A stretch of DNA of 64,000 nucleotides from Acidobacteriota bacterium (GTDB taxonomy: Bacteria; Acidobacteriota; CAIWXX01), in contig JBFMAF010000010.1 of assembly GCA_040755995.1 (NCBI GenBank), forward strand, positions 64,001-128,000, read 5' to 3'. The translations under genes and the position numbers were made by a program. Under the pieces are notes generated by a model. The model made no database searches, was not told where the DNA came from, and saw only the letters and a list, made by a program, of their open reading frames with translations. Shown here in pieces: positions 1 through 64,000 of this stretch; the stretch's first letter is position 1, and every line of letters starts with the position of its first letter.

Positions 1-882
1 GCCGGCCTTCTCCATTGCTTCATAAGCCTTGAGATCGGCCCCCCCGGCACTGATCGAAGCGTCATGCGCCGCGGTGATGCCAAGTCGCAATGCCATCGTC
101 TGGTAGGCCTCGATCCCCTGGACGAGCTCGTCGGTCGTGTATTCGGGAATCACCTCGTCGATGAGATCGGCGGCGGTCTCGCGAAGTGTGCCGCTGGGTT
201 CGCCGGTCTTCGCATCGCGCTCGATGACGCCGCCCGGCGGGTCCCTGGTGGCGCGCGTGATCCCGGCCAGCTCCAGCGTCTTCGAGTTCACCCAGGTGGA
301 ATGGCCATCCTCCGAAGAGAGCGCGACCGGAATGCCGGGCGCGATCTCGTCGAGCGCCACCTTGTGCGGTCCCTGGACCGGGAAGAGCGTATTCTTCCAG
401 CCGCTGCCGCGCACGACCTTCACACCAGGATGCGCCTCGACGAAACGACGAACCGCGTCCTGGTATTCGCGAACTGAATTGAGACCGAACAGGGACGCGG
501 CGAAGAACTGCTCTACCGCTCCGGATGGGTGGCAGTGACTGTCGATGAATCCCGGCAGCGCCAGGCGTCCGCCGATATCTATGTGGCGAGTCGACGGACC
601 CATGAACCGCGCGAGGCCGGCGGTGCGGCCGACGTAGATTATCTTGCCGTCCTTGATGGCCAGCGCCTCCGCCTTCGGCAATGATTCGTCCAGCGTGTAG
701 ACTTTTCCATTCTGGAGTACGAGGTCGGCGTATTCGCGTGTTTCAGGGCGGCACGAAGCCAGAAATGCGGCAGAGGCCAAGATCGCAGCCAAGGCTGGCA
801 ACGCAGCCCGTCTGTCGCGTCTGTGCGCCTCCGAGAAACCATTCGTCCCGATTTCGGGCACAGCCGGCAGTCTGTTGTTCAT
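1..882 (-). CDS. Amidohydrolase family 3 (YtcJ-like) lipoprotein, runs off the left edge
   Basis: Manual translation from ATG 882: ...AAFLASC (lipobox-like) ...ADLVLQNGKVYTLD...AEALAIKDGKIIYVG...IDIGGRLALPGFIDSHCH (metal-binding HxH). Missing from the ORF track because no stop lies in the window. Confidence 0.85.
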   Translation of the reverse strand, partial: MNNRLPAVPEIGTNGFSEAHRRDRRAALPALAAILASAAFLASCRPETREYADLVLQNGKVYTLDESLPKAEALAIKDGKIIYVGRTAGLARFMGPSTRHIDIGGRLALPGFIDSHCHPSGAVEQFFAASLFGLNSVREYQDAVRRFVEAHPGVKVVRGSGWKNTLFPVQGPHKVALDEIAPGIPVALSSEDGHSTWVNSKTLELAGITRATRDPPGGVIERDAKTGEPSGTLRETAADLIDEVIPEYTTDELVQGIEAYQTMALRLGITAAHDASISAGGADLKAYEAMEKAG

Positions 883-1076
883 AATGGCGTGACCATAGTT
901 CCGCACAGGCATGCAAGTCAAACGCAGCCGTTCAGGTTGCGAGATCTCCAATTGATGACCCCAGTCGCTTCTGTTATCCTACGTTTGGCGGTGGTCGAAC
1001 TGGAGTGCTGAAAGCAGCCGAGGTGCGGTTAGTGAGACCACACGAGACAACAATCCAACATCCGAAGGGGGGCTGA

Positions 1077-1997
1077 ATGAGAACCCGCTCGTCCTTTGTC
1101 GGACGTTCCGTCGTTGCCGCCGCAATTCTCGCACTCACCCCGATTGGTCCACTGATTGCTGAAGACCGGGATGTGCGCGACGAGGACCGAGGAATCGCGA
1201 GAGTCGTGGAACCGGCAGGGAGCCCGGGCGCCGTGATGACGGTCGAATTCGAGCCGGACGGCTACGTCGTTCCCACCGAGGTCGATGCACATGTCAAGTT
1301 GACGAACAACGGAAAGCCCGTGCCAGCTGCGAATCTCGAGCTGGTGCTGTGGAAGGGCCCGCACTCCCCGTTCAAGACGAGGGGAAAGACCGGGTCGGAC
1401 GGGACCGCAATCCTGACAATCCCCGGCGACGGAAACCTGGGGACGGACTCGGGTTGGGTGTGGATTCCCGAGTCGGCTGAAGACACGTGGAACCCCGGCC
1501 AGGCACGCCCGCAGATATCGTGGGACTTCATATTGCTCTGGGCTGACCTCTACGTGGACCTGACGGGCGACTGGTGGGGGGCCACATTCTGCCTGTGGAT
1601 GTTGGGCTATTGGGACGTGTCCGACGCTGGGCAGCAAGCGGACTCGCTGCGCCAGTACCGAGACGAGGTCCTCGGCAGTAGCGACCGCGGCCGCCTCTAC
1701 ACCCAGCAATACTACGAACATAGCGCCGAGGTGGCGCACCTGGCGTTGACACATCCGGATATCGGTTACGCTCTCACCGAAGCGCTCGTCCGCTACGGCC
1801 CGCTGATCGAGCAACTCGGGGCATCGGGGCATGCGGAGATCACCGACCAGGATCTCTCGGACGTGACGGGGATCATCGATTCGATTCGCCCGTATGCAAG
1901 TGAACAACTCGAGACGAGCCTGATGCAGCTGCGCGAGGATCTGGCGAGCGATCGTGCGCAACAGGAGCTTGGCTTCGTGATTCGGGAGAGGAGGTAG
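1077..1997 (+). CDS. Secreted protein with a C-terminal CFI-box-CTERM-like domain
   Basis: Signal peptide; C-terminal LRQYRDEVLGSSDRGRLYTQQYYEHSAEVA resembles the LRxFRDxxL...GRxFVxxYYxxSP pattern. Confidence 0.6.
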   Translation: MRTRSSFVGRSVVAAAILALTPIGPLIAEDRDVRDEDRGIARVVEPAGSPGAVMTVEFEPDGYVVPTEVDAHVKLTNNGKPVPAANLELVLWKGPHSPFKTRGKTGSDGTAILTIPGDGNLGTDSGWVWIPESAEDTWNPGQARPQISWDFILLWADLYVDLTGDWWGATFCLWMLGYWDVSDAGQQADSLRQYRDEVLGSSDRGRLYTQQYYEHSAEVAHLALTHPDIGYALTEALVRYGPLIEQLGASGHAEITDQDLSDVTGIIDSIRPYASEQLETSLMQLREDLASDRAQQELGFVIRERR

Positions 1998-2003
1998 CAC
2001 ATC

Positions 2004-3293
2004 ATGCGGACTGACAGCTGCCACCGATCACGATCCGGCATCATCAGCGAAGGCTCGACGACCCTCTGTATGCTGGCCCTCATTCTGAGCACGGGGCTGG
2101 CTAGATCGCAGTCCCGCACGACGGACTACGTCATCGCATCCCGTGCTATCGCCGCGAACACTGCGTTGAATTTCAAGCTGCCCAACGGCCTGCTCCTGAC
2201 CGGCAAGATCACCGACGCCGCCGGCGGGGCTCTGGAGGGCGCCCTTGTCCAGGCTCTCGACGGCAACTCGGACCTCGGGCCGTCCACCGTGACTGACGCA
2301 AGCGGCACCTTCGTGATCGCCGTGCGATCGGGCACCTACGACCTGCTCATCAAGCCGCCGGCGGGAGACACCGTGGACCCGAGAAGCTACCCGCGGTCCG
2401 TGGACGGCGGAGTGGATGACTTGCAAGTTTCCAAGGATACGTCAGCGGGGACCGTTGCCCTGCAGGATGGCTACATCCTGAGTGGCTCGGTGCAGCCGCC
2501 GTCCGGCAAGCTGCACGCGCTGGCCGGCCTGGTGTTGGGCATCCCGCCGGATCGTGTGCTGCTGGGAGTTATTCAGGCGCATCGCGGGACCGGCAACGAT
2601 TTCAGCAAGTACGCCATGGCAGTGCCGGCTGGAAAGCACAAGCTGTTCTTCACTGGCGGGCAGGCGCTGTCGAACGAATCACAGATCATGCAGGCCGGTT
2701 CCTTCGCCTCGGTGCCGGCGACGGTCACGAAAGACACCGTGAAGAACATCAAACTGCCCGTGGGCTACAGGCTGACGGGGCACGTGAGAGATGCTCAGGG
2801 CAGGGCACTGTCTGGAATTCTGTTCGCGAAGAAGGTTGGCACGACTACGGTGAAGGACGCCCAGTCGACCGCCTGCATCGTGATGAACGGCGCTTACGCA
2901 AGCTGCCTTCCCGCGGGCCAGTACGATCTCACGTTCATCCCTCTTATGAGCACGGCGTACGGCGGCCTGGCGGCCCAGACCCTCCAGACCGTCACCATGT
3001 CTGCCGCCGACAGGACGTACGACGTGACCGCAGCAGACGGGCTGGTAGTTTCCGGGAAGGTCGCGGATGCTGCCAACAAGGCCCTTGGCGGCGCCACAAT
3101 CACTTTCCGCCTGGTCGCCGCCGAGGCACGGGCGGCGAGCCTCGCTCTCGTAGCGCAGACCGACGCTAAGGGCAAGTATCGCATCTGTGTGCCCGCGGGC
3201 ACCTACCGGATACGCGCCTCACCCCCAGGAGTGCTCTCAACGATCATCGGAACACAGCTCATGATGAACCCCACGCTGGAGCAGCCGCGCTGA
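2004..3293 (+). CDS. Secreted protein with carboxypeptidase-regulatory-like (beta-sandwich) repeats
   Basis: Repeated LTGKITDAAGGALEGA / LTGHVRDAQGRALSG / VSGKVADAANKALGGA units, each with a TDxxGxF/Y...GTY pattern. Confidence 0.7.
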   Translation: MRTDSCHRSRSGIISEGSTTLCMLALILSTGLARSQSRTTDYVIASRAIAANTALNFKLPNGLLLTGKITDAAGGALEGALVQALDGNSDLGPSTVTDASGTFVIAVRSGTYDLLIKPPAGDTVDPRSYPRSVDGGVDDLQVSKDTSAGTVALQDGYILSGSVQPPSGKLHALAGLVLGIPPDRVLLGVIQAHRGTGNDFSKYAMAVPAGKHKLFFTGGQALSNESQIMQAGSFASVPATVTKDTVKNIKLPVGYRLTGHVRDAQGRALSGILFAKKVGTTTVKDAQSTACIVMNGAYASCLPAGQYDLTFIPLMSTAYGGLAAQTLQTVTMSAADRTYDVTAADGLVVSGKVADAANKALGGATITFRLVAAEARAASLALVAQTDAKGKYRICVPAGTYRIRASPPGVLSTIIGTQLMMNPTLEQPR

Positions 3294-3378
3294 GGCGATC
3301 TGATTCGATCGCGGCCGCTCGGCGTCCCTGCGCCTGTTGTAGAACTGGAGACTTCAGAGGTGACCGCCGCCGCAGGCG

Positions 3379-4650
3379 CTACGCCGTGCGCTCGACGAGC
3401 ATCGACGTCATGTCGTCGTGCGGGAGGTTCGAGCCGCAGAAGGCAAGGACGTCGGCATTCAGCGAATCGAGCAGCTCCCGCGGCGGCTGGTCGCGATTCG
3501 CCCCGAGAAAGGCCTGCAGCCGCACCTCGCCGTACTGATCGTCGCGAGAATCGAAGGCCTCTGTCAGGCCGTCCGTGTAAAGGAAGAGCCTGTCGCCGGC
3601 GGCGAGCTCGATCGAACCCGCCGTGTACGCCGGCGCCTCCACCACGCCGAGCACGGTGCCTGTGGCCGGAAGCGTTTCCAGCGTCCCGTCATGCCGGACT
3701 ACGCATGGCGGGTTGTGCCCGGCATTCACGTAGGTGATCGCCCCGCTCGATGGGTCGACTTCCGAGTAGAAGAGCGTGATCAGCCGGTTAGATGGGATGT
3801 TCGCGTGAAGGTGAAGATTGAGTTTCGTGATGAGCTCGCTGCCGCGCAGTCCGGCCGAAATCAGTGTGCGCAGGCTGCCCTGCAGCAGGGCCATCAGAAG
3901 CGCCGCCGGCATCCCCTTCCCTGCCACATCACCCATCACCACAGCGACGCGCCCTTCGGGCAGCGTCACGACGTCGAAGTAGTCACCGCCGACGGTATTG
4001 GCCGGACGCATGGCCGAGTGGATGGAGATAGTCCCGTTTCGGTACGGCTCGAACGGCAGCAGGCCGAACTGGATCTGCCGGGCGATCTCGAGGTCTCCTT
4101 TGAGCGCCAGCTTGTCGCGAAGCTCGAGGACCAGGAGCGCGAACAGGAGTGTCGCCGAGACGAGAACCCACGGAGGCCATTGTAGAGACCAGTGGTTCGC
4201 GAAGGTCGTACCAAGCGCCCTGAGCAGATAGACGACCCAGGCCACCAACAGCACGGGCACCGCCACGGTGAACAGGATCCTGCGCGGGGGACTGAGGCGG
4301 TGGGCCATCGTCACGAACACACGCCAGCCGGCGCGCGGGTAGCGGTCGTGCCATGGGAGTCCCTTCAGCGATCCATAGTCGATCTCCCGCGTGAAATACT
4401 TCCATGCGTCGCGGGGCTCGCGTTCGATGAACTGACGCAGGCCCCTGCCTGTCACGTCGCGCGTGAACAGCTCGCGGATGTCTCTCCAGTACTCCTCCTC
4501 CAGCGGCGACGGTTTCTTCCCAGCGGGCTCTCGCTTGCGGTCCTTGCGCGAGTCCTCGCTGAACCTTCTTGTGAACTTCTCGATTCGCTGCTGGAGATCC
4601 ATGGCGCCGTCCGGGCGGGTCTCCTCGGCAATCATCTGCCCGACCCCCAT
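3379..4650 (-). CDS. Membrane-anchored PP2C / SpoIIE-family (RsbU-like) serine phosphatase
   Basis: Motifs VGGDYFD, GDVAGKG, NAGHNPP, LYTDGLTE and HDDMT; two TM helices upstream. Confidence 0.9.
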   Translation of the reverse strand: MGVGQMIAEETRPDGAMDLQQRIEKFTRRFSEDSRKDRKREPAGKKPSPLEEEYWRDIRELFTRDVTGRGLRQFIEREPRDAWKYFTREIDYGSLKGLPWHDRYPRAGWRVFVTMAHRLSPPRRILFTVAVPVLLVAWVVYLLRALGTTFANHWSLQWPPWVLVSATLLFALLVLELRDKLALKGDLEIARQIQFGLLPFEPYRNGTISIHSAMRPANTVGGDYFDVVTLPEGRVAVVMGDVAGKGMPAALLMALLQGSLRTLISAGLRGSELITKLNLHLHANIPSNRLITLFYSEVDPSSGAITYVNAGHNPPCVVRHDGTLETLPATGTVLGVVEAPAYTAGSIELAAGDRLFLYTDGLTEAFDSRDDQYGEVRLQAFLGANRDQPPRELLDSLNADVLAFCGSNLPHDDMTSMLVERTA

Positions 4651-4740
4651 CGCCTGGCCGCCATTCTATACGATATGTCAGACATTTTCTGTTTCCATAC
4701 CAGGTCTACGATCACGAGAGCCGGAATGTTCAATCGGGGA

Positions 4741-4911
4741 GTTGTCGGTTGTCAGTTGTCAGTTCGGAGGAAGACGGCCAGCGGCCGGACCGGGAGCGCA
4801 ACTGACACTGCTACGGAATAGTTGGCAGTTGTCCGTTGTCGGTTCGGGCGAAGACGGCCTGCGGGCGTGCCGGTAGCCGAACTGACAACTATCAACTGTT
4901 AACTGACAACT
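4741..4911. repeat. Two-copy ~80-nt REP-like palindromic unit built of GTTGTCA-type heptamers
   Basis: gttgtcggttgtcagttgtcagttcgg..gaagacggcc..aactgaca, then gttggcagttgtccgttgtcggttcgg..gaagacggcc..aactgacaactatcaactgttaactgacaact. Confidence 0.75.
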
Positions 4912-5443
4912 ACTTCATGCTCTCGGGTCTGAGGCGGCTCAGATATGGGGCGACGGTCTCGGCGATGGTCAGGGCTTTGCCCAGATCGGCGCTGGTGAAA
5001 CCCGGCCCCGCCTTCTCGAACGTCTCGGCCCTCCGGTTGATCCAGATGACCCCGAACGTCTTCTCCGCATCTTTCAGCGGCACGGCCATGAACTTCTGTA
5101 TCGGCATGACCTTGTCAGGCGTGTCCTTCATCTGCTCATAGATCGAGTAGCGTTCGACACCCGCGGCCTCGTTGGTCACAACCGGCGCGCCCGTGTCGAA
5201 CACCTTCTTCGTGACCTTGCTCTTGCGCAACGGGAAGCCGCTCTTCTGCATGCTCTTCGGAAGGGCGAAATGCGCGAAGCCGCTCTTGTCAACGATGAAC
5301 AGCGAGATCTCGTACTCCTCCACCCCGAGCGAGTCCGAGACGAACGTGCGCAGCCCCATCAGGATCTTCTCGAACCTTTCCGAGTGCGTCAGAGGCTCCT
5401 TCTCCATGATCTTCAACAGCTCGGAGAACTCCCTGATCGTCAT
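4910..5443 (-). CDS. Stand-alone GAF domain protein
   Basis: FMAVPLKDAEKTFGVIWINRR...FTSADL is a typical GAF C-terminal pattern; AGGAGG RBS upstream. Confidence 0.7.
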   Translation of the reverse strand: MTIREFSELLKIMEKEPLTHSERFEKILMGLRTFVSDSLGVEEYEISLFIVDKSGFAHFALPKSMQKSGFPLRKSKVTKKVFDTGAPVVTNEAAGVERYSIYEQMKDTPDKVMPIQKFMAVPLKDAEKTFGVIWINRRAETFEKAGPGFTSADLGKALTIAETVAPYLSRLRPESMK

Positions 5444-5715
5444 AATCCGCCCCCTCCTGGCTTTTCGTTTGGCAACGCTTATAGCTTACCGTAGCTCGAG
5501 CGCGCTGACAACAGTTGAAGACACAACTGCTAGCGAGGCTGCGCCTCAGACCCACGAGGCATGTCACGGCTGGAGCGGCGCAGCCTCGCGTCGAGAGTCG
5601 AGAGTCGAGAGTTGGGAGTGACTAGCGTGGGAATTCAGAGCGAATGACGCGACGTGGCAAACTTGACTCAATCGCAACATCTTTTTCCCCTGAAGCCCGC
5701 TAGGCGCTAACGCGC

Positions 5716-6885
5716 CTAGGTCGCTTTCCGGCGCAGGAACGTCGGGACTTCGAGCACCTCTTCCGGGGTTGGAGCGTAGTGGTTCTGAGGTTGGTAAGGG
5801 GTGCGCGCCGGCGGTGTAACGATGCGCTGCGGTGTGACCGGGAGAGCACTCAGCGGCACCGGCGTCGGGTGGTGAGCCCCGACGACCATGCCCCCGTGAC
5901 GTGTCGTGGCGGAATCGAAGCCGGTCGCGATCACGGTGATCTTCACCTCACCGTCCATCGAATCATCATGCACATCGCCGAAGATGATCAGCGCGTTCTC
6001 GTTGGCCGCTCTCGTCACGATCGATGCAGCGTCATTCACCTCGTGCAGCGTGAGGTCCGCGCCGCCCGTAACGTTGATTATCACTCCCATGGCCCCCTCG
6101 ATGCTGGCGTCTTCGAGCAGCGGCGAGGAGATTGCCTGCTGCACTGCGTCAACGGCGCGGTTCTCGCCGCGGGCAACACCGGTGCCCATCAACGCCAGGC
6201 CAGCGTTCTGCACCACCGTCTTGACATCGGCGAAATCGACCTTGATCACTCCGGGCTTGGTGATAATGTCGGAGATGCCCTGTACGGCCTGCCTCAGTAC
6301 GTCGTCGGCTATCCGGAACGCCTCCTGGAGGCCTGTAGATTTCTCGACCGTCTGCAGCAGCCGCTCGTTGGAAATCGTGATCACGCTGTCGACGCACTGC
6401 CGCAGCTCGGCCAGCCCGCTCTCGGCAATCGCCATGCGCTTCCGATGCTCGAAGGCGAAAGGCTTGGTTACGATGGCCACGGTCAGAGCGCCGAGCTCCT
6501 GCGCGAGCTGCGCGATTACCGGCGCGGCGCCCGTGCCGGTGCCGCCGCCCAGGCCCGCCGTTACGAAGACCATGTCCGCCCCCTCGAGCGCTTCCAGGAT
6601 CTTGTCAGTGTCTTCCAGCGCCGCCTGCTTGCCGACTTCCGGGTTGGCTCCCGCGCCCAGCCCCTTCGTGAGCTTCTCGCCGAGCTGCAGCCGCACCGGC
6701 GCCGCATTGCTCGTCAGCGACTGGCAATCCGTGTTCGCCGCGATGAACTCGACTCCGGCAATCCCCGCGCGAACCATCCGGTTCACCGCATTGCCTCCTC
6801 CACCTCCGACGCCGATCACCTTGATCCGTGCGCCCGGCTTCAACTCCTCTTCGAACGTGAACATCGGTTTGCGCGCTTCAGCCAT
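5716..6885 (-). CDS. ftsZ: Cell division GTPase FtsZ
   Basis: [17 protein letters not shown], tubulin signature [10 protein letters not shown]-terminal EVPTFLRR; start placed at MAEARK by RBS spacing. Confidence 0.97.
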
Positions 6886-6990
6886 GGTGCTCATTCCTTT
6901 CCGCACAACGCGAGCGTCTCCATTGCGGTCTCATTCCGTCGTACGCCGTACCCACCCAACCCGGCGCCCGTATCCGAGCGCCTCGGATCG

Positions 6991-7031
6991 CCGTGTCTCC
7001 GTTTCTCCGTTTCCCCGATTCTCCGTTTCGC
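6991..7031. repeat. Degenerate 8-mer tandem repeat (CCGTTTCT-like) between ftsA and ftsZ
   Basis: ccgtgtct ccgtttct ccgtttcc ccgattct ccgtttcg. Confidence 0.7.
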
Positions 7032-7090
7032 ATGCGGTCAGCCACTCTCGTTCCCCTGAGTTCGGATGAGGAGTTGAACATCGGCGTCGC

Positions 7091-8323
7091 TCAGATAAGC
7101 TCTCGGATCCAGATCTTGAACCGGTTGAACGTCCCGGCGGCACTCTTCATCCGCGCCTTGTTGACGTTGTTGCGATAGCCGAAGAGCAACAGGCCGACCG
7201 CCGTGGAGTACATCGGGCTGCTGATGGCGTCCACCAGGCCGCCCACGCTCGTTGGCGATCCGCGGCGCACAGGCAGGTCGAAGATCTGTTCGGCAGCCTC
7301 CGGCATCCCCTCCAGCAGCGCACCGCCTCCCGTCAGAATGACTCCCGAATTGAGCGAGCGCTCGTACCCGGCCCGCTTGGTCTCCTCGTGAAGCAGATTG
7401 AATGTCTCCGCCGCCCGCGGCTCGATGATCTCGCACAGGATCTGCCGCGACAGAATGCGCGGCTTCTTGCCGCCCATCCCCGGCACTTCGAACGTCTCTT
7501 CGTCGGAGACGAGGGTCGAGACGGCGCAGCCGTGCTTCTTCTTGATCTTCTCCGCCTCGGCATGCCCGGTTCTGAGTCCGATCGCGATATCGTTCGTGAA
7601 ATTGTCCCCGCCGATAGGCAGCACATACGTGTAGCAGATGCTCCCCTTCTCGAATATTGCGAGGTCAGTGGTGCCGGCTCCGATGTCGATCAGCGCCACG
7701 CCCAGGTCCTTCTCGTCGTTGGTGAGGATGGTTTCGGAGCAGGCGAGCGTTTCCAGAACCATGTCGGCGACCGCGAGACCGGCGCGGTTCACGCAGGTGA
7801 TGAGGTTCTGCGTGGAGGTCATGGAGCTCGTCACGATATGGGCGTTCACTTCGAGCCGCGTGCCGCTCATGCCGATCGGGTCGGCTATGCCGTCGGTCTC
7901 GTCTACGATGAACTCCTGCGGCAGCACGTGCAGTATCTCGCGGTCGGCCGGGATTGCCACCGCCTTGGCCGCTTCGATCACGCGCTGGACGTCTTCGCGC
8001 ACGATCTCGCGGCTCTTGCCTCCAACCGCAATGACTCCTCTCGAGTTGAAGCTCTTGATGTGGTTGCCCGCGATGCCGATGTAGGCGCTGTCGATTGCGA
8101 CGCCGGCCATCAGCTCCGCCTCCTCCACCGCCTTCCGGATCGAGTCCACCGTGGCGTCCAGATTCACCACCACTCCGCGCTTCAGACCTCGCGACTCGGC
8201 GGGCCCGATGCCGATTATGTCGAGTCCGCCCGCCTCATTCACCTCCGCGATGATGGCGCACGTCTTGCGGGTGCCGATGTCGAGCCCCACCACGTAGTTG
8301 TCCTTACGCCTTCCCACGGACAT
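7091..8323 (-). CDS. ftsA: Cell division protein FtsA
   Basis: VGLDIGTRK, IDIGAGTTD, VILTGGGALL; directly upstream of ftsZ. Confidence 0.97.
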   Translation of the reverse strand: MSVGRRKDNYVVGLDIGTRKTCAIIAEVNEAGGLDIIGIGPAESRGLKRGVVVNLDATVDSIRKAVEEAELMAGVAIDSAYIGIAGNHIKSFNSRGVIAVGGKSREIVREDVQRVIEAAKAVAIPADREILHVLPQEFIVDETDGIADPIGMSGTRLEVNAHIVTSSMTSTQNLITCVNRAGLAVADMVLETLACSETILTNDEKDLGVALIDIGAGTTDLAIFEKGSICYTYVLPIGGDNFTNDIAIGLRTGHAEAEKIKKKHGCAVSTLVSDEETFEVPGMGGKKPRILSRQILCEIIEPRAAETFNLLHEETKRAGYERSLNSGVILTGGGALLEGMPEAAEQIFDLPVRRGSPTSVGGLVDAISSPMYSTAVGLLLFGYRNNVNKARMKSAAGTFNRFKIWIRELI

Positions 8324-8337
8324 CACCTCCTGGTCAT

Positions 8338-9210
8338 TTACACTGCCCCTGCCGCAGCCTCGACAGGTTCCTGCGTAGTCGTTTTCAAAAAATCACCTTT
8401 GATGTAGACCCGCGGCGTGAAGCGCAGGTCCACGTAATCGATTCTCGCGAAGCGATCGCGCAGGCTCGGCGCGATCCGCTGGTAGAACTCCATCCGCTCC
8501 ACAAACTTCTCCGAGCCGACGATCAGCGCCGGTGTCCCATCCAGGAAGATCAGCCGCACTGACTCGTGCGAGCAGTCGATCTCGGACAGGCGCGCGACGG
8601 TGGCGGGCTCTGCGACGCCGATTGAGGCCAGGGCGCGCAGGCCGAGCGCCAGCAGTTCGTCCTCCGGTCCGCCCTTCAGCCCGCTGATAAACGGAAGGTC
8701 GAACTCCGCATGTTCCGCTCCGTACGGGCTCACTCGGACCCCTTCGGAGTCCACCAGCCAGGGGCCCTTCGCAGTGACGGCCACGGCCACAGGCGTGCGC
8801 TCCACGATGCGCACCTCGAGCGTCCCCGGCATCACCCTCGAGACCGATGCTTCCTTCACCCAGCTGTGTTCCAGCAGCCGCGCCTGGATGGCGGGCAGGT
8901 CCAGCGTGAATACGTTTCCCGGCCGCGGGCCGCCGACGAGATCAAGGAGCTGGTCCGAGGACGCGTGGCGGTTGCCGGTGATTGTTACTATGTTTGTAGC
9001 AAATCTCGGAGCGGTCGTGAGATACCAGTAGCCGAATCTCAGGCCGGCCGCGAGTCCCCCGATCACCAGCACGAACACCGTCATCGTGAGCAATCTCCGG
9101 AAGCGGTCCCGCCTGGCCCGCTTGTACGAGATCTCCTTGTTCTTGATCTCGCGATAGGCGTGGCTCCCCTCGGGCGTCTCGGCCGGGGTCGCTTTGCCGA
9201 AGAGAGGCAT
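8338..9210 (-). CDS. ftsQ: Cell division protein FtsQ/DivIB
   Basis: One TM helix, POTRA region (WVKEASVSRVMPGTLEVRIVER) and YVDLRF; ATG overlaps the murC stop (TGATG). Confidence 0.9.
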   Translation of the reverse strand: MPLFGKATPAETPEGSHAYREIKNKEISYKRARRDRFRRLLTMTVFVLVIGGLAAGLRFGYWYLTTAPRFATNIVTITGNRHASSDQLLDLVGGPRPGNVFTLDLPAIQARLLEHSWVKEASVSRVMPGTLEVRIVERTPVAVAVTAKGPWLVDSEGVRVSPYGAEHAEFDLPFISGLKGGPEDELLALGLRALASIGVAEPATVARLSEIDCSHESVRLIFLDGTPALIVGSEKFVERMEFYQRIAPSLRDRFARIDYVDLRFTPRVYIKGDFLKTTTQEPVEAAAGAV

Positions 9211-10589
9211 CAGGAGATCCTCCGCAGAAGCTCGGGGCCGGCGTTCGTTACAGTGCCGGCGCCGAGCGTCAGAACGATGTCGTTCTCGCGCACGATGCCG
9301 GCAAGAGCGTCCACGGCGCTGTTGAGGTCCGGACGGTAGAGCACGTTTCGATGGCCGAAGCGCTTGATGCCATAGGCCAGCACCTCGCCTGTCACGCCGG
9401 GTACGGCCTCTTCGCCGGCCGGATAGATCTCGGTCACCACGAGCGCGTCCGCCTGGTGGAACGCTCCGCAGAACTGCTCGAACAGGTCGCGCGTGCGGGT
9501 GAAGCGGTGAGGCTGGAACAGAACGACCAGCCTCCGGTCCCACCCCGCCTTCGCCGCGGCCAGGGTGGCGCGGATCTCTGTCGGATGGTGCCCGTAGTCG
9601 TCTACCACCATGATGCCGCGCGCCTCGCCGCGTAGCTGGAATCGCCGATCCGCCCCCTGGAAGCTTTCGATGCCCTTCAGGATCGCGGACCACTCCATCC
9701 CCATGTCTCGAGCTACTGCGATGGCGGCCAGCGCGTTCAGCGCGTTGTGCGCGCCGGGGACGGAGAGCGCCAGGGGTCCGAAGGTCTCGCCGCGGTGGGT
9801 CACGCGGAAGCGGGTCTGGCGTGCGTCCTGCTGCGCCTGGCTCAAGACGTAGTCAGCCTGGGTGCTGAGGCCATAGGTTATCGCGCGGCGGGAGAGGCGC
9901 CCGAGCACCGCCTGCACTCCGGGGTCGTCAACGCACACGATCGTGGCCCCGTAGAACGGCACCTTGTTCATGAACTGGACGAAGGCATCGTGGAGCCGTG
10001 TGATGGTGTGGTAGTGGTCCATGTGCTCCTGGTCGATGTTGGTGACCACCCCGAGTGTCGGCGAGAGAAGGAGGAAGGAGCTGTCGGATTCGTCGGCCTC
10101 GGCTACCATGAACTCACTCTTCCCGAGCTTCGCATGGCTGCCGTAGACGTTCAGGCGCCCGCCGATCACTACAGTCGGGTCGAATCCGCCCTGGTCGAGG
10201 AGTGTCGCCACCATGGATGTAGTCGTCGTCTTGCCATGCGAACCGGCCACCGCGATGCCGTATTTCATCCGCATCAGCTCCGCCAGCATCTCCGCGCGAG
10301 AGATCACCGGCACCTTCAGCCGCTGCGCCTCCGTCACCTCCGGGTTGTCCGCGCCGACGGCCGACGAGATCACGACTACCTCCGCACCCGCCACATTTCC
10401 GGGCGTGTGCCCCTCCGACACGACGGCTCCGAGCTTCTCCAGCCGCTCCGTCACAGCTGTCTTTCTCAAGTCCGAGCCCGACACGCGGTACTTCAGGTTG
10501 ATCAGCACCTCGGCAATGCCGCACATGCCGCTTCCGCCGATACCCACCATGTGGATGTGCTGTATCTTCTTGAAGCTTCGCTTATGCAT
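9210..10589 (-). CDS. murC: UDP-N-acetylmuramate--L-alanine ligase
   Basis: HMVGIGGSGM, GSHGKTTTT, AEADESD, DDYGHHPTE. Confidence 0.97.
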   Translation of the reverse strand: MHKRSFKKIQHIHMVGIGGSGMCGIAEVLINLKYRVSGSDLRKTAVTERLEKLGAVVSEGHTPGNVAGAEVVVISSAVGADNPEVTEAQRLKVPVISRAEMLAELMRMKYGIAVAGSHGKTTTTSMVATLLDQGGFDPTVVIGGRLNVYGSHAKLGKSEFMVAEADESDSSFLLLSPTLGVVTNIDQEHMDHYHTITRLHDAFVQFMNKVPFYGATIVCVDDPGVQAVLGRLSRRAITYGLSTQADYVLSQAQQDARQTRFRVTHRGETFGPLALSVPGAHNALNALAAIAVARDMGMEWSAILKGIESFQGADRRFQLRGEARGIMVVDDYGHHPTEIRATLAAAKAGWDRRLVVLFQPHRFTRTRDLFEQFCGAFHQADALVVTEIYPAGEEAVPGVTGEVLAYGIKRFGHRNVLYRPDLNSAVDALAGIVRENDIVLTLGAGTVTNAGPELLRRIS

Positions 10590-11709
10590 GGCGGGTCTCG
10601 CCTTCCGCGCCCGGCGCTTCGCCGCGCATCAACCGCGCAGCGATGCGCGCAATCTCAACGGCGGCATCCGGGTTGGCCATTCGACGCGCTGCCTCTGACA
10701 TGGCCGCGCGCCTGGCGGGTGCGGTCATCAGCTCTTCAATCCGCGCGCACAAGACTCCGGGGGTCAGCTCCCGCTCCGTCAGCACCACCGCGGCCCCAGC
10801 CCGCTCCATGGCACGGGCATTGAGCTCCTGATGGTTGTCCGCTGCGGCCGCAAACGGAACCAGGATCGCCGGGCGGCCCGCTGCCGCGATCTCCGCGATC
10901 GTTGATGCACCCGCGCGGCAGACGATCAGGTCTGCCTCGGCGAAGGCATCCGCCATCCGGTCGATGAATGCGGAGACGACGGCGCCCGAACGGGCAGCTT
11001 CGTGCGCAGCTCGCACCTTCTCAAACTCCTTCGTTCCCGTCTGGTGGACGAGCCTGGTCGTCGCCGGCCAGAGCGGAAGAGCATCCATGATCGCGCTGTT
11101 CAACACAGCCGATCCCTGGCTCCCGCCGAAAACCAGGACGGTGAACAGCCGGTTGCCCGAGGTAGTCGCCGCGGTCACCCGGCTCGGGATCGCGAAGAAC
11201 TCCGGGCGTACCGGATGCCCGGCCCAGAGGCCTTTCTTGCCGAACATGGGGACGGACTCGCGGAACGAGCAGACGACACAGCGCGTGAACGGCGCCAGCC
11301 AGCGCGTGGTAAGTCCAGGTCGCAGGTTGACTTCGAGGATGAACGTCGGGCAGCTCAGCGAGGCGGCCGCGACCAGCGGGCCGGAGACGTAGCCTCCGGC
11401 ACCGATGACGAGGGACGGGTGGAGCTTGCGTACGAGGGCCCGGGACGTGAGCACGGCGGGCACGAGCATGGCCAGGGCGCCGAGCTTGAAGAGGAGCGAC
11501 TTGCCCTTGAGCGGCTTCACGCGCAGCTCGATCAGCTCGTAGCCGGCGCCGGCCACGATGTGTCGTTCGACCTCGCGACCGCTCCCCACGAACCTGATCT
11601 GCGCGTTCTCCACGGTCCTCTTCAGCGCCTCCGCCACTGCAATGGCGGGGAAGAGGTGACCGCCGGTGCCGGAGGCGGCGATGAGCACTGTCGGTGTAGT
11701 CTGACCCAT
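10582..11709 (-). CDS. murG: Lipid II GlcNAc transferase MurG
   Basis: GTGGHLFP, GGYVSGP, FGGSQGS, RAGASTIAE, HQELNA. Confidence 0.97.
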   Translation of the reverse strand: MGQTTPTVLIAASGTGGHLFPAIAVAEALKRTVENAQIRFVGSGREVERHIVAGAGYELIELRVKPLKGKSLLFKLGALAMLVPAVLTSRALVRKLHPSLVIGAGGYVSGPLVAAASLSCPTFILEVNLRPGLTTRWLAPFTRCVVCSFRESVPMFGKKGLWAGHPVRPEFFAIPSRVTAATTSGNRLFTVLVFGGSQGSAVLNSAIMDALPLWPATTRLVHQTGTKEFEKVRAAHEAARSGAVVSAFIDRMADAFAEADLIVCRAGASTIAEIAAAGRPAILVPFAAAADNHQELNARAMERAGAAVVLTERELTPGVLCARIEELMTAPARRAAMSEAARRMANPDAAVEIARIAARLMRGEAPGAEGETRHA

Positions 11710-11715
11710 GGCGCC

Positions 11716-12807
11716 TCAGGTGCTGTGCTGCGAGACGTTCAACAGTATGCCGACGGCGAGCATGTTGGCGAGGAGCGACGAGCCGCCGAAGCTGACGAAG
11801 GGCAGCGAAATCCCTTTCGTCGGAAGAAGACCCAGGACCACCGACATGTTGATCAACCCCTGGCTCACGATCATGGCGGTAAGTCCTGCGGCCAGGAGTC
11901 CGCCGTGGAAGTCCGGGGCGAGTGAAGCCGCGCGCATGCCGCGCCACAGGATGACGAGGAAGAGGACCAGGGTGCCGATGCACCCGATGAGGCCCAGCTC
12001 CTCGCCGATCACAGCGTAGATGAAATCGGTGTAGGCGTACGGGAGGTAGTAGAGTTTCTGAGTGGACTCGCCGAGGCCGCCGCCGAGCACTCCGCCCTTG
12101 CCGACGGCGATAAGGGACTGCAGTATCTGGAAGCCGCTTCCCAGCGGATCTTCGTGCGGGTTTAGAAACGCGAACAGGCGCTCCTTCCTGTACCCCGCCT
12201 GAAGCAGCATGTAGGCGGCGGCGGGAAGACCCAGGCTGGACAGGGCGGCGAGGTACTTCATGGGGACTCCGCCGAGGAAGAACATGGTTCCGGCGATGAA
12301 CGCCATGGTGACGGCCGCGCCGAAATCGGGCTCGAGGTACGTCAGGACGCAGAACACCATGGTGATGAGCCCGCACGGGATGAGCGTCGACTTCGGCAGC
12401 TTGATGTTGGATCGCTGCTTGTTCAGCCAGTAGGCCAGGAAAAAGATCAGCCCGAGTTTGGCGAACTCGGACGGCTGGAGGCTGAAGCCGGCCAGGCGGA
12501 TCCAGCGGTGGGTGCGGTTGACGACGGGGAGGAAGAGAGCCGCGGTGAGCAGCGCAACAGAGAGCGTGAGCATGCCGTAGACGACGATGGGGCGCCGGAA
12601 GAACGGATACGGCAGATACAGCAGGACTCCCATGAGAGCGAACCCGGTGATCACCCAGACGCCTTGCTTGACGAGGAAGAAGTACTCGTTCTGGTAGCGT
12701 TCGATCGCGGTGATGCCGGAGGAGCTGAACACCATGACCAGGCCGAGCAGCACCAGCATGAGCACGGCGAGGAAGAGAGTCTTGTCGGAGGAGAGCTTGC
12801 GTCCCAT
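11716..12807 (-). CDS. ftsW: SEDS peptidoglycan polymerase FtsW
   Basis: RWIRLAGFSLQPSEFAK, YLPYAYTDFI, LPFVSFGGSS; start overlaps the murD stop. Confidence 0.95.
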   Translation of the reverse strand: MGRKLSSDKTLFLAVLMLVLLGLVMVFSSSGITAIERYQNEYFFLVKQGVWVITGFALMGVLLYLPYPFFRRPIVVYGMLTLSVALLTAALFLPVVNRTHRWIRLAGFSLQPSEFAKLGLIFFLAYWLNKQRSNIKLPKSTLIPCGLITMVFCVLTYLEPDFGAAVTMAFIAGTMFFLGGVPMKYLAALSSLGLPAAAYMLLQAGYRKERLFAFLNPHEDPLGSGFQILQSLIAVGKGGVLGGGLGESTQKLYYLPYAYTDFIYAVIGEELGLIGCIGTLVLFLVILWRGMRAASLAPDFHGGLLAAGLTAMIVSQGLINMSVVLGLLPTKGISLPFVSFGGSSLLANMLAVGILLNVSQHST

Positions 12808-14162
12808 CAGCCGACCCTCGCCTTCAGCTCGCGCACTGCCTGCATGAAGACCTCGCCCCGATGTTCGAAGTTGTTGAACATGTCGAAGCTGGCGCAGGCC
12901 GGGGCCAGCAAGACCGTGTCGCCCGGAGCGGCCCGGTTGAACCCGAGCTCGACGGCGGCCTCCATGCTCGCCGCGCGCTCCATCGGGCACACACCCGCGA
13001 GCGCCGCGCCGATCTTGTCAGCAGCAGCGCCGATCAGTATCACGAGCCTGGCCTTGTCTCTGCAGGGCTCCGCCAGCGGCCCGTAGTCCACCCCCTTGTC
13101 CTTGCCGCCGAGGATGACCAGCAGGTTTCCAGAAAAACTGTCGAGGGCCTTGAGAGTTGCGTCGACGTTGGTGGCCTTCGAGTCGTTGAAGAAGTCCACG
13201 CCGCGAACCGTTTCGACGAACTGCAGCCGGTGTGGTACCGCCTGAAACGCCTCGATGCTGTGCCGCACGGATTCGACGGGGGCCCCGGCCAGATCCGCCA
13301 TCATCGCCGCAGCCATCACGTTCTCCAGGTTGTGCGACCCTTTCAGCGGAATCGCATCTGCCCGCATGAGCACGTCGCGGCGGCCGCGACGAACGAGCAC
13401 GACTTCCGGCCCGTCCAGGAAACAGCCCTCACCCAAAGAGTTTCTTCTACTGAAATAGTAAATATGCGACGCCGCCGGTTCCTTCCGCAGCAGAGGATCG
13501 TCGCCGTTGAGCACCAGGGAATCGGCAGGCGTCTGGCTTCGGTAGACGCGCCTCTTGGCGTCGGCATAGGAGTCGAACGAGTCGTAGCGGTCCAGATGAT
13601 CCGGCGTGAGGTTCAGGATGGACGCAACGCTCGGGCGGAACCGGTCGATCGTCTCGAGCTGAAAGCTCGACATCTCGCAGACGAACCAGGTCTCCGGGCT
13701 GTCATGATCGAGCATGCCGATGAGCGGAGTGCCGATGTTGCCGGCAACGACCGTGGGGAACCCGGCATCGACGAGGATCTTGCCCACGAGCGCGGTAGTG
13801 GTGGTCTTGCCGTTCGATCCGGTGATCGCGCAGATCCTTCCCCTCATCTCGCGGAACGCGATCTCCATGTCGCCCACAACCGGAACGCCTGCGCGCACGG
13901 CTTTCCGGATGGGCTCCAGCGCAAGCGGCACTCCGGGGCTTGCGACGATGAGGTCGGCCGACAGGAAAAGGCTCTCGGGATGCCCGCCGAGCACCGCAGA
14001 GGCGCCGAGCGCGCGCGCCTTCGCCGCATCTTCTTTCAGCGCCGACTCCGGCTTCACGTCGTTCACCGTGACTCGCGCGCCGCGCTTGAGGAAGAAATCG
14101 GCGGAGGCAAGCCCGGTGCGGGCGAGCCCGACGATCAGAACGTCCTTGCCGGCGTAACTCAT
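12807..14162 (-). CDS. murD: UDP-MurNAc-L-Ala--D-Glu ligase
   Basis: GSNGKTTTT, EMSSFQLE, NDSKATN, LLAPACASFD. Confidence 0.97.
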   Translation of the reverse strand: MSYAGKDVLIVGLARTGLASADFFLKRGARVTVNDVKPESALKEDAAKARALGASAVLGGHPESLFLSADLIVASPGVPLALEPIRKAVRAGVPVVGDMEIAFREMRGRICAITGSNGKTTTTALVGKILVDAGFPTVVAGNIGTPLIGMLDHDSPETWFVCEMSSFQLETIDRFRPSVASILNLTPDHLDRYDSFDSYADAKRRVYRSQTPADSLVLNGDDPLLRKEPAASHIYYFSRRNSLGEGCFLDGPEVVLVRRGRRDVLMRADAIPLKGSHNLENVMAAAMMADLAGAPVESVRHSIEAFQAVPHRLQFVETVRGVDFFNDSKATNVDATLKALDSFSGNLLVILGGKDKGVDYGPLAEPCRDKARLVILIGAAADKIGAALAGVCPMERAASMEAAVELGFNRAAPGDTVLLAPACASFDMFNNFEHRGEVFMQAVRELKARVG

Positions 14163-15244
14163 CGCAGTTTCAGCGTGCTCAGGCTCAGAAGAGCGAAGAT
14201 GATCGCAGTGATCCAGAAGCGGACCACGACCTTAGGTTCCTTCCACCCCGCGAGCTCGAAGTGATGGTGGAGCGGTGCCATGCGGAAGATGCGCTTTCCG
14301 GTGAGCTGGAAGGAGGCAACCTGGAGAATCACCGATAGCGCCTCGATCACGAACAGACCTCCGACCGAGAGCAGCAGGATCTCCTGCTTGATCAGCACGG
14401 CGACGGTGCCGATGGCGCCGCCAAGCGCCAGCGAGCCCACGTCGCCCATGAAGATCTCGGCGGGATGAGAGTTGTACCAGAGGAACCCCAGACTGGCCCC
14501 GACCATGCTGCCGCAGAAGATCGTGATCTCTCCCGACTGGGCGATCCTGGTGATGTTGAGGTAGCTCGAGAAGATGGCGTGCCCGGCCACGTAGGCCAGG
14601 ACCGTGTAGGCGGCAGACGCTATCAGGAAGGCGCCTATCGCCAGGCCGTCGAGCCCGTCGGTGAGGTTCACGGCATTCGAGGAGCCGACGATGACGATGA
14701 CGAGAAAGCCCAGGTACCACCAGCCGAGGTCCGGCGTCCATCGCTTGAAGAACGGCACGCTCAGGTGCGTGTCGAAGAGCCCGTGCCGCCGCAGGTAGAA
14801 GAGGCACAGGCCGATGATCAGGGCGATGCCGATCTGCGCCAGCAGCTTTCTACGCCCGCTCCAGCCGAGCGACCGGCGCATTCTGACCTTCGAGTAATCG
14901 TCCAGCAGCCCGACTGTGCCGAAGGCTGCCAGCGCGAACACGCAGATCCAGATGAACGGATTCGCGAGATCGGCCCAGAGCAGCGTCGGCACGAGAATCG
15001 ATGTCAGCACCAGCAGACCGCCCATCGTGGGTGTGCCGGCCTTCCCCTGGTGCGAGGCCGGACCCTCCTCGCGAATCTGCTGGCCCACCTGAAACTCGCG
15101 CAGCTTCCTGATCATCCACGGGCCGAGGAACAGGCAGAGGAAAAGCGCCGTCAAGCTCGCGTAGGCCGTACGGAACGTGATGTACCGGAAGACGTTGAAG
15201 ACCGTCGAGTACTCGTGCAATGGGTAGAGCAGATGGTAGAGCAT
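14159..15244 (-). CDS. mraY: Phospho-MurNAc-pentapeptide transferase
   Basis: GTPTMGG, NAVNLTDGLDGLA, FMGDVGS, APLHHHFE. Confidence 0.97.
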   Translation of the reverse strand: MLYHLLYPLHEYSTVFNVFRYITFRTAYASLTALFLCLFLGPWMIRKLREFQVGQQIREEGPASHQGKAGTPTMGGLLVLTSILVPTLLWADLANPFIWICVFALAAFGTVGLLDDYSKVRMRRSLGWSGRRKLLAQIGIALIIGLCLFYLRRHGLFDTHLSVPFFKRWTPDLGWWYLGFLVIVIVGSSNAVNLTDGLDGLAIGAFLIASAAYTVLAYVAGHAIFSSYLNITRIAQSGEITIFCGSMVGASLGFLWYNSHPAEIFMGDVGSLALGGAIGTVAVLIKQEILLLSVGGLFVIEALSVILQVASFQLTGKRIFRMAPLHHHFELAGWKEPKVVVRFWITAIIFALLSLSTLKLR

Positions 15245-15250
15245 GGCTCG

Positions 15251-16627
15251 TTAGACTCCGCCCGTTAGCACACTGATCGCTCTTTCGGTGGCGATACCAC
15301 GCGACCCCTTTATGACAACCACGTCTCCATTGGCCAGGTAGCCCTTGAGGAATTCCCCTACCTGGACCGCGTTGTCGAACGACTGGATCTCGCCGCGGAA
15401 CCCCGCCCGGCGCGCTCCTTGAGCGAAGAGCACCGCCTGCTTCCCAACGGTCAGGAGTGTGGAGAGCCGGCTGCGCCCGACCATCCGCCCGGCGTCGAGG
15501 TGGTACTGCCGGCTCTTCGCGCCCAGCTCCAGCATGTCGCCTGCGACGAGTATCCTCCGTCGCCGGCACGGGTACATGCGCAGCATCTCGACAGCCGCCT
15601 CCATGGCACGCGGATTCGAGTTATACGCATCGTTCAAAACGATCGCGCCGTTGCGCAGCCGGAGGACCTCGCCGCGCAAAAGCACCGGCCTGATGCGCTT
15701 CATCCGACCGAGGATCGTCCGAATGGGGACTCCGAGACCGTCCGCCACCGCTACCGCCGCCAACAGGTTCGCCAGCGCGTGCTTGCCTATGATCCGCGCG
15801 CGCGCGGGGTAGCGCGTCTTTCCGACCATAAGCGTGAACGTCATTCCGCCCGCCCCGAGGATGCGGACGTTCCCAGCCCGGTACCGGTTCGCGCCATGGT
15901 AGCCGTAACGCAGTATGCGGCCTGAGAAACGGCGCGCGATCCGCATGACCCACGGGTCGTCGCCGTTGACAACCGCCAGCCCGCCGGCCGGGAGCGCCTC
16001 CAGAAGCTCGGCCTTCGCCCTCGCCACGTTGCCCAGCGTTTTCATCGTCTCCATGTGTACCGGACTCACATTGGTCACGACACCGACCGATGGCGATGCG
16101 ATCTCGCACAGCCGGCGAATCTCGCCGGGTGTAGACATGCCCATCTCGAGCACTGCGTAGGTCTCGCGACCGGTGACCCGCAGAAGGCTCACCGGCAGAC
16201 CGTAGAGGTTGTTCAGATTCCCCTCGCTCTTCAGTGCGCGCGGCCCCAACAGCGCCGCGGTGAAGTCCTTGGTGCTGGTCTTCCCCGTGGTGCCGGTGAT
16301 CCCCACCACAGTCATGTTGTTCGACTTGCGGACGTGCCGCGCGAGCTCCTGCAGAGCGTACGTTGTGTCCTTTACCAGGATCGCAACATCGAACAGTCGA
16401 AGATCCTCGACGTCGCGATGCGAGACCAGCCCGCGGGCGCCGCGGGCGCGCGCGTCGTGCAAGAAGTCGTGCCCGTCGAACTTCTCTCCCCTGAGCGGGA
16501 AGAAAAAATCGCCCGGGCGCAGCGAGCGCGTGTCAGTGGAGAAGGAGGTGAAGGGCACGCTGGGGTTGCCGGCCACCAGCACGCCTCCGGTCGCCCGGGC
16601 GATCTCGCCTGCAGTCAGTGTCGGCAT
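15251..16627 (-). CDS. murF: UDP-MurNAc-tripeptide--D-Ala-D-Ala ligase
   Basis: GTTGKTSTK, LEMGM, NDAYNSNP, GDMLELG, KGSRG; start at MPTLTAGEI. Confidence 0.95.
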   Translation of the reverse strand: MPTLTAGEIARATGGVLVAGNPSVPFTSFSTDTRSLRPGDFFFPLRGEKFDGHDFLHDARARGARGLVSHRDVEDLRLFDVAILVKDTTYALQELARHVRKSNNMTVVGITGTTGKTSTKDFTAALLGPRALKSEGNLNNLYGLPVSLLRVTGRETYAVLEMGMSTPGEIRRLCEIASPSVGVVTNVSPVHMETMKTLGNVARAKAELLEALPAGGLAVVNGDDPWVMRIARRFSGRILRYGYHGANRYRAGNVRILGAGGMTFTLMVGKTRYPARARIIGKHALANLLAAVAVADGLGVPIRTILGRMKRIRPVLLRGEVLRLRNGAIVLNDAYNSNPRAMEAAVEMLRMYPCRRRRILVAGDMLELGAKSRQYHLDAGRMVGRSRLSTLLTVGKQAVLFAQGARRAGFRGEIQSFDNAVQVGEFLKGYLANGDVVVIKGSRGIATERAISVLTGGV

Positions 16628-16638
16628 GGCGGCTCGTT

Positions 16639-18135
16639 TCAGGCCTCGGCGGCGGGCGGTTGCCCGCCGCCTCGTGCCGCTCTCCACTCCAGCACCACCT
16701 CGCGATCGCTGAAGTGAATCGTGCGGTCGTTGAGAATCTGGTAGTCTTCGTGCCCCTTTCCCGCGATCACGACGATGTCGCCGGCGCGGGCCTCGTCCAG
16801 CGCGGAGTGGATGGCGCTGCGGCGGTCGGTGACACGGCGGTAGGCGTCGAAGGAGCCGAAGCCGCGTTCGGCCTCGTCCATGATCGCCTCCGGCGGCTCG
16901 CTCCTCGGATTGTCGCTCGTCAGCACCGCCAGATCCGCGTGGCGCGCCACGGCGGCCGCCATGAGGGGCCGCTTGCGGCGATCGCGGTCGCCGCCGCATC
17001 CGAAGATGGCGATGAGCCGGCCCGGCGTGAGAGGCCGCAGGCTCGAGAGCAGATTCTCGAGCGCATCCGGGCTGTGGGCGTAGTCGATGACGGCGGAGAA
17101 GGCTCCCAGCTCGATCCGCTCGACTCGACCCGGCACGTGACTCATGCGGCGGATGCCTTCGGCAGCCGCGTCGAGGGGGACGCCGGCGGAGCAGGCGGCC
17201 GTGAGTGCTGCGAGGGCGTTGTACACGTTGAATCGCCCCACCATGGGCGAGGCGAGCTCGATCTTGCCCCATGGCGTCCGGGCCTTGCCCTTGAAGCCGT
17301 CCATGTTCAGCCGGGTGTACTCGATGGTGACGTCGGCTCCGTGTTCCATGCCGTAGCTGATGACGTTCGATCGAGTCGACGCGGCCACGGCGGAGTACTG
17401 CGGTGAATCCCGGTTAACGACGGCGTGTGCGCCCGCGTCGAGCGTCTCGAAGAGCTTCAGCTTCGCGCGGAGGTAGGCATCCATGTCCTGGTGGAAGTCG
17501 AGGTGGTCTTGCGTGAGATTCGTAAACACGGCTGTCGAGAAGCGCACCGAGTGGACGCGTTTCATCTCGAGAGAATGCGAGGATACCTCCATGGCGATGT
17601 GCGTGATTCCGGCGTCGAGGGACTCGCGCAGCATCGCCTGCAGATCCACGGATTCGGGGGTGGTGCGCGCGGCAGGGCGTTGCATGTTGCCGAGGCGGTA
17701 CTGGATCGTGCCCACGACACCGCTCCGCAATCCGGCGGCCGTGAAGATTGAGTCGAGCATGTAGGTCGTGGTGGTCTTCCCGTTTGTGCCGGTGACTGCG
17801 GCGATCGACAGCTCGCGGCTTGGCGACCGGTGGAAGATGTCGGCGACTTCGGCCATGGCGCGGCGCGCGTCGGCGACCTTGACGAAGGTGGTGCCGGGCG
17901 GGCGATCATCGGCGTCTCTGTCGGTGGTCACAGCCACGGCGCCCTTCTCGACCGCGTCTCGGACGTACCGGAGGCCGTCGTCTACGATCCCTTTGAGAGC
18001 GAAGAAGAGGGTGCCGCCCGAATCCGTTCTCCCGGCGACGCGCCGGGAATCGTAGGCGAGGGACGCGATGTCGACATCAGGGGTGCCGTAGATGACGACG
18101 GGCAGCGAGTTGTGGAGGAGATCGCCAAGCCTCAT
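16639..18135 (-). CDS. murE: UDP-MurNAc-dipeptide--meso-DAP ligase
   Basis: GTNGKTTT, MEVSSH, DYAHSPD and the DAP-specificity motif DNPR; start at MRLGDLL. Confidence 0.95.
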   Translation of the reverse strand: MRLGDLLHNSLPVVIYGTPDVDIASLAYDSRRVAGRTDSGGTLFFALKGIVDDGLRYVRDAVEKGAVAVTTDRDADDRPPGTTFVKVADARRAMAEVADIFHRSPSRELSIAAVTGTNGKTTTTYMLDSIFTAAGLRSGVVGTIQYRLGNMQRPAARTTPESVDLQAMLRESLDAGITHIAMEVSSHSLEMKRVHSVRFSTAVFTNLTQDHLDFHQDMDAYLRAKLKLFETLDAGAHAVVNRDSPQYSAVAASTRSNVISYGMEHGADVTIEYTRLNMDGFKGKARTPWGKIELASPMVGRFNVYNALAALTAACSAGVPLDAAAEGIRRMSHVPGRVERIELGAFSAVIDYAHSPDALENLLSSLRPLTPGRLIAIFGCGGDRDRRKRPLMAAAVARHADLAVLTSDNPRSEPPEAIMDEAERGFGSFDAYRRVTDRRSAIHSALDEARAGDIVVIAGKGHEDYQILNDRTIHFSDREVVLEWRAARGGGQPPAAEA

Positions 18136-20198
18136 GGTGCGGTCGGCCTCCTCTGCAGGTCCAGCACGAGGCGGCAGCGGGTCACCTTGCCGAGAGACGT
18201 GCCGGCGGGCGGGGACTGCGTGACGACGTAGCCCGAGCCCGTCGCGTCGAAGTCGATGTGGAGCGAGGCGAGTATGCGGGCGGCCTCGCGGATGGTCATC
18301 CCGCGAAGGTCGGGGAAAGCGGGCTCGCCGCTGGCGACCGGCGGGAGCTCGGGCACGGTCTGCGTCCGCGCCGCGGGCACCACCAGCGGGGCGGCGGGCG
18401 ATCCGACCGCGATATCCAGGTCGCTGCCCTCGGCCACCAGGTCCAGCTGCTCTTCGGGGCTCAGCGATGCGTATCTCAGCATCGGCGAGACAGACTGGCG
18501 CCGCTCCGGAAAGATGTTCATGTAGTGCAGGATCTTCTCTGCGCACAGCTTGTAGACCGGTGCGGCGACCAGGCCGCCGTAATACGAACCTTTCGGCTCG
18601 TCGATCACGACGATCATCGCCAGAGCGGGATTGTCGACGGGGGTGAAGCCGACGAAGGAGGAGACGTACTTGCCGGAGGCATACTGTCCGGTGGCTGGGT
18701 CGATTTTTTGCGCCGTGCCCGTCTTGCCGGCCGTCGAGAAGCCGTCCATGCGGGCGGCGATGCCGGTCCCTCGCTCGACGACCTCGGTGAGGATATCCCG
18801 GAGCACACCTGAGACCTCCGGGGAGAGCACGCGGCGGGGAGGCACGGAGGTGGGCATCTCCCATCCGGAGCCGGTGGTGGAGACCATCTGGCGGACGATG
18901 CGGGGGCGGACGATGCAGCCGCCGTTGGCGACGGCGGATGTGGCGACGAGGATCTGCAGGGCCGTCGTGCTGACCTCCTGGCCCATGCACAGAGCTCCGA
19001 TCGAGATCGCGGACCAGTCGCCGGGCCGGCGCAGGATTCCGGGATTCTCGCCGGGCAGGTCGATGCCGGTGCGCATGCCGAAGCCGAACTGGCGCATGTA
19101 GTGGTAGAGGCGCTCGTCGCCGAGGCGCAGGCCGAGCTTGATCGAGCCGACGTTGCTCGAGTGCTCGATGATCTCGCCCACTGTCAGAATCCCGAAGGGC
19201 TTGTGGTCGCGTATCCGGTGGCCGGCCAGCTCGATCGCCCCCAGCTGGCAGTCCAGACGATCTTCGATGCGCGCGGTCTTCTCCATGAGCGTGGCGCCGG
19301 CGATGATGATCTTGAACGTGGACCCGGGCTCGTAGGCGTCTTCAATTGAACGGTTGCGGCGCAGCGCCTCTGACTGCTCGCCGTAAGAGTTGGGATTGTA
19401 CGCGGGCCAGCTCGCCATCGCGAGGATGTCACCCGTGCGCGGGTTCATCACGATTACTGTTCCGCCGCGCGCATGATGGCGAACGATCGCTTCGCGCAAC
19501 GCGTCCTCGACTATGTACTGCACGAACTCGTCGATGGTGAGGAAGATGTTCTTGGCCGGTTGATTCGGCGTGAGGGTAGTCTTGGCGAATTCGCGGCGGC
19601 GCGCGTCGACCTCCCGCTGTTCCTTTCCCGGCGCGCCGCTCAGATCGCGATCGTACTCGTACTCGATCCCGGCCAGCCCGGTATTGTCGAGTCCCACGTA
19701 GCCCAGCAGGTGGCACGCGAGCTCGTCCTTGGGATAGAACCTCTTGCTCTCGTTCACGAAGCCGACACCGTCCAGATCGAGCTTCCGGATCTTCTCGACG
19801 GTGTCGGCAGGCAATTTACGACGTATGTAGACGAAGTCCTTCTTCGCCCTGAGCTTCTCGACGAGCTCCTTGCGCAGCTTCGGCTCGCCCAGTGCCTCCG
19901 CCAGCTTCGTCGCGGCCGTCTCGGGAGCGGTCACCTGCGGAGGATATGCCACACAGCTCTCCACCTCGCGGCTGATTGCAAGCTCCCGGCCGTTGCGATC
20001 GTAGATCGTGCCCCGCTTCGTCTGGACCTCGATCTCGCGAAGCTGCTGCCTCTGGGCTTCGGTCTGTAGCTCGTCGGTCTTCGAGACCTGCAGCACTACG
20101 AGCCTCCAGACGATCGCGCAGGCCCATACGACTGAGAAGAAGACGGCGAAGTAGATCCTGCGCCGTTGTGTCTTCTTTAGGTTCTCCATGGTCGCCAT
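18132..20198 (-). CDS. ftsI: Division class B penicillin-binding protein with C-terminal PASTA domain
   Basis: SxxK (GSTFK), SxN (SSN), KTG (GKTGTAQ); PASTA-like FPDLRGMTIREA. Confidence 0.92.
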   Translation of the reverse strand: MATMENLKKTQRRRIYFAVFFSVVWACAIVWRLVVLQVSKTDELQTEAQRQQLREIEVQTKRGTIYDRNGRELAISREVESCVAYPPQVTAPETAATKLAEALGEPKLRKELVEKLRAKKDFVYIRRKLPADTVEKIRKLDLDGVGFVNESKRFYPKDELACHLLGYVGLDNTGLAGIEYEYDRDLSGAPGKEQREVDARRREFAKTTLTPNQPAKNIFLTIDEFVQYIVEDALREAIVRHHARGGTVIVMNPRTGDILAMASWPAYNPNSYGEQSEALRRNRSIEDAYEPGSTFKIIIAGATLMEKTARIEDRLDCQLGAIELAGHRIRDHKPFGILTVGEIIEHSSNVGSIKLGLRLGDERLYHYMRQFGFGMRTGIDLPGENPGILRRPGDWSAISIGALCMGQEVSTTALQILVATSAVANGGCIVRPRIVRQMVSTTGSGWEMPTSVPPRRVLSPEVSGVLRDILTEVVERGTGIAARMDGFSTAGKTGTAQKIDPATGQYASGKYVSSFVGFTPVDNPALAMIVVIDEPKGSYYGGLVAAPVYKLCAEKILHYMNIFPERRQSVSPMLRYASLSPEEQLDLVAEGSDLDIAVGSPAAPLVVPAARTQTVPELPPVASGEPAFPDLRGMTIREAARILASLHIDFDATGSGYVVTQSPPAGTSLGKVTRCRLVLDLQRRPTAP

Positions 20199-20301
20199 GG
20201 GCGCGAACGGCCGGGCGACGCCGACGCCCGCCTCAGGATCTCGAGCTTCGAACGTCGAATGCCGGCTCGCATCATTCGCCGTTCTCGCAGTTCACACATC
20301 T

Positions 20302-20721
20302 TCATTGGCCGCTATCGATCAGGCTCTCCGGGGCGCGGTCCACCCGAGACATCTCGCTCTGACCGTTCGCCCCGCATTCCAACAGAAACACCTGGTCCTC
20401 ACCCGGCGAGACCAGGCCGAGGCGGCCGCGGGCCAGAGTGTCGATGCGGTCGGGTGCCTGGAGCGCCGAGCGCTGGGTGATGAGCTGTCGCTGCTGCTCG
20501 AGCTGGCTCTCGAGCTCCTTCCTCAGCCGCTCCTGCTCATACCCGGCGCGGATGAATTCGTTCCGCTGCCAGACGTAAAACAGGATCGAGAGCATGAGGA
20601 CCATACCTACGAACATGGAGACAACGAAATCCTTCACGTGCCGGTGGTCGATCTCGCGAAGGATCACACCGTTGTTGACCTTGCGGGTCTGGATCGGTGC
20701 CGTGGCCGTGACCGCCGCCAT
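20302..20721 (-). CDS. ftsL: Cell division protein FtsL
   Basis: Single TM, coiled coil, PDRIDTLARGRLGL; lies between rsmH and ftsI. Confidence 0.85.
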   Translation of the reverse strand: MAAVTATAPIQTRKVNNGVILREIDHRHVKDFVVSMFVGMVLMLSILFYVWQRNEFIRAGYEQERLRKELESQLEQQRQLITQRSALQAPDRIDTLARGRLGLVSPGEDQVFLLECGANGQSEMSRVDRAPESLIDSGQ

Positions 20722-21662
20722 CAGGATGCCTCCTCCGGCACATCGGTGCGCCCGAGCGCCCTCAGCTTCGCCGATCGAGCGCGTGGATTCCGCGCTCGCT
20801 CGGCAGCGCCGGCGATCAACGGTTTCTTCATCAGCAGCTCGTAGTGGGGAGTGCCCGCGAGCTGCCGGAATGTCTGCTTGACGATGCGGTCCTCGAGCGA
20901 GTGGTAGGCCAGGACGACCAGGCGGCCCGAAGCAGCCAGGGCATCGGCAACGTCGTGGAGGAACTCGGACAGTCCCACCAGCTCGCCGTTGACCGCGATG
21001 CGCACGGCCATGAACGGGAGAGTGGCGGGGTTCAACGACCGCCGCCAGCGGCGGCCCGTAATGGCGTAGATCGCGTCGAGGAAGTCGGCGGTTCCGGCGA
21101 ACGGGCGCGCGTGCCGCCGGCGTACGATTCCTGTCGACAGGCGGCGAGCGAATGGTACTTCGCCGTATTCGCGAAAAATCCGTTCAAGCTCTTCCGGAGC
21201 CGCTGTATTGAGAAGCTCGGCGGCGGTTGGACCGCTGCGCGGGTCCATGCGCATGTCCAGAGGCTCGTCGCGCGAGAAGCTGAAGCCACGGCCGGATCGG
21301 TCGAGCTGGCAGGAGCTGATTCCAAGATCGAGGAAACAGCCGCCGAGCGGCAGCCGCGGCATCTCGTGCCGCCTCCAGTTCTTGAAATCGTCGTGGATGA
21401 TAACGGCCCTCGAGCCGAATGGCTCCAGCTCGGAGGTCGCGAGGGCGATGCTGTCAGCATCGCGGTCAAATCCTACCAGGACGGTATCCGGCGCGTGTTC
21501 CAGGAGGCGGCGAGCCTGGGCGCCGGTGCCCAGCGTGCCGTCGATGTAAAAGTAGCCGGGACGGGGGTGGAGCAGCTGGATGCTTTCGTTGGGGAGGACT
21601 TGTAGGTGTGGGGGTTGGCGGGGGGATATGCTTGCTTCCGTTCCCAAAAAGGTAGGCGCCAT
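20721..21662 (-). CDS. rsmH: 16S rRNA m4C1402 methyltransferase RsmH (start uncertain, in-frame ATG also at 21905)
   Basis: DLGISSCQLD, RGFSF, PLDMRMD, HSLEDRIVK, NPRARSAKLR. Confidence 0.92.
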   Translation of the reverse strand: MAPTFLGTEASISPRQPPHLQVLPNESIQLLHPRPGYFYIDGTLGTGAQARRLLEHAPDTVLVGFDRDADSIALATSELEPFGSRAVIIHDDFKNWRRHEMPRLPLGGCFLDLGISSCQLDRSGRGFSFSRDEPLDMRMDPRSGPTAAELLNTAAPEELERIFREYGEVPFARRLSTGIVRRRHARPFAGTADFLDAIYAITGRRWRRSLNPATLPFMAVRIAVNGELVGLSEFLHDVADALAASGRLVVLAYHSLEDRIVKQTFRQLAGTPHYELLMKKPLIAGAAERARNPRARSAKLRALGRTDVPEEAS

Positions 21663-21906
21663 GGAAGGATGCTTGCTCCCTCCCGTCCCGGCTTCAGGCA
21701 AAGTAGGGATGTTGCGTGGTGAAGGTCGACCCCGGCGCTGCGCACGACCTGCGGCGCTCGGTGCAGTTGGCCGCAGCGTGCGGTGCCAGTGCGGGATCGA
21801 CGAGTGCGGTCCGCGCGCATTGACTTCGTCATCGAATGCGCCGGCGTAGTCCTCCTGACCGGCGAGGATGTGCGCCGGGATGAGGAAGGATCTTGCGTTG
21901 CGCATG

Positions 21907-22347
21907 CTATCTTCCAAACGATGCGATCGTTCTCAGTTCTTCGGGTGTGATGGGCGACTGGAGTCGCTTTTCGACAAACACCTGGCGGTTCCAGAGCGAG
22001 AGGTGATTGATCTTGCCGAGGAGGATGCACTCGCCGTCGAGCGAGGCGGTCTCGCGGAGCAGAGGAGGGATAACGGTCCGACCCTGGCCGTCGAGGGAAG
22101 CCACCCTGCCGTAATAGGACGTGAGGTCAGTGAACTTGATCACGGCGGGTTCGAAGCTGGGGCCGTCCTCCAGCCTGCGGGCTATATCCTGCCAGACTGT
22201 GAGTGGGTATATCTTGATCTCGGTCCCGTCGAGGCTGGTGATGAACAGATGCCTGCCCCACTTCTGCTCAATGGCGTTCTTGATGTCAGCAGGCAGCCTT
22301 AGTCTGCCGACGTCATCCATCTTTGCGAAGTGACTGCCATACAGCAT
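21907..22347 (-). CDS. mraZ: Transcriptional regulator MraZ
   Basis: Two AbrB-like repeats (MDDVGRLRLP, LDGQGRTVIP); first gene of the dcw cluster. Confidence 0.9.
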   Translation of the reverse strand: MLYGSHFAKMDDVGRLRLPADIKNAIEQKWGRHLFITSLDGTEIKIYPLTVWQDIARRLEDGPSFEPAVIKFTDLTSYYGRVASLDGQGRTVIPPLLRETASLDGECILLGKINHLSLWNRQVFVEKRLQSPITPEELRTIASFGR

Positions 22348-22394
22348 TGCCAGGCTCCAAACCCCCAAAACGCCACCATTGGAGTGCAGAGGCA

Positions 22395-22420
22395 CTCCAA
22401 TTTGCTCCAATTTGCTCCAA
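22395..22420 (-). promoter_or_regulatory. Probable MraZ-binding direct repeats, three TTGGAG at 10-bp period
   Basis: Minus strand ttggagcaaa ttggagcaaa ttggag, between the promoter and mraZ. Confidence 0.7.
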
Positions 22421-22428
22421 CGCCGACC

Positions 22429-22457
22429 ATTCTACGAGCAGGTTGGAGGCCTGTCAA
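22429..22457 (-). promoter_or_regulatory. Sigma-70 promoter of the dcw operon
   Basis: TTGACA-N17-TAGAAT on the minus strand. Confidence 0.8.
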
Positions 22458-22596
22458 GCATTTTTCTATGATTTTTTCGAGGTAGCGGCGAGGCAGCCCG
22501 GGGCAGCGACGGGGCATGGGGTCGAGAGGCCCATCTGAGCCGGCGGCCCGCTCTTCCAGGGTGACTGCCTGGATCTCGATTGTCCAGCAGCGAGAT

Positions 22597-23019
22597 TCAG
22601 ACTCCAGGCCGCCTTCGCACACCAAGCAGGCTAAGGAGCTTCGCCGTGGGGTACACTTGCACTCCAGCATCGTCGAAGTCGTGGTCGTTGGACCAAATCG
22701 GTGCCTTCAGGTGAATCGCAAGCGCCAGAGTGTCGACGTCGTCGGAGTCGCGCCCACCGATCCGGCGTGACGCTTCAGAGAGACGCGCCTCATACTCCTT
22801 GCCGTCAACCCAGGTAACCGGGAGAGTCGCCAGCGCCATCGACATGACATCCTCGGGGATGCCTTTGCGCCTCGCAAAGCTTCCAAGGTACTCCCGGAGC
22901 TCTGCGTAGACGGCATCCGCCGCGCACACCCCCTCGATCATCGGATGGCCGAGCGCCAGCCGCGCCCGGCCGCCGCCGATGGCGGAGAGGAGCACGTTCG
23001 CGTCGGCGACGAGCCTCAT
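22597..23019 (-). CDS. PIN-domain toxin (VapC-like)
   Basis: LVADANVLLSA ... RDSDDVDTLALA...IWSNDHDF acidic PIN residues. Confidence 0.85.
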   Translation of the reverse strand: MRLVADANVLLSAIGGGRARLALGHPMIEGVCAADAVYAELREYLGSFARRKGIPEDVMSMALATLPVTWVDGKEYEARLSEASRRIGGRDSDDVDTLALAIHLKAPIWSNDHDFDDAGVQVYPTAKLLSLLGVRRRPGV

Positions 23020-23022
23020 CGT

Positions 23023-23310
23023 TCACGCCCCGGTCTTCAGTTGCGCGCCTCTGTGCTGACGCCTCCTCTTCCATTCCTTGAAGCCGGTAGCGAGATCGAC
23101 TTCGGTCACGCGTTTCTTCCTCATCTGTCTGGTCACCTCCGAGACAATCACGGGAAACAATTCCCGCTTGAGCTCCAGCGGAAGCGTCTTCTCCGGACAT
23201 GGAAAGAAGATCCCCGCCAGCTCTCCTCTCCTCATCACCAAGATCGGATCCCGGGAGCGTAACAGCTTTGTGGCCCTGTCTCGGAACTCCTTCACTGTTC
23301 TGATCGTCAT
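23023..23310 (-). CDS. Putative antitoxin with Phd/YefM-like N-terminus
   Basis: 95 aa, TVKEFRDRATKLL...PILVMRRG; directly upstream of the PIN gene. Confidence 0.7.
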   Translation of the reverse strand: MTIRTVKEFRDRATKLLRSRDPILVMRRGELAGIFFPCPEKTLPLELKRELFPVIVSEVTRQMRKKRVTEVDLATGFKEWKRRRQHRGAQLKTGA

Positions 23311-23438
23311 CGGTGGTCACCTCGATGACCACTATACCATCTCCCCGCCCGGCCGGCCAGGACTGGCTACGGCCCCCGCGGCAGGCAGGAACGCGCGCTG
23401 GGTTGCATTGTCCGCTGCTCTGAAGGACAATCTGGGTG

Positions 23439-24518
23439 ATGAAGTTCACGCTGTTTGGGCTGCCGAAGACGGGCAAGACGACTCTCTTCAACCTGCTTAC
23501 GGGGTCACGGCTCGCGACTGGCAAGTTCACCGCCACCGAGAAATCGGCGCACGTGGGCCGCTGCTTGGTGCAAGATCCGCGGCTGAAGCGGTTGAACCAG
23601 ATGTTCAATCCGAAGAGGCTCGTCTTCGCCCAGATCGACTACGTGGACCTTGGAGGGCTCGCCTTCGGCGAGGTGAAAGAGACGGAGCTGCTCCCGCACC
23701 TCCGCAACTCCGACGGCCTCGCCCACGTCGTGCGCGCGTTCGAGGACGAAGACATGGCGCACCCGGGGGGCATCAATCCCGTCAGGGACATGGAGCAGAT
23801 GGAGGACGAGCTGATCCTGGCGGACATGATCGTGATCGAGAGCCGGCTGGATCGGCTCGCGAAGGACCTCAAGAAGGCGAAGCGGCCTGACCTTGAGAAG
23901 GAAGAGTCGTTGCTTCAGCAGCTGCGCGAGACGGCGTCCTCGGGCAGACCGCTGCGCGATCTTGCGCTGAACGAGGAGGAGGAGCGGGTGGTGCGCGGGT
24001 TCCAGTTCCTGAGCCGGAAGCCGCTGCTGAACATCGTGAACGTGGGCGAGAAGGACACCGGAAGGCTGGCCCGCGCCGAAGATTTCCGCCCCGAACGATG
24101 GAAGGGCTCTACGAATGCAGTAATTTCTACGGTCTCGGCGGTGATCGAGGAGGAGATTTCGGAGCTATCCGAGGAGGAGACCGCGGAGTACCTCCACGCT
24201 TACGGGCTCCATGAGACGGCTCTCGCCCGCCTGATACGCGACGGCTACGCGCTACTCGGGCTCATCTCCTTCTTTACGGTCGGCGACGACGAAGTGCGTG
24301 CCTGGACGGTCGACCGAGGTACAACGGCAAAGGGAGCGGCCGGTGCGGTGCACACCGACCTGGAGAAGGGATTCATCCGGGCCGAGGTGGTCGCCTTCGG
24401 CGAGCTGCTCGAAGCGGGTTCGCTCGCGGAGTGCCGCCGCCGGGGCACGCTGCGCCTCGAAGGGAAGGACTACGTCGTGCGCGACGGCGAGATCGTCCAC
24501 ATCCGTTCGGGTATCTGA
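23439..24518 (+). CDS. ychF: Ribosome-binding ATPase YchF (Obg family)
   Basis: GLPKTGKTTLFN, FFTVGDDEVRAW, HTDLEKGFIRAEV, RLEGKDYVVRDGE. Confidence 0.92.
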   Translation: MKFTLFGLPKTGKTTLFNLLTGSRLATGKFTATEKSAHVGRCLVQDPRLKRLNQMFNPKRLVFAQIDYVDLGGLAFGEVKETELLPHLRNSDGLAHVVRAFEDEDMAHPGGINPVRDMEQMEDELILADMIVIESRLDRLAKDLKKAKRPDLEKEESLLQQLRETASSGRPLRDLALNEEEERVVRGFQFLSRKPLLNIVNVGEKDTGRLARAEDFRPERWKGSTNAVISTVSAVIEEEISELSEEETAEYLHAYGLHETALARLIRDGYALLGLISFFTVGDDEVRAWTVDRGTTAKGAAGAVHTDLEKGFIRAEVVAFGELLEAGSLAECRRRGTLRLEGKDYVVRDGEIVHIRSGI

Positions 24519-24521
24519 CTC

Positions 24522-24785
24522 GTGCCGGTGCGACTCGAGATCAAGGTCCAGCCGCGAGCCTCGCGCGACGCGCTTGAAATCGACGCGGCCGGGAAGCTCC
24601 GGCTCAGGCTCAGGGCGCCGGCGGTCGAAGGCGAGGCGAACCGGGCCGCGATGAGGTTTCTCGCGGATCACTTCGGCGTCGCCCCGTCGCGCGTGAAGTT
24701 GCTGCGAGGATCGAGCTCACGCCACAAGGTATTCGAAATCGAAGGAGTCGATCCGGAGGAGGCACGCAGGCGCCTCCCGGGATGA
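24522..24785 (+). CDS. DUF167 / YggU-family protein
   Basis: IKVQPRASR...APAVEGEAN...GSSSRHK. Confidence 0.85.
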   Translation: MPVRLEIKVQPRASRDALEIDAAGKLRLRLRAPAVEGEANRAAMRFLADHFGVAPSRVKLLRGSSSRHKVFEIEGVDPEEARRRLPG

Positions 24786-24946
24786 TCGCCGGATGGGCTG
24801 CCTGACGGCTCGTGGCGAAGCAGCTGCTGCGATCGAGTCGGGTCTATGGGGAGTGCGTCATCGGCCATGGATTCGACGGCGTATGCGATCAGGATTGTGG
24901 TCCTGTGCGGGCGCCGGCCTGCGGCCCGTCCTCCACTATCTACTCT

Positions 24947-26530
24947 CTACTCTCCACCCGTCACATACACGGGGGTGTGCGTGAGCGACAGCCGGACGGC
25001 ACTGTTCTTCGTTGCCACCACGCGGCGGTCCGGTTCCGTCTGCCCCATCGTCGTGATGACGGGCTCGATCGTCACCTTGGCCGCTCCGGTGGCCAGCGAG
25101 ACCGTGATCGCGGGCTGCCCGTCCTCGGGCAAGAGCGCCTTGTTCGGATTGAACCAGGCTACCCATGATCGCCGGCCCGCAGCCCTGATCATGTAGACCC
25201 TGATGCGATCGTCTGCGTACTTCACCCTGCTCACTGTGCTGCCGCTCTTGAGATATCCCATCAGCTGCCTGATCGCATAGAAGAGCGGGTATCTCTCCAG
25301 TACCGCTCCAGTGAAAGCGTCTACGCGCAGGGCTCCACCCCAGGCGGAGATACCGGCGGCCGCCTGGAAGAACGGCATCGTTGCGAGAGTGATATCGCCG
25401 GTGAAGGACAGGTTGATCAGCTTCACGCCCTGCTCGGCGGCGACGACAGCGCGTTTCGTATGGTCGGCGGCCACGAATCCCCGAGTCCAGGCCAGTGATG
25501 CGGCGTCCTTGTTCACGAGCTTCTTGAAGAAGTCGGCCAGGCGGCATCGGTCCGCCTCCACCGCGGGCTTGCACACGTAGCCGAGCGGTTTCGCGGTGCA
25601 CGTGGTGGCGGGGCCCCATCCGATGTAGGAGGTCGGGACTGTGTCGCTGACGACCACGGGCCTGGAGTACCCGCGCCGGCGGGTCTCGTAGCGCAGCCAC
25701 CGGAGGATATCTTCGATCTCGTACGGCCAACCAAGATTGTGTATGTTGATGAAGTCGAAAAGCTCCGGATGATCCAGGATCGCACGCTGGTCGGCCAGAT
25801 CATGTGATGGGTCCGGATGCTTCGTCTCTGCCCAGACGCGATCGTAATCGGCCGGGTTTTTCACGTCGAGATCGACAGGTGTGATGAGAAAAGCCGCGTG
25901 CCCAACGCGAACTGCCGGATAGGCGTTGTGAGCCGCCCTGAAAGCCATGCCGAGAGTGTTGAGGTAGGCGTCCACCGGCTCAGGCTCGTAGGAAGAGAAT
26001 TCAGAGCCGATCTCGAGATAGCGGACGGGCCAGCGGAGGCCCGGCATGTCCGCGACACCGTCCCGGTCGTATCGTTCCACGACCGATTGTATCCACTTCT
26101 CGAAGAGCCGGCGATACTCGGGCTTGGGCGAGGGGTCGGTGTATTTCCCCAAAGGCGGCACGTCGACCGAACCCCATGTGCAGTGCGGCTTCAGGCACAA
26201 CGTCAACTCGGTGAAGCCACTCTGTTGGTACTCGTTAACGAACCAGTCCAGTCGAGTGTAATCGATCTTCTGGTCCGGGCCCTTCTGCATGTCCCCCCAC
26301 TCGACTGCATCCGGGAAATGCTTCATCCCCGTCATGCCGGTCTCCGCCAACGCGCGTGACATCTCGTGAACGAGCGGCTGGTTGTTGACGACCGCGTATT
26401 CCAAACCAATCACGATCCCCTTGCCAGCGAACCGGCCTGGAAGCGGCTCGTCCCCGTTGAGGCCCTCGGCCTGACTCGCAGCTGCAGCACAAAGCTGAAT
26501 CGCAAGCGTCGACCAGGTCATGCCGCGCAT
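24947..26530 (-). CDS. Secreted glycoside-hydrolase-like (clan GH-A-like) protein
   Basis: Signal peptide; VERYDRDGVADMPGL.WPVRYLEIGSE pattern seen in GH5/GH39-like proteins. Confidence 0.55.
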   Translation of the reverse strand: MRGMTWSTLAIQLCAAAASQAEGLNGDEPLPGRFAGKGIVIGLEYAVVNNQPLVHEMSRALAETGMTGMKHFPDAVEWGDMQKGPDQKIDYTRLDWFVNEYQQSGFTELTLCLKPHCTWGSVDVPPLGKYTDPSPKPEYRRLFEKWIQSVVERYDRDGVADMPGLRWPVRYLEIGSEFSSYEPEPVDAYLNTLGMAFRAAHNAYPAVRVGHAAFLITPVDLDVKNPADYDRVWAETKHPDPSHDLADQRAILDHPELFDFINIHNLGWPYEIEDILRWLRYETRRRGYSRPVVVSDTVPTSYIGWGPATTCTAKPLGYVCKPAVEADRCRLADFFKKLVNKDAASLAWTRGFVAADHTKRAVVAAEQGVKLINLSFTGDITLATMPFFQAAAGISAWGGALRVDAFTGAVLERYPLFYAIRQLMGYLKSGSTVSRVKYADDRIRVYMIRAAGRRSWVAWFNPNKALLPEDGQPAITVSLATGAAKVTIEPVITTMGQTEPDRRVVATKNSAVRLSLTHTPVYVTGGE

Positions 26531-26693
26531 ATCAGAGGAGTCCCTTCGCCGTGGGTATTCTATCAGGATCGCGTTGAATCGCTAGCTGCCTGCAGACGCA
26601 TGGGACTGGCGCAACAGGCAGCGAACGGGTTGTCTGCGCCGCATCGCGGTGTATAATTGAACCGGACGCGACGGCATCACGCGGAGGGCAGAG

Positions 26694-27029
26694 ATGAGCG
26701 GTCATATAACGGATGAACGAGCAGCTACATGGGAACTCGATCAGTTCAACCGATTGGCCGAACACCGCCCAGATCTCGTAGGCGCAGTGCTGCGGCGGAT
26801 GATGTCCGAGAACGACGAGTTTCGGTGGGCGATGGTCATCGAGGCTTACATCCATCATAAGGTCAACCTGGGGAGGGCCGCAGAACTACTTGGCGTGCCC
26901 GAGCTCGAATTGCGGCTCAGATTCGCAGAACTGGGGATTCCCGTGCGGGTTGGCCCGCTCGACTTGGAGGAGGCTAGAGCGGAGGCGGCCGCGTTGGAGA
27001 ACTGGCTCTGTAGAGCACCGAGAGCCTAG
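26694..27029 (+). CDS. UPF0175-family putative antitoxin
   Basis: YIHHKVNLGRAAELLGV HTH; paired with the downstream PIN gene. Confidence 0.75.
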   Translation: MSGHITDERAATWELDQFNRLAEHRPDLVGAVLRRMMSENDEFRWAMVIEAYIHHKVNLGRAAELLGVPELELRLRFAELGIPVRVGPLDLEEARAEAAALENWLCRAPRA

Positions 27030-27032
27030 CCT

Positions 27033-27536
27033 GTGATCGCCCTACTCGACAACACTGTTCTCTCGAATTTCGCAGCCATAGGTCGGCCGGATCTGATCCG
27101 CGCGGTGCTGGGAGAATACGCGGCGACTGTCGAGGAAGCATTCGCGGAGCTACAGGCAGGCATCCGATTGGGGCGCCTCCCGTCCGACGACTGGTCATGG
27201 CTGACTGTCCTGAGCATGACCGATGCCGAGCGCGTCCGTTATCAGGAGCTGCGGCAGCGTTTCAACGCAGGTGAATCCGCGTGCCTGACGATGGCATCCA
27301 TGCGCCGACATGCCCTCCTAACCGACGATCGCGACGCTAGGACGCGAACCGCGGTCCTCAAGATCCCTGTCTCCGGCACTCTGGGCTTGCTGGCAAGGCT
27401 CGTCCAGGACGGCGGATTGTCAGTGAGCGAAGCGAACGACCTATTGGCACGGATGATCACGGCGGGATACCGCTCTCCCATCCGCGATGTCGGCTTGATT
27501 CTGGCTGGCCCAAATCCGGCTGGGTCGACTCGATAA
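27033..27536 (+). CDS. DUF3368-family PIN-domain toxin
   Basis: LLDNTVLSNF, GESACL, LLTDDRDAR, GTLGLL. Confidence 0.8.
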   Translation: MIALLDNTVLSNFAAIGRPDLIRAVLGEYAATVEEAFAELQAGIRLGRLPSDDWSWLTVLSMTDAERVRYQELRQRFNAGESACLTMASMRRHALLTDDRDARTRTAVLKIPVSGTLGLLARLVQDGGLSVSEANDLLARMITAGYRSPIRDVGLILAGPNPAGSTR

Positions 27537-27905
27537 GCCGAATCGCCCCAGACACGTCCGTCTGCGCCCCCCTCTGATTTGGCGCCGCGTAGCCTCCATG
27601 TCCATAACGCCGTGACTGCAGACGCACGGTCCGTAAGAAGGTGTTGCTGGGCGCTGTCGCGTCCGACGTCGTGGTCGTAGGCGATTCAACGTCGTCGTCG
27701 ATCGCGGCAACGGTAATCCATGCACCTGGCTTGCCGCCGCCGCGCGAGCCGTTGTGAACCGCGATTCCGCTGTGGTATAAATGCGGCATATGGACACGGT
27801 CCTGATGTCCGGGAGAAGACGCGCCGCCCCAAGGCTGTGCGGGCCCGAGGTGGATCGAGTTGCTGCTTGCCTTCTCGGTCAACGCGGAAGGCGCCAGAGG
27901 GTATA

Positions 27906-28649
27906 GTGGAGCTCGAGGAGCGAGTCGCCGTCGTCACCGGCGGGTGCTCGGGCATCGGTCGCGCCATCTGCGTCGAGCTCGCCCGCCGGGGGTGCGACGT
28001 CGCATTCGTCGACATTACCGCGGGACCGCCGGCCGAAAGCCTGAGGCAGGAGATCGCCGACCTCGGCTGCCGCTCGCTCTTCTACGAAGCCGATGTGGCT
28101 GACTTCGCGCTTGCGCAGGAATGCGCCGTGACGGTGATGCGCGAGCTGGGCCACATCGACTTCCTCGTAAACAACGCCGGCACTCATGCGGACTCGGTCG
28201 TCTGGAAGATGTCCGAGGAGCAGTGGGACCGGGTAATCGACGTGAACCTCAAGGGCGCGTTCAACTACCTGCGCGCCTTCGCACCGATCATGCGAGAGCG
28301 CAGAAGCGGCGTGATCGTCAACATCTCCTCGCTTGCGGCAATACGCGGCCGCTTCGGCCTGGCCAACTACAGCGCGGCGAAGGCGGGTCTCATGGGCATG
28401 ACCAGAAGCGTTGCGAAGGAGATGGGCAAGTACAACGTGCGTGTCAACGTGATTGCTCCGGGCTACGTGCAGACCAGCATGATGGAGAAGCTGCCGCCGG
28501 AGTACAAGGAGCAGGCGATGTCGGAGACCGTGCTCAACCGCCTGGGGCTCCCGGATGACGTGGCGAATGTCGTCTGCTTCCTCTGCTCGGATCGTGCACG
28601 CCACATCACCGGCGAGATCATAAGGGTGGACGGGGGACAGCATCTCTGA
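27906..28649 (+). CDS. Short-chain dehydrogenase/reductase (FabG-like)
   Basis: TGGCSGIG, NNAG, YSAAK, VDGG; GTG start inferred. Confidence 0.9.
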   Translation: MELEERVAVVTGGCSGIGRAICVELARRGCDVAFVDITAGPPAESLRQEIADLGCRSLFYEADVADFALAQECAVTVMRELGHIDFLVNNAGTHADSVVWKMSEEQWDRVIDVNLKGAFNYLRAFAPIMRERRSGVIVNISSLAAIRGRFGLANYSAAKAGLMGMTRSVAKEMGKYNVRVNVIAPGYVQTSMMEKLPPEYKEQAMSETVLNRLGLPDDVANVVCFLCSDRARHITGEIIRVDGGQHL

Positions 28650-28774
28650 GGAGCCCCAGCTGCAAGGCCTGCCTCATGCATACAATCGACACTCGACCTT
28701 CGCCGGCCGCAGGCCGTCGCCGATCTGCCCATCGTCTTGACTTACAGCCGTCGACTACTTAGCAGGAGAATGCC

Positions 28775-29548
28775 GTGGCAAGAACCTACAAGTACCTGAG
28801 AAGAGAATCCCGGGAGCTCACCGCCTGGGTGACGATCGATCACCCGCCCTACAACGTTCTGACGATGGCGGTGATGGACGAGCTCGTCGACCTGCTCCAA
28901 ACGCTGACCGACGAGGGAGACGTGAAGGCAGTGGTTCTTCAAGGAGCAGGCAGGGCGTTCTCCGCCGGACTGGACATCAGCGAGCACACCGTCGAGAAGT
29001 CCTATCAGCTCCTCGACACCTTTCATGAGATCTTCCGTACGATGGTGCGGCTGGACAAGCCCGTAGTCGCCGCGGTGCGCGGCCCGGCGCTCGGCGGCGG
29101 CTGCGAGCTGGCGATGTTCTGCGACATGGCCATAGCGGGCGACACTGCCCGGTTCGGCCAGCCCGAGATCAAGGTGGGCATCTTTCCACCGATGGCCACC
29201 GTCATCTTCCCGCGCCTGATCGGGAGGCGGCGCGCGGTCGAACTCATTCTGACCGGCGATATCATCGATGCACGAGAGGCCGAGCGGATCGGCATGGTGA
29301 ACAAGGTCGTGCCGGATGCCATGCTGGAGGAAGCGGTCACGCAACTGGTCCGGAAGCTCGCCGAGCACAGTGCGCCGGTCATTCAGATCGCGCGTCGCGC
29401 CATCTACTCGGCCTACGACGCCGAATTCCCCGTGGCCCTTCAACGTGTCGAAGACATCTACCTTAACCACCTCATGGTGCTGGAAGACACCACCGAGGGG
29501 CTCAAGGCCTTCCTCCAGAAGCGGAAACCCGTCTGGAAGAACCGCTGA
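28775..29548 (+). CDS. Enoyl-CoA hydratase/isomerase, resembling the cyclohexadienecarbonyl-CoA hydratase (Dch) subfamily
   Basis: FSAGLD, ALGGGCEL, PEIKVGIFPP, EDIYLNHLM..ED..EGLKAFLQKRKPVW. Confidence 0.85.
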   Translation: MARTYKYLRRESRELTAWVTIDHPPYNVLTMAVMDELVDLLQTLTDEGDVKAVVLQGAGRAFSAGLDISEHTVEKSYQLLDTFHEIFRTMVRLDKPVVAAVRGPALGGGCELAMFCDMAIAGDTARFGQPEIKVGIFPPMATVIFPRLIGRRRAVELILTGDIIDAREAERIGMVNKVVPDAMLEEAVTQLVRKLAEHSAPVIQIARRAIYSAYDAEFPVALQRVEDIYLNHLMVLEDTTEGLKAFLQKRKPVWKNR

Positions 29549-29756
29549 ATCGGATTTCGAATTCGGGAAGGTGGATATCCACTTCACTCATGCAGTTCCA
29601 CGACGATCATCGGAAATCCACAGAAGACGAATATTGAGCAGATCATGCAGATGTCACTGATCGCAGGCCCTTCTCCAATCGGCCAAATCTGCGGATTTCC
29701 GGAAAGCGCAGACCCGCGGGTCGACCGGAGGCGCCGATTGCTGCAGGCACTCGAAG

Positions 29757-29788
29757 ACTGACAACTGTCAACCGGCAACTGACAACTC
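29757..29788. repeat. ACTGACA-type heptamer tract, same family as 4741-4911
   Basis: actgacaactgtcaaccggcaactgacaactc directly before recD2. Confidence 0.65.
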
Positions 29789-29795
29789 ATTTGAG

Positions 29796-32021
29796 ATGGC
29801 CGAGCTCCATGGGCACGTCGACCGCGTCGTCTACTACGGCGAGGACAGCGGCTACGTCGTCGCGCGACTCCGCCTTCAGAACCGCCGCGCGCTGATCCCG
29901 ATCGTTGGGACCGTCTGGCAGCCGCTGCATGAAGGCGACGAGGTGCAGCTGCAGGGGGATTGGACGACGCACGACAAGTACGGCGAACAGTTCCAGTTCA
30001 CCGTGTGCCACGTCGTGCTCCCGACCGATGCGGACGGGATCGAGCGCTACCTGGGTTCGGGCCTGATCAAGGGGATCGGCAAGGGCCTCGCCAGGCGCAT
30101 CGTAGAGAAATTCGGCACCGATGCCCTGCGCATCATCGAGTCCGAGCCGGAGCGGCTGAAAGAGGTCCGGGGGCTCAGCGCGAAGAAGATCGAGGCAATC
30201 CGCGAGAAGTGGGGGGAGCAGCGCGAGCTGCGCGAGGCGCTCATCTTCTTCCAGGGGCACGGAATCACCGCAGGCCAGGGAATGAAGATCTTCAAGCGGT
30301 TCGGACGCGAAGCCGTAAGCGAGACCAAACGCAACCCGTACCAGCTGGTCGAGGAGATCTGGGGGATCGGCTTCAAGACCGCCGACCAGATCGCCATGAA
30401 GATAGGCTTCGACCCGCGCAGCCCGCTCCGGGCCGAAGCCGTCCTCCTGTATGCCCTCGACCAGGCTGCCGACGAAGGCCACGTATACTGCCCCGCCGAC
30501 GAGCTTGTCGAGCGGGCCGGCAAGATCGTGCCGATCGACAGCGATCTGCTGAGCAGCGCCCTGGATTCGCTCATCGCACAACGCCGGCTAATCAGGTCCG
30601 GAATCGAGATGAACGAAAGATCCATCTACCTGGCGCCGCTCTACTACGCGGAACGCGGAGTGGCTGAATATCTCGCGAAGGCGGTAGGCGGCGGCGCGAT
30701 CGCAGTTGCCGAGCGCGAACAGCTGATCGCGGATCAGGAGAAGACGCTCGGGCTGCGCTTCTCGGACGAGCAGAAAGAAGCTGTCGTCCGCACGGCCGAG
30801 AACCGGGTCATCATCATCACCGGTGGACCGGGCACGGGCAAGACCACGATCGTGCGCGCGCTTGCGAACCACTTCAGCCGCAAGGGCGGGCGAGTGGCTC
30901 TGGCGGCGCCCACGGGCAAGGCGGCCAAGAGGCTCTCCGAGGCCACGCGGCGTCCCGCCGTCACGATCCACCGGCTTCTGGAGTTCAACCCGGCCCTGGG
31001 AGAATTCGGGCGCAACCCGGAGACGCCGATCGAGTGCGACACGCTGATCCTGGACGAGTGCTCCATGATCGATCTGGCGCTGATGTACACGATCGTGCGC
31101 GCGCTGCCGGAGAAGTGCCGCCTGGTCATGGTCGGCGACAAGGACCAGCTCCCGAGCATACGCGCCGGAAGCGTACTGCGTGATGCCATCGCTTGCGGCT
31201 GCATCCCGACCGTGGAGCTCAAGAAGATCTACAGGCAGTCCGACAGAAGCTACATCACGCTCAACGCGCACCGCATCAACGAGGGATCGTACCCCGTCTT
31301 CCCGCATACCACAGGCTCCGAGATCGTGACCGACTTTTACTTCGTGCCGGAAGAACGGGACGAGCGGACGCTGGCGCTGATCCTGAAGCTGTACATGGAG
31401 CGGATTCCGAAGCGGCTTTACGAGCTCGGGCTGACGGGCTACGATCCGTTCTCGGATTCGATCCAGGTCATAGCCCCGATGTACCGCGGCCTGCTCGGCG
31501 TCGACAATCTGAATGCGACGTTGCAGGAGGCCCTCAACCCCGAGAAGTCTTCGCCCAGGCTGGCGATCGGGCGCGGCCTGCGGGTGGGCGACAAGGTCAT
31601 CCAGCTGCGGAACAACTACAAGAAAGAGGTCTTCAACGGAGAGATGGGACGCATCGCGGGCTACGTCGAGGATGAGAAGGCGGTGACCGTGGCCTTCGAC
31701 GAGCGCAGGGTCACGTACGACGCGAGCGACATCGACGAGCTCAGCCTCGCCTATGCACTGACGGTGCACAAGTCACAGGGGAGCGAGTTCGAAGCTGTCA
31801 TCATGCCCATCCTGATGTCTCACTACATCATGTTGGACCGGAATCTTCTCTACACGGCCGTGAGCCGCGCCAAGAAGCTGCTGGTGCTGCTTGGATCGGA
31901 AAAGGCGCTCCGCTACGCGATCCGCAACAACAGGCCGCGCCTGCGCTACACGCACCTGATGGATCGCATCGTGAGCCTCAAGACTCGAGAGACCAGAGGC
32001 GAATACGGGATCGGCGAGTGA
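29796..32021 (+). CDS. recD2: RecD2-like SF1B DNA helicase
   Basis: YLGSGLIKGIG HhH region, GGPGTGKTT, DECSM, GDKDQLPS, YALTVHKSQGSE. Confidence 0.93.
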   Translation: MAELHGHVDRVVYYGEDSGYVVARLRLQNRRALIPIVGTVWQPLHEGDEVQLQGDWTTHDKYGEQFQFTVCHVVLPTDADGIERYLGSGLIKGIGKGLARRIVEKFGTDALRIIESEPERLKEVRGLSAKKIEAIREKWGEQRELREALIFFQGHGITAGQGMKIFKRFGREAVSETKRNPYQLVEEIWGIGFKTADQIAMKIGFDPRSPLRAEAVLLYALDQAADEGHVYCPADELVERAGKIVPIDSDLLSSALDSLIAQRRLIRSGIEMNERSIYLAPLYYAERGVAEYLAKAVGGGAIAVAEREQLIADQEKTLGLRFSDEQKEAVVRTAENRVIIITGGPGTGKTTIVRALANHFSRKGGRVALAAPTGKAAKRLSEATRRPAVTIHRLLEFNPALGEFGRNPETPIECDTLILDECSMIDLALMYTIVRALPEKCRLVMVGDKDQLPSIRAGSVLRDAIACGCIPTVELKKIYRQSDRSYITLNAHRINEGSYPVFPHTTGSEIVTDFYFVPEERDERTLALILKLYMERIPKRLYELGLTGYDPFSDSIQVIAPMYRGLLGVDNLNATLQEALNPEKSSPRLAIGRGLRVGDKVIQLRNNYKKEVFNGEMGRIAGYVEDEKAVTVAFDERRVTYDASDIDELSLAYALTVHKSQGSEFEAVIMPILMSHYIMLDRNLLYTAVSRAKKLLVLLGSEKALRYAIRNNRPRLRYTHLMDRIVSLKTRETRGEYGIGE

Positions 32022-32220
32022 GCCCGGCAATGCCGGCCTGGCCCCCGCGGGCCGCTGTCGCAGAGCACCGCTCGTGGCACCGGCCCGTCTCGCCTCGCCG
32101 GGCAGCTTCGCGCCGGCCGTGGCAGTGCGTCCCGGCGGGTAGGAACCCCCGCGCTCCCGCCGCCTCTCCACCTCGTCGCGACCGTGGCGAATTTCCACTG
32201 AGACACGGGATCGCGGAACA

Positions 32221-32278
32221 TTAATCGGAATTAATAATCAATGTTTGACCTTGATTTTTTTTAACTTGGTTCTATAAT
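32221..32278 (+). promoter_or_regulatory. AT-rich promoter with CRP/FNR-like boxes
   Basis: Palindrome TTAAT-CGGA-ATTAA (32221-32234), TTGAT-TTTT-TTTAA (32251-32264) and TATAAT at 32273. Confidence 0.5.
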
Positions 32279-32320
32279 CGAAGTCTATCGAGCAGGGCAT
32301 CGATGGAGATGAAACAGGAT

Positions 32321-32496
32321 TTTGTGGGTAGGGTCCTCATACTTAATCTGCGAACCGGACCCCTTCGGGGTCCTAATTCCCCGCCCGGTGGACCGGCCCG
32401 GTCCGCCGCAAACGTCCTCGTCGATCCTGGATTCCGCAGCTTCACGACAATCCCAAGGAGGGTCCAACTGCCCAACCCTCCAGCCCTACCCACAAA
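32321..32496 (+). ncRNA. Candidate structured RNA or leader closed by a 13-bp terminal stem
   Basis: TTTGTGGGTAGGG (32321-32333) pairs with CCCTACCCACAAA (32484-32496), enclosing three internal hairpins; family not recognised. Confidence 0.35.
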
Positions 32497-32570
32497 CTTT
32501 TTCGCATAGGCGGCGGCGTGAGAGTGCTTCGCGCCGCCGCTCGTGCACTTGCCAACAGGAGGCTGATCGC

Positions 32571-33029
32571 ATGAGACGACTTGCTTGGATGACGCTGGTT
32601 TGTGCCGTGCTCGTTTTCTGTCTGCTGCCCGCGCGTGCTTTCGCCGAGCGCACGTTCATTGGCGCTGAGAAGTGCAAGATGTGCCACAAGCTCCAGTACG
32701 AAAGCTGGGCCCAAACACCGCATGCGAAGCCGTTGGATGCCTTGAAGCCGGAGGAACGGTCGAAGGCCGAGTGCGTCGGCTGCCACACGACCAACGGCAT
32801 CGAGCTGCCGAACGTGCAGTGCGAGGCTTGCCACGGGGCAGGTAGCGAGTACAAGACGCTGGCGATCATGAAGGACAAGGAGAAGGCGATCGCCGCCGGG
32901 CTGACTATTCCCGACGAAGCCCTCTGCACAGGCAAGTGCCACAATAGCAAGAGCCCCAACTTCAAGAGCTTCGACTTCAAGACGATGGCTCCAAAGGTGC
33001 ACGAGCACAAGGCGCCTGCTGCGAAGTAG
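32571..33029 (+). CDS. Periplasmic tetraheme cytochrome c (c554-like)
   Basis: Signal peptide; CKMCH, CVGCH, CEACH and CTGKCH (CxxxCH); AGGAGG RBS. Confidence 0.9.
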   Translation: MRRLAWMTLVCAVLVFCLLPARAFAERTFIGAEKCKMCHKLQYESWAQTPHAKPLDALKPEERSKAECVGCHTTNGIELPNVQCEACHGAGSEYKTLAIMKDKEKAIAAGLTIPDEALCTGKCHNSKSPNFKSFDFKTMAPKVHEHKAPAAK

Positions 33030-33400
33030 TCGAAGCGCCCCCGGAGCAGACGGCCGGCCTCGCCTGGCGCCGGGGCGGTGTCAGTCACCCCTCCGGCGGC
33101 CCGCATGAGGCCCGTGGTCTGTACAGCAGGAGCGAGCCACACACACGAGGTGCCGCGACGTTTCCGGCTTCAAGCCCCGCTGAGGCTCACCGAGCCGGCG
33201 AGGCCCGACCCATGCTCCCCGGAGTATCCGAGGCGGCGTAGGGCGCGGCGCTCGTAGAGCGTGGAGCCCGCACCAATTCAGGGGCCGACTGTGCGCGGTT
33301 TCAAGACTCTGCGCATATCCGGTGGCGGGCTAGTTATCTGATCTTAACCGCGCCGCAGCTCCCCGAAATGTGCTAACATCTCCGTTCTTGATGCTCGCAG

Positions 33401-36400
33401 ATGACGAGGGAGGGTAGCGTCGTGAGGGAGTTCGTGTTCTGCTTGCTTTGGACCAGTGCCTGGCTGTCATTGGCAACGAGCGGCATGGCGATGGAGGGCC
33501 GCACATCGGAGGGCATGTCGCCAGACGGTATCTGGCAGATCGTGGAAGAGCAACGCATTCCGGCGGCCGCCGGGGCGCGTCTGATTCGTCCGTCGAAGTA
33601 CCAGGCGCTCAGACTGGAGGAGTCTTCGCTGAAGGCAATCCTTCAACGCGCGCCGATGGAGCTCACCGAGGCCGCCGAGGCCTCTCCTCTTTACCTGACC
33701 CTTCCGCTTGCCGACGGCGGCTTCGAGTGGTTCCGAGTGGTGGAATCGCCGATCATGGAGCCTCCGCTTGCGGCGCGTTTCCCCGAAATCCGGACGTACG
33801 CCGCCCAAGGTGTGGATGATGCGACTGCCACGGCACGGCTCGATTGGACACCCGCGGGCTTCCACGCGATCATCTTTTCCGCGACGGGCACCGCCTATGT
33901 GGACCCATATCGTCGCGGCGACACGTCGCATTACATCAGCTATCGCAAGCGGGACTTTGTTGCAGCAGGAAAGCAGTTCGCATGCTGGGCCGAGGGGCGG
34001 GACGAGACAGGCTGGAACTGGGAGGGAATTGACGGGCCGGCCCTGGCGCCCTCCGGCACGCAGCTCCGCACCTATCGTGCGGCGGTCGCCTGCACGGGTG
34101 AGTACGCAGCGTACCACGGTGGCACCGTGCCCGGCGCTCTGTCAGCCATCACCACGACCATGAACCGAGTTGTTGGTGTTTACGAGCGAGAGGTGGCGGT
34201 GAGGATGGTGCTGATCGCCAACGAAACCTCGATCATCTACACCAACGGCTCGACGGATCCCTACACCAACAACAACGGCTCCACGATGCTCGGACAGAAC
34301 CAGACCAACCTGGACAGCGTCATAGGCAGTGCCAACTACGACATCGGGCATGTGTTCAGCACGGGCGGCGGCGGGATCGCATATCTAGGTTGCGTCTGTC
34401 AGGCGGGCACCAAGGCCAGGGGCGTGACGGGCTCGGGTGCCCCGATCGGCGATCCATTCGACATCGACTATGTGGCCCACGAGATGGGCCACCAGTTCGA
34501 TGCCAATCACACGTTCAACGGAACGACCAGCTCGTGCGGCGGCGGCAACCGCAATGGCGGCACCGCCTACGAGCCCGGCAGCGGCTCGACGATCATGGCG
34601 TATGCAGGTATCTGCGGGACCGAGGATCTGCAGCCGCACAGCGATGACTACTTCCACACAATCAGCTTCGATGAGATCGCCGCGTACACGACCGGCGGCG
34701 GCGGGAGCGGCTGCGCCGTGACCGCGGCCACCGGCAACAATCCGCCGGCGATCAGCGCCGGCCCCGACTACACGATCCCAAAGAGTACGCCGTTTGTGCT
34801 GACTGCTTCCGGCAGCGATCCGGACGGCGATTCGCTGACATACTGCTGGGAGGAATTCGATCTCGGCGCGGCGGCGCCGCCTAACACCGACAACGGCACC
34901 CGCCCGATCTTCCGCTCCTTCAACCCCACACCCAGCCCGTCGCGCACCTTCCCGAGATTGAGCGATATCCTTTCGGGGGTCCCGACTCTTGGTGAGTCTT
35001 TGCCGGCGACGACCCGCACCATGAAGTTCCGCATCACGGCGCGTGACAACCGTTCTGGTGGCGGCGGCGTAGACTATGACCTCGCTCAGGTGGCGGTTGT
35101 GGGCACGGCCGGTCCGTTCGCGATTACGTCGCCGAACACGGCAGTGAACTGGGGCCAGGGCACATCTCAGACGGTCACCTGGAACGTCGCGGGCACAACC
35201 GGATCCGGCATCAACACCGCGAATGTGAACATACTGCTTTCTGTCGACGGCGGCTACACGTGGCCGTACACGCTCGCAGCTTCGACCGCAAACGACGGCT
35301 CGGAGAACATCAGCGTGCCGATCGTGTCGACCGCCACGGCGAGAATCAAGGTCGAGGCCGCAGGCAACATCTTCTTCGACATCAACGACGCCAACTTCGC
35401 GATATCAGTGGGCGGCTGCCCGACGATCACCCTCTCGCCGCCGAGCATGCCTGGTGGGACAGTGGGCACGTTCTACTCACAAACGGTGACAGCCGGCGGC
35501 GGCACCGCACCCTACGGCTACCAGCGCACATCAGGCACTCTGCCGAACGGACTCAACATCTCGTCCGGCGGCGTCATCTCCGGTACTCCAACGACCGCCG
35601 GCACTTTCAACTTTACGGTCACGGCAACGGATGCTGCGTTTTGCACCGGCTCGCGCGCTTACTCAATCGAGGTCACCGGCTCCTCTTGCCCGGCGATTAC
35701 GATCAATCCGCCGTCGCTGCCGGGTGGCAGCGTGGGCGCCGCCTACAGCCAGACGATAGCGGCGAGCGGCGGCACTGCTCCATACTCGTACAGCGTCCAG
35801 TCCGGCAGCCTGCCTCCGAACCTGACACTTTCGCCCGGAGGCGTCATCTCAGGCACGTCGGCCACCGCCGGCCTGTATTCGTTCACGGTCCTCGCCACCG
35901 ACTCGGCCGCTTGCACCGGCTCCCGGCCGTACACGCTCAACATCAGCGGCGGTGGATGCCAGTCGATCCTCGTCTCGCCGGAAACGATCGCAGCAGGCAC
36001 AGTCGGCACGGCCTACAGCCAGAACTTCACAGCCGCGGGCGGAGCCGCACCGTACGTTTACTCGATCGCCGCCGGCACGCCGCCGCCGGGGCTTGATCTC
36101 GACAGCGCGGGTGTCCTTTCGGGAACGCCTACAGCAGCAGGCGAGTACATTTTCACGGTGGCGGCCAGGGATACGAGCTACTGCACCGGCACTCGCGACT
36201 ACACGCTCACCATATCGTCCGGCGGGGCCTATCTCTACTATGACGACTTCGAGGATGGGAATGCCGGCGACTGGCGCGCGTCGTCCGGTACCTGGTCGGT
36301 GGTGGGCGGTGATCTGCGCGGAACGGCGAGCAGGAAGTCCGCCACGATCCTTTCGCCGTACCCGGGATCTGGCGCCTTCACGGTGGAAACTGAGATGTGG

Positions 36401-36736
36401 GTGAACACAGCTGGGGCGACGGCCGGTCTTCTGTCCTGGTACACTGATTCGAAGAACTACGTACAGCTTCTCATGTCAGATGCGAGCGACAGGTGGACAA
36501 TCGAGCAGTACTCGGGCGGGAAGCGAGTCGCCTCGAAGAGCAAGAAAGGCCGTATCGCCCCGGGGACGAGGTACAAAGTCAGCCTGATCTACGACGGCTC
36601 GAAATTCCGTCTGCTCGTGAACGGCCGTTCGAGGATCAGCATCAACGCAGCCCGTCCGGCATCAGGCACCGTCGGCTTCCGCGTGCAGGGCAATCGCGCG
36701 TCGGCGAGCTTCGAGGAGATCAAGGTCCGACGTTAG
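33401..36736 (+). CDS. Secreted reprolysin-like (M12B) zinc metalloprotease with three putative-Ig repeats and a C-terminal ConA-like domain
   Basis: HEMGHQFDANH zinc motif, Met-turn STIMAYAG, three Y...SGxLPxGLxxxxxGVISGTP repeats. Confidence 0.88.
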   Translation: MTREGSVVREFVFCLLWTSAWLSLATSGMAMEGRTSEGMSPDGIWQIVEEQRIPAAAGARLIRPSKYQALRLEESSLKAILQRAPMELTEAAEASPLYLTLPLADGGFEWFRVVESPIMEPPLAARFPEIRTYAAQGVDDATATARLDWTPAGFHAIIFSATGTAYVDPYRRGDTSHYISYRKRDFVAAGKQFACWAEGRDETGWNWEGIDGPALAPSGTQLRTYRAAVACTGEYAAYHGGTVPGALSAITTTMNRVVGVYEREVAVRMVLIANETSIIYTNGSTDPYTNNNGSTMLGQNQTNLDSVIGSANYDIGHVFSTGGGGIAYLGCVCQAGTKARGVTGSGAPIGDPFDIDYVAHEMGHQFDANHTFNGTTSSCGGGNRNGGTAYEPGSGSTIMAYAGICGTEDLQPHSDDYFHTISFDEIAAYTTGGGGSGCAVTAATGNNPPAISAGPDYTIPKSTPFVLTASGSDPDGDSLTYCWEEFDLGAAAPPNTDNGTRPIFRSFNPTPSPSRTFPRLSDILSGVPTLGESLPATTRTMKFRITARDNRSGGGGVDYDLAQVAVVGTAGPFAITSPNTAVNWGQGTSQTVTWNVAGTTGSGINTANVNILLSVDGGYTWPYTLAASTANDGSENISVPIVSTATARIKVEAAGNIFFDINDANFAISVGGCPTITLSPPSMPGGTVGTFYSQTVTAGGGTAPYGYQRTSGTLPNGLNISSGGVISGTPTTAGTFNFTVTATDAAFCTGSRAYSIEVTGSSCPAITINPPSLPGGSVGAAYSQTIAASGGTAPYSYSVQSGSLPPNLTLSPGGVISGTSATAGLYSFTVLATDSAACTGSRPYTLNISGGGCQSILVSPETIAAGTVGTAYSQNFTAAGGAAPYVYSIAAGTPPPGLDLDSAGVLSGTPTAAGEYIFTVAARDTSYCTGTRDYTLTISSGGAYLYYDDFEDGNAGDWRASSGTWSVVGGDLRGTASRKSATILSPYPGSGAFTVETEMWVNTAGATAGLLSWYTDSKNYVQLLMSDASDRWTIEQYSGGKRVASKSKKGRIAPGTRYKVSLIYDGSKFRLLVNGRSRISINAARPASGTVGFRVQGNRASASFEEIKVRR

Positions 36737-36857
36737 CCAGGCGGTCTGCGAACATCACTGCGACAACAGTCCGGAGATCGGGCGCCGCATCGGCCGTCGA
36801 GACTGCGACTACCTCAGGGCATATCACAGAAATCGCGGAGCTTCCGGCAGGCGGGCC

Positions 36858-37499
36858 CTACTGAGTCGCCGCACCTACATCGGCGAAGTTGAGGATGTCC
36901 ATGTACTGCCACTCGCGGAACGCAAGCGCGTAGACCTGCTTCTTGGACGCGTAGACCACCACCTCCGGCGGGAAAACGATGCTGCCCAGGATTGGCACCA
37001 CACGCTTCCCAGCATACTCAGGGTAAAAGCGCGCGAAAAGCGACGTCTTCTCCAGAAGCTCGTCGACATGCGGGGTCTTCGGACTGGTCTTGACTTCGAC
37101 CACGAAGGCCTGCGTGTCGGTAACGGCGAGTGCGTCTATCTCGTACTCCTCGCCACCCAGCCGCTTGATGGGTCTCATCCCGATCCAGTCGGGCTCTTTC
37201 TTGAAGTACTCGCGCACCGCAGGCCGAACGGCTGGGGCGACGATGTCTTCGATGATGGTTCCCAGCCTACTCGCCAACGCCCCCCACTGCCTGTTCCTCT
37301 CCTTCTGATCGTTCTCCACATTCACCTTGAATGCGCGCATCTCGGCCTTGAAGTCGCGCATCTCAGCCTTGAAATCGCGCATCTCAGCCTTGAAAGCCTC
37401 GGTGCTGGCTTTCATCTCAGCGACGGCCGAGTTTGTCTGCAGGATGAAATCATGCAGAACCTGCTCCAGCGTGTCGACTCTCTCCTTGACTGTCTGCAT
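36858..37499 (-). CDS. Coiled-coil plus PD-(D/E)XK nuclease-like protein (DUF3782-like)
   Basis: Heptads FKAEMRD/FKAEMRD/FKAEMRA, then GTIIED...EIDALA...VVEVK. Confidence 0.7.
   Translation of the reverse strand: MQTVKERVDTLEQVLHDFILQTNSAVAEMKASTEAFKAEMRDFKAEMRDFKAEMRAFKVNVENDQKERNRQWGALASRLGTIIEDIVAPAVRPAVREYFKKEPDWIGMRPIKRLGGEEYEIDALAVTDTQAFVVEVKTSPKTPHVDELLEKTSLFARFYPEYAGKRVVPILGSIVFPPEVVVYASKKQVYALAFREWQYMDILNFADVGAATQ
37326..37396. repeat. 21-nt intragenic tandem repeat, about 3.4 copies
   Basis: ccttgaa(n)(n)cgcgcatctc(a/g)g units encode the heptad AEMRDFK. Confidence 0.8.
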
Positions 37500-37842
37500 G
37501 GCTTCCCCTTCTGACCTTTGCTCAGTATATCAGAGTCCCGGCTCGAGTTGGATTCACACGCAGTTGGCGCCGTGCCGGTTCTGCTTTGCCGCGCTGCGGC
37601 CCGAATGGGTCCCGTGCACCCTGTCCGCTGTTTCGTCAATGCGTGGGAATCTGTGGTCGCCGGGCTTTTTCCAACTGGCGCGGGCGCCGCCAGCGTTTGC
37701 TATGAAATGGCGGTATGCTCGCCAGACTAGTCGGCAACCCCTGAGACAGGAGCTTCTTCTTGCCTGGACGGCGGGCCGATGGCTCCGGTGCAGAACCCTG
37801 CGCCACTCTCACGCTTCCACGAGCGGTAACGAGTGGTAATGC

Positions 37843-37871
37843 TTGACATGATAGTACCTCGGGCATATCTT
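37843..37871 (+). promoter_or_regulatory. Sigma-70-like promoter upstream of the B3/4-like and Rrf2 genes
   Basis: TTGACA-N17-TATCTT. Confidence 0.55.
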
Positions 37872-38040
37872 CTAGGAGTGGGCGATCAGCGATTGCAGCT
37901 TCACGGTCAGACGCGCCCATTCACCGCTACTACGTCGGTAGTATTTCCACAGTACGATCGGAGGGGCAGGTCCCCATGTCAATACGTCAAGGTCACGATG
38001 TTTGACGTTGCAGCCACCTCAGCCTGAGGTTGCGAGCCGG

Positions 38041-38691
38041 ATGTCCGTCGAGTGTACGAACGAGTTAGCTGGATGGCGGCTGCACTTCTGTCGCCTGAGG
38101 ACCGAGCCGGGATGTCATGATGGAACGATGCGCCTGGCGATCGGCGGCACCATGGCCACCTTCCACGGGCGATTCGCGCGGCAGTCGTTCGCCGATGACC
38201 GTGTCGTGATGGCAATGCGGAGGCTCCTCAGCAAAAGCGGGATCGACCCGGAGAAAACGCCGCCGGCATCCGAAACGTTGGCCCAGCGCATCCTCGATGG
38301 GGAGGAGTTCCCGCGGCGCTCGGAGCCGGACGATCTGGCTGGCCTTCTCATGCTGAAGACCCTCGTGCCGTGGTCCGTCACGGCATCCTCCAGGGTACGC
38401 CAGCCGCTTCGATTTCGACTCGGACGGGCCGGCGAGACGCTGCGTAGTGGAGAGGATGTTCGTCCCGTTCTTGGCTGGCCGGTGCTGGAGGACGCGGAGC
38501 AGATCGTGGCGAGCCCGCTGATGGAGAGCCACCTGGAACATGCCGGGGAGGCGGACGAAATCCTCCTCGCCTGCTATCAACCGGCCGAGATGGCCGACGT
38601 GGTGGCGGCCAAGGTGCATCTGGCCAGATTTGTCGTCATGACGTGGGCGTTTCGATTCCTCGAAGAGAAGACCGTCGTGGCGGGGCGGTAG
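38041..38691 (+). CDS. B3/4 (PheT-editing-like) domain protein
   Basis: MRRLLSKSGIDPEKTPPASETLAQRILDG...FRLGRAGE...PVLEDAEQ resembles stand-alone B3/4 proteins. Confidence 0.6.
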   Translation: MSVECTNELAGWRLHFCRLRTEPGCHDGTMRLAIGGTMATFHGRFARQSFADDRVVMAMRRLLSKSGIDPEKTPPASETLAQRILDGEEFPRRSEPDDLAGLLMLKTLVPWSVTASSRVRQPLRFRLGRAGETLRSGEDVRPVLGWPVLEDAEQIVASPLMESHLEHAGEADEILLACYQPAEMADVVAAKVHLARFVVMTWAFRFLEEKTVVAGR

Positions 38692-38694
38692 CGA

Positions 38695-39177
38695 TTGAAT
38701 CTCTCGACTCGAGGCCGCTACGCAACACGGGCCATGCTGGAGCTGGCGCAGCACTATGACCAGGCGCCAGTCAGCAGCACCGAGATCAGCCGCAACCAGC
38801 AGATCTCCGCGCGCTACCTGCAGCAGCTCCTCGGCACTCTCAAGCGTGCGGGCCTCATCCGAGTAGCGCTCGGGCCCGGCGGCGGATTCAAACTCGCCGC
38901 CCCACCGTCCGAGATCCGGCTCAGCCAGATCCTGGACGCAGTCGAAGGACGCCTTGCTCTGGTCGAGTGCGTGAGCCACGAGAGTTACTGCCCGCGTTCG
39001 CCCGACTGTCTCGCGCGGGAGATCTGGGTCCAGGCGAGCGAGCTGCTGAACGACTACTTCCACTCGCTCACGCTCGCCGATGTGCTGAAGAGCCGGTCGA
39101 AGCCGAAGGGCAGGAGCGCCTGCGGCAAGCCGTTCCGCGCGAAACGGCTGTGCGACCTTCACCCGCGCTCGAAGTAG
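38695..39177 (+). CDS. Rrf2-family regulator with three IscR-like Cys residues
   Basis: LSTRGRYATRAMLEL, GPGGGF, CVSHESYCPRSPDC. Confidence 0.9.
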   Translation: MNLSTRGRYATRAMLELAQHYDQAPVSSTEISRNQQISARYLQQLLGTLKRAGLIRVALGPGGGFKLAAPPSEIRLSQILDAVEGRLALVECVSHESYCPRSPDCLAREIWVQASELLNDYFHSLTLADVLKSRSKPKGRSACGKPFRAKRLCDLHPRSK

Positions 39178-39270
39178 CTCCGGCCGCTGCGCCATCCGCC
39201 TGACCTGATCGATGGGGGCGGGGCCGGCTGTGTGCCGCAGCGGATGGCTGCCAAGTCCTATAGTCACGAC

Positions 39271-39299
39271 TTGACAAATAAGCCCTATCGTTTTACTAT
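39271..39299 (+). promoter_or_regulatory. Sigma-70 promoter of the DsrMK-like operon; AT-rich spacer may be an Rrf2 operator
   Basis: TTGACA-N17-TACTAT. Confidence 0.65.
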
Positions 39300-39820
39300 A
39301 CCTTTGTATTAAGGGATTCACGACCTCGCGGCGCGAGGCCGAAGATCGAAAGGTGGCAGTGGGGTGTCATCTCGGCGGCGGCATATCGAGGGGCCGGGCA
39401 GAGTGGCTGCCGTAGGGCGGCCGGTCCGGACGAAGGCTGGCGATCGTTTCCATCGGATATCGTCTTCTTATTACTCGCGATCGCTGCCGGAGATTCGTTC
39501 CGAGGCGGACCTGGAAGCGGCCCCAGTGCTCACTGTATTCGTGCCCGGCCCACTTGCGGACCGGACGAAGACTCACGGCAGCCGCGTGGCTCCGGACAGC
39601 TCCTTGAACGGGGGCCTTCCCGGAAACAGGGTTTTTCCACATCGTACCGATGTCGCGGAGGGGGTCGAGTCGCTGGGCTCGACGGCTCCTCTGGTCATAA
39701 GCAAACACATAATCGGGGCACATCCTGGGTCGGCCCGCGGGGCAATCATGACGGATCAGAATGAATCACGGCTGCGAAGTTGGCTCTACCCGCCTGGTGT
39801 TCCCCAGAAAGGAGACAGTA

Positions 39821-40528
39821 GTGAGTGCTTTGCAGTTGCTGATCGGTGTGATCCTGCCCCCCATCACCGTGGCCGTGCTGGTCGCTGGGCTCATCGCGCG
39901 GCTGAGGAAATGGTCGCGCGCTCCCGTCGGCAAGATCACGCTCTACCCTTCGGCCAAGACGGGATCGGAGGTCTGGTCTCACACGGCCAAGGAGGTCTTT
40001 CTTTTCCGTAGCCTCTGGAGCGGTGATCGGCCGCTTTGGGTCGGGGCGTGGATATTTCACGCCTCTCTGGCCCTCATCTTCGTCGGGCATTTCCGGGTGG
40101 TTACCGACTTCCCCCGTCTCTGGGCCGCATTCGGCATGGGGTCGCAGGACGTCGACGTCATGTCTGCCGCAGTTGGAGGGGCCGTGGGCGTCGTGATCCT
40201 GGCCATCGGGCTGTATCTGCTCGTACGGAGATTCACTTCACGATCGGCCCGCGACGCATCGAAGACGGAGGACTACGTCGCGCTGGTTCTGCTGCTGGCG
40301 GTGATCATCACGGGCGACGCGATGCGGTTCCTCACTCACTTCGACCTGGCGGAGGTGCGGGCATACTTCCAGGGTCTCTTCACTCTCAATCTACAGGTGC
40401 TTCCGCAGAGCAATCTCTTCTGGGTGCACTTCCTGCTGGTGCAGATACTCTTCATGTACATCCCGTTTGGGAAGCTCCTTCATCTTCCCGGTGTGTTGTT
40501 CAGCCATCCCCTGCTGCGCAGGGACTAG
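39821..40528 (+). CDS. NarI-family membrane cytochrome b (DsrM/HmcE-like)
   Basis: About five TM helices; heme His in WIFH..L...GHFR and VHFLL...PFGKLLH; GTG start after AAAGGAG. Confidence 0.85.
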   Translation: MSALQLLIGVILPPITVAVLVAGLIARLRKWSRAPVGKITLYPSAKTGSEVWSHTAKEVFLFRSLWSGDRPLWVGAWIFHASLALIFVGHFRVVTDFPRLWAAFGMGSQDVDVMSAAVGGAVGVVILAIGLYLLVRRFTSRSARDASKTEDYVALVLLLAVIITGDAMRFLTHFDLAEVRAYFQGLFTLNLQVLPQSNLFWVHFLLVQILFMYIPFGKLLHLPGVLFSHPLLRRD

Positions 40529-40543
40529 TCGCGGAGGTGAAAC

Positions 40544-41866
40544 ATGTTGACTAAAGAAGTGCGACAGCAGGTCATTGACGACGTAGTCGGAATCAACAAG
40601 GGTCCGCGGGCGCTGATGCTCTACATGGACATCTGCGCGCGGTGCGGAACTTGCGAGAAGGTCTGCCACGTGGCCCAGGCGAACCCGGCTCGCCGAACGA
40701 ATCCGGCGGTACGTTCCGATCATCTTCGCGCGATCTACAAGCGATACGGGACGTTGTCCGGGCGCCTGCTCGGACAGCTCGTCGGAGCCGATAATCATCG
40801 ATTCACGGACGACGTTCTGGATCAGTGGGAGCGGGATTTCTACGAATGTTCGGGGTGTCGCCGCTGCGCCCAATTCTGCCCCGTCGGGATCGACAATTCG
40901 ATAATCACTCGCAAGGGGCGCGCGATTCTGCACAAGCTCGGCAGGTCGCCGAAGTACATCGCCAAGACCCAGCAAATCTCGGACGAGACCGGCAACGACG
41001 AAGGGCAGTCGTACAAGGCCTTCATGGAGGCTGTGCGGTTCCTTCAGGAAGAGATGAAGGAGATGACCGGCCATGACATCCCGATCCCGGTAGACAAGAA
41101 AGGGGCGGAGATCCTGTTCGTCCCGGCCTCCGCGGATCTCGTCTCCTTTCCCGACACCCAGATCGGCAGCTCCATGTTCTTCTACGTCGCCGGGATGGAC
41201 TGGACCATGAGCAGCGAGGCCTTCGACGGTGCGAATTTCGGTCTCTTCTCCGGTGACGACGCCCACATGAAGAGAAAGAACAAGCTGATTCACGATGCGA
41301 TGGCGAAGCTGGGATGCAAGAAGTTGGTAATAGGTGAATGCGGCCATGCCTACAGGATCGCGAAGAGGATGGCGCCCGGTTTCTGGGGGAAACTGCCGTA
41401 CGAAGTCACGAACATCCTCGAGATGGCAGCCGATTTCGTCAACTCAGGGAAGGCGAATCTCGACAAATCGAAGGTCGACTTCAGCGTCACCTATCATGAC
41501 CCGTGCAACATGGCGCGCAGCCTTGGAGTGGTGGAGGAGCCCCGGGAGATTCTTCGCCACTGCGTGAAGGATTTCCGCGAAATGACGCCGAAGGGTACCG
41601 AGAACTGGTGCTGTGGCGGCGGAGGAGGCCTTGCGGTGATGGACGGCCGGGAGGGCGTCGATCTCCTCGACGGCACCTTCCTCGACTACCGCATGAAGGT
41701 CGGTGGGGAGATGAAATGGAAGCAGGTCGCTGCCACCAAGGCTCATTACCTCGCCGCGCCCTGCTCCAACTGCAAGCGCCAGCTCTCGCAGCTGATGGAG
41801 CATCACAAGTCCGACATCGAAGTCGGCGGCGTCATGGACCTTTTCGCCAAAGCCTTGGTCTGGTAG
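40544..41866 (+). CDS. Fe-S / CCG-domain protein (DsrK/HmcF/HdrD-like)
   Basis: CARCGTCEKVC, CSGCRRCAQFCP, GECGH, YHDPCN, WCCGGGGG, PCSNCK. Confidence 0.88.
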   Translation: MLTKEVRQQVIDDVVGINKGPRALMLYMDICARCGTCEKVCHVAQANPARRTNPAVRSDHLRAIYKRYGTLSGRLLGQLVGADNHRFTDDVLDQWERDFYECSGCRRCAQFCPVGIDNSIITRKGRAILHKLGRSPKYIAKTQQISDETGNDEGQSYKAFMEAVRFLQEEMKEMTGHDIPIPVDKKGAEILFVPASADLVSFPDTQIGSSMFFYVAGMDWTMSSEAFDGANFGLFSGDDAHMKRKNKLIHDAMAKLGCKKLVIGECGHAYRIAKRMAPGFWGKLPYEVTNILEMAADFVNSGKANLDKSKVDFSVTYHDPCNMARSLGVVEEPREILRHCVKDFREMTPKGTENWCCGGGGGLAVMDGREGVDLLDGTFLDYRMKVGGEMKWKQVAATKAHYLAAPCSNCKRQLSQLMEHHKSDIEVGGVMDLFAKALVW

Positions 41867-41897
41867 CAACGGTCTGGAGCGAGAAAGGAGGATCGAA

Positions 41898-42308
41898 ATG
41901 GGGAAGAGACTCGCGCTTGTGATCGACGATGAGCTCGATATCAGGAATCACATCTCCGCCGTCCTCGAAGATCATGGCTGGGATGTGCAGACGGCCGGCA
42001 CGTCGGAAGAGGCGGACCAGGTCATCCAGGATACACGGCCCGACCTCATCCTCCTCGACCTGGTGATGCCGGGGCGGGGCGGTCCGATGTTCTTCGCGCG
42101 CTTGCGGGGAGACGACCGGACGAAGTCCATTCCCGTCATCATGGTCACGGGCATCAGGGAGCAGCTCCACATAGATTGGAAGGAGTTCGTTGGGAAGCTG
42201 AAGGCGCGCGTCCCTGATGGATTCATCGAGAAGCCGATAGATGCGAGGGAGCTAGCGAACATGGTGGAACGAGTGACGGCGGGAGGCATCGGAGCTCAGT
42301 CCAGCTGA
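41898..42308 (+). CDS. Single-domain response regulator
   Basis: VIDDE, LLDLVMP, KP. Confidence 0.9.
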   Translation: MGKRLALVIDDELDIRNHISAVLEDHGWDVQTAGTSEEADQVIQDTRPDLILLDLVMPGRGGPMFFARLRGDDRTKSIPVIMVTGIREQLHIDWKEFVGKLKARVPDGFIEKPIDARELANMVERVTAGGIGAQSS

Positions 42309-42349
42309 GCCCCGACCTTCCCTCCCGCACGTCGACCTCGAACGGTGTC

Positions 42350-43684
42350 ATGGGGTTCGCCGGCCGGCTCGGCCTGCGCCACAAGGTCCTGCTCGTCGTG
42401 CTCTGCATTCTGGCCGTCCACAGCGCACTCTCTCTCATTGCGCTGCACAGCATTCTTGGCGGACTCGTTGTTGAGAGCGGCTCCGGCTGGACGGAGGTCG
42501 TGGCCTCGGTCGAGGTCTTCTATCTCGTGGCTCTCGGCGGCCTCGCCGTGATCGCCGTGGCAGTGGCGCGAGAGGCGGCGGGATATCTGACGCGACCGCT
42601 TGTGGATCTCACGCGCATCGCCGATCAAATCAGCGTGGGCGACATGCATGTGACGTTTGACTTCGGGCGCCACGTCCGATGCTGGGAGATCAAGCGATGC
42701 AATGAAACTAGCTGTCGCGCGTACGGGAACACGGAGGTGCAGTGCTGGTTTGTCGATGGGACGCCCTGTCGAGGGGTCGAGCCGCGCTTTCCACAAAAGC
42801 TCGTTCAGTGCCGCCGGTGCGAGGTGTACCTGGCGCACCGGGGCGACGAGATCGTGCAACTCGCAGACTCCTTCCAGCATATGACTCATCGTCTGCGGGA
42901 GTCGCAGGCCGAATTGCTCAGGACGGAGAGGCTTGCCGCGACCGGCGAGGCGGTGGGGATGGTGAGCCACTCGGTCAAGAACATCCTGGACGGGCTTTCA
43001 GGCGGCATCTACGTCTACCGGCGCGGAAGGCGTCTCGATGACGAGAGATCGAAAGCCATGGGTTGGGACATGATTGAACGGAATCTCGGGACGATCTCCG
43101 AGCTCGTCATGAATCTGCTCGACTTCGTCAAAGAGAGAAAGCCATTCCTGGAGCCGTGCGATCCGGAGCGGATGATCAACGATGTCGTGCAGTTGCACCA
43201 GGAGAGGGCCGATGCATCCGGGGCCGTATTGGAGGCACGATCGACCGGGGAGCTCGCCGGGATCTTCCTCGACGCACATGCCGTGTTCCACTGCCTCGTG
43301 AATCTTGTGACGAATGCGCTCGACGCGCTCGTACCCGAGCGCCCCGGCCGGGTCGAGATCGAGGTCGGAAAAGAGGGTGACCAGGTCGTCTTCACGGTGT
43401 CGGACAACGGCAGGGGCATGAGTTCTGATGTGAAGGCGAAGCTCTTCAAAGGGATGTTCAGCACGAAGGGCTCGAAGGGCACGGGGCTCGGCCTTCTCTC
43501 CGTTCAGAAGGCGGTCCGCGAACAGGGTGGCCGTGTCGAAGTCCTGTCGGAAGGAGGGCGCGGAACGACGTTCCGCGTTCTTCTTCCTTTCATCACCAAC
43601 GCCGGCGCGGGACCAGTCGCGGCGTCCCCGCCCGCGCCGGCCTCAGAGAGTCCGGTAGCTGCCGTTCATGAAAGGTCCCCTTAG
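42350..43684 (+). CDS. Membrane histidine kinase with a Cys-rich two-CW insert in its HAMP domain
   Basis: Two TM helices; H-box SHSVKN, N-box NLVTNA, DNGRG, KGTGLGL; insert CWEIKRC..C...CWFVDGTPC...CRRCEVY. Confidence 0.88.
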   Translation: MGFAGRLGLRHKVLLVVLCILAVHSALSLIALHSILGGLVVESGSGWTEVVASVEVFYLVALGGLAVIAVAVAREAAGYLTRPLVDLTRIADQISVGDMHVTFDFGRHVRCWEIKRCNETSCRAYGNTEVQCWFVDGTPCRGVEPRFPQKLVQCRRCEVYLAHRGDEIVQLADSFQHMTHRLRESQAELLRTERLAATGEAVGMVSHSVKNILDGLSGGIYVYRRGRRLDDERSKAMGWDMIERNLGTISELVMNLLDFVKERKPFLEPCDPERMINDVVQLHQERADASGAVLEARSTGELAGIFLDAHAVFHCLVNLVTNALDALVPERPGRVEIEVGKEGDQVVFTVSDNGRGMSSDVKAKLFKGMFSTKGSKGTGLGLLSVQKAVREQGGRVEVLSEGGRGTTFRVLLPFITNAGAGPVAASPPAPASESPVAAVHERSP

Positions 43685-43709
43685 GCGGGCCGCTGATAGG
43701 AGGTGCAGA

Positions 43710-44261
43710 ATGAGATTCTCGACGCGAGCGCGGTATGGCCTGCGGATGATGGTCGAGTTGGCTCGCGAGTCCAGAGGCGGCACACCGGTGACTCTGAACC
43801 GTGTCGCTCGAATCACGGGATTATCGGAAGGCTACCTCGGGCAGCTCGTTCTCCTGCTCAAGACAGCCAGCCTCGTCATCGGCATCTCGGGCAAGAACGG
43901 CGGATACGTTCCGGCCCGCCCGCCGGGGGAGATCAAGCTGATCGAGGTCATCAGGGCGCTGCAGGGGCCGATCAACCTTGCCGAGTGTGCGGACCATCCC
44001 GAGATCTGCCTGAACAGCTGCTTCTGCGAGACGCGCGTGATCTGGGTGCTGCTCAACCATCGCATCCTCGAGGTGCTCGAACAATACACGCTGAAGGATC
44101 TCACGGACCGGGCTCGCATGGCCGAGATCCGAAAGAAAAACGCGAACGTGCCGATGCTCGACGCGGATCTGGCTCTGGCTGACGCGGAGTTCGGCCAGGA
44201 TCAAGGATGCCCGATCGCCACGCGACACGGGGCGTCCTCGGCACGAGAGGGATCGGCATGA
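43710..44261 (+). CDS. Second Rrf2-family regulator, Cys-rich
   Basis: FSTRARYGLRMMVEL, GKNGGY, CADHPEICLNSCFC. Confidence 0.9.
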   Translation: MRFSTRARYGLRMMVELARESRGGTPVTLNRVARITGLSEGYLGQLVLLLKTASLVIGISGKNGGYVPARPPGEIKLIEVIRALQGPINLAECADHPEICLNSCFCETRVIWVLLNHRILEVLEQYTLKDLTDRARMAEIRKKNANVPMLDADLALADAEFGQDQGCPIATRHGASSAREGSA

Positions 44262-44303
44262 GCTCCAGCTCCAAGACCCCAGGTCGCTTCGGAGGACGAA
44301 CCG

Positions 44304-44678
44304 ATGGCCAAGAGAATTCTGGTTGTTGATGATGAACCCGACGTGGTCGCGCACCTCTGCGCGGTTCTTCGCGACGGCGGGTACGAGACGCTCGAGGCGT
44401 TCAATGGTGAAGGGGCGATGGAGAAGGTCCTGTCCGAAAGACCCGACCTCATCACGCTCGATATCAGCATGCCTCGGATGACGGGGGTCAGGGCATATCG
44501 AACGCTCAAAGAAGATCGTGTACTCTGCGGCATACCGGTCATAATAGTCACTGGTGTCTCATCGGAGTTCAGGCGATTCATTTCGACGCGGACGCAGGTG
44601 CCGCCGCCCGATGGTTACATTCAGAAGCCCATCGAGGTGGAAAGACTGCTTGGGGAGGTGAAACGGCTCATCGGGTAG
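44304..44678 (+). CDS. Single-domain response regulator
   Basis: VVDDE, ITLDISMP, KP. Confidence 0.9.
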   Translation: MAKRILVVDDEPDVVAHLCAVLRDGGYETLEAFNGEGAMEKVLSERPDLITLDISMPRMTGVRAYRTLKEDRVLCGIPVIIVTGVSSEFRRFISTRTQVPPPDGYIQKPIEVERLLGEVKRLIG

Positions 44679-44724
44679 GCGCCGGCGGCCGATCTCTTCG
44701 CCGCAGCGGGCCCGGCTGGGACGG

Positions 44725-47700
44725 TCACGCGGCCGACAGGGCTTCGAGGAACTCCAATATCCTCGCCGCCACCTCTTCGCTGCCGCGGAGGACAAGAGAG
44801 ACCTGCCCGCCCGGCTGAAGGCGGCCGCCCTGCACTCGGGCAACGTCCAGAATGCGATCCGGAGATACCGACGGCGTTTCGGGGAATCGAAAGACTATGT
44901 CGCGGCCGCGGAGGTCGATCGACCTCACGCCGGCCCTCTTCGCCTCGGCCTTGATCCGGCCGTAAGCGAACAGCCGATCAGCTCCTTCGGGCATCTTGCC
45001 GTAGCGATCCTGCATCTCAGCCCTGATCGCGGCGAGATCCTCTTCACACGACGCCGATGAGACGCGCTTGTACATCTGCAGCCGCTGGTTCGTGTCGGGG
45101 ATGTAGCTCTCGTCGATGCGGATATCCCAGCCTAGGTTGATGGTCACAGGGGCCGGTTCTTCGACAGGCCGACCCGACCGGAACTCCTCGACCGTCCTCT
45201 CGAGCAGGCGGCAGTACATATCGTACCCGACGGCCTCCATGTGGCCGTGCTGGCGGTGGCCTAGCAACGACCCGGCGCCGCGGAGCTCCAGGTCCATCGC
45301 CGCGATCCTGAAGCCGGCGCCAAGATCGGTGAACTCCTTGAGTGCCGCAAGGCGCTTGCGCGCCACGGCGGAGAGCACATTCTGTTCCGGGACGAGCAGG
45401 TAGGCGTAGGCCCGGCGCGAGCTTCTTCCGACGCGACCTCGGAGCTGGTAGAGCTGCGCCAGGCCGAATTTGTCCGCCCGGTTCACGATCAATGTGTTGA
45501 CGCGCGGGATGTCGAGGCCGTTCTCGATTATCGACGTTGAGAGCAGCACGTCGGTTCTGCCGTCGACGAACTCTTGCATGCGCGCTTCGAGGTCCTTCTC
45601 GGCCATCTGCCCGTGGGCGATCGAGATGCGCGCCTCGGGGCAGAGTCGCATAAGAAAATTGGCGAGCGAGGGCAGCGACTCGATGCGGTTGTGCACGAAG
45701 AAGACCTGCCCGCCGCGGCCGAGCTCGAAACGGATCGCCGCCTGGATCACGTCGGGCTTGAAGACGAGCACTTGCGTGTGGATCGCAAGGCGGTCCCGGG
45801 GCGGCGTCTCGATCACCGACATGTCGCGGATCCCCGCCAGGCTCATCTGCAAGGTGCGGGGAATAGGCGTGGCCGAGAGCGCCATGACATCCACGTTCTT
45901 CTTCATCTGCTTGACGCGCTCTTTGTGGGCCACGCCGAACCTCTGCTCCTCGTCTACCACGAGCAATCCCAGGTCGCGGAAGGAGACGTCCTTCGACAGC
46001 AGGCGATGCGTGCCGATCACGATGTCGACCGTCCCGGCGGCCAGGTCGGTGACGACTTTGGCCTGTTCGGCCTTGGTCCTGAATCGGCTCAAGAGCTCCG
46101 TCCGGATCGGGAACGCTTCGAAGCGGCGCCTGAAAGTGCGCCAGTGCTGATAGGCCAGGACGGTCGTGGGCGCGAGCACCGCCACTTGCTTTCCCTCCTG
46201 CACCACTTTCATAGCCCCGCGCATCGCCACCTCGGTCTTCCCGTAGCCCACGTCTCCGCAGATCAGCCGGTCCATCGGCTGCTCGCGCTCGAGATCTGCC
46301 TTGGTGTCGACGATCGCGTGCTGTTGGTCCTCGGTGGGCTCGTACTCGAACATCTCTTCGAACTCGCGCTGCCACGTCGTGTCCGGCCCGTAGGCGTGGC
46401 CCGAGACCAGCCTGCGCTCGGCGTAGAGGTTCAGCAGCTCCACGGCCATCTCCTCGACGGCCTTCTTGACACGCTTCTTCGTCTTCTCCCAGCCTGTCCC
46501 GCCGAGCTTGTCGACACTCGGCGCGGCGCCGCCCGGCGCGCGGTACTTCTCGACGAGCTCCATCCTGTCCATCGGCACGTAGAGCTTGTCCCCGCCGTCG
46601 TACTCGAGGTGCATGAACTCGCGCTCCTGTCCCTCGATCTCCATCTTTGTCAGTCCCTTGAACAGGCCGATCCCGCACTCGACGTGCGTCACATAGTCGC
46701 CTGGACGCAGATCGCGCAGGTCGGCCTGGAAGGCGGCCGCGCTCTTCCTGCGGGGGCGGGCCGGCGCTTCCGGCAGCGGGCCGAAGACGTCCGTCTCGCT
46801 GTAGAGATCCAGGTACCCTGAGGGCCACTCGAATCCTTTCTGCAGAAAGCCGGTGGCCAGGCTGAGGCGGCCTGCGTGGAGGCGGTCGCCGGCGAATTCG
46901 GCGCGCACGTTCCGGTCGTTCAGCAGCTCCCTGACGCGCTCGACCAGCCCGCGCGACTGCAGGACTACCAATATGCGCCGGCCCTGGTCGATCTTCGCCT
47001 GAACGTCCTTCACCCATTCTTCTATCAGCCCCTGGAAGCTTCGCTGCGGCAGGAGCCCGGTGCCGAGGGCGTCGGTAGAGAACTCCTGCAGGGTGAGCGG
47101 CGCCTCCTTGAGCGTCGCATCGAGCCTTTCAATCCCGGCGAGCAGCATGGGGAGAAGAAGCGCCGCGGCGTCGTCGCCAGTGCCCAGATCCACGGTCAGC
47201 TCCGCCTGCCGGTGAAGCCCCGCCTTCCACTGCTCCAGCTCCTGCGCGATCTGTGCCGGCTCCTCGATAACGATCCGGAATCCCTCCAGGTAGTCGGTCA
47301 CGTTATGGCCCATGGCCCGCCGTTGCTCGTGGAGCGGGATCAGGGACACTTCCGGAATGGTCTCCCTCGATAGTTGCGTGAAGCCATCGAACGTGCGAAG
47401 TGAGACGACGCGATCCAGCTCGAACTCGATGCGCACCGGCATCTCGTGGTACGGCGAGAACACGTCCACTACCGCGCCTCGGAAGCTGTATTCGCCGGGG
47501 CCTGTCGTGAGATCCTCACGCCGGTAGCCGTTTCGAACCAGAGTCTCCTGCAGGTCGTCTCGCGAGATCTCGTCCCCAACCTTGATTCGCTTGATGCGGT
47601 CGATGAGCCCAAGTGCATCCTCGACGGGTGTGATGAAGCTTTTCCAGTCCATCAACGCGACGCGCGCCGTGCCATCCAGGCATCGCATCAGCCCCTTGAC

Positions 47701-47982
47701 GCGTTCCAGCTCCGCCTCGGGGTGCGGAGGAATCTGGAGCACCGGCGCTTCGAAAAGCGGCGGCAAGTAGACTACACCTGCGCCTTCGGTGAAGTACTCG
47801 ATCTCTCGTCTGCGCTCCGGCGTGGCCGTCTGCCGCGTGCCCACGACCAGGAGCGGAGTCCGGCGGGACAAACGCGCCAGCAGCAGGGAGCGGGCCCCCT
47901 CGGGAACGGCCACTGCCCCGCTCTCGGGGCAAGGCAACTCGTCGAGGATCTCGAACAGCGCTTTCAGCGCACCTTCGGCCAT
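44725..47982 (-). CDS. mfd: Transcription-repair coupling factor
   Basis: GDVGYGKTEVA, DEEQRFGV, SATPIPRT, QLRGRVGRS, TRCF C-terminus; start approximate. Confidence 0.96.
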   Translation of the reverse strand: MAEGALKALFEILDELPCPESGAVAVPEGARSLLLARLSRRTPLLVVGTRQTATPERRREIEYFTEGAGVVYLPPLFEAPVLQIPPHPEAELERVKGLMRCLDGTARVALMDWKSFITPVEDALGLIDRIKRIKVGDEISRDDLQETLVRNGYRREDLTTGPGEYSFRGAVVDVFSPYHEMPVRIEFELDRVVSLRTFDGFTQLSRETIPEVSLIPLHEQRRAMGHNVTDYLEGFRIVIEEPAQIAQELEQWKAGLHRQAELTVDLGTGDDAAALLLPMLLAGIERLDATLKEAPLTLQEFSTDALGTGLLPQRSFQGLIEEWVKDVQAKIDQGRRILVVLQSRGLVERVRELLNDRNVRAEFAGDRLHAGRLSLATGFLQKGFEWPSGYLDLYSETDVFGPLPEAPARPRRKSAAAFQADLRDLRPGDYVTHVECGIGLFKGLTKMEIEGQEREFMHLEYDGGDKLYVPMDRMELVEKYRAPGGAAPSVDKLGGTGWEKTKKRVKKAVEEMAVELLNLYAERRLVSGHAYGPDTTWQREFEEMFEYEPTEDQQHAIVDTKADLEREQPMDRLICGDVGYGKTEVAMRGAMKVVQEGKQVAVLAPTTVLAYQHWRTFRRRFEAFPIRTELLSRFRTKAEQAKVVTDLAAGTVDIVIGTHRLLSKDVSFRDLGLLVVDEEQRFGVAHKERVKQMKKNVDVMALSATPIPRTLQMSLAGIRDMSVIETPPRDRLAIHTQVLVFKPDVIQAAIRFELGRGGQVFFVHNRIESLPSLANFLMRLCPEARISIAHGQMAEKDLEARMQEFVDGRTDVLLSTSIIENGLDIPRVNTLIVNRADKFGLAQLYQLRGRVGRSSRRAYAYLLVPEQNVLSAVARKRLAALKEFTDLGAGFRIAAMDLELRGAGSLLGHRQHGHMEAVGYDMYCRLLERTVEEFRSGRPVEEPAPVTINLGWDIRIDESYIPDTNQRLQMYKRVSSASCEEDLAAIRAEMQDRYGKMPEGADRLFAYGRIKAEAKRAGVRSIDLRGRDIVFRFPETPSVSPDRILDVARVQGGRLQPGGQVSLVLRGSEEVAARILEFLEALSAA

Positions 47983-48169
47983 GGCGACGGTTATACTATC
48001 GCCTCCGCCCGCAGTTCGCACCCCCGCGATGGTGCTGCCGTGCCTTACCCGGCTGGGTGGCCAACCCTCATGTAGCTATTACACGCGCTCAAGTAACCCG
48101 AGGCGATCGCAACATCTCCGTGGCTCTAAATCAGGAGACGCTTCGGGTACCGCCGCTCTGCCTTGCCCA

Positions 48170-49069
48170 TCACCTTCCAAAGCGAAATGCGGTGAATTGT
48201 GCGTTCATGCGGCTCCCTTGTCCATTGGTGAACTGAGTCATGCACGAGTCATCGGTGTAGTCCATGAAGTTGTGGATCGGGTCCCGGCCGCGGCTCGGGC
48301 AGGTATTGCGCCGTTTGGGGCAGCCGAATGCAGGGGATTTCTCAGCCGGCGTGTCCGAGACGTAGTCGCCTTTGCCTCGGCACCCACCTTGGAACGTGTG
48401 ATATAGACCCATCCAGTGGCCCACCTCGTGTGTGCCGGTGTCGCCGAGATTGTACGGCGCAGCAGTGCCGCCGGGCAGAGAGGAGTACAAGAGAACGACT
48501 CCATCCATCGTCGGGTTCCCGCCGTAGCTCGACGGAAACGTGGCCCACCCGAGAAGATCCTGTTTGAGAGACGCCGTGTAGATGTTCAGGTCGTCGGCAG
48601 AGCCCTGCCGGAGCGCGGCCTTCGCGCTCGCCTCCTCAGGAGTCCCCATCCCCATGTTGAACCACGTGGGGTTCGTTTGACGGTCGATCGTGACCAGGTT
48701 GAAGATCCATCCGTATGGCCCGTACGCGGCGTTCAAGACCGCGATCTGAGCCAGAACCTGGCTATCCGGGACATCGCCGTTCGGGATGCCGGGGCCCTTG
48801 CTGATCACGTGGAAATAGACGTCGACGACTCCTCCCAGCTGCGCGTCTGCGATATCCAGACCCATCTCCCTCAGCACCTCGGCCGCCAGTGCTTCGTCAC
48901 GCGTGATTCTCGCCGGGTCAATGTACGTTCCGCAGCGGCGCCACCCGGTCCCGGCGAGCTCGCCGGTGGTTTCGTCAGCCTCGGCGTATCCCAAAGTGCC
49001 CGGCACGGCCGCCAGAGCACATGCAACCCCAATCGTCAGCGTAGCCATCCGAATACTTCGTCCGGTCAT
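48170..49069 (-). CDS. Secreted pappalysin/ulilysin-family (M43) zinc metalloprotease
   Basis: Cys-switch RRCGT, HEVGHWMGLYHTF, NFMDYTDD. Confidence 0.9.
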   Translation of the reverse strand: MTGRSIRMATLTIGVACALAAVPGTLGYAEADETTGELAGTGWRRCGTYIDPARITRDEALAAEVLREMGLDIADAQLGGVVDVYFHVISKGPGIPNGDVPDSQVLAQIAVLNAAYGPYGWIFNLVTIDRQTNPTWFNMGMGTPEEASAKAALRQGSADDLNIYTASLKQDLLGWATFPSSYGGNPTMDGVVLLYSSLPGGTAAPYNLGDTGTHEVGHWMGLYHTFQGGCRGKGDYVSDTPAEKSPAFGCPKRRNTCPSRGRDPIHNFMDYTDDSCMTQFTNGQGSRMNAQFTAFRFGR

Positions 49070-49238
49070 CTATCCCTCCACTCTCTATCCGACCACATGG
49101 TGCAAACATCACTCACGATAGCCCCTGCGACTATGATACTCGCTATCGATTCCGTAGTGAAGAGGATCGGCTCGCTTTTCTTGGGCCGGCTGGGTTTCAG
49201 AATCGGTGGGGGGCTCAGGGCGCGGAGGCGGTGAAGCC

Positions 49239-49580
49239 TCACAGATCGAGGACAAGTCTCAAACCGTCCTCAACGCTTTGGAGCAGACGGACAGGCAGCT
49301 TTCCGACACATTCTGTGAGAAACCGTTGGTCGACCGTGAGCACTTGGGACACGTTCGCCACAGAGTCACTTGGTAGATCTGTTTGTGCGCTCGGCAGGAG
49401 GACATTACCAGGGGCGTCTGCGTGCTTGAGGTTCGTAGTGATGGCAACCACGACCACGGTTCCAATCTTGCTGCGGTTGAAGGACTCGGCTTGCACGACG
49501 AGGACCGGTCTACGATGACCGGGGCCAGAGCCCGCAGGTTCCGGCAGAGATGCCCACCAGATCTCCCCGCGGTGGATCAC
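49239..49580 (-). CDS. mazF: MazF/PemK-family endoribonuclease toxin
   Basis: RGEIWWASL..P.GS..GHRRPVLVVQ...FNRS...VAITTN. Confidence 0.92.
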   Translation of the reverse strand: MIHRGEIWWASLPEPAGSGPGHRRPVLVVQAESFNRSKIGTVVVVAITTNLKHADAPGNVLLPSAQTDLPSDSVANVSQVLTVDQRFLTECVGKLPVRLLQSVEDGLRLVLDL

Positions 49581-49816
49581 CGATTGCCCGCCCGTGCGAT
49601 GGTCAGATTCTGAAGCTCAGCTAGGACGGGATCGACGCTCGATGGCTCGATCCCGTACACGCGGTCCAGGGCCTCCGTGATACGCTCGCTGCTGCGCGCC
49701 CTCACGAATTCATTGAGCGCGTCTGCATAGAGCTTGCTGCGCGAAATGTGCATCCGCCTCGCCAGACCTTCCGCGGCCTTGAAAAGCGGAGTCGGTATGG
49801 AAACTGCTGTCTTCAC
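49577..49816 (-). CDS. RHH antitoxin cognate to MazF
   Basis: MKTAVSIP..LF..AE..A...ISRSKLY..AL; overlaps the mazF start. Confidence 0.85.
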   Translation of the reverse strand: MKTAVSIPTPLFKAAEGLARRMHISRSKLYADALNEFVRARSSERITEALDRVYGIEPSSVDPVLAELQNLTIARAGNR

Positions 49817-49822
49817 GGCCAG

Positions 49823-49852
49823 AGTATAACCCGAGTTATACCAGAATGTCAA
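49823..49852 (-). promoter_or_regulatory. TA promoter with palindromic operator
   Basis: TTGACA-N18-TATACT overlapping the inverted repeat GTATAAC-ccga-GTTATAC (49824-49841). Confidence 0.7.
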
Positions 49853-49909
49853 GCCGCACACTCCGGCCGTCCGACCGCGGCAGCCGCGCGAACCTGCTCG
49901 CCCGGGCGG

Positions 49910-52204
<2,295 letters not shown>

Positions 52205-52484
52205 GATTGCTTTCCCCCTTTATGATTTGAATCAAGGACTCTCGGGCCTGGCGAATCCGGCTCGCCGATGCCGCCACGTGAATCCACCTGTGATCCGGTA
52301 CCGATGCCGCCCCGCGTACATCTCGCGGCGTCGGCGGGTCGGGTGGAATTCCTCGCTGTCACCAGGCGATGATAGTCCTCTCGGGCGGTCCTGTAAAGCA
52401 GATCAAGCGGTGCCGCGACGCTATGGCGTCGCAGCACCGCTGGAAAGACCGTCGCCGGGGGCGGCCTGGCAGGCTAAGCCGTAC

Positions 52485-53393
52485 TCATCGCTGTGCGGCC
52501 CCGTCGCAGCCCCCGTTGATGATCCTGTGATGCTCGATCGCCTGCTCATCGGACGACGTGGCATCCGCCGGTGCGGATGCGCCAGCAGCGGAGGTCCAGG
52601 TCGCTTGCCACGTGCCGGACTGATACAGGTACCCGCACGGGTAGATGTATAGGCCCGTGTACGCATAGGTTCCCGTGGCTGTGGTGGCCGAGGTGAACTG
52701 CCCGGTGAAGCTGAATGTGCTGCCGGTGAAGCTAAACGAGCCGCCGCTGATGCTGCCTGGGCCCGGCACCGTGGTCTCCGTCCATCCCCAGCAGGACCCG
52801 AAGTTGAAATCGGTCTTCAGCGTGAAGGTCGAGTATTGCGTCCCGCCCGAGAGCACTAGAAAGGACATCGGCTGCGAACGGCTGGTCGTGCCGGTCCAGG
52901 TTCCGGCCGTCGGCACTATGCCCCCACCCGAGCAGTAGATACTCCAGGTGAACGAGGACCACGAAGCCTTCATCTTGTACTTCCTCGGGCCCCACTGCGT
53001 TGTGCCACATGCATCGACCGCGTAGAACGTGTACCTCCGTCCAGCCTCCAGACGCAGCCGCCTCACCGTGTAGGTACCTGGTCCAGTTGCATACCCCTTG
53101 TACTTCCCATCAATGTAAAGCAGCACCTTTCCCCCACAAACGCAGTTCCAATTCAAGATCTTCCAATAGAACTTGATGGAGTTCGCGTCCTGGGGAGACG
53201 TCGCCATCGAATCCTCGCCGCCGACCAATTGCAGCTCCTCGCCGCCAGCCTCCAACCCTCGCACGGCGATCGCTGATTCCAGGGCTTCGCCCGGTACGAG
53301 ATCGTTTCCTCGAGTAGCCGCCGGAGCGGCGGCGCAGACTGCCGCAAGTCCCATGACGAACGCGGCGACTATGAATGCCATTCTCGACCTCAT
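52485..53393 (-). CDS. Secreted hypothetical beta-rich protein
   Basis: AAAGGAGG RBS, signal peptide MRSRMAFIVAAFVMGLAAVCAA; Cys/Trp/Thr-rich two-part mature region. Confidence 0.7.
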   Translation of the reverse strand: MRSRMAFIVAAFVMGLAAVCAAAPAATRGNDLVPGEALESAIAVRGLEAGGEELQLVGGEDSMATSPQDANSIKFYWKILNWNCVCGGKVLLYIDGKYKGYATGPGTYTVRRLRLEAGRRYTFYAVDACGTTQWGPRKYKMKASWSSFTWSIYCSGGGIVPTAGTWTGTTSRSQPMSFLVLSGGTQYSTFTLKTDFNFGSCWGWTETTVPGPGSISGGSFSFTGSTFSFTGQFTSATTATGTYAYTGLYIYPCGYLYQSGTWQATWTSAAGASAPADATSSDEQAIEHHRIINGGCDGAAQR

Positions 53394-53511
53394 CGAATCC
53401 TCCTTTCGGGCAACCCACATCTGGACCGTCGACTTCCAACGGGGCAGTCCCACTGAACCTTCAGGTTGGTTTATTACCGTAATCCCATGTCGCGGGGCTG
53501 TTGGCACCGTA

Positions 53512-54282
53512 CTACCTGCCGCAAACGTTGTCAAACGATGCCTTGGTCCCGCTGCCGGAGACAATAAGCCAGACTGTGTCCTGGTCCGGAACAGTGCTGG
53601 TTGTCCCAGAGATCTTGTAGACCTCTTTCCCATTGATTCGCAGCGCAACTCTGTTCGACGCGTAGACAATCCCGATCTTCGTTACGGCCCCGTAGTTCTT
53701 GGCTCCGGCGACGCACCAGCTGTAGCTGTTCCAGTCATAGAAGAGCATGCCGGCGCGCCCGTCTCTCATGAGCACTCCGCCGAACCCATCAATTCTGTAG
53801 CTTCCGATCTGGAACACAGGGCCTTCGTCGTTGAACGGCTGGAAGCCCATCCAGTTGTTATTGACCTTTTTCGCCATGTTCATTTCGAGGGTGAAGAACT
53901 TGCCCGGGTTGAACGTGTGAGCGATGCGGCCGAGGTAGCTCCCGCTGGTGCTGGTCAGCTCCAGCCGCCCTCCCACCATCTTCCTGGATGCATAGCTGGT
54001 TGTCCAGCCCGGCAGCGCTGGCGCGCTGAAGGTCTCAGAGAGCCATGAGCAGCCGGCGGGGTAGGCCGGCTCGGCGAATGGAGCGTCCAACGCCGGTTCG
54101 CCGATCATGACCAGCTCGTCATGTGCCTCGATTGCCGCCAGCATGACCTGCCGGGCATCCGCCAGCGAACCCTTCCTGGGCCAGTGCCGATCGCGCGAGT
54201 GAATGTTTCCGGGCGCAATGACCAAGATTGCTCCGAGCGAAAGCACGATCGAACCCGTTAACAATAGCCTTGTCGACCACAT
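53512..54282 (-). CDS. Secreted hypothetical protein with a ConA/DUF1080-like beta-sandwich
   Basis: AAAGGAGG RBS, signal peptide MWSTRLLLTGSIVLSLGAILVIA; C-terminal LRINGKEV...ASFDNV. Confidence 0.7.
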   Translation of the reverse strand: MWSTRLLLTGSIVLSLGAILVIAPGNIHSRDRHWPRKGSLADARQVMLAAIEAHDELVMIGEPALDAPFAEPAYPAGCSWLSETFSAPALPGWTTSYASRKMVGGRLELTSTSGSYLGRIAHTFNPGKFFTLEMNMAKKVNNNWMGFQPFNDEGPVFQIGSYRIDGFGGVLMRDGRAGMLFYDWNSYSWCVAGAKNYGAVTKIGIVYASNRVALRINGKEVYKISGTTSTVPDQDTVWLIVSGSGTKASFDNVCGR

Positions 54283-54419
54283 AACGAACCTCCTTTGTTT
54301 GAAAGACGAGTCCAATACATCCGTTCCGGTGTGGACCAGTTGCTCGGCCTCCGGACGATTCCCTATGGTCCGATGCCCCGGCCCACTTTTCATTCCATTT
54401 ACTCCCTGGTTCATTCAGT

Positions 54420-54446
54420 AGTGGGATCTCGACAGAAACATTTCAT
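54420..54446 (-). promoter_or_regulatory. Putative ECF promoter, copy upstream of the secreted genes
   Basis: ATGAAATG-tttctgtcgag-ATCCCACT. Confidence 0.65.
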
Positions 54447-54554
54447 GCCCGGGCGGCATTCGGGTTTCCACAGTCCATTCCGATCGAAGCCAAAGGTGCA
54501 ATGGAAGGGCCGCGACGGCGCGAGGGGAACAGACAGCGAGCCGTCTGGATGCAG

Positions 54555-55511
54555 CTACTGAAGTTGTATCGAGAAGGAGTAGTCGGCTATGCCCTCGAAT
54601 GTGCCGTCGGCAGCCGGTGCACTTACCGTGAGAATGTAGTCACCGGTCTTCAGGGCCGCAGCGGGGATCATGACGGACAGGACTGGCTCCGCGGGAGTCG
54701 CGGCCAGGCGTACCTCCTGGCTCCAGACGCTCGTGCCCTCGGGCGTGGACACAGTCGTGCGATACGAGCTCGTTTCGAGGGCTGGCTCGACCTCGACCCG
54801 TGCCTGAACAAACTGTGTCTCACGATGAACAACGAGCTTCTGCGCTCCGGCTCCGCGCACCAGGGGGACGAGATCGACGCTCACGAATTGAGGCGGTGCC
54901 GCGGCCGGGCCGCCGGCGACGGGGCCCGGGGCAGGAGCATTCTCACCGCTCGGTGACCGCACTTCGCCGGATCCGCCGCCTCTCAGGAGCCCTGCGATCC
55001 TCCGTTCCAGCATACGCTCGTTCTGTTCAGCCCTTTCCTTCTCCGCCACCATGCTCTGATAGCGCACTTCAGCTCGATGATATTCGAAAGCGAGCCATAC
55101 ACAGAGGAGCACCATTCCCGTCGCGAATGACAGCTGAACAACCGGGGTCTGGAGGCGGAGCAGCGCTACAAAGGCCCGCAATATCGATGACAGCCGGGAC
55201 TCAGATGCCGGTTCCCGCGCCGGTCTTTCCGCCTGCGCGGCAGCCCAATCAATCAGAGATCTTGCGAAGCGCACTCTCTCCATTCGCGCCGGCGTCGTGA
55301 GGAAGTTCTTCTCGAACAACACCTTCTTGTCCGCCGTAAGCTCATCTTTCACGTATTGGTCGATGAGCTCGTCCTCGACGACGCTGATCCGCTCGAACAG
55401 CGCATCATCGGTCATGTAGCGCTTTTCGAGCTCGATCTCTTCATCCGCCGGCAGACTCCTGAGGAGGTAGTCAACGATGAGTTCGTCTTCCATTCTGCTC
55501 GTCCGGCTCAT
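54555..55511 (-). CDS. Putative membrane-spanning anti-sigma factor
   Basis: N-terminal helical repeat DYLLRSL..EE..LE..Y / DQYV.DEL..DK..LFE..F, one TM, coiled coil, Gly/Pro linker, Ig-like C-terminus (GDYILTV...YSFSI); directly after the ECF gene. Confidence 0.7.
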   Translation of the reverse strand: MSRTSRMEDELIVDYLLRSLPADEEIELEKRYMTDDALFERISVVEDELIDQYVKDELTADKKVLFEKNFLTTPARMERVRFARSLIDWAAAQAERPAREPASESRLSSILRAFVALLRLQTPVVQLSFATGMVLLCVWLAFEYHRAEVRYQSMVAEKERAEQNERMLERRIAGLLRGGGSGEVRSPSGENAPAPGPVAGGPAAAPPQFVSVDLVPLVRGAGAQKLVVHRETQFVQARVEVEPALETSSYRTTVSTPEGTSVWSQEVRLAATPAEPVLSVMIPAAALKTGDYILTVSAPAADGTFEGIADYSFSIQLQ

Positions 55512-55527
55512 AAGGCTCCCTTATTCC

Positions 55528-55554
55528 AGTGGGATACTCCCCGAATCATTTCAT
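55528..55554 (-). promoter_or_regulatory. Putative ECF promoter, copy upstream of the anti-sigma, overlapping the sigma stop codon
   Basis: ATGAAATG-attcggggagt-ATCCCACT. Confidence 0.65.
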
Positions 55555-56154
55555 CAGTGCTTCAATGCACGCCCGGATCTCTTCCTTGATCCGGAGTATC
55601 CGAAGTCTCAGTGCATTGATCGAGACGCCCAACCGGCGGGCGAGCTCGTTTCTGGCCTCGATCTTGGCGCGCCCTCTGTCGCCGTAATAAGCGATGACCA
55701 GGTCGCGCTCCTGCTGAGCCAGTCGGCCCATGCACTCGTTCAGAGACTCGATCCTTTGTTCCTTGCTGAGTCTCTCCGCCTCCTCCGCCTCCTGCTCGAC
55801 CGGGTTGACCGCAGGTTCCACCAGACAGCCCGCGCCTCCGGTCTTCGCCGTGGCGTCCCAGTACTCGTGCAGCACGTTTCTGGCTACGCCAAGGAAGTAG
55901 GTCGCAGGCTGATCGGCCATGATGACAAGGCCGTCGTTCAGCCTGGCTGCCACACGGAAGAACACTTCGTCGGCCAGGTCGGCGGCACTTGGGCAGCCCT
56001 TCCACTCGAGAAACCGGATCAGCTTCCTGCGAATAAGCAGGTACTGCTCGCCGGCGCGATCCGGGTCCGGATGGAGCTGCGACATCAAGAGGCGCAGCGA
56101 GTCTGCGGTGAGAGCCCTCGCTCGCTTCCGCGGCTCCGAGGCCTCACCCGTCAT
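55546..56154 (-). CDS. ECF (sigma-70 group 4) sigma factor
   Basis: Region 2 AADLADEVF...YFLGVARNVLHE; region 4 CMGRL..QERDLVIAYY...ELARRLGVSINALRLRILRIK. Confidence 0.85.
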   Translation of the reverse strand: MTGEASEPRKRARALTADSLRLLMSQLHPDPDRAGEQYLLIRRKLIRFLEWKGCPSAADLADEVFFRVAARLNDGLVIMADQPATYFLGVARNVLHEYWDATAKTGGAGCLVEPAVNPVEQEAEEAERLSKEQRIESLNECMGRLAQQERDLVIAYYGDRGRAKIEARNELARRLGVSINALRLRILRIKEEIRACIEALMK

Positions 56155-56262
56155 GGTTGTCCGCGGCCCGGCCTACAGGCGTCGAGCCGGCAGTGCTATA
56201 CAGCGCGTCATGCACTACGCCGACTCGTTGAAGTCCTTGCGGACTTATGACCCGCTGTACAG

Positions 56263-59200
56263 TCAATTCCAGTCGCCCTGGAGCACGAACGCGGCCCAGT
56301 AGAACGGCTGGGACCATCGCGGGCTCTTCAGCATCCCGATCTGAGCGGCGCGGAGGGCCGCCGCTGGAGGCAGGCGCCGCGTGCCCAGCATGGCGTCGTA
56401 GAAGCGGTTCATGAGCTCCGCGGTCGCGGTATCCTCCACCTTCCACAGACTCGCCAGTACACGTTTCGATCCCGCATACATGAAGCCTCTGGTAAGGCCC
56501 ACAAGACCCTCTCCCTTGATCTCCTTGCCGAGCGCCGTCTGGCAGGCGCTCAGCACGACGAGGTCCGCCGCGAGCCTCATGTTGTAAATGTCATAGAGCT
56601 TGAGGAATCCGTCCTGAGGGCCGCCCTTCGGATCGACGAGTGAAAGGAGGACGCCCGACAGCTCAGGGGTGACATTGTCGAGGATCCCGTGCGTCGCGAA
56701 GTGCACAATTCTATATTGGGAGATTTCGTCGCTCATGGCGGTCCCCCTGCTGGCATCGAAGTCCATAGCCAGCTTCCGGAGGGCGGCGGGTACTGAACGA
56801 GTGATGGACTGAGCTTCTCGGCGGGTAAAAGGGAGTCGTGGAATCGCGACCGAGCCCTGCCCCAGGCCAATATCGCGCACCGCGCGTCCGACGCCGAAGG
56901 GGGACACAGGCGTCTCAACGTTGCCGGTGGATGCTGATGCCCCCACGCGAGGATCACCGCGCTCGAACACGGGATCGGCGAACACCGCTACCGTCTTCGA
57001 CGCCGGCTTCCGATCGCCCACTTCTCGTCTCAGCTCGGCCAAGGCGGATGCTGAGGGAAGGTTCAGCACTTCGCATCGGGCGACGAGCGGTTCATACGCC
57101 TGGCGCGGCCCTGCGCCCTCGGATGGCGGCAGGGGCAGAGCGGCGAATGGCACGTACTGCAGCGCTCCGTCAGCGACTACCAGCAGCCGTCTGGGGCTCA
57201 GCTTCGCCAGTGGGCCAAGGATCATCTGGCTCAGGCTGACGGCAGCGGTGCGAAAGTCCAAATCCGCTCGTTCGATGCGCGCGCGCCTCGCCGTCAAGCT
57301 CTCGCCGTCGACTTGCCGATTGCGTTCATTCAGCAGACGATAGACGTCGCGAGCCGAGGCCTCGATCTCCGCGCGTCCCGGCAGCCTGTAGGAATCCAGT
57401 CGATCGGGCCCGACGACCCAGCAGTAGCTTTCCTCATCGCCCAGCGCGTATTCCAGGAGGAACGCGCCTTCCCCGGTGATTTCTTCTTGAATCTGCCCGA
57501 CTCCGAGGGGCGCGGGCTGCGTCAGGGCAGCGTAATGAGGGCTCTTCTCGCGTATCTCCGCCTCAACCTGCTGGTACTCATGCGTGAGTGATGCGATCTC
57601 GCTCGCAAGGGCGGCGGCCTGCGCCGGCGTGTGTTTTCCGCTGAGGAGGCGTATCTGGCGTTCGGCCTTGGCACTCAGCCGCTCCCTCAGAGACCTCTCC
57701 TTCTGCAGGAGCGCTTCATCGACGCCCGCGCGTATGTCGATGCTGCCCTCGGCAAGCATCTCCAGGAGGCTCCGCGCTCGAGCGCGCTCGCTGGCCTCCA
57801 GTGCCTCCCGCTCATGTCCCTCCTCGGTCTTCTGCCGATTCATCTCCATGAGTAGTCGTATATAGAACTCGTAGTATCGCTGGGCCGTGGCGAAGTAGGA
57901 CGCGCGGAGCTTCTCCGTTGCCAGTCCTGCCCGGATTGACTCGACGATATCGAGGGCGGCCTCGATATCGCGGCGCGCTTCGGATAGCTTGCCGGCGGTG
58001 AACTCCAGCTCGGCGAGTCCCCAAAGCGTCTCAGCCTCGCCGCCCCGGTCGGCGACGTCGCGTCGCACGGACAGAGCACCGTTCAGATATTCTGTGGACT
58101 CCTGGACATGGCCGACGGACTTCTCGGCCATGCCCATGTTGTGGAGGGTTGCGGCCTCTCCAAACTTGTCCCCGGTTTGAATCCGCAGCGGGAGTGCCTG
58201 GTTGTAATACTCCATCGCCTTCTGCGGCTGGTCCGCCTTCGCATAGGCGCTTCCGATGTTGTGCAGAACGTTCGCCTCTTCCGACCGGTCCTGCACGGAC
58301 CTGGCTAGCGACAAGGCCTTATCGTAGTAACCCAGCGCTTCCTGCGTGTCTCCCAGACTCACCCGAACGGCTCCCATGTTGTTCATGACTACGGCCTGGC
58401 CCCCACGATTCCCTGCCGCCTCCCAGAGCGCCTGGGACCGCTTGTAGTAGCTCAGCGCCGTCTCAGTCTCTCCGACTGAGTTGTACAGATCGCCGACGTT
58501 GTTCAGGACTGATGCTTCAGTGTCCTTGTCGCCGACGTCCCTAAGTAGACCGAGAGCCGCGTTGTAATCATCGAGCGCCGCCTGTATCTCGTCCAATGAT
58601 GACAATGCGGCGCCGATGTTCGACAGCGTTATGGCCTCGCCCCTCTTGTCGTTCAGGGCACGGCGCAGGGGCAACGCCTGGTTATGATACTCGAGTGCCT
58701 TGCGCTTCTCGCCCAACGAATCATAGACCGCCGCGATATTGTTGAGCGTGATCACTTCACCCATGGCTTCCTTCGCTTCGCGGACGATGGCCAAGACCCG
58801 TGTGTAGCATTCGAGCGCCTTCGCGTTCTCGCTGACAGACCAGTAGACAAGGCCCAGGTTGTTGAGCGCCCCGGCCTCTCCCATCTTGTCCCCACGCGTC
58901 CTCAGTATCGCCACAGACCGATTCAGGCTCTCGATCGCCCGGTCTTTGTTCCCAAGTGCGTTATTGATCAGGCCGATATTGGCGAGCATCTCCGCTTCGC
59001 CCGCTTCGTCCTTCAATGCGCGAATGATGTCGATCGCCTTCGTGAAGTGGTCTAGTGAGCTCGGCATGTCGCCGCGGAGGTACGAGATCTCGCCCAGCTT
59101 GGAGAGTGTGAGCGCGCACTTCTGATCTTCGGCGGCTGCGCGGAAGTGCTTCAGGGCTCCGTCGTACTTTCCTGCCGCATTCCCGAGCGATTCAGCAGTC

Positions 59201-59730
59201 ATCCCTGCCTGCAACCGTTGCGCTTCTGCGAAATCCCGTTCTCCCGCGACCAGGTCACGATCTCGAGGTGAGGCCTTCCGGATCTCATCCAACCTCACTT
59301 CATAGCGTCCAGCCGATGCCGACGCGTCCGGAAGGCGAATCTCCAATCTGTAGACCCCTGGCAGGTCTACGATCATCGACAGCGCGGCTGTGCCCTCGAC
59401 TTCGCCGGCACGATCAGTCCGCGCCACGCTCGCGCCGTCCGGGGCGCGGACTTCGAGCTCGACGTCAACGCCGCGCCGATCGACAACAAGGCGCAGATAT
59501 TGACCCGCCGTCGCCCGGATCTCGTAGAAATGCGACTGTCCTCCACTGATCTCCCTTGCCACCGGCGTGCCGATCCCCAATTCGGTCGCTTCCACCGAAG
59601 GGCCCGGCGCTGCGGGACTTGTGTTGCTCGCGAACAGAGCATGCGAACCGCAACCCGGCGGCGAAGTGAGAATGCTCCCAAGTGAGAGCGCGGCCGTCAA
59701 GGCGAAATGGATGCCATTGCTTGTCTTCAT
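56263..59730 (-). CDS. Exported TPR-CHAT (caspase-like) protease with N-terminal PPC-like domain
   Basis: Signal-peptide-like N-terminus; about ten TPRs (EAxxLNNxGxxY); CHAT dyad HFATHG / VLSACQT; SLWKVED, FYWAAFVLQGDW. Confidence 0.92.
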   Translation of the reverse strand: MKTSNGIHFALTAALSLGSILTSPPGCGSHALFASNTSPAAPGPSVEATELGIGTPVAREISGGQSHFYEIRATAGQYLRLVVDRRGVDVELEVRAPDGASVARTDRAGEVEGTAALSMIVDLPGVYRLEIRLPDASASAGRYEVRLDEIRKASPRDRDLVAGERDFAEAQRLQAGMTAESLGNAAGKYDGALKHFRAAAEDQKCALTLSKLGEISYLRGDMPSSLDHFTKAIDIIRALKDEAGEAEMLANIGLINNALGNKDRAIESLNRSVAILRTRGDKMGEAGALNNLGLVYWSVSENAKALECYTRVLAIVREAKEAMGEVITLNNIAAVYDSLGEKRKALEYHNQALPLRRALNDKRGEAITLSNIGAALSSLDEIQAALDDYNAALGLLRDVGDKDTEASVLNNVGDLYNSVGETETALSYYKRSQALWEAAGNRGGQAVVMNNMGAVRVSLGDTQEALGYYDKALSLARSVQDRSEEANVLHNIGSAYAKADQPQKAMEYYNQALPLRIQTGDKFGEAATLHNMGMAEKSVGHVQESTEYLNGALSVRRDVADRGGEAETLWGLAELEFTAGKLSEARRDIEAALDIVESIRAGLATEKLRASYFATAQRYYEFYIRLLMEMNRQKTEEGHEREALEASERARARSLLEMLAEGSIDIRAGVDEALLQKERSLRERLSAKAERQIRLLSGKHTPAQAAALASEIASLTHEYQQVEAEIREKSPHYAALTQPAPLGVGQIQEEITGEGAFLLEYALGDEESYCWVVGPDRLDSYRLPGRAEIEASARDVYRLLNERNRQVDGESLTARRARIERADLDFRTAAVSLSQMILGPLAKLSPRRLLVVADGALQYVPFAALPLPPSEGAGPRQAYEPLVARCEVLNLPSASALAELRREVGDRKPASKTVAVFADPVFERGDPRVGASASTGNVETPVSPFGVGRAVRDIGLGQGSVAIPRLPFTRREAQSITRSVPAALRKLAMDFDASRGTAMSDEISQYRIVHFATHGILDNVTPELSGVLLSLVDPKGGPQDGFLKLYDIYNMRLAADLVVLSACQTALGKEIKGEGLVGLTRGFMYAGSKRVLASLWKVEDTATAELMNRFYDAMLGTRRLPPAAALRAAQIGMLKSPRWSQPFYWAAFVLQGDWN

Positions 59731-59952
59731 TCTCGCTAGATCCCCTCGGTTAAATCGTCGTCTTGGACGAGCAGCTCCGCAGACAACGATCAGTCCTCTA
59801 CCGACTACCCTATCGGGTAACACCTGGGGCGTCAAGCACCTCGCTTCTACTTCTACTCAACGTGAGCGGCTGAGAGCGAGTGCCGGCTCCATTGAGTTCG
59901 CGAACCTCCTGAGGGGTCAGCGACGAGGGTGCGCCTGCACCCGCAGGCGCGA

Positions 59953-60795
59953 CTAGATCGCCTGGCGGTAGTCGCCCGGTGTTCGCCTCGTGATCTTCTT
60001 GAAGACACGGCAGAAGTAGGCCGGATCGCGGTAGCCGCACTGCCGGGCTACCTCCTCTACTCGCAGCCGGTACGTCTTGAGAAGGTACTTGGCTCTGTCG
60101 ACGCGCACATAGGCCAGGTAGTCGCAGAACTTCATGCTGCCGTGCACCCGGAAAAGCCGCGAGAGGTGGTTTGGACTGATGCCGAACTCGGCGGCCGCGC
60201 TGTCCCTCGTGATTACGTGCTGGTAGTTGTGCTGGAGATAGCCGCAGATCTCATCCATCAATTGCCTGCCCTTGCTCTTTCTCGTGAGCGACGGCTCGGC
60301 CACCATGTCGCGCAGACAGAACAGGAGCGCGCGGACGAGATCGGGGAGCGCTGCATGGGGCGCAGCTTTCGGCTGCAGCTCGATCATCGCGGCGAGCACC
60401 TTCTCGGCAGGCCCGCCGAGCGGCTGAGGGAGGGCAAGCTTGTCGGCACGGAGAGTGCCCCGGCGCGCACGGCGAGCTGTGACAACACTGATGCCGATCT
60501 GTCTCCTTCCGAAGAGGAACGCAATCACTCGCACCGGGTGCCGCCACGTGGGCCGGTTCCAGCAGTTCGGAGGCGCGAACACCGCGTCACCCGGGGCTGG
60601 CGCGATCAGCGTCGGCTTGCCCGCTCGTTCGATTTCCATCTCGTATCTCCCCTGTAGCGGTAGCTCCAATCTTGCGAAGTTGACCACGTGACTGAGGAGG
60701 GGAGGCGAGGTGAGGCGGCCGCACACGTAGACATGGCGCAGTGGACTGCGCAGGATTCGATCCAGGGTGTCGATCACGAGGCGCTGCAAGCTCAT
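59953..60795 (-). CDS. AraC-family regulator, YijO-like
   Basis: FARLEL...GDAVFAPPNCWNRPTW...LFGRRQIGISVV; AraC HTH CGYRDPAYFCRVFKK...TPGDYR. Confidence 0.88.
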   Translation of the reverse strand: MSLQRLVIDTLDRILRSPLRHVYVCGRLTSPPLLSHVVNFARLELPLQGRYEMEIERAGKPTLIAPAPGDAVFAPPNCWNRPTWRHPVRVIAFLFGRRQIGISVVTARRARRGTLRADKLALPQPLGGPAEKVLAAMIELQPKAAPHAALPDLVRALLFCLRDMVAEPSLTRKSKGRQLMDEICGYLQHNYQHVITRDSAAAEFGISPNHLSRLFRVHGSMKFCDYLAYVRVDRAKYLLKTYRLRVEEVARQCGYRDPAYFCRVFKKITRRTPGDYRQAI

Positions 60796-60952
60796 GGCCA
60801 CTCACGAATGTTACGATTATCCAGTGAATAATACATCTTTCCTCTTGCCGGCGATGCGGGCCCGTAGGATGATTCGTGCGCCTGGATGTGGCTCGCGGTC
60901 TCCAGGCGCGTGAGGAGAGTGGACGCGCGACCGCGGGGAGGGAGCAAGAACG

Positions 60953-62029
60953 ATGTTACAGCAGCACAAGCAGTACCTGCTCACCGGGGTGTCGTATGTG
61001 GTGCCGTTCATCGCATGCGGCGGCATCCTGATCGCGAGTGCGATCGCGTTCGCGCCTATGACGGCCGCGGGGCCGGATTTCTCTCATTCGCCTGTGCTCG
61101 AACTCGTCGTTGACATCGGTTCGGCGGCCTTCGCCCTGGCCATGCCCGTTCTGGCCGGATTCATCGCACACGGGATCGCCGGCAGGCCGGGGTTGGTTCC
61201 AGGCATGATCGGCGGCTTCATCGCCAACCAGCCGTTCGCCGTAACGGTAGGCGGTCAGACCCAAGGGGTGAAGGCCGGCTTCCTCGGAGCCCTACTGGCA
61301 GGGCTTCTGGCAGGGCACCTGGTCAATCTCGTCAAGAAGGCTCCGATCCCGAAGTTCGCCCGGCCGGTCATGCCCATCATTGTGATCCCGGCGCTCACCG
61401 GAGTCATGATCGGCGTGGTGATGTTCAAGTTCGTGGGTGAACCGGTCGCCTCGCTCATGGCGTCGCTGAGCCGTGGCCTCGACACGATGGGGCAGGGCAA
61501 CGCTGTCCTGCTTGCCGCCGTGCTCGGTGCGATGATCGCGTTTGACATGGGGGGACCTGTGAACAAGGCGGCCTTCTTCTTCGGTGCCGCAATGATTCAG
61601 AACAACCCGCCGAACTATACCATCATGGGTTGTACGGCCGCCGCCATATGCACACCTCCACTCGGCCTCGCTCTCGCCACTCTGGTCCACCGCAAGCTCT
61701 GGACGGAAGAGCAGCGCGAGTCCGGGATCGCGGCGCTGGGCATGGGAATGATCGGCATTACCGAGGGTGCGATCCCGTTCGCCGCCGCCGACCCGGTGCG
61801 CGTCATCCCAAGCATCATGCTGGGCTCGATGGTGGCCGCCGTGATCGCCATGCTGGGGGCCGTTGGCGACCACGCTCCACACGGCGGCCCGATCGTATTG
61901 CCCGCCGTGGTCAACCGCATGCCGTACGTCGTGGCGATCGTGGCCGGAACGGTGGTCACCGCTTTGACAATCAATCTCCTCAAGCTCCTGACCGAAAACA
62001 ATCGAGACGCAAAGGATCAACGAGGATGA
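60953..62029 (+). CDS. PTS fructose-family EIIC (FrwC-like)
   Basis: LLTGVSYVVPF, AFDMGGPVNKAA, ITEGAIPFAAADP. Confidence 0.92.
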   Translation: MLQQHKQYLLTGVSYVVPFIACGGILIASAIAFAPMTAAGPDFSHSPVLELVVDIGSAAFALAMPVLAGFIAHGIAGRPGLVPGMIGGFIANQPFAVTVGGQTQGVKAGFLGALLAGLLAGHLVNLVKKAPIPKFARPVMPIIVIPALTGVMIGVVMFKFVGEPVASLMASLSRGLDTMGQGNAVLLAAVLGAMIAFDMGGPVNKAAFFFGAAMIQNNPPNYTIMGCTAAAICTPPLGLALATLVHRKLWTEEQRESGIAALGMGMIGITEGAIPFAAADPVRVIPSIMLGSMVAAVIAMLGAVGDHAPHGGPIVLPAVVNRMPYVVAIVAGTVVTALTINLLKLLTENNRDAKDQRG

Positions 62030-62319
62030 GAATCGTTGCAGTCACGGCCTGTCCCACCGGCATCGCTCACACTTACATGGCGGCCGAGCAGCTTGAGAAG
62101 ACGGCAAAGAGGCTCGGTCACATCATCAAGGTCGAGACCCAGGGCGCCATGGGAATCGAGAATGAGCTCCGGCAGAGCGACATCGACGCCGCAGAGGTGG
62201 CCATCTTTGCAACAGACATCGCGGTCGAGCAACCGGAACGCTTCGCTCGAATCCGCACTGTCACGGTCCCCGTGCAGTTGGTGCTCAGAGATCCTGCAGC
62301 CGTCTTCGACAAACTGTGA
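62026..62319 (+). CDS. PTS fructose-family EIIB (FrwB-like)
   Basis: VAVTACPTGIAHTYMAAE, KVETQGAMG. Confidence 0.93.
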   Translation: MRIVAVTACPTGIAHTYMAAEQLEKTAKRLGHIIKVETQGAMGIENELRQSDIDAAEVAIFATDIAVEQPERFARIRTVTVPVQLVLRDPAAVFDKL

Positions 62320-62335
62320 GCGCACCGGGGCAGTC

Positions 62336-64000
62336 ATGCCGCTTGAGATTCGTTTCAACTGTCAACTGGCCGGCGGCGTGCACGCGCGTCCGGCGAGTGC
62401 TCTGGAAGAGCTGACGGCGCGCTTCCGATCGGAATTCTCCCTCGTCAACGAGCGGAACGGCTGCCGCGCCAACGCACGGAGTGTGCTGGCACTAGTGGCG
62501 TCCGATATCCGACTGGACGACGCTTGTCGCCTGGAGATAGCCGGGCCTGACGAACAGGAGGCCCATGCGGAGATGGCGAGGTTTCTGCGAGAACGTTTCC
62601 CGTGTTGCGACAACGACATTCCAACGGTCCAACCGCCGGGGGAGGAATTCAGCCTGCCGCCTGACCTCCGGGAAAGCACCATGACGTACTGGCGCGCCAC
62701 GCCTGCCGCCGCCGGGATCGGTCTCGGACGTATTGTTGAAATCGAGCCCTTCGAGCTACCCGAGACGCTGGCGAACATGCGACCCTTGGGCGCCGAGCAG
62801 GAGCGGAGGAGGATCGAGGAGGGGCTGTATGCGCTGAACGCAGCACTGGCCGAGCAAGCTGCGCGAATGCCTTCCGATGCGGCCGCCGGCATTGTCGCTG
62901 CGCATCAGGCAATCGCGCGGGATCCCGAGTTTCGGGCCAGCCTGATCGAGGCCGTCACCGCAGTCGGGCTGTGCGCTGCCCGTGCCGTCGCCGAGTCCGA
63001 AGCACACTTCAGCCGGATGTTGATGGCCACCTCCAGCGAGCTGCTGCACCAGCGCGTCCTAGATGTCCAGGACGTGTGCCGCCAGTTGCTGGACAAGATC
63101 TACGGCGAGGCCGCTCGGAGATCCGAAGCTCCACTCACCGAAGATGCCATATGCCTCGCCGAAAGCCTAACGCCGAGCCAGCTCCTGGCGCTGGACCGGC
63201 GCTATCTCAAGGGATTGGTTCTCTTCCAGCCAGGAACGACGTCCCACGTGCACATCCTTGCGCGTTCTTTCGGCATCCCCACACTGACCAGAGCCGTGGG
63301 GCTCACCGGCCGGCGCATCGCCGGCGAGCTTGCCGTGGTCGACGCCGAGATCGGACTTCTCGCCACGAACCTGGACGAGACGGCGCGACGGTACTACGCC
63401 ATGGAGCAGGACCGCCTGCGGCGTCGTCAGGCCCGGCTGCTCCGGCTTGCCGAGGGACCTGGCGACACAAGTGACGGCCAGCCTCTACAGATCGCCGCAA
63501 ACATAAGCTCGGCCGACGAGGCAGCCTGCGGCGTCGCCGCGGGAGCCGATGGTGTGGGGCTCTTCCGCACAGAGATGCTCTTCATGAACCGGGATCGGCC
63601 CCCCTCCGAGGGAGAGCAGTTCGAGGAGTACCGCAGGGCTCTGTACGCGGCAGCTGGCAAGCCCGTCATCATTCGCACACTCGACGCAGGCGGTGACAAG
63701 CCGCTGCCATTTCTCAACCAGCCGGTCGAGGCAAACCCGTTCCTCGGCTGCCGCGGCGTGCGGCTCTACCCGCGGCACGAGGCACTCTTTCGAGCTCAAG
63801 TCCGCGCCCTCCTGCGCGCGTCCGTGTTCGGGCCGCTGAAGATGCTCGCCCCAATGGTTTCTCACCTCGATGAAGTCCGGTGGATGAGACGAATAGTCGA
63901 GGAGGAGTCGGCGCGGATTCCCGAGACAGGTCAGCAGGGCAAACGTCACGTGCCGCTGGGAGTCATGCTGGAAGTGCCATCGATCGCATTCGCTCTGGAT
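62336..64000 (+). CDS. HPr-Enzyme I multiphosphoryl transfer protein (PtsA/FryA-like), truncated at the right edge
   Basis: Manual translation: HPr GVHARPA, EI phospho-His TTSHVHILARS, GVGLFRTEMLF, RTLDAGGDK, NPFLGCRGVR; terminal GVMLEVPS is in the same frame as the start. Confidence 0.9.
   Translation, partial: MPLEIRFNCQLAGGVHARPASALEELTARFRSEFSLVNERNGCRANARSVLALVASDIRLDDACRLEIAGPDEQEAHAEMARFLRERFPCCDNDIPTVQPPGEEFSLPPDLRESTMTYWRATPAAAGIGLGRIVEIEPFELPETLANMRPLGAEQERRRIEEGLYALNAALAEQAARMPSDAAAGIVAAHQAIARDPEFRASLIEAVTAVGLCAARAVAESEAHFSRMLMATSSELLHQRVLDVQDVCRQLLDKIYGEAARRSEAPLTEDAICLAESLTPSQLLALDRRYLKGLVLFQPGTTSHVHILARSFGIPTLTRAVGLTGRRIAGELAVVDAEIGLLATNLDETARRYYAMEQDRLRRRQARLLRLAEGPGDTSDGQPLQIAANISSADEAACGVAAGADGVGLFRTEMLFMNRDRPPSEGEQFEEYRRALYAAAGKPVIIRTLDAGGDKPLPFLNQPVEANPFLGCRGVRLYPRHEALFRAQVRALLRASVFGPLKMLAPMVSHLDEVRWMRRIVEEESARIPETGQQGKRHVPLGVMLEVPSIAFALD

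Follow-up and report, generated by a model that had tools for sequence, protein, structure and literature searches.

A TPR-CHAT protease, a membrane anti-sigma-like protein and a divergent ECF-type sigma factor form a likely regulated-proteolysis switch common in Acidobacteriota

A triad consisting of a TPR-CHAT cysteine protease, a single-pass anti-sigma-like protein and an ECF-type sigma factor is common in Acidobacteriota, and its best explanation, which we consider rather likely, is a split form of the DdvA-type regulated-proteolysis switch. This switch probably turns on neighbouring genes of secreted proteins through a cut of the anti-sigma at one conserved arginine, as judged from sequence conservation. 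In the window, i.e., the whole 64,000-nucleotide stretch of DNA that was analysed, the module occupies positions 52485-59730 and consists of five co-oriented genes of the minus strand, all judged real. They encode the protease (56263..59730; 1155 aa, starting from the ATG after GAGGGG), the sigma factor (55546..56154; 202 aa), the anti-sigma-like protein (54555..55511; 318 aa), and two putative outputs, the secreted protein SEC1 (53512..54282; 256 aa, with a hydrophobic N-terminal stretch) and the secreted beta-rich protein SEC2 (52485..53393; 302 aa). The five co-oriented genes, the intact dyad, the one-TM Ig-like protein and the two signal-peptide proteins listed in an earlier note on this DNA were all confirmed. 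The independence of cas genes claimed there was supported as well: no CRISPR array was found in the 40-64 kb part of the window that was searched, the cas1 genes of the source genome are on other contigs only, and none of the 134 flanking proteins gave a Cas- or CBASS-specific match. A MazEF-type pair is located 2.6 kb from the module.

The protease matches the Pfam CHAT domain (E=1e-69) as well as TPRs. It is composed of a signal peptide, a PPC-like beta domain (residues ~58-146), a TPR superhelix (~159-601), a helical linker and the CHAT domain (~831-1153). The catalytic residues, assigned by motif and family alignment, are His1014 (HFATHG; 56689..56691, minus strand) and Cys1063 (LSACQT; 56542..56544, minus strand). 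Both are kept in 55/56 aligned rows, the remaining row being a fragment without the domain, and the CHAT fold with its His-Cys dyad places the protein among the CHAT/separase-like clan CD proteases. In a Foldseek search with the AF2 model (pTM 0.76), the best match was DdvA (8rw5, E=1.5e-16), followed by separase and Csx29; the structural match of Csx29 extends over residues 359-1154 (Z 27.4, rmsd 6.6, 564 aligned). The earlier note had ascribed ligand sensing to the PPC domain also. This domain is a sub-threshold match in the window protein (E=0.097; pLDDT mostly <50) and, as read by eye, is absent from several triad CHATs, so it cannot be the general sensor of the family.

The dyad is predicted to be located outside the cytoplasm. 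A putative Sec signal peptide of ~31 aa (59638..59730, minus strand; cleavage site inferred) was recognized by a hydropathy heuristic, in which it appeared moderate (best 11-residue hydropathy 1.87). The permissive signal-peptide heuristic was passed by 36/43 and 28/29 triad CHATs, as compared with 413/807 control long ORFs, and by this heuristic the closest cyanobacterial CHATs are also exported. In support of that, the anti-sigma N-domain and TM are fused to TPR-CHAT at six loci (L054, L090, L095, L096, L098 and L115), which puts CHAT outside the cytoplasm; two further fusion loci are each broken into two ORFs. Such a fusion occurs in >100 proteins, zinc-free fused forms being found in Blastocatellia/Pyrinomonadaceae-titled records, and the profile of the fused relatives matches DdvA at E=6e-11. 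Thus, the protease and the anti-sigma ectodomain appear to share a compartment, as had been predicted.

By its sequence, the sigma factor is a divergent ECF-type protein of a highly divergent lineage. It scores 34.1 bits (E=1.9e-8) with TIGR02937, below the cut-off of 42.9, and gives no match with Pfam Sigma70_r2. In its family, 26/30 members match TIGR02937 at E<=1e-3, and the family profile matched six PDB entries, each of them an ECF sigma. Its length and the family profile matches fit the ECF type (~200 aa, sigma2 and sigma4 only), the window protein itself being under the TIGR02937 and Pfam cut-offs. Among 81 sigma loci surveyed, in which CHAT was counted when within ~6.5 kb (the fetched flank), anti-sigma was present in 78/81 and CHAT in 53/81; no CHAT was seen in the fetched flank of 28/81. 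From the CHAT side, both partners were found at 24/34 uncut Acidobacteriota loci vs 0/15 cyanobacterial ones. The gene-neighbourhood survey thus bore out a conserved linkage of the triad, on which the earlier note had staked its proposal. As some loci lack a nearby CHAT and exported cyanobacterial CHATs lack the partners, the CHAT subfamily has other jobs too. Genes of other proteases, among them clostripain-family members and subtilases, are recurrent near the triad.

DegS-RseA-RseP-sigmaE is the canonical case of regulated intramembrane proteolysis (cited in PMC10028731). The window module would resemble it in the proposed signal-activated site-1 protease, RseP (a gene for which is present in the source genome), sigma release and sigma-driven anti-sigma resynthesis; the difference is that a clan CD cysteine protease, dedicated to each sigma paralogue, would take the site-1 role in place of a shared serine protease. 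The closest characterised system is DdvA-DdvS of Myxococcus xanthus, in which the structure of a membrane anti-sigma carrying a periplasmic TPR-CHAT is known (PDB 8rot, 8rw5; PMC11506125). The two systems have in common an ECF-type sigma, a single-pass anti-sigma and a periplasmic TPR-CHAT with a His-Cys dyad, predicted in the window case, and for both, CHAT site-1 cleavage followed by RseP has been proposed. Fused relatives of the window family also share the domain order of DdvA. In contrast to DdvA, which is a single polypeptide, the window protease is a separate, predicted exported protein. Moreover, the window anti-sigma has an Ig-like ectodomain and lacks zinc ligands (CHCC/HHCC in the DdvA type), the sigma is of a divergent lineage, and there is no CBASS/CRISPR near the module; the control of these by the M. 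xanthus locus is not general among homologues. According to PMC11506125, CHAT-dependent cleavage is unproven for DdvA, in which mutation of the dyad left the wild-type behaviour unchanged and phage Mx4 triggered no cutting, and DdvA-like proteins are reported only from Myxococcota and one Comamonas.

The earlier note had taken Csx29/Csx30 as the model and knew of no characterised example; DdvA-DdvS (PMC11506125) is closer and is also the top structural match, and Csx29/Csx30 is cytoplasmic. In type III-E Craspase, the TPR-CHAT protein Csx29 cleaves the separate anti-sigma Csx30 in trans, freeing the ECF-like CASP-sigma, which acts on motifs of its own locus (PMC10028731). By analogy, the window module would share the in-trans TPR-CHAT, the separate anti-sigma, the ECF-like sigma and the own-locus motifs. 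However, Craspase is cytoplasmic, activated by Cas7-11 and RNA, acts on a soluble anti-sigma and cuts after Met or Leu (PMC10028731), whereas the window protease and anti-sigma are predicted to be an exported and a membrane protein, respectively, with no linked cas genes. The window protein scored 17.9 bits with NF041236, against a cut-off of 100. ECF54 sigma genes also have conserved TPR-CHAT neighbours, and proteolytic control has been proposed for them (PMC7826278, PMC8999054). These sources describe ECF54 as 100% actinobacterial, without an anti-sigma, with subtilase and carboxypeptidase-regulatory neighbours and a GTATCAG/CTCC promoter; membership of the window sigma in ECF54 was rejected, as it has an anti-sigma and a different motif.

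The anti-sigma protein consists of a helical cytoplasmic domain (residues ~1-95), a TM segment (124-142), a coiled coil with a Pro-rich linker, and an Ig-like beta-sandwich (209-317; AF2 mean pLDDT 87), which in fold searches appeared to be a generic Ig-like sandwich. Its family comprises 6,674 clusters at 50% identity (E<=1e-30), with up to 7 copies per genome. The N-domain is zinc-free (HxxxCxxC in 0/151 sequences); weak zf-HC2 matches were obtained for 30/52 family members, and the window protein, too, is below Pfam cut-offs. Arg219 (LVPLV-R-G; 54855..54857, minus strand), in the loop between Ig strands 1 and 2, is by its conservation a candidate P1 residue of CHAT cleavage. It is kept in 149/150 split anti-sigmas (56/61 in a smaller set), and in 138/149 the next residue is a small one, i.e., G, D or S. 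The arginine is kept in 45/46 loci with CHAT vs 11/15 without it. In fused proteins, an Arg lies ~40 residues (37-45) past the TM in 120/120 cases, and in the source genome unrelated zinc-type anti-sigmas carry xR[G/S] in 3/3 cases beside CHAT vs 1/10 away from it. The conserved arginine in the partner suggests that CHAT may have a separase-like P1 specificity for Arg, separases being structural kin of CHAT that cleave after Arg (PMC11506125; PMC4626109). The post-membrane position of the arginine in fused proteins matches the DdvA linker region that faces the active site: the DdvA loop V129-P140 is closest to the dyad, and the DdvA TM ends at L92 (PMC11506125). This match is an analogy and not an alignment, as profiles restricted to the N-domain, TM and linker did not match DdvA. 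The loop of Arg219 is well ordered in the AF2 model and could have a structural role, and other linker residues (R145, R150, Y156) are as invariant as Arg in the fused proteins.

These observations would also fit a securin-like arrangement, in which the arginine loop is a tether or pseudo-substrate by which the anti-sigma ectodomain keeps CHAT inactive until a signal frees both, CHAT then acting on other periplasmic targets and an ordinary site-1 protease cutting the anti-sigma. Linkage, fusion and the conservation of Arg are explained equally well by it, securin does inhibit separase (PMC11506125), and other proteases recur near the triad. An Ig-fold inhibitor of cysteine proteases (3m86) is among the fold matches, but it is weak (E=2e-3, rank 25) and at background level. 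We consider this arrangement unlikely, as an unmodified P1 Arg with a small residue after it would resemble a substrate rather than an inhibitor, and as the arginine is membrane-proximal in three unrelated ectodomains, all of which would be lost upon cleavage there. Improbable to the same degree is an ordinary sigma/anti-sigma pair with a merely co-located CHAT whose role is the maturation or degradation of exported proteins (the regulon outputs, for instance) and which leaves the anti-sigma untouched, Arg219 being structural. The loci without a nearby CHAT, the arginine kept in most of them, and the exported cyanobacterial relatives that function without sigma partners fit such a pair. However, the fused proteins and the way in which the Arg motif follows CHAT adjacency across unrelated folds speak against it, as does the constancy of CHAT while the outputs vary; the CHAT-less loci may rely on other CHATs of the genome, of which the source genome has 12.

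A bipartite ECF-type promoter motif, TGAAATG-N11-ATCCCACT, occurs twice in the locus and recurs across the family. Copy A (55528..55553, minus strand) overlaps the sigma stop codon and points at the anti-sigma gene, and copy B (54420..54445, minus strand) lies upstream of the secreted genes. Across the family, the motif follows the TGA stops of sigma genes in 12/45 cases vs 1/347 other stops. With a matrix trained without the sigma family, copy B scored 14.9 bits, a value reached by 0/40 shuffles. A whole-region motif test at the sigma/anti-sigma junction was not significant (38/78, p=0.25); kinship among loci inflates every p-value of the analysis. The CHAT gene itself has no motif copy in front of it, as would be expected of a sensor more than of an output. 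Taken together, the motif before the secreted genes and its recurrence indicate that SEC1 and SEC2 are probably regulon members, as the earlier note had supposed. As conserved parts of the module they did not hold up: a SEC1 homologue was found in 0/81 loci and a SEC2 homologue in 1/81, a 54% orthologue near the triad of a same-family genome (G010), which is directly preceded by a motif copy of its own. The sequences of SEC1 and SEC2 are lineage-specific. SEC2 has partial paralogues elsewhere in the source genome and no usable match in the Atlas. SEC1 is probably a concanavalin A/LamG-like beta-sandwich, a lead taken from Atlas look-alikes (TM 0.5-0.6), some of them named 3keto-disac_hyd or Laminin_G_3. 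The gene after the module appears exported in 27/63 loci vs 73/432 and 40/201 in controls.

As a physiological role compatible with the proposed mechanism, the module could serve as an anti-phage envelope alarm triggered by a periplasmic phage protein and with defensive outputs, as proposed for DdvA; this role is slightly less probable still. CBASS and CRISPR genes are under DdvA control, but most DdvA homologues in part 1 of 5 of Table S7 are without flanking CBASS/CRISPR (PMC11506125). In fold searches, the Ig domain matched tail and neck proteins of phages best, at a generic Z of ~8, and the MazEF-type pair is nearby. Against such a role, the 16 PADLOC matches in the flanking proteins are all generic kinase, helicase, protease or AAA domains, and the outputs across loci are varied secreted proteins and lipoproteins. 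Finally, it is very improbable that the anti-sigma cleaves itself between beta-domain strands 1 and 2, with TPR-CHAT only a ligand-binding lever that parts the halves: Arg219 directly follows the first strand in the AF2 model, and RsgI reportedly undergoes autoproteolysis in its periplasmic domain, between the same two strands, but Arg-Gly/Ser/Asp is not known to be a self-cleaving dipeptide, the dyad is strictly selected, and the Arg motif is kept in fused proteins without the beta-domain.

In the split DdvA-type switch that we favour, the helical cytoplasmic domain of the anti-sigma would hold the sigma factor at rest, as suggested by gene order and domain type, and the exported protease would be idle in the periplasm. 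CHAT, the proposed sensor and site-1 protease, would be activated by a ligand that binds in the TPR superhelix and is most probably a peptide or protein. Active CHAT would cut after Arg219, so that most of the Ig domain would be parted from its first strand and from the membrane, and RseP and cytoplasmic proteases would complete the breakdown, by analogy with DdvA. The free sigma would then transcribe from GAAATnnT-N11-CCAC promoters, so that promoter A would provide anti-sigma resynthesis, i.e., negative feedback, and promoter B the lineage-specific SEC1 and SEC2.

The DdvA-type architecture is known; new with respect to DdvA are the split three-gene form, the zinc-free Ig-like anti-sigma, the candidate Arg cut site and the promoter motif. 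The DdvA study describes a site-1 step driven by CHAT as 'unprecedented'; lacking a trigger, its authors had no means of testing it (PMC11506125). In the split system, protease and substrate are separately mutable (C1063A vs R219A), and the predicted promoter is a ready reporter. More tentatively, and at somewhat less than even confidence, we suggest a phylum-wide modular grammar, in which dedicated exported caspase-like receptors read a short juxtamembrane xR-G/S tag grafted onto unrelated membrane transducers, with a sigma-specific -10 box and swappable secreted outputs. TPR would be the ligand groove and CHAT the Arg-specific site-1 protease, and the transducers would be anti-sigmas of three types (Ig, Fn3-like and TPR), forms fused as in DdvA, and TM proteins of 600-700 aa whose N-domain is of unknown kind. 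If this grammar is true, the likely scissile bond type of DdvA is identified, and CHAT proteases constitute a class of envelope receptors that is general in bacteria. As the window sigma and anti-sigma are under Pfam cut-offs, annotation may be missing a major route of signalling in Acidobacteriota. The switch would also provide bacterial separase-like proteases with a function outside CRISPR.

The earlier note described the module as five co-oriented genes, and the gene calls confirmed this: all five lie on the minus strand and fill positions 52485–59730 of the window, in a genome of 7.7 Mb. The TPR-CHAT protein (1155 aa) matched CHAT (E = 1e-69) and TPRs in the Pfam search, with a sub-threshold match to PPC; a PPC domain as the universal sensor was rejected. 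The dyad claimed for this protein was located by alignment at His1014 and Cys1063, and is intact in 55 of the 56 aligned rows. In the AF2 model (pTM 0.76), a beta domain of low confidence is accompanied by a TPR superhelix and the CHAT fold; with this model Foldseek retrieved DdvA first (E = 1.5e-16), followed by separase and Csx29. Upon structure comparison, the TPR part resembled the peptide-binding Rap/NprR and LGN solenoids, which is a generic helical match.

The sigma factor of the window (202 aa) scored under the curated cut-offs of Pfam and TIGR02937. However, TIGR02937 was matched by 26 of 30 members of its family, and the PDB matches of the family profile were ECF sigmas in six cases out of six. 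The anti-sigma-like protein (318 aa), for which a Pfam search found nothing, has a single TM between its helical N-domain and its Ig-like sandwich. Among its relatives 30 of 52 matched zf-HC2 weakly, with the zinc ligands absent. The two downstream proteins, SEC1 and SEC2, have hydrophobic stretches at their N-termini, and SEC1 is predicted to be ConA/LamG-like, which we treat as a lead only.

The linkage of the three regulatory genes proved to be conserved when approached from either side. Our sample of the phylum yielded 84 sigma matches in 39 of 301 genomes, and 81 of the 83 non-self matches were examined with about 6.5 kb of flanks (two were not fetched). An anti-sigma gene was present at 78 of these 81 loci and a CHAT gene at 53, in two gene orders. 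When the CHAT domain served as the seed instead, 27 loci truncated by a contig end were left out; among those with sufficient flank to either side, both partners were present at 24 of 34 in Acidobacteriota, in contrast to 0 of 15 in cyanobacteria and 2 of 3 in other groups. When named genomes were scanned for the sigma as a single protein, no relative was confirmed. The source genome has 12 CHAT genes in total and a paralogous triad on contig C55. That triad is followed by an unrelated secreted gene of its own (L001:5904-6950), common to the same-family genome G010 (L042:4493-5380).

At six loci, the anti-sigma N-domain and TM are joined to TPR-CHAT on one polypeptide. Full-length fused proteins number at least 120, and their profile matches DdvA (E = 5.9e-11). 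Two loci of related genomes, L084 and L117, have the same fused-type start but two overlapping ORFs, either through a frame break or as an assembly artefact. A part for Asp1100 in the S1 pocket, by analogy with separase, found no support in that form: its column is Asp or Glu in 47/47 CHATs encoded separately from the anti-sigma but Ser in 8/8 fused-type CHATs, in which an acidic residue stands one position before. A permissive signal-peptide heuristic was passed by 36/43 and 28/29 triad CHATs vs. 413/807 controls, and also by 15/15 cyanobacterial relatives. The cyanobacterial loci (L126–L195) encode predicted exported proteins with CHAT domains 50–58% identical to that of the window, without these sigma partners. 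Single-TM proteins of 630–700 aa adjoin CHAT genes at L199:168-2081, L189:3903-6011 and L172:4942-6852; in these, a conserved unannotated N-terminal domain stands where the anti-sigma domain would be, and the TM is followed by (V/T)R(S/G). They are possibly another type of transducer cut by CHAT.

The best-conserved periplasmic residue of the anti-sigma is Arg219, kept in 56 of 61 proteins and in 149 of 150 profile-selected representatives, with G, D or S mostly following. It is retained at 45/46 loci with CHAT vs. 11/15 without it (Fisher p = 0.011, with kin not independent). In the fused proteins, in which TPRs take the place of the Ig domain, an Arg lies 37–45 residues past the TM in 120/120 cases, as Arg-Gly in 117, and three further linker residues are as invariant as this Arg. 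Separases cleave after Arg (PMC11506125; PMC4626109). In DdvA, the TM ends at L92 and the loop closest to the dyad is V129–P140 (PMC11506125), which matches the fused-protein Arg in its distance past the TM. Profiles restricted to the N-domain, TM and linker did not match DdvA. Among the zinc-type anti-sigmas of the source genome, which served as a control, xR[G/S] occurs in 3/3 within about 1 kb of CHAT vs. 1/10 elsewhere (two of the three were added by hand, and two Pfam matches gave no row), and in the three it precedes three different ectodomains. Besides that of the window, three CHAT genes of the source genome adjoin zinc-type anti-sigmas, on C27 (L002:10563-15934), C37 (L006:6681-9937) and C36 (194099-199215). 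The ectodomain of these anti-sigmas is of the Ig, Fn3-like or TPR type, the TM is followed by xR[G/S] in all three, and the C27 locus has a canonical ECF sigma.

From these patterns we infer that CHAT may cleave the anti-sigma at Arg219. A ligand would bind the TPR part and activate CHAT, which would cut the anti-sigma after Arg219; RseP, whose gene is present in the source genome, would act next on the cut protein, and the freed sigma would transcribe the anti-sigma and secreted genes. We consider this course of events probable. For DdvA, the RseP step alone is shown and CHAT cutting is a proposal (PMC11506125). The Arg loop might instead serve as a tether or an inhibitor, which we regard as unlikely next to the xR[G/S] found before three different ectodomains. 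That CHAT does an unrelated job seems improbable; on its side stand the 28 loci with no CHAT in the flanks examined and the Arg219 kept at 11 of 15 loci without CHAT, and on the other the fused proteins and the xR[G/S] of unrelated anti-sigmas next to CHAT. Self-cleavage of the anti-sigma is very improbable.

A promoter-like motif bears on the last step of this proposed course. When words were enumerated over 80 downstream regions, GAAA-N16-TCTT and GAAATGTTT exceeded the shuffles. In leave-one-family-out scoring, in which leakage is slight because the seed word was taken from the whole set, at least 12 bits were reached in 18/80 regions on the forward strand vs. 2 on the reverse, and the window site scored 14.9 bits, reached by 0/40 shuffles. 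A second copy with identical spacing (55528–55553, minus strand) overlaps the stop codon of the sigma gene, ahead of the anti-sigma gene. Here and at many other loci, the putative anti-sigma promoter incorporates the TGA stop of the sigma gene into its -35 box (TGAAAT...), and AA follows 21 of 45 sigma TGA stops. The motif occurs in the bases right after the TGA stop in 12/45 sigmas vs. 1/347 other genes; a whole-region best-match test of the sigma/anti-sigma junction against the reverse strand was not significant, the motif being partly palindromic. When sites were chosen by the -35 half alone, -10 agreement within loci was 90 vs. 72 ± 5 (13 of 10,000 permutations; 21 pairs, partly kin), and the spacers of the same sites showed no within-locus agreement. 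The orthologous locus L041 carries the motif 5 times vs. 0.36 expected, including a copy immediately upstream of the SEC2 orthologue, at a distance of 3.4 kb, that had no part in building the pattern. Genome-wide, the specific pattern, built from the two window sites, matched exactly only these two and six others with one mismatch; the regulon was not recovered with the family matrix, whose 15 matches of at least 15 bits mostly had no clear gene behind them. Predicted sigma-70 promoters and terminators did not exceed chance. The quick sigma tree is mostly unresolved, with one well-supported clade (L063, L064, L073, L079, L082, L105, L106, L110, L119 and L120), in which members with a readable site mostly have a TCTTA-type -10 box vs. 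CCACT in the window; judged from sequence, the two types would form a natural specificity series.

The first gene past the module looked exported at 11/19 motif-rich and 16/44 other loci, with controls at 73/432 and 40/201 (17 loci gave no ORF). SEC1 and SEC2 were ruled out as conserved parts of the module, with homologues at 0/81 and 1/81 loci, respectively. Small secreted proteins with the SEC2 domain are encoded elsewhere in the source genome (C41:84010-85322, C18:39716-40387 and C36:21925-23040), the C41 pair with a loose motif copy about 270 nt upstream.

The earlier note's view that no cas genes are involved held: cas1 lies on other contigs only, and no CRISPR array was found in 40–64 kb of the window. 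PADLOC gave 16 matches, all generic, among 134 proteins, namely SEC1, SEC2 and 132 of the 150 ORFs selected from the flanks. Two kinds of gene recur next to the triads: Ser/Thr kinase genes, at 12 loci, and a cluster that includes clostripain-family (C11) peptidase genes such as L085:10119-11969, at 11 loci. A secreted M43 (pappalysin-like) metalloprotease and a MazEF/PemK-type toxin–antitoxin pair lie at 48170–49861, 2.6–4.3 kb downstream and past a malic enzyme gene, with no link to the module seen.

Although the module would work alike, it is not a member of the DdvA–DdvS type, because it is split and zinc-free, has an Ig ectodomain and lacks defence genes. It is not Craspase, nor is it ECF54 as that group is described. 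A search of the literature outside subscription journals turned up no account of such a split triad. The present work adds a candidate scissile residue, a putative promoter and a measure of family size, at 6,674 clusters.
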